Part shown: positions 1 to 32,000 of the stretch, in pieces
How positions within the stretch are numbered: position 1 is the first letter of the stretch
Layout: every line of letters starts with the position of its first letter
DNA from: Wallemia ichthyophaga EXF-994
Lineage: Eukaryota; Fungi; Basidiomycota
DNA length: 32,000 nt
NCBI RefSeq assembly: GCF_000400465.1
Contig: NW_008806288.1
Location: 60,001 to 92,000 of the forward strand
Reading direction: 5' to 3'
Notes under the pieces: model-generated
What the model was told of the DNA's origin: nothing
Databases searched by the model: none
The model's input: the letters and a program-made list of their open reading frames with translations, nothing else
Position numbers and translations under genes: made by a program

Positions 1-1
1 A

Positions 2-3000
2 GCGCGCAGACCAAGTTTGGATCGCAGGCCAAGCGCTGATCGCAGAGGCAGCTCCGCTAGCGTCTTTTCTGAGGGCTCCGACTCAGGCTCTGGCAGACCT
101 CTTTACAGGAGAGCAGACAGGTCCGCTTCTCGTACGCGAGCAAGACGTGACAGCAACAGCAGCGCCAATAGCCCTCTTCTAGAAACAGAACCTGAACGTC
201 CGCCTCTAAGTACTAGTAAAAACTCGGGGGTGTTTAGTGGAATTGCATCGATTTTCGCAGGCCGGAATGATGATGACACCGGCCGGAGACGTCCGCCGGT
301 GAGCAGGAATAGCAGTGCGGCACCGGGTGCAAGTGATGGAAGTGCAGTCAGCGATACTGACTGGGGTTATAGCTCGAATGAAGAGATTTCAGACGATAAC
401 GACACTTCTTCTGAAATGGCCTCCTCTGCAGCGGCTAGTTTAAATAACTCAGAGTCCTCTTCTGCAGCTTCTAGTAGACGGAGGCGCTCCAATGAATTTA
501 TGCCAACTGGAACTTTTGCAGCTGATCCTGTCTTTGGTGATACGAGAATACCGATGGAGCTGTCTCAAGAAGAGACCATAAACCCTGACGCAGAGTTTCT
601 CACCAAGGCAAGTCAAAGTGGTGATCAATCTAGACAGAGGATATACATCCAAGAAGAGGATGTCACCCTACTCGTCACTGGCTTCCGAGCTTCTCCATTC
701 GGTCATTTGCTTTGGTGTCTCGGTGTGCTGTTGACTCTAGGCACTCTCGCTCTTATCGGTAGATGGACACCAGCACTGTGGTTGCGATGGGCTGCAATTG
801 AAGCACCCTTTACTAGCCACTCAGATAGAAAGGAGGCAACTTTTGTCGTTATTGAAACCCAGTTTGGTCATGTCAATCTTTACGACATTGAATCGATGCC
901 GTTTCCCTTTCCAATGTCACATATCTTTCCTCATGACACAACAAAATCAGCGCCATCCACCAGTAAAGTCAAATCGGCAGACACGATTGAATCAGGAACA
1001 AGCAGTGACTCCTCCTCGGCTGGTTTTATACGTTTCTTTGACTACAGATACACCAAATTTATTTTAAACGATGAACAAGGTGTATTCAGGATGATCAGGT
1101 GCGTCTTAATGTTTTGATGGGATTTCCTTAACAAGAACACTCAAGAGACTGGCGTGATCCGCGCTGGATTTCCCAAGGTGCTGTCGCAGGCGGCTTATCA
1201 GAATCCAAACGTGAAGAGCGCCGTGCATTGTTTGGTTTGAATGAAATAGAAATCGAAGAAAGGTCTTGGGGTCAGCTGTTTGTAGATGAGGTACTTCACC
1301 CATTTTACGTCTTCCAGGTGGCTTCGATTGTGCTGTGGAGTATCGACGACTACTACTACTATGCATTTTGCATCGCCGTCATTAGTATATCTTCAATTTT
1401 CACCACCCTAATCGAGACAAAGAGGACAGTCAGACGGATGAAGGAGATGTCAAAGTACTCTTGTGCCGTCTGGCTGAAGTCCAATAACGAGTGTGAGTGC
1501 CTTATTATTACATTGACTTTCTAACGCTCGACTAGGGAAAGTGGTTGAATCTTCAACTCTCCAACCAGGCGACATATTCGACGCTGCAGACCCAAATCTG
1601 CACACCGTACCATGTGATGCAATCCTTCTCAACGGAGATGCTATTGTCAATGAATCGATGCTAACTGGTGAATCAGTACCTGTTGCAAAAGTACCAATTT
1701 CTGACTCAATCCTGCGGACGTATGCAAAGTCAGAGCCAAAAGGTACGACGGACATATCGCCAAGCCTTGCACGTCATTTTATGTATTCTGGCACAAAGAT
1801 CGTCAGGGTGCGCGGTGAAGGTGTTCTTCCAAATGGACAGGAAGGTCCTGCGTTAGCGTTAGTTACGCGTACAGGATTCAACACCACCAAAGGTGCCCTT
1901 GTGCGCTCGATGCTCTTCCCGAAACCGATGGGATTCAAATTTTACAAAGACTCAATGAACTTCATCGGTGTACTTGCAGGTATTGCTTTTCTGGGATTCT
2001 TGGCATCGAGTGTCAACTTTATAAAGCTTGGTATAGCATGGCATACAATCATGGTTCGTGCACTCGACCTAATTACGGTTGTCGTCCCGCCTGCTCTACC
2101 AGCTACAATGTCGATTGGTACTTCGTTCGCTATCAGCAGATTGAGAAAGAAAGGTGTATTCTGTATCTCACCAACAAGAGTAAACGTCGGTGGTAAAATC
2201 AACGTTGTTTGTTTCGACAAGACTGGTACACTTACTGAGGATGGTCTGGACGTGCTCGGAATTAGATCCAAGGAGGATGCAACTAATCGTTTCTCCGAAC
2301 TATACCAAGATGCGTCGGATATACCTCTCGAGAAGAATCACGCGTTGTTGTACGCTCTGGTTACCTGTCACAGCCTCAAGCTTGTCGACGACCAAGTGAT
2401 TGGTGACCCACTCGATATCAAAATGTTTGAGAACACAAATTGGACACTCGAAGAAGGCAAAATTGGCTCACAGCAGCGATCAACTGGAATAACTGAAAAT
2501 AATCACACAGATAAAAAAGGCAAGAGTAAATCATCACGCATTCCAAAACGACCATCCGCGCTGGTGCAAACAATAGTTCGACCACCGGGAGGCAAAACTG
2601 TTACGTCAAATTCGAGCAAATCGTTTTTAGAGTTGGGAGTTATACGGACATTCGACTTTGTCTCAAGTCTGCGGAGGATGAGCGTTATAGTGAAAAAACT
2701 TAAGTCACAGTCGATGGAGGTGTACGTTAAAGGAGCACCGGAATCAATGGCAGAAATTTGCGATAAGGACTCATTCCCAGAAGATTATGATGACTTGTTG
2801 TCTTACTATACCAAACATGGTTATAGAGTGATTGCATTGGCTGGAAAGTCTATACCTGGGTTGACTTGGATAAAAGCACAAAGAATGAAGCGTGAACAGG
2901 CTGAGAGTGGTTTGCAATTCTTGGGATTGATTATATTTGAAAACAAATTGAAGCCAGGTACGACACCTGCTATATCCACCCTCAGACAGGCACACCTGGC

Positions 3001-4367
3001 AATACGTATGGTGACGGGCGATAATCCAAGAACTGCAATAAGTGTAGCGCGTGAATGTGGTTTGATTGGTGTGGCTGGTCATGTATTTATTCCGACATTC
3101 GTCAGGGGCACAAGCGAAGATCCAGCTGCTCAGCTTGAATGGTCGAGTGCAGATGATGACAAGTTGAAACTCGATTCATATTCCCTGCGACCATTTCTCG
3201 ATGAGGAAGACGATAACAGCGAACTGAATATAGAGTACCAAGATTATCATCTCGCAGTCACTGGAGATGTTTTTAGGTGGATGATGGAATTCTCCCCGCT
3301 GGAAACACTAGAAAGAATGCTGGTCAAGTCGCAAATCTTTTCGAGAATGTCACCAGACCAGAAATGCGAATTGGTTGAGAGATTACAGCAGTTAGGATAT
3401 ACAGTTGGGTTTTGTGGTGATGGTGCGAATGACTGTGGTGCTCTCAAGGCTGCAGATGTTGGTTTGTCTCTTTCGGAAGCAGAAGCATCGGTAGCTGCAC
3501 CTTTCACATCAAATACCCCCGATATAAGCTGTCTCATTGAGGTGCTCAAAGAGGGTAGATCAGCACTAGTGACATCATTCAGTTGTTTCAAGTACATGGC
3601 TCTGTACTCGCTCATCCAATTCACATCAATAACTCTGCTATACTCATTCGCATCTAGCTTAGGTGACTTTCAATTCCTAGCTATAGATCTTGCAATTATT
3701 CTACCAATTGCCGTCACAATGGGTAGGACATTACCTTATCCATCCGTCCACCCGAAGCGGCCGACGGCTAATCTAGTTTCGAAGAAGGTACTGACGTCTA
3801 TAATTGGTCAGACTGTTATTTGCTCAGCTATTCAATTCTTCGTCTTTTTTGATGTCAGACGTCAGCCTTGGTATGAGCCACCAGAAGTGAATGTAGACAA
3901 GCTAGAGACGAGGAACTATGAGAACAGTGCAATCTTTATAGTATCTTGCTTCCAGTATGTGCTGGTAGCTCTGGTGTTTAGTGTTGGTCCGCCTTTCCGC
4001 CAGCCGCTCTACACGAATCTTCTTTTCTTGTTGACGCTGGTTGTGTTATTTGGCTGCGCTGTCGTTATCCTTTTCTTACCTTCTGGCGCTGTTTTCGAGC
4101 TGCTCGAGCTGATGCCTTTCCCATGGTCGTATCACTTGAAGTTGTTGGGCATTGTGCTTGTGAATGTCTTGGTATCGTTGACATATGAGGTGCGTTTACA
4201 AACAAAAGCCAGCTTCCACGTGCTAACTAGGAACACAGAAATACGCAGAGAAGAAGGTAGCCAAATATGTAGGCAGTGTGCTGCGTTCTTGGAGGCATTG
4301 GAGAAGAGGAGATTACTCACAATCGCGCAAGGCATACAAACACGTCGAAGGTAATTGGCGGCGGTGA
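2..4367 (+). CDS. YPK9: P5B-type ATPase (Ypk9/ATP13A2-like), 5' end outside the window; 3 introns
   Basis: Contains the DKTGTLT phosphorylation motif, the P5B-type PPALP, TGES, MVTGDN and GDGANDCGAL. GT-AG introns at 1099-1145, 1493-1535 and 4190-4238 join the three track ORFs in frame. C-terminus ...SRKAYKHVEGNWRR* with TGA at 4365-4367. The frame is open to the window edge. Confidence 0.95.
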
Positions 4368-4430
4368 GTAGTATTGTAAGAAATGCATCTATAATATTTA
4401 TATGGGATTAACGATGTCCGAATAAATGGT

Positions 4431-5703
4431 CTAAACTAATCCTTGAGAACGTGCTCTAGATTCGATCACTTCGCTAACAAGTCTGCGCATGTCCTGAGCC
4501 TTCTTTTGACCCTCCTCAAGAACCTCCATGTGGCTAACTACCTCAGACTTTTTGTATACAGGTGGAGGAGTGCCGTTAAGTTCTGCCTCGACGATTGCTT
4601 TTGCAGAAGGGTATGATTCTGGTATGACGACGAGGTTAGTAACGAGCGAGAGAACGAGAACCTTGACTCCAGCGTGGTGCGCAGCTATGACTTCAGGGAT
4701 GGTTGACATTCCAACGACGTCCGCACCTGCTTGTCTCAGTAAGCGGCCCTCGGCTGGAGTTTCGTAGGTTGGACCGGTGACCCAGCAGTAGGTACCCTCA
4801 ACCACGGCATCCTTGCTCAAACCAATCTTATGGGCTGCTCTGTGAGCCAACAGACGAAGATCGAAGTTGTGCGCGTCCGATTGAGGGAGGAAGCGTGGTG
4901 GTTGTGGTGGTTCAGGCGTAGTTTTCTTCAATGCTGGTGTCTGGATAGGCACGAGAGGGCCTTTGAGTGGGTTCTCTGACTGTATATTGTAAGCAGTGTT
5001 GTTGTTATAGACAGCAAGACTGTAAGACACTCACGGTTAATCCGGGGAAAGCGATGTGATCGTGCACAGAGACGACTGTTGGGAATTAGAAGCGTGTTCT
5101 GGTTCCCAAAAGACACACCTACTAGTTCCAGATGGGATTTGAGGGTTGAGTGATCCGGCAGCGTTTGTGACTTTGATGAGAGTGAGACGGAGTTTCAGCG
5201 ACGGTGGAATAAAGACCAACTGATGATGCTATCAATGCCCAAGTGCGCCATTGTGCGGATAGGGAAGATAGTCTGAGAAGCTGTCCAGCCTGTAATTGGT
5301 GTGAGGATGAGAGTAAGTACGGTAGACTGTGCAGACCTTCATACATGTGAAACTTGAGCGTATTGTTAGCCTGAGTATACGTTCAATGGGCGAAACCCAC
5401 TCTCCCCAGCATGCATACTACAGGCACTTTGATATCCTTTCCTAAGAAACCGAAGGCCAATTTAGATTTGTGGCCGCTGACTATAAAATGTTAGGCGTTG
5501 TAGACGGTGGAAACGCTCAACTCACCGCCGCTCTCCGCAAACCCAGGAATCTCAGCGTAATCAATCTCAAAACGTGAATCGAGGTCGTCAGCCAGAGTAC
5601 CGAGGCCACTGCCGCAGACTATTCCAATAACAGGTGACGCTAATTGAGCTGGTACTCGCGATTTCAACGTTTGAACAGCCTGTTCGATTGCTTTGACCTC
5701 CAT
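4431..5703 (-). CDS. PNP1: Purine nucleoside phosphorylase, about 6 introns
   Basis: Exons translate to GIVCGSGLG, VSGHKSKL, MLGR|FHMYEG, VTNAAGSLN, HDHI, GPTYETPAE, VGMSTIPE and LSLVTN, all typical of trimeric PNP. Start taken at the first ATG (MEVKAIEQ). Confidence 0.95.
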
Positions 5704-5841
5704 GTTCGTGTCCAACTGCTTATCTCCGTTGAGCGGCGTTCACAGCGAATGAAATAAATTTTGAATATCACGGTAAACACAGTCTATTTTTCACGCTGAT
5801 ATTGTTCTCTGTGTAGCACTTGTCCTTGCCTCTGCATTACC

Positions 5842-6150
5842 ATGACAGGGCAGCAGCAGCACTCCCAGAAGCATTCCCAGCAAAACTCCCATCAGCCTTA
5901 TCCCAAACCATCCGAGGGCACACACCGCTCACTCAAAAACGACAAGCCAGTCTGGGAGAGCTGGAAGTGTGAGTGAGTTGTTCAATGAGCGCGCACCGCT
6001 CACACAGCAACAGCAATACACCCACGCAATAGATTGATGATAGCTTCCTCTGTCTTTGTTTTCTCTGCTATCGGCTTATACGTATCAGAACAGCTTGAGG
6101 ACAAGTACCCCGCAGTGAGAACAACTACACCAAATAAAAAGCATAATTGA
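5842..6150 (+). CDS. Small 87-aa single-pass membrane protein, uncharacterised (not in ORF track)
   Basis: ATG 5842; intron 5969-6013 (GTGAGT..CAG, 45 nt); TGA 6148-6150. Protein is MTGQQQHSQK...VWESWKSIHPRNRLMIASSVFVFSAIGLYVSEQLEDKYP...HN, with one hydrophobic segment. Confidence 0.75.
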
Positions 6151-6245
6151 TTCAATCCCGTGCATAGTATGTATAATTAGATTTTATTTTCAATTTTCGC
6201 GGCCTCGAGATTAATTTGGCTATCCTCCCATCCGTCTTCCCAACT

Positions 6246-7178
6246 ATGACTTCACCGTTGGTACCTTCTTACACGCCTAAAGATTACGGCAGCTTCTTCC
6301 TTTCCGGTGCCACGTGCTGCACACTTTCTCATGGTTTCTTCACCCCTTTTGACGTCATCAAGACTCGGATTCAAGTGGACAGTGCTTTTAGAGGAGCAAA
6401 TCTACTCAGTGGAGCGAAGCAGATAGCATCCAAAGAGGGCCCCTCAACATTGCTCACTGGCTTTGGACCAACCGCGGTTGGATACTTCTTCCAGGGTGGT
6501 CTCAAGTTCGGTTTCTATGAATACTTCAAGCGTCTTTCTGTCCTCAGCGTTGGCTCCCATCAGGAGGCTGTTAGAAATAGAACAATGATTTATTTGACGT
6601 CAGCAGCAAGCGCAGAGCTCGTTGCTGACGTTGCTTTGGCTCCCTTGGAGGCAACGAGAATAAGACTGGTTTCGGATAAGAACTTTGGAGCTAAAGGAAT
6701 GGTTGATGGATTCTTGAAACTCGCACGTGAAGGTGGATTCAAGGTTTTATACGCCGGTTTCGTACCGCTTATCTTCAAGCAAGTGCCATACGCTGTTGGG
6801 CAGTTCATGACAAATGAATTCGCTCACAACATGGTTAATAGAAGTTTGAGCTCAGAAACTAGAAAGCAAATCAGCAATAACAAGGGTGCTGAGTTGACCT
6901 TGACATTGGGTTGTGGATTGGCGGCTGGTGTAGCAGCTGCGGTATTGAGTCATCCCGGTGACACGCTGATGAGTAAAATAAGTGGTAGTTCAGATAAAAA
7001 TCGTTCAGCGACTTCGCAACTCATCCAAATTGCTAAAAAGACGGGCTTCACTGGTTTATGGCAGGGTCTTGGAGCTAGGACTTGGATGACGGCTGGATTG
7101 GTTAGCAGTCAGTTTTTCATGTACAAGGCTATCAAAGATGCTATAGGTGCGCCGCCTGGAGTTGAAATCGATGCGTGA
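6246..7178 (+). CDS. MIR1: Mitochondrial phosphate carrier (SLC25, Mir1/Pic2 family)
   Basis: Three carrier repeats with Px[DE]xx[KR] signatures (PFDVIK, PLEATR, PGDTLM), plus GFGPTAVGYFFQGGLKFGFYE and KQVPY. Single exon; first ATG at 6246. Confidence 0.92.
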   Translation: MTSPLVPSYTPKDYGSFFLSGATCCTLSHGFFTPFDVIKTRIQVDSAFRGANLLSGAKQIASKEGPSTLLTGFGPTAVGYFFQGGLKFGFYEYFKRLSVLSVGSHQEAVRNRTMIYLTSAASAELVADVALAPLEATRIRLVSDKNFGAKGMVDGFLKLAREGGFKVLYAGFVPLIFKQVPYAVGQFMTNEFAHNMVNRSLSSETRKQISNNKGAELTLTLGCGLAAGVAAAVLSHPGDTLMSKISGSSDKNRSATSQLIQIAKKTGFTGLWQGLGARTWMTAGLVSSQFFMYKAIKDAIGAPPGVEIDA

Positions 7179-7377
7179 TTAAAGTTGTACTTTGTTAAAA
7201 TTTTCACCTTACTTGGATGGATGTTTGAGTGGGTTAGAAATGTAGGTGTCGAAATAATTTAATAAATGGTTTTTGAATATTCTTTTACGCTAATTTAAAC
7301 TGCTCGGATTTTGTTCCCCGAGGTTCGTCATTTACGTCCGAGAAACAATCGCCTATCTCTTATCTTTGACAGCCTCA

Positions 7378-8869
7378 ATGAGCTTGACGACAATGCAAAT
7401 GCCCAAGTGCAAGACAACAATACTGACGAGGGCTGTTATTCTTATTGCCGCGCTCGCCCTACTCAATGGAGCACTATGGATAGTCACTGCGCTGTGCTTC
7501 TCGGATCGATTACTCTCTCTGGCGCTGCTAGCGTGGACGCTCGGACTGCGCCATGGTCTGGATGTGAGTAAGGAAGAAGACGCTGCTATAGTATCGCTCA
7601 CCCACCCCACCAGAGCGATCACATCGGTGAGTCTGATGACCATATTCGATAAGACCCACTTAAAATCACAGCATCAATCGATAATTCTGTTAGAAAACTC
7701 ACTGCTAGAAATGGCATTTATCCAGTGACAGTTGGATTTTTTTTCGCTGCCGGTGAGTGACCTAATCAGTTACCGCGGTGAGAATAATCTCATTAGATAG
7801 ACCAGGTCATTCAACGGTAGTGCTTATTGTCACGATTGCTTTGGTAGCTGGTGCGCAGGTTTATGACAACTTAAACACGCTTGAGCAACTCGGTGGTGTT
7901 GTTGGAAGTGTCATATCGACCGCGTTCCTAATGCTGTTGGGTGTCACCAACAGCTTCACTCTGTGGCAAGCTATACAGTCGCGCAAAGAGGTATGTGGGG
8001 GTGATTACGTAGAGTGGTTACAATCTGACACTACCACAGATGCAGTTCACTGACACCACCCATGAAGATGGAAATTTACAACCTAAATCTCCGTCTTTCT
8101 TGTCTAGATTGTTTTCGCCTCTTTTAAACTGGGTGGATAGGCCAAGCAAGCTATATGTTATTGGCTGTCTCTTCAGTCTCGGGTTCGACACTACCTCCTC
8201 TATGGTCTTACTATCTGTGTCAGCGTTAGCTGCCGAAGAAGTGCAGAAACCCTACAGTATTCTTTTGTTCCCACTTTTGTTCGCCAGTGGAATGATACTC
8301 GTTGATTCACTCGACAACGTCATGATGTTGTACCTGTATACCCCACGTACCGATTGGAGGAGAGAGTCGCACTTCAAGTTGGAATTTGGTGAGGGCAAGA
8401 ATAGTGCTACGGATAGAGATGAGACAGCATCTTTGATTGATAGTGGTAGTGAGGGCAGTCGTGAAACTCAAATACAAAACACCGAATATAGTGGATTAAA
8501 TTGCCACGACAGGCAGCAGAAGATGTTGGATTTGAATAAATCTACTATATTAATCACGGCGTTGTCGGTATGCGTCGCACTAGGGTGAGACTTTGCCCAT
8601 TTATGGAATAAACTAATGCAAAATAGGGTATCGTTGATACAAATGATGGGATTAGTCGTTGAAAACTGTGAAAGCTGCATCGATCATATTGAAAAAGGTG
8701 ATTTGGTGGGGTATTGGTGGGGGTGGTGGTTGATGGTGGGTAGCTCAAATTAGCTTTATGACGCAGCTGACACGGGGAAAAGCTCTCCGAAAACAGCATA
8801 TACGTTGGAATAGGGATAGTATCTACGTTTGGGGTAATAATTTTAGCTTTGTACAGTAAAACACTTTGA
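7378..8869 (+). CDS. NIC1: High-affinity nickel/cobalt permease (NiCoT/HoxN/Nic1 family), 6 introns
   Basis: The spliced product carries the NiCoT motifs RHGLD|SDHI (variant of RHAxDADHI), FAA|GHS and LGFDT. Introns at 7564-7613, 7627-7671, 7753-7805, 7991-8045, 8585-8626 and 8736-8781 keep the frame to TGA 8867-8869. The start Met is uncertain. Confidence 0.9.
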
Positions 8870-9083
8870 AAAAAGCCTCTGAGGGTATTTAGTGCTTTCT
8901 TCAAAAGTGACATATCAGTGTATTCACATTCCGATCCAATCCGCTCAGAGCGAACTAAATTATCAAAAAGAATTTTCGGTTTGCTTAAGTCATAGTCGCG
9001 CCTCGGAACTTCGAGACTTACATCAGCCATCACTCAAACAGAAATTGTTAGAAACGACGACGCAAAGCAGAGAAAGATATTTT

Positions 9084-10183
9084 ATGATGACTATGTCGAA
9101 TAGTTTTATCTTTACCCAGCGTCTCCCGCTACCACAGTCTTCAATATTCAAGTGAGTGTGATAGCCTTTCAAGCGGGCGACTGGGATGCTAACAACGAGC
9201 GCAAGCAGTGGACTTACAGCGCCATCGATAAACTCAAAGGATTACAATTTATGGGAACCTGATAACTTCTCAAAACATGCAGACGGTGCGTACCTTGGCT
9301 TTGACATTGTGGCTACAAATCTGACGTAAATGTGGAACTAGATGGCGGATGCGTAATTCCGACGACAAGTGAAATATTATACACTCATCCAATACAACCA
9401 TGGAAATCATGCTTAATTAGCTCAAATTACTTATATAATCACTCAAACTACCTTAATTATTTCTGTCAAGGTTCTTCCCGCGGCGACGAGTTTGAAGAGG
9501 CTTTTGATAATATAGCGCTTGAGCAGCAGAGAGAGATTATGGAGAAGACACAGCAGCAACAGCAGGTCCAAATGCAACTTGAGCGGCAGCAGCTTGATCA
9601 TAAGCGGCAGCAAATCAAGCAGAAGCAGCAGCAGCGGGAACTGCAGCAACGCGATCAAGTACAACAGCAACAAAAGGAACAACAACACCAGCAGCAAGAA
9701 GAAAAATCTGATAACGATCAGCTTGAACACCTCAAGAAAGCACGCGAAATACCACTCCACCTCAGAGTCAACGAAGAACAGGAGCAGGAGAATACAAGTT
9801 CGCAGAAGCAGACAGAAACACAAAAAAAGGCAAAGCCACAACCACAAACACACCCTCAAACACCACACATAGGCACATCTAGAATCCCACCACATAAACC
9901 CAATGAGCAAAAGAGACAACCAATAGCATGCTTCAACTGTCGTCAAAGGAGGCTGAAGTGTGATGGTGAGAATCCATGCTCACCTTGTGTGAGGAGGGGT
10001 GTAGCAGAATCGTGTGCATTTGCGCAGCAGGTCAGAAGACGCGGACCTGGGCGTAAGAAACTTGCACAATTAGCCAGTCTTGGAGATGTTAATGCTGCCA
10101 ACGCATTAGGCATCAAGCCAGGCGAGTGGGTGAGAGATCCAGAGTTGTTTCCACCATCACCTAAGCGCAAGAGGAACGACTGA
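9084..10183 (+). CDS. Zn(II)2Cys6 binuclear cluster protein with poly-Q tract and C-terminal cluster
   Basis: CFNCRQRRLKCDGENPCSPCVRRGVAESC lies near the C-terminus and a Q-rich tract spans about 9530-9700. Introns at 9152-9205 (branch GCTAAC) and 9286-9341 (CTGAC) link upstream exons in frame. A further in-frame intron at 9369-9470 is possible. Confidence 0.8.
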
Positions 10184-10432
10184 AGGGGGTGATCAAGAAA
10201 GAAGCATTCAGTAGACGTTTAATAGGCACTCAAGACACCTTCCACTCATCACACTCATCACACTCATCGCACAACTAATATCCCAAGTAATCAGTTTTCA
10301 GCATTGCATTGCATGACATATGTTATCATTATAAGCTATTTAAAAGAGAGAGAAGAAACGAAATACAAGATACAGATTTCTCTAATTGTACTATCTACCA
10401 AAGTAATTAAAGTAATTGATGCAAATTTTCAC

Positions 10433-11110
10433 TTAATCTGTCTTTTCATCCATACTACGGTGTAATTGGCGTTCGTAGTCAACGTATGCATCACCAGCAA
10501 GAAAGAGGAGCACGCCAGTGAGACTAACTGCGCAAAGAAGGTTAGCAGCTGCAATGTCCCTGATAGCAGCGATGAGCTGAGGAGGGGTTGATGGCAGAAG
10601 AACGTCTGGGGTATCGAATGGACTGAGTGAGGGTGGGTGATTGGGGGGCGTGGACCAGTGATGGTGATATGGCGGGTGCATCGTTGTGTCCATCGAATGT
10701 GGTATGTTGGATAAAGGCGGCAGAGCGTGTAAATAATATACGGCCACGGCTGTAGAAAAGAGGAAGAGAGACGCAGCTTCAAAAACCCAGGCGGAATCAC
10801 CACCGAAACCATTAAAGAGGCCAATCAAAAGACAGCTTATGCCGATACTCGCGACGAGCGCAACAACCGCCTTCATTGAGTCTGGCGTGGAGACTAAGTT
10901 ACGATAGTACGAGAGAGCAGTGGAGAGAGAATCAGCTGTTGGGGTTTGCCATAGAGTACCATGATCTGCGATCCAGTGCGTAAACAGAGTGCCTGGCGTG
11001 GTGTGAGAAGGGCGCTGCACTGCAAATAAACTCAGCCCACCTAACAGAAAACTGGCTGAACAGAGTATTGAGCACAGCCGGAAGTTCTCGCAGTTTGTCG
11101 CCTTGATCAT
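10433..11110 (-). CDS. SHR3: ER membrane chaperone for amino-acid permeases, Shr3 family
   Basis: Four TM segments; ASFLLG|TLFTHWIADH, FEAASLFLF..VY and AANLLCAVSLTGVLLFLAGDAY match the Shr3 pattern. A 48-nt in-frame intron lies at 10993-11040. Confidence 0.85.
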   Translation of the reverse strand: MIKATNCENFRLCSILCSASFLLGGLSLFAVQRPSHTTPGTLFTHWIADHGTLWQTPTADSLSTALSYYRNLVSTPDSMKAVVALVASIGISCLLIGLFNGFGGDSAWVFEAASLFLFSTAVAVYYLHALPPLSNIPHSMDTTMHPPYHHHWSTPPNHPPSLSPFDTPDVLLPSTPPQLIAAIRDIAAANLLCAVSLTGVLLFLAGDAYVDYERQLHRSMDEKTD

Positions 11111-11133
11111 TGTGCGTATGTTGGGCGTCGACT

Positions 11134-12011
11134 ATGAACGTTGATTTGGAAGAATTTAGAGGAGTTTGCGAGAATTTCTATGACAAAAATAAAATAAGTA
11201 ATAGCACCGAAGCAAAGGATGTCGATGCCTTCTTCATTCACGCTTCTCCGGCCCAGCGAGTGGATTTGACTCGGGAGCAGAACAAAGTGCGAGCGGAGTT
11301 TCATCAGCGGGTGGAGAATGAGCGCAGGAGGGTATTTGAGGGATTGTGTGTGGATACTCAAGTTCGGCGACTGCCGTATAGCACCATCATCGACACGCTT
11401 AAACAGTTTATAGAGAGGCACTACAACGACAACAATAGAAACCCAGGCATAGAGATGTTTCTCGTCGCTCTATACACCCTGCTTAGACTGCAGCGATGCT
11501 ATCCACGCAGATTAGCGTGGATTCTCGATAATAGCGCGTTTACGGAGAATGGGTGAGTGGGGTTGCTCAATATGGCACTGCTTACTCGACTCCAGGCACA
11601 AAGATTTCACGTAGGAGTGTATCTGTACTTCCACTCACCCACTCACACCACTAAGCATCGACGCATACAGCCTCGTTGTCGGCGTGCTCGGCTGTGAGGT
11701 GATAGACAGATACAAAAACACAGGCACTTATGTCCTTCCAGCGACGCTGACGAATGTGAGCATACAACGCACAATACCAGACTACCTACTAACAAAGACA
11801 GTCTGAATTGAGTGGCATAGCTAGGGTATTACCATTTAGTGTAAAACGCAGCACACGCATTCTCAAGTCGTTGCAAGGCGATGCAGAAGCAGGCAAGAAA
11901 GATAAGATGGCCGTGGGGGATGTGTACGAGTCGAGCAGTCCGCGTGATTATGCGCGTAAGGAGGGAATATTAAGTCAGCTGTACAACTATATATTGGATA
12001 TTATCCTGTGA
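11134..12011 (+). CDS. Hypothetical protein, 247 aa, 4 exons
   Basis: Exons 11134-11552, 11596-11610 (15-nt microexon), 11656-11755 and 11802-12011 join two track ORFs in frame through GT-AG introns of 43, 45 and 46 nt. No family was recognised. Confidence 0.8.
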
Positions 12012-12111
12012 AACCTTTCTTGAATGACAATTTTCACTCTAATTTTCTGCGTCATTTCTGTTATCTAAAATTCTTCAACAAACAATCGCAAATAAAGTGA
12101 AGACAAACAAG

Positions 12112-13446
12112 ATGAACGAGCTGGAGAGAAGGATAGAGAGGGTACTAGCGAGCCGGAAAGAGCGGGGGTTGTTACGCCGACTTGGTGGGGATGCGATAGC
12201 GACGGCGACGCCAACGACGGAGCTAATTGACTTCTCCACCAATGACTATCTATCGCTATCGCGCAACAAGCAGCTAATAAAGCGAGTGAAGGGGACACTG
12301 AGCGAGCCAACAGTGCAAGTGCTCGGCAGCAAAGGAAGCAGGTTGCTTGACGGGGACAGTGCGCTACACCGCCAAATCGAAGGTCGTCTATCCAATTTTT
12401 ACAGGGCACCAGATGCGCTGCTCTTCAACAGCGGTTACGATGCTAACGTTTCGCTCTTCTCCACGCTACCCGACGCGCACGATGTCGTTATCTACGACGA
12501 ACTCATTCACGCTTCCGTGCATGACGGAATGCGCTCAAGTCGAACACGACACTTGTGGCCCTGCCGCCACAGCGATGTTAAACATCTAGCTGAGTTGGTG
12601 GGGCGAGCGCGGCAAATGCCCGGAGCGACGAGCACGTTCGTTGCGCTCGAATCGGTCTACTCGATGGACGGCGATGTGTGTCCGTTGCAGGAGGTTGTGG
12701 AGGCTGTGGAGGCGGTACAAGCAGATGCAGACGACGCAGCAGAGCGCAACGTGCACATGATCGTCGACGAGGCACATGCGACGGGGTACATGGGGGGAGG
12801 GCGTGGGTTGGTATCGCAACTTGAGCTCGACAAACACATTTCTGTCAAACTCAACACCTTCGGTAAGGCTCTGTGCGCGGCGGGGGCGGTCGTGTGTTGC
12901 ACTCCCAGCATACGACACTACCTCATCAACTACGCCCGTCCACTCATCTTCTCCACTTGCATGTCTATGTCTAACCTCCACACTATCGATGTCGTTCATC
13001 GGTTGTTGGCTCAAGGGGCATTTACAAAGGAAATGCACTCACTTGAAGGTAATTCACGCTATTTGAAGGGGAGGTTAGGTGGGATATGTGGTGTAACTCG
13101 TGTTTCCGTTGGATCTGGTGAATCTGGTGAATCTGGTGAATCTGGGGCAACAATTGCTCGTAATTCTCACAATTCTCCCGGCACCCCTGGAACCCTTGTT
13201 GACACACCCATTTCACCCATCCTCACGCCTCACTCTAGGGAACTGGCTGGCACGCTTCAGAAGCGGGGGTTTCTAGTGCGGCCAGTGACATTCCCCACGG
13301 TGCCTAGAGGCAGTGACCGTGTGCGGGTGTGTGTCCACGCACACAACACCAAAGAGGAGATCGACGGGCTAGTACGGGAGGTGGAGAGGTTTATGGGGAG
13401 CAGGAGTGGGAGTGGCAGCAGTGTTAGTAGTCGGAGTAAGCTGTAA
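12112..13446 (+). CDS. bioF: 8-amino-7-oxononanoate (KAPA) synthase with C-terminal PTS1 -SKL
   Basis: Motifs DFSTNDYLSL, GSRLLDG, FNSGYDAN, DELIHASVHDG, ESVYSMDGD, VDEAHATG, the PLP-lysine motif TFGKAL and PTVPRGSDRVR. The protein ends ...SRSKL*. Confidence 0.93.
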   Translation: MNELERRIERVLASRKERGLLRRLGGDAIATATPTTELIDFSTNDYLSLSRNKQLIKRVKGTLSEPTVQVLGSKGSRLLDGDSALHRQIEGRLSNFYRAPDALLFNSGYDANVSLFSTLPDAHDVVIYDELIHASVHDGMRSSRTRHLWPCRHSDVKHLAELVGRARQMPGATSTFVALESVYSMDGDVCPLQEVVEAVEAVQADADDAAERNVHMIVDEAHATGYMGGGRGLVSQLELDKHISVKLNTFGKALCAAGAVVCCTPSIRHYLINYARPLIFSTCMSMSNLHTIDVVHRLLAQGAFTKEMHSLEGNSRYLKGRLGGICGVTRVSVGSGESGESGESGATIARNSHNSPGTPGTLVDTPISPILTPHSRELAGTLQKRGFLVRPVTFPTVPRGSDRVRVCVHAHNTKEEIDGLVREVERFMGSRSGSGSSVSSRSKL

Positions 13447-13510
13447 GCTGTAAGAAGAATGCACTATAGATGATACATTTGCCACATTTTACCCAACCAC
13501 CAACATACCC

Positions 13511-13570
13511 CGACTAACCCAGACTAACCCATTTTAACCCATTTTAACCCATTTTAACCCAGACTAACTC
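13511..13570 (+). repeat. Six-unit 10-bp tandem array with a TAACCC core immediately upstream of the CTR ATG
   Basis: CGACTAACCC AGACTAACCC ATTTTAACCC ATTTTAACCC ATTTTAACCC AGACTAACTC, read directly from the sequence. Confidence 0.95.
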
Positions 13571-13572
13571 AA

Positions 13573-14150
13573 ATGGATCATCACAATCACGGCGATATGG
13601 ATATGGATATGGGTACGTGCAAGGTGTGTTTGAGGTGCTCGTGGTGAGATTGCTGGCTGACCCAACGCCTCAATGGTAGATGGATATGCTGTGGAACTGG
13701 TCCATCACAGACCGCTGCGTGGTATTCGAGAGCTGGCATATCACCACGTTCACCAGCGCCATCTTCTCGCTCCTCACCATCACCCTCCTCGCTGTGCTGT
13801 TCGAATGGCTCAGATGGCGTATGAGGGTGGCAGATGCAGCGATAGCGGCTAGTTTAGCCATCGCGTACAATGTGGATGTGAATTTCAATGAGGGCGGGGA
13901 CGTGGAAGAAAATGTGACTGTGAACAGACGCGCTGGAAAACTACTCGTGCCTAAACATCAACAAATACAGCGCAGTCTCCTCTACGCAGTCTCAGCAGCA
14001 CTCTCCTTCTTCTTGATGCTCGTTTTCATGACTTACAACGCACCACTCATCGCTGCAGTCATCCTCGGCGCGGGTGTTGGACACTATGTATTTCACAGGG
14101 AGATCGACGTGGCTAGTCTCAACCAGTCGTCTGTCGGCTGCCATTTGTAA
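13573..14150 (+). CDS. CTR2: Ctr-family copper transporter (Ctr2-like)
   Basis: N-terminal MDHHNHGDMDMDM metal motif; intron 13624-13679; MLWNW, FESWHI, MxxxM (MLVFM-TYN) and GxxxG (GAGVG). Confidence 0.92.
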
Positions 14151-14225
14151 AGGTACCAAATTATTCTTCAAGAATTTATTCATTGTCGGTTTTATTGAAA
14201 GAATTAGTCTTTACAAAATATACTT

Positions 14226-15345
14226 TCAAACCTTCTCAACTTGTTTGTCACCTTGCTCATTCTCCTGCTCATGCCCAGGCACACGCTCGTAAGCTTGTTG
14301 GTGGCGTGCAGCGCGGGCCCTCTTCAAAGCGACAGTGAGGTGCGCGAGGGTAGCGCATGACCAGAAACCGAAGAAGGAGATGAGGAAGAGGGAGAAGAAG
14401 GAGGCGTTGTGGATGGCGGAGGCGAGATTGGCGACCATCGAATGGAATCTCTGTCTGAAGCATGGCTGTGATGACTTGTGAGATGCCTTGTGGTTGTGAG
14501 TGGCTTGATGCATCTTGCAAGGAACGTGTTTCAGTTGGTTGCCATGCTTGAGAGTTACGAGGGGTGGGAGGTGAGAGTGAGAGTGGGAGTGTTGGTGCTT
14601 ATGAGCCAATTTCATCATCTTCATCTTCTGGTGGACCTTGTTCATCTTCTCTTTGATATGCGCGATGAATGCTTCCTTATCAGCGACTCTGTGGGCCTCC
14701 CTATCAGCTGCGACTGCGTCGCTATCAGCTACTTCTGGCTTTTTCTGCTGAGTGACTTGAAGGGTGAAAATTGGGTTTGATAGGTGGTGCTCTGCATTAT
14801 CTTCGAGTACCTTAATGTAAACAACAAGACGACGAGTGTTCTCGTCGATATCAATGCCCTTGAGTCTTAACTGCGCTGCGACGATACCCTTTGGAAGCTT
14901 ATCGATATGTTCCTGTTTAATGTCGTCTGCCTGATTGATTTCTTCTGGGGATAAAGTGAGCGACTCGACCTTGACGACAGGACCAGCGTGGAGAGGTTCA
15001 TCAGAGTTAATGAGGGATTCATCGGCGAGATCAATCTTGCCACCGTTGATGTAAATAGAGTGATCAGGCTCGTCGTAGTGGATTTTGAAGACGAGGTGTG
15101 ATTGGCGTTGAAGGAGGTGCGAGTTGTGGTGGTGGTCGTCGATGAGGTCATCAGTTCTGATTAGGTGGATAAGAGCGTCTTCTGGGTGACCCTTACCGCC
15201 CAATACTTGAACTTGGTTCTTGACAACGTCGACAAGTGGCGTGGCGAGAGCGGAGAAAAGGAGGGAAATGGCTGTGAGAGAGAATTAGGTGGGAGTTTTG
15301 GAATATCAAAAGTATCTCACTGGTTATTAGCGTTAATATTCTCAT
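14226..15345 (-). CDS. His-rich type-I membrane protein with signal peptide, unknown function
   Basis: Exon 15345-15321 and intron 15320-15272 (49 nt) give the signal-like N-terminus MRILTLITTISLLFSALATP. His-rich segments, a hydrophobic segment FFSLFLISFFGFWSCATLAHL and an acidic tail with YERV follow. Confidence 0.8.
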
Positions 15346-15451
15346 GATGGATGTTGAGAATTGAATTGAATGTGAATCGAGCCACGTGTGACGTTTAGCA
15401 TACCGATAAGGAATGCGATGAATGTAAATTAAAAATATATTAAAACCACAT

Positions 15452-15719
15452 CTATAAAGGCTCCTTCAACTCCCCAATAGCTTTCAAGTTGTAATTGACA
15501 TTTCTATTGTAGTTATCAAATAATTTCGAGGTTATGACGGTATCTTTGTTGGCGGTGTTTACATCTTGAACGCATTTGTTAAGCTCGTTGAAGGCTTCAT
15601 TGCATCTCTCCTGGGATTGTTATAGATTATTAGGGTATTTGAATGAATCTATAACCCACAACGTTCTTGATTATCCTTTCTAATAGAACACCTTGTCTTT
15701 CTTCGAAGGGATTGGACAT
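15452..15719 (-). CDS. DAD4: DASH/Dam1 kinetochore complex subunit Dad4 (not in ORF track)
   Basis: Exons 15719-15660 and 15610-15452 (49-nt intron) encode the 72-aa MSNPFEERQGVLLERIIKNVERCNEAFNELNKCVQDVNTANKDTVITSKLFDNYNRNVNYNLKAIGELKEPL, a typical Dad4 sequence. Confidence 0.93.
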
Positions 15720-15723
15720 TACC

Positions 15724-15817
15724 AGTTATTTCAAGTGATTCCAATTACTTTCAAGTGACTTTTAAATTAAACCAGCTTCCAGTAATTTGTAGTGATTTGA
15801 AATAATTTCTAGTGACT
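15724..15817. promoter_or_regulatory. Putative bidirectional promoter between DAD4 and SMD3 with four AGTGA(T/C)T motifs
   Basis: Motif at 15734, 15754, 15791 and 15811 (two pairs spaced 20 bp apart) inside the 142-bp divergent gap. Confidence 0.4.
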
Positions 15818-15861
15818 AGTAATTTACTAGATGAAGGTTGAATAAATACAGTCATTGAACA

Positions 15862-16383
15862 ATGTCTTCTGTACCCATAAAATTAATCCATGAGAGTGAA
15901 TAGGCTGTTTAGAGTGTAAATTCTCAATCCTCACACACTCCCAGCCCTTGGTCACGTTGTAACGATTGAATTAAAGTCTGGTCAGTTGTACAGAGGCAAG
16001 TTACAGGAAGGTACGAGTAATCTGATTACTTTATCCCCATCTAACAAACCCTTGTACAGCTGAAGACAACCTCAACGTCAGTCTACAGGATATTACAGTA
16101 ACTGCAAGGGATGGACGCGTTTCTCAATTAGACCAAGTTTATATCAGAGGGAGTATGATCAAGTTTGTTGTTGTTCCTGATATGTTACAGAATGCACCAA
16201 TGTAAGTGGGCTAACTTGAGTAGTTATACTTGCGATTCTGACATGCCTCACAGGTTCAAACGTATCGGTCCAAATGCAATGAAAGGTAGAGGTATTGGTA
16301 CTGCAAGAGGTAGAGCAACTATAATGAGGGCTAATGCAAGGAGAGGAAGGGGTGGACCACCACCACCGGGGATTAGAAGGTAG
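15862..16383 (+). CDS. SMD3: Small nuclear ribonucleoprotein Sm D3, 3 introns
   Basis: Spliced product [84 protein letters not shown] followed by an RG-rich tail. Confidence 0.96.
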
Positions 16384-16391
16384 AAGTTAAT

Positions 16392-16745
16392 TCAATGACA
16401 CACATTTATAAAACTAGGCTTGTTTATTACTTGATCAATTCCTCTATCCTTCATCACTGTCTGCCATTCAATTGAGTGCAGTTTCGTTGTTCTCAGTGAT
16501 AACCCAAATACAAACAGCGCAAGACTGAGGAATGTTTCCATTACAATCTATAGTCTGTTAGGTGGTGTACTATATGGTGTAATCCACTCACATCAATTGC
16601 TGGCTCTGTTGGATTTATACTCCTCGATTCAAACGTAGAGAATCCCGCTGTGTATAGAGTTTATCAGCCAGATACACTTACAAGAATCAAACACACCATG
16701 TAAGAGCATCACTATACTCAACAACACAACACACACACTCAACAT
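16392..16745 (-). CDS. EMC5: ER membrane complex subunit 5 / membrane magnesium transporter (MMgT) family, 86 aa (not in ORF track)
   Basis: Exons 16745-16697, 16647-16592 and 16547-16392 (introns of 49 and 44 nt). Product MLSVCVVLLSIVMLLHAGFSTFE...AIDIVMETFLSLALFVFGLSL..KLHSIEW...KPSFINVCH fits the LLHAxxS / DIxxET / IxW pattern of the family. Confidence 0.88.
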
Positions 16746-16782
16746 GGCTGTACACTTTCAACCACTAAATATATGCCATTTT

Positions 16783-18036
16783 CTACATCTTCATTAATCT
16801 CACCTGTGATTGTCCCCCAACAGCTATCCAATCCTCCCAACTACTTCTTTTGCCTACGACACTGGGTACACTCCCCCAAGCCAAGCTATGCACCGGTGAT
16901 GCACCTCTATAACTGAGTACGCTGTCTTTCAACAGTGAAGGTTTGTTGCTCACTGAACTACTCTGTCTGCTCATCCCATTTGACCCCGTCTTATCACCCA
17001 CTTTCTCACCCCTCTTCACATCCCACAGGTGCACCGCTCCATCATCTCCACCCGTTGCAAGCACTCCTCCATCTGGTTTCCATGCTATACCACTAACGCC
17101 GCGAGTATGAGCGCGTATATTAGTCACTGGCGCACCTGGTGAGCGCATATCTAACACGTGTACATCCCCACTATCAGCGCGGAAAGTGGCTAGATAGTTA
17201 CTGTCGTATGGGTTAAATGAGAGACGTAGAAGGGGTGCGTTTGTGGTGCTGGTGCTGGTTATAGGTGAGTTATCATTCTTATTGGGTATGTTGGATTGTG
17301 TATTTGGTTGTGCTCTTCTCTTATCTATCGCACTAGTCTCGTATAAGATAGTGGAATGTTCCAAACTGCGCAAATCAAACGCTCTCAAGGAACCATCCGC
17401 ACCGACACTAACGAAGATATCACTGGATCTAGGTAACCATGAGACATCATAAACCTCTCTATCATGAGCTATCAGTTGGGTGATTGGTGTGCGTGTTTCA
17501 AGATCCCAGACAGTACACGTCGTATCAATAGATGATGTAACTATACGTGAAGGAGTTGAATGATTCCAACTGAATGAAGTTAAAGGTGCTGCTGTTCCTG
17601 GAGTTTTCGGAGTCAATTGAGCTATTAAATTGAGTGAAGAGGGTTGGGTATTGATTGGGTTATGGATATTGCCATTAAAGTTACTCTGATTACTCTGATT
17701 AAATTCATTAAACTCCCATAACTTCAAAACATCTGATGTACTGGCTATTAATTCATTTCTACGCTTGGATATTGGCTCCCAGGCAACCTTTGTTGGTGGA
17801 TATCCATGATGTGCTTGTGCTAGTATATTGAAATCACCTCCATCAACACCAGTTGGTGGTACATCTGGTTCACTTAGAGGGAGCGAAGAGCTAAGACCGA
17901 TCACCTGCAACTGATTACTGTAATCTTCCACGTAAGATCCAAGTGCTAGACGCGGTAACGAACTACCTCCCCTCTCATTCGCCCATGCCAATGCTGATAC
18001 AGGTAAAGATGAATTATGCGTGAGTGTGCTGGCCAT
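16783..18036 (-). CDS. WD40 protein, DCAF7/WDR68/Han11 (TTG1-like) family
   Basis: Motifs HGYPPTK, APLTSFSW, SSIDTTCTVWD, TQLIAHDREVYDV and SVGADGSLRAFDLRSLEHSTILYE. Single exon; first ATG at 18036. Confidence 0.93.
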   Translation of the reverse strand: MASTLTHNSSLPVSALAWANERGGSSLPRLALGSYVEDYSNQLQVIGLSSSLPLSEPDVPPTGVDGGDFNILAQAHHGYPPTKVAWEPISKRRNELIASTSDVLKLWEFNEFNQSNQSNFNGNIHNPINTQPSSLNLIAQLTPKTPGTAAPLTSFSWNHSTPSRIVTSSIDTTCTVWDLETRTPITQLIAHDREVYDVSWLPRSSDIFVSVGADGSLRAFDLRSLEHSTILYETSAIDKRRAQPNTQSNIPNKNDNSPITSTSTTNAPLLRLSFNPYDSNYLATFRADSGDVHVLDMRSPGAPVTNIRAHTRGVSGIAWKPDGGVLATGGDDGAVHLWDVKRGEKVGDKTGSNGMSRQSSSVSNKPSLLKDSVLSYRGASPVHSLAWGSVPSVVGKRSSWEDWIAVGGQSQVRLMKM

Positions 18037-18470
18037 TAGAATCAATTCAATTCAATTTTATTCGATTTAATTAGATTTAATTTAATTCGTCGGTTTATTC
18101 AACGCCTTCTTCCTCCTTCCTTATGACGGTCTGACGTCGTCAGTCGTGAAGCGTGGTCTGTTATGTTTTAGGTAAAATTATTTAAATTTTAAACTTGATT
18201 CATTTAATTGGGAGATGGAATCCATTATTTTTTATATCTTCTTTCTTCTCTCAACGCTAGATCCTTGGCTACTCGCTGGTATGTGGTGATGAGATGAAAT
18301 TATATGGTTGTAAATGAGATGACAGGAGATGTTACAGAGATGATTTGAGATGATATTTCTGCTTTTACCGCATTAGGCAGCCCTTCCAACTCAAATCCGG
18401 TCATCTCTCCCACTCTTCTCTCCTCACAATCACAAACAAATCAAGAAATCAAAAAATAAAAATCAATTAG

Positions 18471-20144
18471 ATGCCACAGCACGAATCCTATGCATACAGT
18501 ACACACACCACTCAGTCTCCATCTACCCCACGTAAACGTACCAGCGCGTCTAATTTCGCTGACAGATTCATTCCTGCACGTAGCAGCGTCAGTAGAGAGG
18601 CTTATACTCTCCATGATTCTGCACAATCCCCAACCCACTTGCACTCCCCTTCTAAGAAACGCTCGACGTCTCTCCTCGACAGCCCCAACACTCCACGCGA
18701 ACCGAAGCTGATAGGTTTAGCTGGCGGTGAGGTGGATGCAGTGAATGAGGAAAGCAATAGAACATTTAGCAGTCTCCTCTCGAATGAGTTGTTTGGCGGA
18801 GGAGCGAGTGGAACGAATGGATCAAATACACAAACAGAGCCAAACACTCGCAACACGCATAATGCACCCACCACACCCACCACACCGACGACACCACGCA
18901 AAATATTCAACTACATGCCTTCATCACCCTCCTTATCGTTATCGCAATCACAATCCAGTGCACGCAGCATCAGCACTCTCAGCGGGCTCGACAACGCCAC
19001 CCACGAGCGCTACTCGACGTCGCCTGTGAAAAGTGCCAGCCACGTGCTACTCTCCTCGCCTCGCCACCTACGTAAAGTCCCAAAGCTGCCCTACAAAGTG
19101 CTCGATGCGCCGGAGCTAGCCGACGACTACTACCTAAATCTGCTTGACTGGTCAACGACGAACATTCTTGCTGTAGCGCTAGCGTCAACAGTGTACATAT
19201 GGATGGCTGAGACTGGGCAAGTTATGACGCTGTGCAATGTACGTGACACACCAGCTGCGGCAGGAGTGAGTGAAGGCGAGCGGGAGATGGAGTCAGTAAG
19301 CAGTCTCCGCTGGACGGACCGTGGCTCGCAGCTAGCTGTGGGGCTGCGCAGCGGCGGTGTGCAACTGTGGGATGTACCTAGTGGTAAGCTCCTACGCGTG
19401 CTTGGTGGCCATCGCAATCGTACAGGCACTCTCACCTGGTCTGGATGCATGTTAGCAAGTGGGTCACGTGATAAGAGCGTCCTTATTCGTGACGTGCGCG
19501 TCCGTGATCACTTCATCCGTCGCGTCGCGGGTCATCGTCAGGAAATCACTGGATTGGAGTACAGCCCGGCCGGTGATATGCTCGCAAGTGGCGGGAATGA
19601 TAACAAACTTTTCGTGTGGTCTACACAATCCTTCAATTATATTCACAGATACACGGAACACGATGCTGCCGTAAAGGCTCTTAGTTGGAACCCACATCAT
19701 AGAGGAATTCTCGCGAGTGGTGGCGGTACCTCGGATCGCAGGATACTGTTCTGGGACGCACTTAGAGGCGAAAGACATAGCGTGGGTGATTGGGATACCG
19801 GTAGTCAGGTCTGCAAGCTCTGGTTCAGCAAAAATACACAGGAACTCGTCTCGACACATGGCTACTCAGGAACCAGCCACCAGAATCACATATCTATCTG
19901 GAAATACCCATCTATGTCGCAGGTATCCACTCTCACTGGTCACACTTACCGCGTTCTCTACCTCGCTGCTAGCCCAGACGGCGAGACTATCGTGACTGGC
20001 AGCGGCGATGAGACTATTCGCTTCTGGAAGGCTTTCCCGGCGGTGAGGAGTAGACGTCACAGCAAGTCTCACGGCGATAGCGACCACGCCGCTCATGATG
20101 ACTCTGATAGCTCTTCTCTCAATATCAAGAAACTAATAAGGTAG
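18471..20144 (+). CDS. CDH1: APC/C coactivator Cdh1/Fzr1 (Ste9/Srw1)
   Basis: C-box DRFIPAR, many S/T-P sites, PYKVLDAPELADDYYLNLLDW, WD40 propeller, WKYPSM..TLTGHTYRVLYLA and a C-terminal IR tail. Confidence 0.95.
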   Translation: MPQHESYAYSTHTTQSPSTPRKRTSASNFADRFIPARSSVSREAYTLHDSAQSPTHLHSPSKKRSTSLLDSPNTPREPKLIGLAGGEVDAVNEESNRTFSSLLSNELFGGGASGTNGSNTQTEPNTRNTHNAPTTPTTPTTPRKIFNYMPSSPSLSLSQSQSSARSISTLSGLDNATHERYSTSPVKSASHVLLSSPRHLRKVPKLPYKVLDAPELADDYYLNLLDWSTTNILAVALASTVYIWMAETGQVMTLCNVRDTPAAAGVSEGEREMESVSSLRWTDRGSQLAVGLRSGGVQLWDVPSGKLLRVLGGHRNRTGTLTWSGCMLASGSRDKSVLIRDVRVRDHFIRRVAGHRQEITGLEYSPAGDMLASGGNDNKLFVWSTQSFNYIHRYTEHDAAVKALSWNPHHRGILASGGGTSDRRILFWDALRGERHSVGDWDTGSQVCKLWFSKNTQELVSTHGYSGTSHQNHISIWKYPSMSQVSTLTGHTYRVLYLAASPDGETIVTGSGDETIRFWKAFPAVRSRRHSKSHGDSDHAAHDDSDSSSLNIKKLIR

Positions 20145-20299
20145 CTGGTCCTCTCTTATTGGTGGTTTAAGTATTATTATTATAGCATACTCTCAAGCAT
20201 ACTTTACTCTACTCTTGCATAGCATCTCTCACATCTCACATCTCAGTGTACTCAATATCTCATGTCATTCAACATTCAACACATCATACATACAGTAAT

Positions 20300-21389
20300 T
20301 CATTCCGACTTGTCGAACACGCCGTCGAGGATTGGCCACATGCATGCGTCGGTGAGGTTGAGGTGTCTGGTGTGTGTTAGTGGGATTGCGTGTGCGTTAT
20401 GCGTCTCTACTAACCGTCCATCGCACGCCTTCAAGTGTAATCTGCCTTGCTCGTTCAATCTTCTCAAACCAAGTGGGTCCAATGGGTGAGTGTAGATGGG
20501 TTGTTGTTCGAGCGGCACAATCTCAGAGCTCTCTCCCTCGCTTGACACATTTGAAAGTCTTGAGACATTCGAGGAGCCGAACCAGGCAGACTGCTTGGGT
20601 GTGACGGTGGTATCCCCGCTAAACATGACGGCTGTAAAGCTTTCCAATGCGGCCAACCTATCGCCTTGCTTGGGTGAGTAACTGGCGTGCCCCTCTTGGA
20701 TCAGGGCCCGCTCGTTATTTAGTCCCGCGAGCCAAGTCGATTTGCGCAGATACTCAGCATATCTAGTTGGATCGCGGTAGTATTGCGCAACAACCGCATG
20801 CGATTGTGCGTAAGCGGTATACACGCCCCACCGCGTAACCAGTGCGACGGCAGCACACACCCAGTCGCGGGGTGCGCATCGCGGCAGCCGCTCAATGCCC
20901 ATGTGGGGGGTACCGAAAGTGACGAGGTGCCTCAACGGTGGTGCTTCCGGGCATTGCTCGATAACCGCGCGCAGGAATAGCCCACCTTGCGACAGACCAA
21001 TCGCGTTGACGGGGGTGTTGTCGAGTTGGGATAGCTTCGAACACGCTACTTGTACATTGTAGTTGGCGTCTGAGAGCTGAGAAATGCAAGATGGAGAGTG
21101 TTAGATGGCGTCATTGCGCTCAAACGCTCTCTGTCCATCTACTCACACCACTCAGTCGGCGATCTTCGCTGGGCGTGTCGCCGATGCTGACGCCGTAGAC
21201 GCGCGTGTCGTACCGCTCTGATAGCTCTCCCATCAGCTCCTCCATCCCGCTGCTCAACACGCTGTCGCCGAGTCCTCCCCAGACGAGAATAGGGAGATTT
21301 TCGGGCGCTGAAGATAGAGGCGGAGACGGCGGCTGGACCGAGCAGAGGAAATAGTTGGCGACTGCTGCAAATATCCCGAATAGCTTCAT
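20300..21389 (-). CDS. PPT1: Palmitoyl-protein thioesterase (PPT1 family), 2 introns
   Basis: Signal-like N-terminus, PILVWGGLGDS, nucleophile GLSQG, LVTFGTPHMG, AQYYRDP, catalytic Asp in GDTTVTP, and His in CDGR|HLN after a 48-nt intron (20367-20414). Confidence 0.9.
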
Positions 21390-21411
21390 GACCGCAGCTT
21401 CTTGAGCGACG

Positions 21412-24102
21412 ATGAAGAGCGTGAATTTTCACAAAGGGGCAGGAACCCAGGACACGGATACGGAGGACGACGATCAGCTGCAGCCACAGTCACACTCGCA
21501 CTCAGGCGTCACGCTGTACGATACACCCGTGTCGCCCGTACATGCCACTTTCCCATCCAGCCCTTACATGAGCCTGCACAGTGATCTGGATAAGCCTGGG
21601 TTTGATTCCAGTACTACAAATCTCACCCACGCCCACTCCCACGGCGAGAAATCCCCTTTCGAACTGAGTGACGTGCCACTCGGAGATAGCAATGATGGCA
21701 ATTTCCATCCACCCAGACCAGCTTACAAGAAGCACGCCAACAGATCTTTTGACGCTCTTCGCAACGGCGAATGGTCCAAGTACAACGCCTCCGAATCGAA
21801 GCACAACCGCTTTCAATTCGCTGAGGGCGATATACCTAAATCCAAGGTAGTACGATTATACTTCTTTTTGATCAACACCTCCATTATCACTCGCTGGGCA
21901 ATTTTCGTCATCCCCATCGCTGGGCTTCTTGCCATCCCACTCATCATATCAGTCACAGCTGCACCCGACGCTGAGATTTTGCGCGTGCGCCTGCTGTGGT
22001 GGTCTATTTGGCTCGAAACCATCTGGGTCGGCTGGTGGGCTAGCTGGGCTACCTCCAAGATTATCCCGTGGTTCGCTAGACACACTATAGCCGTGATTCT
22101 ACCTAATGGCAAACACATGATCGACTATTTCGTCAGATGCGAAAAGTATCTTGCTGCCGTTGGCTGGACTGTGGCTGTGTGGGCTGTCTTCAACTTCTTA
22201 GTGCTCGTCAAGTTCTCCAGAGACCACTCTGACCCTTCGTATAGCACGTTATCTGTCATTGCACAGGTGCATGCTGGCATTATCATCTGTGCAGCTATTC
22301 TCGCTGGCGAGAAAATTGTTATTCAGTTGATTGCTTACAACTTCCACCGTACCTCGTACGATGACCGCATCCGCGAACAGAAGTTCCAGGTCAAGGTGCT
22401 CGCTGCTCTCTATGCGCGGAGCAGGGATCTGGGGCGCAAAGACACTCTCGACGGCTTTGGCAAGAGAGGTAAGGAGAAAGGAGGTGTCAAGGCGGGCAGG
22501 GTGTTTAGGAAAGCTGCACGTGAAGCGAAAGAAGCTGCTGCAAATGCTACTAGTGTGAGTAAGCAAAATTCGTTTATTCACCTCTAACGCACACCAATAC
22601 AGGCACTCGGTAATGTCGCTTCGGAGATCGCTGGTAGCTCTGTCTTGCAGCCCAACTCACCCATATCCATGGTCACTAATGCACTTGCGTCGGGAAAGAA
22701 GACGCGTCATCTTGCTCGCAGAATCTTTTACTCCTTTTCCCCCCCTTATCGCACCAGTCTCGTCTTGAGCGACATTGCTCACTTCTTCCCCGACCCCATC
22801 ACCGCCGAAGAGGCATTTGTGGTGTTTGACAAGGAGTGCAATGGCGATGTGACTCTTGAAGAGATTGAAATGGCTTGTTTGGAAATTCACCGGGAGCGAC
22901 TAGCTCTGACGTCGAGCATGCGCGATCTAGACAGTGCAGTAGCAGCCCTCAACAAGATCCTTATGTCCGTGTACGTTGTTGCAGCGTGTCTAGTGATCGT
23001 TGCGATGCTCGATGTGAAATTCTCTACACTCGTCACGTCTGCTGGCTCACTCGTGCTTGGGATGTCGTGGCTAATCGGGACCACTGCCCAGGAGATACTA
23101 GCTTCTATCATCTTCCTTTTCGTCAAACACCCCTACGATGTCGGCGATCGCGTAAAGATTGACGGTAACGATATGACAGTTAAGGAAATGAACCTCCTTT
23201 ACTCCATCTTTAGAGGCATCGACGGAACCATAACTCAGGCACCACATGCCGTGCTCAACCTCAAATATATTCATAATTACAGAAGAAGCGGCTCAACTTC
23301 GGAAGAATTTATATTCAACGTTTTTTATGATACCTCCTTCGACCAGATCGAGGATCTCAGATCACGCATGCTCCACTTCCTCAAAACGGAGAGGCGGGAT
23401 TTCATACAGGAGTGTGATATCAATATACTCGATTTACCGTAAGTTTCAGATTGAGTTGGAGTTGGAATCGGAGTTATATTGAGCACTCTCTAACATCCCT
23501 CCAGCGACCAGGAGAAGATGACACTCAGCACGTCGATCAACTATAAGTCCAATTGGCAGAACATCGCACTCTACACGCAGCGGCGGGTGAAATGGATGGT
23601 TGCGATGAAGATAGCCCTGGCCGAGTCTAAGATATATGGACCAGCGGGCGATCCACTGGCGCCTGAACCAAGTCTGTATATGAAGGTGCCTTACGAGCCT
23701 CCAGCTAAAACGGGTGATGATGTTGAGGCGCCGCTACCGGACGACGAACGCACGACCGATCTACGCAGAGCTGCGTCTATGGCCTTGAACGGTGGCCGTA
23801 GAGCGCTCATACATAGAATGGATAAAGAGGAGGAGGCACTTTATCAGAGCGGACTCGAGACTGAGCCGCGAGAGAACATGGTTGATACTTTCACAATGCA
23901 GTTGCCTGGAGGGGCGCAGCATAGCCAGCATGCACAAGATGCACAACACGAAGGTCGACCAACAACACCACACTCAACAACGCAATCTTTCAACGCTACA
24001 CCATCTCAAGTCGAAGCGGGTAGAGTTAGAATACAATCTCCGGAACAGATACCAGGACCGCCGAGAGGGGACAGTGACTATGAAATGCGTAGGATTGACT
24101 GA
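21412..24102 (+). CDS. MscS-like mechanosensitive channel (fungal Msy1/Msy2 type), 2 introns
   Basis: Multiple TM segments, an EF-hand-like FDKECNGDVTLEE, IFLFVKHPYDVGDRV and VKEMNLL. Introns at 22555-22602 and 23439-23504 join three ORFs. Confidence 0.93.
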
Positions 24103-24313
24103 GTGAATTGTAGTTTTACTTTTTACTGCTTTGGACATTTTATAAAAAAAAAACATTTAAAATCAATATTGGGGTCCTCCCGCGCTTAAATGTCTTTGTT
24201 TTCAACAAAGAAGCAAACAAAGAGAGGCGGATGTGACAGTTACTGAAAGAACGGGGCTAATAGGTGACGGGGAAGATTGTTGTACTTGAGCGATTTGCAA
24301 TTTGAATTCGCAA

Positions 24314-24631
24314 ATGTCGCAAATGGTTCGTTGCGCCGATCGGGAGCATTTCCACCTGCTGACGATCACCAGTCATCACCGTCGTCTTACTACAGTTACT
24401 CGTCAACGTCTCTATCTAGCCGTGGTTCAGCAAATTCTCAGAAACAAGCTAAATACGCAACGCAATGCTGGTCATGGCGCTGCTCGAGCTGCCAACTCTG
24501 CAACCATGGCCATCACGCAGTATGCCACAAGTAAGTGAACTGCTGCCAAGCCACTCAGAATAACACATTGCAGCTTATCGTGTGTGTCTCCCCGCCCGGC
24601 CAATTTCTCAACCAAGTGGTATCCCAATTAA
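24314..24631 (+). CDS. ZF-A: 75-aa single RanBP2/NZF-like zinc-finger microprotein
   Basis: Exons 24314-24325 (MSQM), 24373-24530 and 24574-24631. Introns are 47 nt (GTTCGT..GCTGAC..CAG) and 43 nt (GTAAGT..CAG). Finger: WRCSSCQLCNHGHHAVCHN|LSCVSPRP. Confidence 0.85.
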
Positions 24632-24933
24632 CGCATCGGCAACGTCACGTCATAGAAGCATAAGCATCAAAGCATATAACGCAGAGTACAACGCATATAC
24701 CTCGCATTGCATAAATTCCAGTGATGTAACCATCCTTGTCAACAGTGTATATATGTCAACATTCCTCTTTGCCCACCCAAGTTTACCGACAACGTCCAGC
24801 ACGGCGATAAAGTTCACGGCGTCGCTGGCCGGTGCGAGAGAATGTGGATGTTTTTTAAGCCGTCAAATTGATTTTTTTGCCCAATTCACCTCTTCCTTCT
24901 TGACACCGTCCACAAAGCAGTCAACAGAGAAGA

Positions 24934-25192
24934 ATGAGCCACCAGCAGCACACAGCCAGAGCGGCGTATGCGCCATACACCAAGAGCAACGTAACAATCA
25001 ACCAGCCGCAATTCAATCCACAGCCACACCTCTTCTGGTTGTGCTCGTGCGGGTATTGGTCGACGCACGCCTACCGATTCTGCTGCAAGTGAGTTGTGTG
25101 CTGTGTTAGATCGACATACCTAACACCCCACCCACAGCGAAAAATGCGGCTTCTCTCGTGAAGCTATCCAGAAAGGCCACTCACGGTTCTAG
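24934..25192 (+). CDS. ZF-B: 69-aa single zinc-finger microprotein
   Basis: Exons 24934-25088 and 25138-25192; 49-nt intron GTGAGT..CCTAAC..CAG. Finger: WLCSCGYWSTHAYRFCCN|EKCGFSR. A probable 5' leader intron starts at 24832, so the N-terminus is uncertain. Confidence 0.8.
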
Positions 25193-25299
25193 TCTGCAGA
25201 TCGATATCGTTATCTGGTCTTAGTTTGTCTCGCCTTTACGCACACTGCAACAAAATCAAAACTACTCTAGTAGAAGTCTAATTGCAATAATTTATTTGT

Positions 25300-25584
25300 C
25301 TAATTTAATTTATATTCCTCCGTCCTCCTCTTGTCGACATTGTGCTGGTGCGCGACTCTTTGACATGGTGATCTGTGCGTTAGCCGACGTGTCAGAATGG
25401 CTGTGATGTGTGTGTTGTGTGTATTGAGGCGGTACGCTGCAATATTTACAAACCTAAATTTACCCCCAATGATATAATCTTTGATAAGCTTATGCAGATG
25501 CATCTCGAATATGCAGGTCCAAACGGCATTCTTGTCGTCCGCCGCATGCACGTCTTCTCGCTGATCAACTGAATAACGGTGCAT
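25300..25584 (-). CDS. Possible small hypothetical gene (94-aa ORF, or about 73 aa after an in-frame 63-nt intron)
   Basis: ATG-initiated ORF ending in an AT-rich convergent region, with a good branch/acceptor GCTAACGCACAG. It contains AVWTCI but no further finger residues. No family was recognised. Confidence 0.25.
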   Translation of the reverse strand: MHRYSVDQREDVHAADDKNAVWTCIFEMHLHKLIKDYIIGGKFRFVNIAAYRLNTHNTHITAILTRRLTHRSPCQRVAHQHNVDKRRTEEYKLN

Positions 25585-26212
25585 GAATTTAATACGCTTT
25601 GTAGATTACCTACTATAGTGCTATACTGCTATAGTACTATGCTACTCTACTCCTCTTGTGCTCTTAGAAGGTGTCTTAAATATCCCATGGAGTAAGAATC
25701 CGTCACAAGGCGACCACGCTTCTAGTAAACATTTTTTCCATGCTGATACATTTGCCGGCAAAATTTACGATGATGCTGGCCTCGCGATCGCCACCACTCC
25801 CTCTGAGCAGACGATACTGATCCACGACTACACGCGTCGCGTATGATACCCGGAATAATGGCAGGTACAGGTATCTAATAGGCAACCAATACCTCCAAAA
25901 TCCCCACAGATAGTTCAAAGGCTACCACTATACTTGGAATCCAGCGTGCTCAACAAATTTTCTCTGTGTGCCTAACCTCGTGGCCACGGGGAAAAACAAT
26001 CGCTACCAATCAGTGGTCTCAGCTCAGCTGGCCTCAGCTATTCCAAGATCACACTGAGTAGATTACAAGCCATCGAGAACACGTCTGATCAGGTGAATTG
26101 AAAGACTGTATCATCCATTTCACAAAGTCAATCATAGGTAAGTTGCCGCAGATAAAAGCTTTAAATTTCTCTCACAAGATTGACTCACGACGTGATAAAT
26201 ATAGTGGTGAAT

Positions 26213-26438
26213 ATGGCATTCAAAGTACGCTCAGTCTTACTCAGCCCCACTCACCCCGCTCGCCCCGCTCATCCCCCACTTGCAGACCGTCCCCAGCCAA
26301 TTCGACCAAACAATCATCGAAATACCAAAGCAAATAGATGCAAGCACCGTCTGGCCCTGCCCTGTCTGCCGTTATCGCAATCCTCAATCAGAGAACAGCT
26401 GCAACAATCCTTTCTGCAAGTACGTCAAGTCGGCATGA
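26213..26438 (+). CDS. ZF-C: 54-aa single zinc-finger microprotein
   Basis: Exons 26213-26224 (MAFK) and 26286-26438; 61-nt intron GTACGC..TGCAG. Finger: WPCPVCRYRNPQSENSCNNPFCKYVK. Confidence 0.85.
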
Positions 26439-26885
26439 ATAGACGCTATTTAAATTTGTATGCATCACTGCTATTATTATTTGCAATAATAGATATCATC
26501 AATCAGCGTTATTCCTGTTGCTTGCTACCTACTGCCTGGTTTCTCCTGCTTCAGACGCATCGACTTGAACGCCATATTATAGTCCAAAGCAGTGTTACCT
26601 CTCTTCCCGCCATAACAGAATACATGACGCACTCTTTGAACATACCTATTCGCCCGAATAACGAATAATAAATTGAAGATCGAAGACCGGAAGACCGAAG
26701 ATGGTCTCGGCGGACAAAACTAGGAATGATTAATAGATGGCGAGTTGGAAAAGGAAATTATAGATACTATTGCCCGCATCGTCTAAAGCGCGATGCGCCT
26801 TGGCACGTGCCTTTGGCATCTAATCACAGGAACTGGGAATTGAATAACATGATTCTCTCCGGATATCACTACGTAATTCGTATCC

Positions 26886-27047
26886 ATGACGCTTTATTAC
26901 AGATGGAAATGCGTGTCTTGTCGAGGCTGGTGGCCATATGACACTAGCTGGTGTGGAAAGTGAGTAGACAAGCAAAAGCTTTCTAGCAGGTCTAACATCA
27001 GACGCAGCTCTTCTTGTCGTATGTCAAAAGAAAGAAACTTGAGGTGA
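26886..27047 (+). CDS. ZF-D: 37-aa single zinc-finger microprotein
   Basis: Exons 26886-26959 and 27008-27047; 48-nt intron GTGAGT..TCTAAC..CAG. Product MTLYYRWKCVSCRGWWPYDTSWCGN|SSCRMSKERNLR. An extra upstream exon spliced to the AG at 26902 is possible. Confidence 0.8.
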
Positions 27048-27734
27048 TGCAGACGTCTTCACATATTCACTGTAATAATTCTCTACATACAATGTTTGCC
27101 TTTTTCTGCTTGTCTATTGTAATAGCACAGATTATGAAATCTGTTTCCATTAAGGCTCTTTCCCCTCCAGGGTCTCATCAGCTGGATTTCCTGATAGACC
27201 TGAGACAAATAACAGTGGAGGACGGCACCTCACACCAGTAAAGCACTCGCAGGAATCCAACTTTAAAAGGGCTATTGGATTTCGTTTCCAAACCATCAGA
27301 TATTTTGCATTCAAAGTAAATAAGTCTTCCGTCAGCTATACTTAAATTTAACTAATGTATTGGTCTTCAGATGGCTTACCCCCCTTGGTACCGTTCAAAC
27401 TGCAATCCCTGGAGCAAAATCTTATACTGCCAACTATTTGGAAAGCGCAGCCGTTTCAGAAATCCTCCTTAAACCTCTGCCGGTGGGTTGCCGAATCAAG
27501 CCGGCTCATCAGCAACGACCACCATGAGAATCGGTCAGTATGTCTCATCTTACAAATTATACAACAAAACAAAGCAGTCAAGACAATAAAGCATTTTTTG
27601 TAATCACCTTACACCCCCTTAGAACTTTGTTGCACATTTGCCCCTTTACCCCTTTGCACAGCACGGCATAAAAGACAAAGCCGAAGTTTATTCCTACTCA
27701 ATACGCTCCGCCATAATTATACAATCAGACAATA

Positions 27735-27879
27735 AGTGCGCGATGAAGCTGCGACCATAGTAAAGTGACTTCTCTGATGACGTTTAGTGTGGTTCTGTCC
27801 AATCTGCGCAATAACTAATGACAAGTTCATCAAAGTGTGTCGCCAATGCGGATTCACCACTAAGCCGCAATGGCAGTAG
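27735..27879 (+). CDS. ZF-E: zinc-finger microprotein, simplest model 30 aa with an intron-split ATG
   Basis: Exon 27788-27879 encodes the canonical RanBP2 finger WFCPICAITNDKFIKVCRQCGFTTKPQWQ*. An in-frame TGA at 27778 forces splicing; intron 27736-27787 (GTGCGC..CTGAT..TTAG, 52 nt) joins A|TG. Confidence 0.7.
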
Positions 27880-28184
27880 TCAGTTCATCTGATCTGTGAG
27901 TTTAAAGCTCAGAAAGTAACCCATGCTAAAGCAAGATCAGTCCAATATGCACTTTATATCAGCAACATCCTAAAAATTGTAATAATTTGTACTGTTCTCG
28001 AATCCATATATCCTGCAACTGCTATCTGTATATAAGGGGGTTGACCATCAGCTCCAATAAGTAGGGCGTGCAATCAATTTCATCCAGTGACACTGCCGAC
28101 AATTACGGAGTAGCTTTCGCTAGCGAGCAGCTACAGGGTTCACTGTTCGGTAATTGACTTCACCTCAGCTCCAGCTGAGTAGTA

Positions 28185-28507
28185 ATGACAAGTCAAAGGT
28201 AAGACAAAGCAGACACAAAATTGAAATTTATCAATTCTCCTAGCCCGCATGATTTAGACTTTGTTTCTCCTCTATCAGATACGATCGGATAGTAGCCGAG
28301 ATTAGGGTGATCGAGAAGACGATAACGTGGACACAAATAATTAAAGATTTGAAAATTACAGCTATCGCTGAAAATATAGCGACTTGTCATGCTTATCAGT
28401 GTTATGTCCCCTATTGCTGCAGTGACGAAATAAGGTTTCCATTGTCTTCAAAAGTCTTTGTTGAATGTGAAAGGTTAGCTCTCTCTTTTTCGGAAACAAT
28501 CAAATAA
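28185..28507 (+). CDS. Possible 80-aa degenerate relative of the ZF genes (low confidence)
   Basis: ATG 28185 with a GTAAGA donor at 28199. The acceptor at 28278 gives MTSQR|YDRIV..TITWTQII..TCHAYQCY..; the nearer acceptor at 28243 gives only a 20-aa peptide. Confidence 0.2.
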
Positions 28508-28783
28508 TGACGTTCTATGTTCGTTTTGCGTTCTTGTAGCTGGATGCAGCTAACACAGTCCAGTTTCACAAGAAGCCCGTCAACAAGGATAAGAGTACAC
28601 CTCCGAGCCAAGAGAAAGGCTGCATTAACGATTCAAACATAAATTGGACGTGTATTATATGTGAGTATGGCGTGACATGGACAGGAATCATCCTAACCAG
28701 TCTCAGGCGGCACTTCGAATGCGTTTGGGTCCAGATATTGTGCCAATCCGACTTGCTCGTATGACAAGAATTGGGCATCTTGA
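28507..28783 (+). CDS. ZF-F: 61-aa single zinc-finger microprotein
   Basis: Exons 28507-28518 (MTFY), 28564-28660 and 28707-28783. Introns are 45 nt (GTTCGT..GCTAAC..CAG) and 46 nt (GTGAGT..CCTAAC..CAG). Finger: WTCII|CGTSNAFGSRYCANPTCSYDK. Confidence 0.85.
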
Positions 28784-28929
28784 ACCTCAAAGAACATACC
28801 ATTGCTTCATCGTATATCAATAGAATAGAGTGTATTGTAAGTTATAAAGCTGTCTCCTCATTGTCGCTGTATGTGCAAGAAGGGCAATTGTTTAGATTCT
28901 GAGTAGGCGCATGAATGCTGCCCACGCTC

Positions 28930-29219
28930 TCAGTACTCTCTTTTCTTCAAGTATTCCTCGATTGCTGCATCCAAAGCTTCCTCTGAGTTGCTGCAATCAT
29001 CATCAGTCAGTCCTGCTATTTAATCTGCGCGCACACCCACAACTTGGACAGACAGCTGTTGAGCTCCTTGTGTGGCTTCCTGCATGCCCACATAACTGAT
29101 ATCGTTCGGCTCGCAGTGCAATCTGCGAAAGCCTTGAACAAATCACTGCAATGCTGTAATCCAAGCTGCTTGTGCTGCTTTACGACGTCTTCTTCCTCTC
29201 TTCTGCTCAATATCCTCAT
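28930..29219 (-). CDS. CMC1: COX assembly mitochondrial protein, twin CX9C (Cmc1 family)
   Basis: MRILSRREEE...HCSDLFKAFADCTASRTISVMWACRKPHKELNSCL shows two CX9C motifs. Intron 29043-28991; C-terminus NSEEALDAAIEEYLKKREY*. Confidence 0.9.
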
Positions 29220-29296
29220 GTGGTATGCGTCTCGCAGCTCCAAGGTTAGAATCGCACAGCCATCTCTGAAATTGGAAATATTTAAAAAGAGTGGAG

Positions 29297-31012
29297 ATGA
29301 GCTCCGAAACAAACAGCTACGAGCCCTACAAGGACAGCCCACCGCCCGCGGCTCCACCCGAGCTCGTCAGGCTCAGTCCATCTCCCCCCGTCTCCAACGA
29401 CCACAGGAAACGCAGCAACAGTTTGATACTCAACATGGAGCCAGCAGAGTCTAGCGATTCCAGTATCGTGGATAATGCGTTGCTAGAGGCTGAGAAACGC
29501 AAACAGATTTACAGAGCGTCCGCCAAAATGGCTGCCGTTTTCTTCGCTTCTTTCGCTATACTTGCTCTCGTGCTCTACTTCAGCTGGCCTGAGATTGAAG
29601 AGTGAGTTGGGTTGACTAGCTCTAATCGCACTTCTCACATCACACGCCTCGCAGCGCCGACAAGCCATCGTTAAGAATCCCGAAATCATTTGAGCAACTA
29701 CAAGCATTAAATGCCCTTCTTAAAAAATACCGCAACCAACAAGGTCTTAGGATACTTATCTCTTGGACCGTCATTTACCTATTGTGAGTTGTTTACGGGG
29801 TGCAGATAACAAAAGTGATTGACACAATTTAACAGCCTTCAAGCATTCTCGTTACCTGGATCCATGTACCTTTCGATGCTAGCAGGCGCCGTCTGGGGAG
29901 CCGTCCCAACGCTGCCTTTGGTTTGCTGTACCGTCGCAACAGGTGCATCACTCTGCTACTTGATTTCAGCATCTCTTGGAGCTGTACTTCTCTCATTACC
30001 GCCCACCACAAAGTCTAAGGATGATACCAATTACCGTCACCTACGTCTCGAGTCAGATGCGGAACCATTTTTGCTCAACGAGGAGGCGCAATCCCCGACA
30101 TTACAGGCAGCTGTTCGAGAGGAGCACACAGGTGCAAGCCAGGAGTCAGAGGAGAAGCTCAATTGGTTCGATTCATTTAGGCTGAAGTTGGAACACTATC
30201 AAAACAAGATGAAGGGTCCAATCGAACGTGGCGATGTGTGGAGTTATTTGATTTTGCTTCGAATCGCACCACTTCCGCCACACTGGGTTTTAAATCTTGT
30301 TGCGCCACACATGGGTATCAGTTTATTCACATTCTGGGGCTCGACAGCGTTGGGTGTTGCCGGTGTTTCCACAATTCACGTTACAATCGGCAGTGGCTTA
30401 GATGGTATGACTAGCTCAGATGATTTCCACTTGTTCTCCATCAAGAACTTCCTAGGATTGGGCGCAGTCGTCCTTGCTGCGTTGATTCCAATCGCAATCA
30501 AGCACGCCAAGAAGAAGGATCTTGATAGCTTGGCGGGTATAGATGGCGAGCAGTTTGTTAGCCATCCAGACGACAATACCAACAGTGACTATCCACCTTC
30601 TTACCACCCAACGAGGAAGAATAGCCTAGTCAAACCGCCTCACGCAGCGGCAGCCACCGCACACCCAAACAACAGGTCAAGGTCGTCTTCCCGCTCTATT
30701 CTTCTCGATTCCACACCGTCTCAAGCTGATCACAAAAGAAATAACTCGACCAACTTGTCGCCTGTTCCTCCAGATGGTGTCAAAATGCAATCCTCACCAG
30801 CAGCACCATCGCCGCAGTTAATTATGCTGGGAACACCTCCTCCATTGTCATCTCCGGAGCTAATCAACTTTGACCAACCTTCCACACAACAGCAAAGAAA
30901 CATCTTCGCCAATTCATTCTCTGCAAACAACAGATTAAACCGCAACAACTTGAATTTCAGCGGGAAAAACAGAAAGAACAGCACTGATGAACATCCTCTC
31001 ACTCCCCTATAG
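29297..31012 (+). CDS. TVP38/TMEM41/DedA (VTT-domain) membrane protein, 2 introns
   Basis: Motifs FLQAFSLPGSMYLSMLAGAVWG, GASLCYLIS and LRIAPLPPHWVLN. Introns at 29602-29654 and 29784-29835. Confidence 0.9.
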
Positions 31013-31180
31013 TAAAATAGTACTTAATTCAGCTAACTTTTATCTTTCTCATTCTCATTCTAGAAGACCGAATTCTGGATAATGTACAGACACAATACAA
31101 ACAAAACAGTCAACACATGTAAAATCTTATTTACGATATGATAATGATTAACATCTTACTTTCATCGGCATTCTTGTCTA

Positions 31181-32000
31181 ATGGTTACATTGACAAAGGC
31201 TCACATCAGTGATGCTATCGAGAGCTTGATAGAAGATTATCAAGATTTTAACACGAGTTATGCGCAAGAATTTGACAGCTTTGATGAACTGCGTTCGGTC
31301 GTGCAGCACAACATACCTGCTCTTTTCAAAGGCGTTGCCAGGAATTGGGAGGCGAGGAGGAAGTGGGATGATGAGTACTTGTCAAACAGTGTACAAGGCG
31401 ACATAGAGATCGCCACCACACCTTACGGTAATGCTGATGCGCTTGTTGAAGTCGGTGATGATGTCTTCTTCGTCGAGCCGCTGAATCAACACATCTCGAT
31501 GGGCGACTTTTTGCAGAAGTTGCACAATAAAAAGGATGACGTGGTGTATCTGCAGTCTCAGAATGGCAACTTGGCGTTTGACGAGTTCGTGAAGCTTGGT
31601 CGAGATGTGCCGGCTTCTATAGCCCAGATGGAAGATATCATGGGATCGAAGCCCGATGCAGTCAATGTCTGGATGGGTGGGCCTGAGAGTGTCACAAGCT
31701 TGCACCATGACCCATACGAGAACATTTATGTTGTCGTGAGAGGTACAAAAACATTCAACCTGTTTCCGCCAACGGAAGAGTATTGCTTGGGATTTGAAAA
31801 GTATCGTCGTGGAAAATACATTCGAGACGCGTCAGGGAAGCTGATAGTAGAAGCACAAGACGAGCATGTTCCTTGGACGCCGATCGACCCATGTTTGAGC
31901 AAAGAGGAGAACATAGCGCGAGTGCCACAGTACAAACACTCGCGATGCATGACTGTCACCGTCAACGAGGGCGACGCGCTATATCTCCCAAGTGGCTGGT
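31181..32000 (+). CDS. JMJD7: JmjC/cupin-8 2-oxoglutarate oxygenase, JMJD7-like (3' partial; not in ORF track)
   Basis: Open frame from ATG 31181 to the window end: TPYGNADAL, YLQSQNGNL, DAVNVWMG, TSLHHDPYENIY (HxD) and VNEGDALYLPSGW. Confidence 0.9.
   Translation, partial: MVTLTKAHISDAIESLIEDYQDFNTSYAQEFDSFDELRSVVQHNIPALFKGVARNWEARRKWDDEYLSNSVQGDIEIATTPYGNADALVEVGDDVFFVEPLNQHISMGDFLQKLHNKKDDVVYLQSQNGNLAFDEFVKLGRDVPASIAQMEDIMGSKPDAVNVWMGGPESVTSLHHDPYENIYVVVRGTKTFNLFPPTEEYCLGFEKYRRGKYIRDASGKLIVEAQDEHVPWTPIDPCLSKEENIARVPQYKHSRCMTVTVNEGDALYLPSGW

What the first reader, a model, noticed from the sequence alone, without database searches (positions are those of the whole stretch)
24530..27008. 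Shared exon architecture shows the ZF genes are real paralogues: same phase-2 intron in the conserved Asn codon
Seen in sequence: ZF-A (24531-24573), ZF-B (25089-25137) and ZF-D (26960-27007) each have an intron splitting the Asn codon (AA|C) two residues after Cys3. Independently, ZF-A, ZF-C and ZF-F start with a 12-nt coding exon (MSQM, MAFK, MTFY) followed by a phase-0 intron. ZF-F instead has an intron inside the Cys2 codon, and ZF-C and ZF-E have none in the finger. Inference: chance ORFs would not share a splice position, so this supports descent by tandem duplication followed by intron gain or loss.
Basis: partly seen in the sequence, partly recalled or inferred. Interest (0 to 1): 0.7.

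Follow-up and report, generated by a model that had tools for sequence, protein, structure and literature searches.

The report
Tandem mini zinc-finger genes in Wallemia

Summary
Confirmed and extended. All are GT..AG, 43-49 nt, phase 2, splitting AA|C two residues after Cys3.

The window is Wallemia ichthyophaga. Positions 24.3-28.8 kb hold six intact same-strand mini-genes (A-F) and one decayed copy (K). Each encodes one divergent RanBP2/NZF-like Cys4 zinc ribbon, W-x-C-x2-C-x10-C-x-N-x2-C; ZF-E ends C-x2-C.

The syntenic array exists in five other Wallemia lineages, with up to 12 genes. The Asn-codon intron is present in 31 of 33 genes of this class. The only exceptions are W. ichthyophaga ZF-C and ZF-F, and their orthologues keep it. 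So the polarity is precise intron loss, not gain.

Synonymous sites between species are saturated (pS 0.70-1.0) while pN is 0.19-0.28, and introns align at chance level, so the proteins are under purifying selection. Public annotations independently use the same splice sites for ZF-B (three species) and the ZF-F orthologue (W. mellicola). The other five are unannotated in the four strains examined.

No Pfam model reaches its cut-off. Profile and fold searches point to RanBP2-type fingers. Biochemical function is inferred only: stand-alone zinc-dependent binding modules.

The parts
24314..24631 (+). ZF-A, 75 aa. Exons 24314-24325, 24373-24530, 24574-24631. Introns 24326-24372 (phase 0) and 24531-24573 (phase 2, in the Asn codon).
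   Evidence: Orthologues in W. hederae (L001 9373-9664) and W. mellicola (L010) keep both introns and the C-terminal N-L-[SA]-C-V-S-P-R-P. Across four strains, 5 of 7 exon SNPs are synonymous in this spliced frame, including AAC>AAT in the split codon at 24574.
24934..25192 (+). ZF-B, 69 aa. Exons 24934-25088 and 25138-25192. Intron 25089-25137 (phase 2, Asn codon). The first knuckle is C-x-C.
   Evidence: Identical to annotated protein J056_001384 / E3P92_02037 (P0214). Orthologues are annotated in W. hederae (P0001) and W. mellicola (P0213). dN/dS 0.08-0.15. No SNPs in four strains.
26213..26438 (+). ZF-C, 54 aa. Exons 26213-26224 and 26286-26438. Intron 26225-26285 (phase 0). No intron in the finger.
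   Evidence: Orthologues L001 11334-11664 and L006 1564-1888 carry the Cys2 phase-1 and Asn phase-2 introns, so both were lost here.
26886..27047 (+). ZF-D, 37 aa. Exons 26886-26959 and 27008-27047. Intron 26960-27007 (phase 2, Asn codon). Trp replaces the canonical Asn after Cys2.
   Evidence: Orthologues in L001, L006, L007 and L010 have the same intron. No exon SNPs and one intron SNP in four strains.
27371..27472 (+). ZF-K, a decayed copy (MAYPPWYRSNCNPWSKILYCQLFGKRSRFRNPP). Cys1 has become Arg and the fourth ligand is lost. Probable pseudogene in W. ichthyophaga.
   Evidence: Orthologues are intact in L001 (15121-15222) and L006 (7004-7105) with C-x2-C-x8-C-x(1,2)-C. A 4-nt insertion is present in L004; 4-5 SNPs within about 100 nt are present in L004 and L005.
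27735..27879 (+). ZF-E, 30 aa, canonical C-x2-C second knuckle. Proposed model: A (27735) | intron 27736-27787 | TG TGG.. 27788-27879. The start codon is rebuilt by splicing.
   Evidence: The contiguous frame has a stop 4 codons upstream of Trp and no ATG. L006 and L007 have ATG directly before TGG, after a 5'UTR intron. W. hederae reads AT|intron|G TGG. Protein 77-93% identical among four lineages. No SNPs in four strains. The split start codon is an inference.
28507..28783 (+). ZF-F, 61 aa. Exons 28507-28518, 28564-28660, 28707-28783. Introns 28519-28563 (phase 0) and 28661-28706 (phase 1, in the Cys2 codon). The Asn intron is absent.
   Evidence: Orthologues in L001, L006, L007 and L010 all have three introns including the Asn intron. 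The W. mellicola orthologue is annotated with exactly that model (P0169 = WALSEDRAFT_70009).
24103..28928 (.). The whole array interval. It lies between the stop of the Msy1-type mechanosensitive-channel gene (24102) and the Cmc1 gene on the minus strand (about 28930-29219).
   Evidence: The same synteny, Msy1 - array - Cmc1(-) - VTT/TMEM41B - Cupin_8, holds in L001, L002-L005 and L010; L006, L007 and L009 show the downstream side of it (VTT, Cupin_8 and beyond; Cmc1 called in L009).

Best explanation
The interval 24.3-28.8 kb of this Wallemia ichthyophaga window is a tandem, same-strand array of mini-genes. There are six intact genes (ZF-A to ZF-F, 30-75 aa) and one decayed copy (ZF-K).

Each encodes a single Cys4 zinc ribbon of the RanBP2/NZF type. 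In most members the second knuckle is lengthened to C-x-N-x2-C, giving the core W-x-C-x2-C-x10-C-x-N-x2-C.

The genes descend from one ancestor by tandem duplication that predates the split of the Wallemia lineages sampled. That ancestor already had a phase-2 intron inside the invariant Asn codon. One subfamily (C, F, F2, H) also had a 12-nt first exon with a phase-0 intron, and a phase-1 intron inside the Cys2 codon.

W. ichthyophaga later shrank the array. It lost F2, G, H, I and J, and K is decaying. It also removed three introns precisely: both finger introns of ZF-C and the Asn intron of ZF-F. In each gene the 3'-most introns went, which fits cDNA-mediated intron loss.

Shown here:
- gene structures and orthology;
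- conservation of intron positions;
- purifying selection.

Inferred only:
- the proteins bind one zinc ion through the four Cys;
- they act as free-standing binding modules (protein or RNA ligands), each paralogue with its own conserved surface;
- ZF-E's start codon is rebuilt across a splice junction.
For: Coordinates and frames:
- Splice coordinates, signals and reading frames were verified.
- The composite finger-plus-intron pattern occurs 3 times versus 0 in 200 shuffles.

Organism and synteny:
- The neighbouring VTT protein is 100% identical to W. ichthyophaga E3P92_02039.
- Syntenic arrays: W. hederae 12 genes, L006 11, L007 5, L009 at least 3, W. mellicola 7.

Intron conservation:
- The Asn intron is in 31 of 33 C-x-N-x2-C genes. 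It is missing only from window ZF-C and ZF-F.
- W, the four Cys and the split Asn are invariant in all 25 aligned cores.

Selection:
- Pooled pN is 0.19-0.28 against pS 0.70-1.0.
- Introns align at 40-65% identity, which is chance level, while exons align at 51-83%.
- Introns within the window are no more alike than shuffled controls (0.498 vs 0.491).
- Across four W. ichthyophaga strains, ZF-B, D, E and F exons carry no SNPs. Introns and spacers carry many. ZF-A has 5 synonymous changes out of 7.

Independent annotation:
- P0214 equals my ZF-B model exactly. P0169 equals my three-intron model of W. mellicola ZF-F exactly.

Protein class:
- In the profile search of 1.84 billion proteins, the hits inspected were the two Wallemia mini-proteins plus repeat proteins; the four repeat proteins scanned pass Pfam's RanBP cut-off.
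- The AF2 model has pLDDT 84-88 over the finger. Its top Foldseek hits are Nup153, Nup358, MDM2, RYBP and TRABID fingers at 0.8-2.4 A rmsd.
- Subfamily profiles match: hhalign 71-95% for C/F/F2/H against the other subfamilies (K 9%); other pairs 2-50%.
Against: - I had no transcript, junction-read or peptide evidence. The 2013 expression supplements do not list these proteins.
- The ZF-B annotations in the W. ichthyophaga and W. hederae strain assemblies come from ab initio and protein-evidence pipelines. They are therefore not independent of sequence signals.
- No Pfam family reaches its gathering score on any member.
- Foldseek E-values (0.26 or higher) are not significant for so small a domain.
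- ZF-B has a C-x-C first knuckle, and ZF-B and ZF-D lack the canonical Asn after Cys2.
- Signs of erosion exist: K is decayed, five genes are absent, ZF-E lacks a contiguous ATG, and ZF-D has a nonsense allele in some W. mellicola strains.
- Biochemical function is untested.
Confidence: 0.87

Rival explanations
1. The fingers are exons of one larger multi-finger RanBP2-type gene, or of one long transcript, and not separate mini-genes.
For: All units are on one strand with short spacers of 260-1020 nt. The best non-Wallemia matches to the family profile are proteins with 4-12 such fingers in one chain. One strain annotation fuses A and B, and another fuses the array start into the Msy1 gene.
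Against: Each unit ends in a stop codon that is conserved in position in every lineage, and most have their own conserved ATG. Spacers are 5-20 times the 61-nt mean intron length of this genome and are not conserved between species. ZF-B and ZF-F are annotated as stand-alone genes in three and one species respectively. The fused models differ between strains of near-identical sequence, so they are pipeline noise.
Confidence: 0.04
2. The shared intron position reflects parallel insertion into a favoured proto-splice site (AA|GT context), and not inheritance from the ancestral gene.
For: Intron sequences of paralogues share no similarity, so homology of the introns themselves cannot be shown. 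Intron number does vary among copies.
Against: The position and phase are identical in 31 of 33 genes spanning 10 orthologue groups (plus the three L009 genes) and six lineages, whose neutral sites are saturated. The two exceptions sit in one species whose orthologues have the intron, which is the pattern of loss. The Cys2 phase-1 intron and the 12-nt exon co-occur in the C/F/F2/H subfamily, as expected from descent. Parallel gain would require about ten or more independent insertions at one nucleotide.
Confidence: 0.04
3. The family is real, but in W. ichthyophaga the array is a decaying relic. The window copies would be non-functional or on the way to loss.
For: Five of twelve ancestral genes are absent with no relic. 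K has lost two ligands and carries a frameshift in one strain. ZF-E has no contiguous ATG. ZF-A and ZF-C carry all the exon SNPs. Only ZF-B is annotated.
Against: ZF-B, D, E and F exons have no SNPs in four strains, while adjacent introns and spacers have about 2% variable sites. All six ORFs, all splice signals and all zinc ligands are intact. ZF-A's polymorphisms are mostly synonymous in the spliced frame. ZF-E's ATG loss is compensated across the junction in two species independently.
Confidence: 0.07
4. The ORFs are chance Cys-rich reading frames in non-coding DNA.
For: They are very short. No Pfam family passes its threshold. Most are unannotated.
Against: Frames, ligands, stops and splice sites are conserved across lineages with saturated synonymous sites, and pN is far below pS. 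The pattern never occurs in shuffles. Two members have matching independent annotations.
Confidence: 0.01

Closest known systems
RanBP2-type / NZF zinc finger (Pfam PF00641 Zn_ribbon_RanBP; PROSITE pattern W-x-C-x(2,4)-C-x3-N-x6-C-x2-C, quoted from memory)
   Same: The W-x-C-x2-C start, the Asn four residues after Cys2 in A, C, E and F, and the 10-residue Cys2-Cys3 spacing all match. The predicted two-hairpin zinc ribbon has best structural matches to Nup153, Nup358, MDM2, RYBP, TRABID, ZRANB2 and FUS fingers. The family profile retrieves PF00641 repeat proteins.
   Different: The second knuckle is C-x-N-x2-C, not C-x2-C, in all members except E and I. No member reaches the Pfam cut-off: whole-protein scores 13-14 bits for ZF-C and ZF-F and 16.5 for the ZF-F core, versus 27. 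The domain is the whole protein rather than a module of a large protein. The Thr-Phe ubiquitin-contact pair of NZF fingers is absent after Cys2 (motif from my own knowledge).
Multi-finger RanBP2-type repeat proteins with a C-N-x3-C second knuckle (P0122, P0124, P0125, P0127 and others; unnamed, from short Logan/JGI contigs)
   Same: The second knuckle has four residues and includes an Asn. The W-x-C-x2-C-x3-N-x6-C spacing matches. They are the top non-Wallemia hits to the family profile, E 8e-16 to 1e-10 summed over repeats.
   Different: They have 4-12 fingers in one 200-700 aa chain. Their Asn sits at Cys3+1, not Cys3+2. They carry the N-[FY]-x-x-R signature, which is shifted or absent in the Wallemia proteins. 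They pass Pfam PF00641. Organisms are unknown.
Pfam PF14952 zf-tcix (putative treble-clef zinc finger)
   Same: It is the most frequent weak Pfam hit: 14 of 25 cores, best E 5.8e-5, covering Cys1 to beyond Cys4.
   Different: All scores (22 bits or less) are below the 31.2-bit cut-off. No literature was found on this family. I do not claim membership.
microProteins such as the plant MINI ZINC FINGER (MIF) proteins (comparison from my own knowledge, not tested)
   Same: Both are tiny proteins made of nothing but one zinc-finger interaction domain that is otherwise found inside larger proteins.
   Different: MIF proteins derive from ZF-HD transcription factors and are known to act by sequestering them. 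For the Wallemia proteins, no parent multi-domain gene, partner or activity is known.

Membership tests
RanBP2-type / NZF zinc finger (PF00641; PROSITE pattern) | Trp two residues before Cys1, and a first knuckle C-x(2,4)-C | tested here: met
   W-x-C-x2-C is present in A, C, D, E and F and in all 25 aligned cores. ZF-B is the exception with C-x-C.
RanBP2-type / NZF zinc finger (PF00641; PROSITE pattern) | Asn at Cys2+4, and six residues to Cys3 | tested here: inconclusive
   The Cys2-Cys3 spacing is 10 residues in every member except K. Asn is present in A, C, E, F, F2, H and I. It is replaced by Trp in D, G and J and by Ser in B.
RanBP2-type / NZF zinc finger (PF00641; PROSITE pattern) | Second knuckle C-x2-C | tested here: not met
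   A, B, C, D and F, and 33 genes in six lineages, have C-x-N-x2-C. Only E and I have C-x2-C.
RanBP2-type / NZF zinc finger (PF00641; PROSITE pattern) | Score at or above the Pfam gathering threshold (27 bits) | tested here: not met
   Whole-protein scores are 13.4 bits (ZF-C) and 13.3 bits (ZF-F); the ZF-F core alone scores 16.5. 10 of 25 cores match at E up to 1, best 1.8e-4.
RanBP2-type / NZF zinc finger (PF00641; PROSITE pattern) | Two-hairpin zinc-ribbon fold | tested here: inconclusive
   The AF2 model of ZF-C exon 2 has pLDDT 84-88 over the finger. 8 of the top 10 Foldseek PDB hits are Nup153/Nup358 Ran-binding fingers, the other two being MDM2/HDM2 C4 fingers, at rmsd 1.5-2.4 A (2c6a excepted, 12.4 A). 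E-values of 0.26-1.1 are not significant.
RanBP2-type / NZF zinc finger (PF00641; PROSITE pattern) | Binds one Zn2+ through four Cys | not testable with these tools
   The four Cys are invariant in all intact members. Metal binding needs a bench assay.
NZF ubiquitin-binding subclass | Thr-Phe directly after Cys2 plus a hydrophobic residue after Cys4 (motif from my own knowledge) | tested here: not met
   The residues after Cys2 are GT, RY, QL/KL, RG/GD, AI/NI/SI, HC/HF/HI/HV, KS, GN and KT/KR. None is TF.
Paralogous family formed by tandem duplication | Adjacent, same strand, shared intron position and phase, and sequence similarity above chance | tested here: met
   All copies are on the + strand within 4.5 kb. 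The Asn phase-2 intron is in 31 of 33 genes. hhalign probabilities of the C/F/F2/H profile against the D/G/J, E/I, A and B profiles are 71-95%.
Paralogous family formed by tandem duplication | Orthologues of individual copies in syntenic order in related species | tested here: met
   The order A B C F2 D G H I J K E F in W. hederae is repeated, with losses, in the window, L006, L007 and L010.
Pfam PF14952 zf-tcix | Score at or above the gathering threshold (31.2 bits) | tested here: not met
   The highest score listed is 22.3 bits (ZF-F core, E 9.4e-5); 14 of 25 cores match weakly, best E 5.8e-5.
microProtein (stand-alone interaction domain acting as a decoy) | Interferes with a larger protein that carries the same domain | not testable with these tools
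   Only the size and the single-domain make-up are shown. No partner is known.

The most novel reading that the evidence does not exclude
The array is a genus-specific, birth-and-death family of stand-alone zinc-ribbon microProteins. Each paralogue would have its own conserved binding surface and act as a decoy or adaptor for RanBP2/NZF-type interactions (ubiquitin, Ran or RNA). The genes would be co-regulated through HMG-box-type ACAAAG elements, like those of basidiomycete pheromone-response factors. That would tie them to the unobserved sexual cycle of Wallemia. Two members (E, I) would have start codons that exist only after splicing.
Probability: 0.12. Interest if true: 0.7.

Novelty: new variant of a known kind. 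Interest (0 to 1): 0.5.

Why it matters
- **Annotation gap.** Five of six intact genes in a 4.8-kb stretch are missing from the W. ichthyophaga annotations examined. The genes are tiny (30-75 aa) and very intron-dense, with up to three introns in about 180 nt of coding sequence and internal exons of 12 and 40 nt. This is a concrete case of how micro-protein genes escape fungal gene finders, and the shared architecture gives a template for finding more.
- **Intron loss.** The locus is a clean natural example of precise, 3'-biased intron loss and gene loss in a genome known for its compaction. Polarity is fixed by several outgroups.
- **Protein class.** The proteins are a previously undescribed form of the RanBP2/NZF zinc ribbon: C-x-N-x2-C second knuckle, domain equals protein. 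If they prove to be decoys or adaptors, they would be a fungal counterpart of plant microProteins.

Tried and rejected
- **Exact look-up of spliced products.** I reached other genomes through ZF-B's orthologue P0001 and the VTT neighbour instead.
- **Word-index homology searches.** The six window proteins found only P0001. Twenty-five family members found nothing at E up to 10. The family is almost absent from protein databases.
- **Profile job with sequences from other loci.** I re-ran it with contiguous window pieces plus P0001.
- **PDB sequence profile search.** It gave only rubredoxin-knuckle and weak MDM2/MDM4 matches, which are uninformative beyond 'Cys4 knuckles'.
- **Relics of lost genes.** tblastn for F2, G, H, I and J in the window found none.
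- **Introner-like spread.** Window introns are no more similar to each other than shuffled controls, so I rejected this.
- **Expression evidence.** The supplements of the 2013 W. ichthyophaga transcriptome paper use GME gene ids. The ZF peptide strings are not in them.
- **Literature.** No paper was found linking Wallemia with RanBP2-type fingers and none on zf-tcix.
- **My first ZF-E model.** A 28-nt intron from ATGAAGCTGCGACCATA|GTAAAG was rejected as too short and out of frame.
- **Automatic acceptor for L001 gene G.** The 38-nt choice was replaced by the 43-nt one, which matches the orthologue.
Full report
**Observation.** I read 23.5-32.0 kb of the window and located each splice site by string search.

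- Each starts GTAAGT or GTGAGT and ends CAG. B and D have a CTAAC branch site.
- Each sits between AA and C, so splicing rebuilds an Asn codon two residues after Cys3 and puts x-x-Cys4 in frame.
- The 12-nt first exons are also present: MSQM 24314-24325, MAFK 26213-26224 and MTFY 28507-28518, each followed by a phase-0 intron.
- So is the phase-1 intron inside ZF-F's Cys2 codon (28661-28706).
- ZF-C (26352-26417) and ZF-E (27790-27849) have uninterrupted fingers.
- The combined DNA pattern (finger, AA|GT, 33-66 nt, AG|Y, x-x-Cys) occurs three times in the window, all on the + strand. It occurred 0 times in 200 dinucleotide shuffles.

**Organism and context.** The window is eukaryotic.

- An alignment of the six peptides found one database protein, the W. 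hederae hypothetical protein E3P99_00710. This is the ZF-B orthologue, and its sequence spans the same CCN|EKC junction.
- The downstream VTT/TMEM41B-like gene is 100% identical to W. ichthyophaga E3P92_02039. The window is therefore W. ichthyophaga.
- The array lies between a Msy1-type mechanosensitive-channel gene (stop at 24102) and Cmc1 on the minus strand. VTT, Cupin_8 and others follow.

**Comparative loci.** I fetched the syntenic region from the following sources:

| Locus | Source |
|---|---|
| L001 | W. hederae |
| L002-L005 | four W. ichthyophaga strains |
| L006, L007 | two Logan assemblies |
| L009 | an ENA metagenome contig |
| L010-L012 | W. mellicola |

- VTT protein identities place the window, L001 and L006 in one clade (86-91%).
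- L007 groups with W. mellicola (98%).
- L009 is the most distant (74-79%).
- Every locus has same-strand fingers in the same interval: 12 in W. hederae, 11 in L006, 5 in L007, at least 3 before the contig end in L009, and 7 in W. mellicola.
- A rule-based model builder plus manual curation gave 38 gene models, plus 4 spliced and checked for W. mellicola.
- The ancestral order is A B C F2 D G H I J K E F.

**Intron history.** The class with a C-x-N-x2-C second knuckle has 33 genes, and 31 carry the phase-2 intron in the Asn codon.

- The two without it are the window's ZF-C and ZF-F.
- ZF-C orthologues in L001 and L006 have three introns: the 12-nt exon intron, the Cys2 phase-1 intron and the Asn phase-2 intron.
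- ZF-F orthologues in L001, L006, L007 and L010 have the same three.
- So W. ichthyophaga deleted both finger introns of ZF-C and the Asn intron of ZF-F. The deletions were precise, because the coding sequence is colinear with the spliced orthologues.
- In both genes the 3'-most introns went and the 5' intron stayed. This is the classic signature of recombination with a cDNA (inference from established models of intron loss).
- W. hederae F2 independently lost the Cys2 intron.
- The 12-nt exon is shared by C, F, F2 and H in all lineages.
- For ZF-A the conserved feature is ATG|GT. W. hederae and W. mellicola have a 3-nt first exon, and W. ichthyophaga has an extra upstream in-frame ATG.
- W. 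ichthyophaga lacks F2, G, H, I and J, with no relic detectable by tblastn.
- Its K copy (27371-27472) has lost two ligands.

**Are these real coding genes?**

- Between species, pooled synonymous differences are saturated (pS 0.70-1.0) while pN is 0.19-0.28. Where dS can be estimated, dN/dS is 0.08-0.43 per gene and about 0.1 pooled.
- Orthologous introns align at 40-65% identity, the level of unrelated sequence. Exons align at 51-83%.
- In an alignment of 25 cores, W, the four Cys and the split Asn are invariant.
- Among four W. ichthyophaga strains, the exons of B, D, E and F carry no SNP, while their introns and the spacers do.
- ZF-A has seven exon SNPs, five of them synonymous in the spliced frame. 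One is AAC>AAT at 24574, the base that completes the split Asn codon.
- K carries a 4-nt frameshift in one strain.
- Public annotation agrees. P0214 (J056_001384 / E3P92_02037) is identical to my ZF-B. P0213 is identical to my W. mellicola ZF-B.
- P0169 (WALSEDRAFT_70009, present in 25 W. mellicola contigs) is identical to my three-intron model of the ZF-F orthologue.
- In the four W. ichthyophaga strain assemblies examined, only ZF-B is annotated. Two strains carry fused, mutually inconsistent models. This is expected from the MAKER pipeline described in PMC6738226.
- I found no transcript evidence.

**What the proteins are.**

- No Pfam family reaches its cut-off. The commonest weak hits are zf-tcix (14 of 25), Zn_ribbon_RanBP (10 of 25), zf-Sec23_Sec24 and Vps36-NZF-N.
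- I ran a profile of window pieces plus P0001 against 1.84 billion representatives. It found the two Wallemia clusters and 89 other proteins, most of them with 4-12 repeats.
- The four repeat proteins I scanned pass Pfam's RanBP threshold, and their second knuckle is C-N-x3-C.
- An AlphaFold model of ZF-C exon 2 has pLDDT 84-88 over the finger. Its best PDB matches are almost all RanBP2-type fingers: Nup153, Nup358, MDM2, RYBP, TRABID, HOIL-1L, ZRANB2 and FUS. The rmsd is 0.8-2.4 A, but E-values are not significant for so small a domain.
- Profiles of the subfamilies match each other. C/F/F2/H against D/G/J gives 95%, against E/I 93%, against A 80% and against B 71%.
- I conclude these are divergent, stand-alone RanBP2/NZF-like zinc ribbons with a lengthened second knuckle. 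I do not file them as PF00641 members, because the C-x2-C knuckle and the Pfam threshold were tested and not met.

**How it most likely works.**

- Shown: gene structure, common descent, intron inheritance and loss, and selection on the proteins.
- Inferred: each protein folds around one zinc ion and acts as a free binding module.
- Each orthologue group keeps its own residues outside the ligands. Examples are ITNDKFIKVCRQCG[FY]STKP[QE]W in E, NV[FY]ESRYCANPTCS[YF]D in F and RMSKERN in D. This argues for distinct partners.
- The Thr-Phe pair used by NZF fingers to bind ubiquitin is absent.
- The N-[FY]-x-x-R RNA-contact pattern of ZRANB2/FUS-type fingers is shifted by one residue in F, F2 and H. 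Both motifs are quoted from my own knowledge.
- I cannot say which ligand is bound.

**Rivals.**

- One multi-finger gene: contradicted by conserved stops, each unit's own ATG and long unconserved spacers.
- Parallel intron gain: would need many hits at one nucleotide, and the exceptions follow a loss pattern.
- A decaying relic in this species: contradicted by SNP-free exons.
- Chance ORFs: refuted by the comparative data.

**Side observations.**

- Genes I (four lineages) and E (window and W. hederae) have no contiguous ATG. In each, an intron joins A|TG or AT|G directly before the Trp codon, so the start codon exists only after splicing.
- In L006, L007 and L010 the same ZF-E intron ends 3 nt before a contiguous ATG.
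- In the window the ATG>GTG change itself created the new AG acceptor.
- The hexamer ACAAAG/CTTTGT is enriched in the array of W. ichthyophaga (12 observed vs 3.4 expected) and W. hederae (20 vs 4.9). It is not enriched in L006.

**Verdict.** The object is a new variant of a known kind. It is of moderate interest for fungal genome annotation, intron evolution and micro-protein biology.

Noticed in passing
window 27735-27790; L001 14142-14196 and 15473-15545; L006 5763-5818; L007 2240-2290; L010 about 6550-6603: In the C-x2-C genes the start codon seems to be split by an intron. Gene I reads A|GTRRGT..AG|TG TGG in four lineages. ZF-E reads A|..|TG TGG in the window and AT|..|G TGG in W. hederae. 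L006, L007 and W. mellicola have the same ZF-E intron 3 nt upstream of a contiguous ATG. In the window the ATG>GTG change itself made the new AG acceptor.
   Followed up: partly
window 24103-28928 (for example 24194-24222, 27569-27680, 28456); L001 9210-9263 and 15348-15421: ACAAAG/CTTTGT (the core of HMG-box / pheromone-response-type sites) is enriched in the array: 12 vs 3.4 expected in the window and 20 vs 4.9 in W. hederae, 0 of 300 shuffles each. It is not enriched in L006 and only weakly in W. mellicola. Clusters lie 100-160 nt upstream of ZF-A in the window and W. hederae, with a similar cluster in W. mellicola (L010 2915-3039). One CTTTGT lies 45-66 nt upstream of ZF-F's ATG in four lineages. 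W. hederae repeats AGACAAAGGCAAGGG upstream of A and E.
   Followed up: partly
It is intact in W. hederae and L006. In W. ichthyophaga it has lost Cys1 and the fourth ligand, carries a 4-nt insertion in strain L004, and has a high SNP density in L004 and L005. It is a probable pseudogene.
   Followed up: yes
L010 and L011 about 6300 (ZF-D), compared with L012: W. mellicola ZF-D carries a premature TGA in place of the Trp codon before Cys3 in two strains. The codon is intact (TGG) in a third. This is a segregating nonsense allele.
   Followed up: partly
L003 5037-5884; L005 2269-5868; L002/L004 5648-5906 and 5654-5912: Strain annotations of near-identical W. ichthyophaga sequence disagree. ZF-B stands alone (69 aa) in two strains. 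It is fused with ZF-A into a 251-aa model in one strain, and the array start is fused into the Msy1 gene (995 aa) in another.
   Followed up: no
window 26237-26262 (ZF-C intron 1): The intron length is polymorphic among strains (deletions of 9 and 18 nt; 61, 52 or 43 nt) within a C-rich repeated stretch (CCCCGCTCG/CCCCGCTCA-like).
   Followed up: no
L007 2652-4642; L010 6964-8946: In the W. mellicola clade, two NmrA-family genes sit inside the array between genes I and E. No ZF-C orthologue was found there.
   Followed up: no
L006 (Logan SRR25399871): This is an unnamed Wallemia lineage about equally close to W. ichthyophaga (VTT 90% aa) and W. hederae (91%). Those two are 86% identical to each other and are described as sister species in PMC6738226.
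   Followed up: no
window 25282-25300, 26483-26495, 27975-27990; L001 10378-10395: Similar AT-rich strings (ATTGCAATAAT / ATTGTAATAAT / ATTGCAATTAT) lie 50-100 nt downstream of the stop codons of several ZF genes. They may be a shared 3'-end signal. This was seen by eye only.
   Followed up: no
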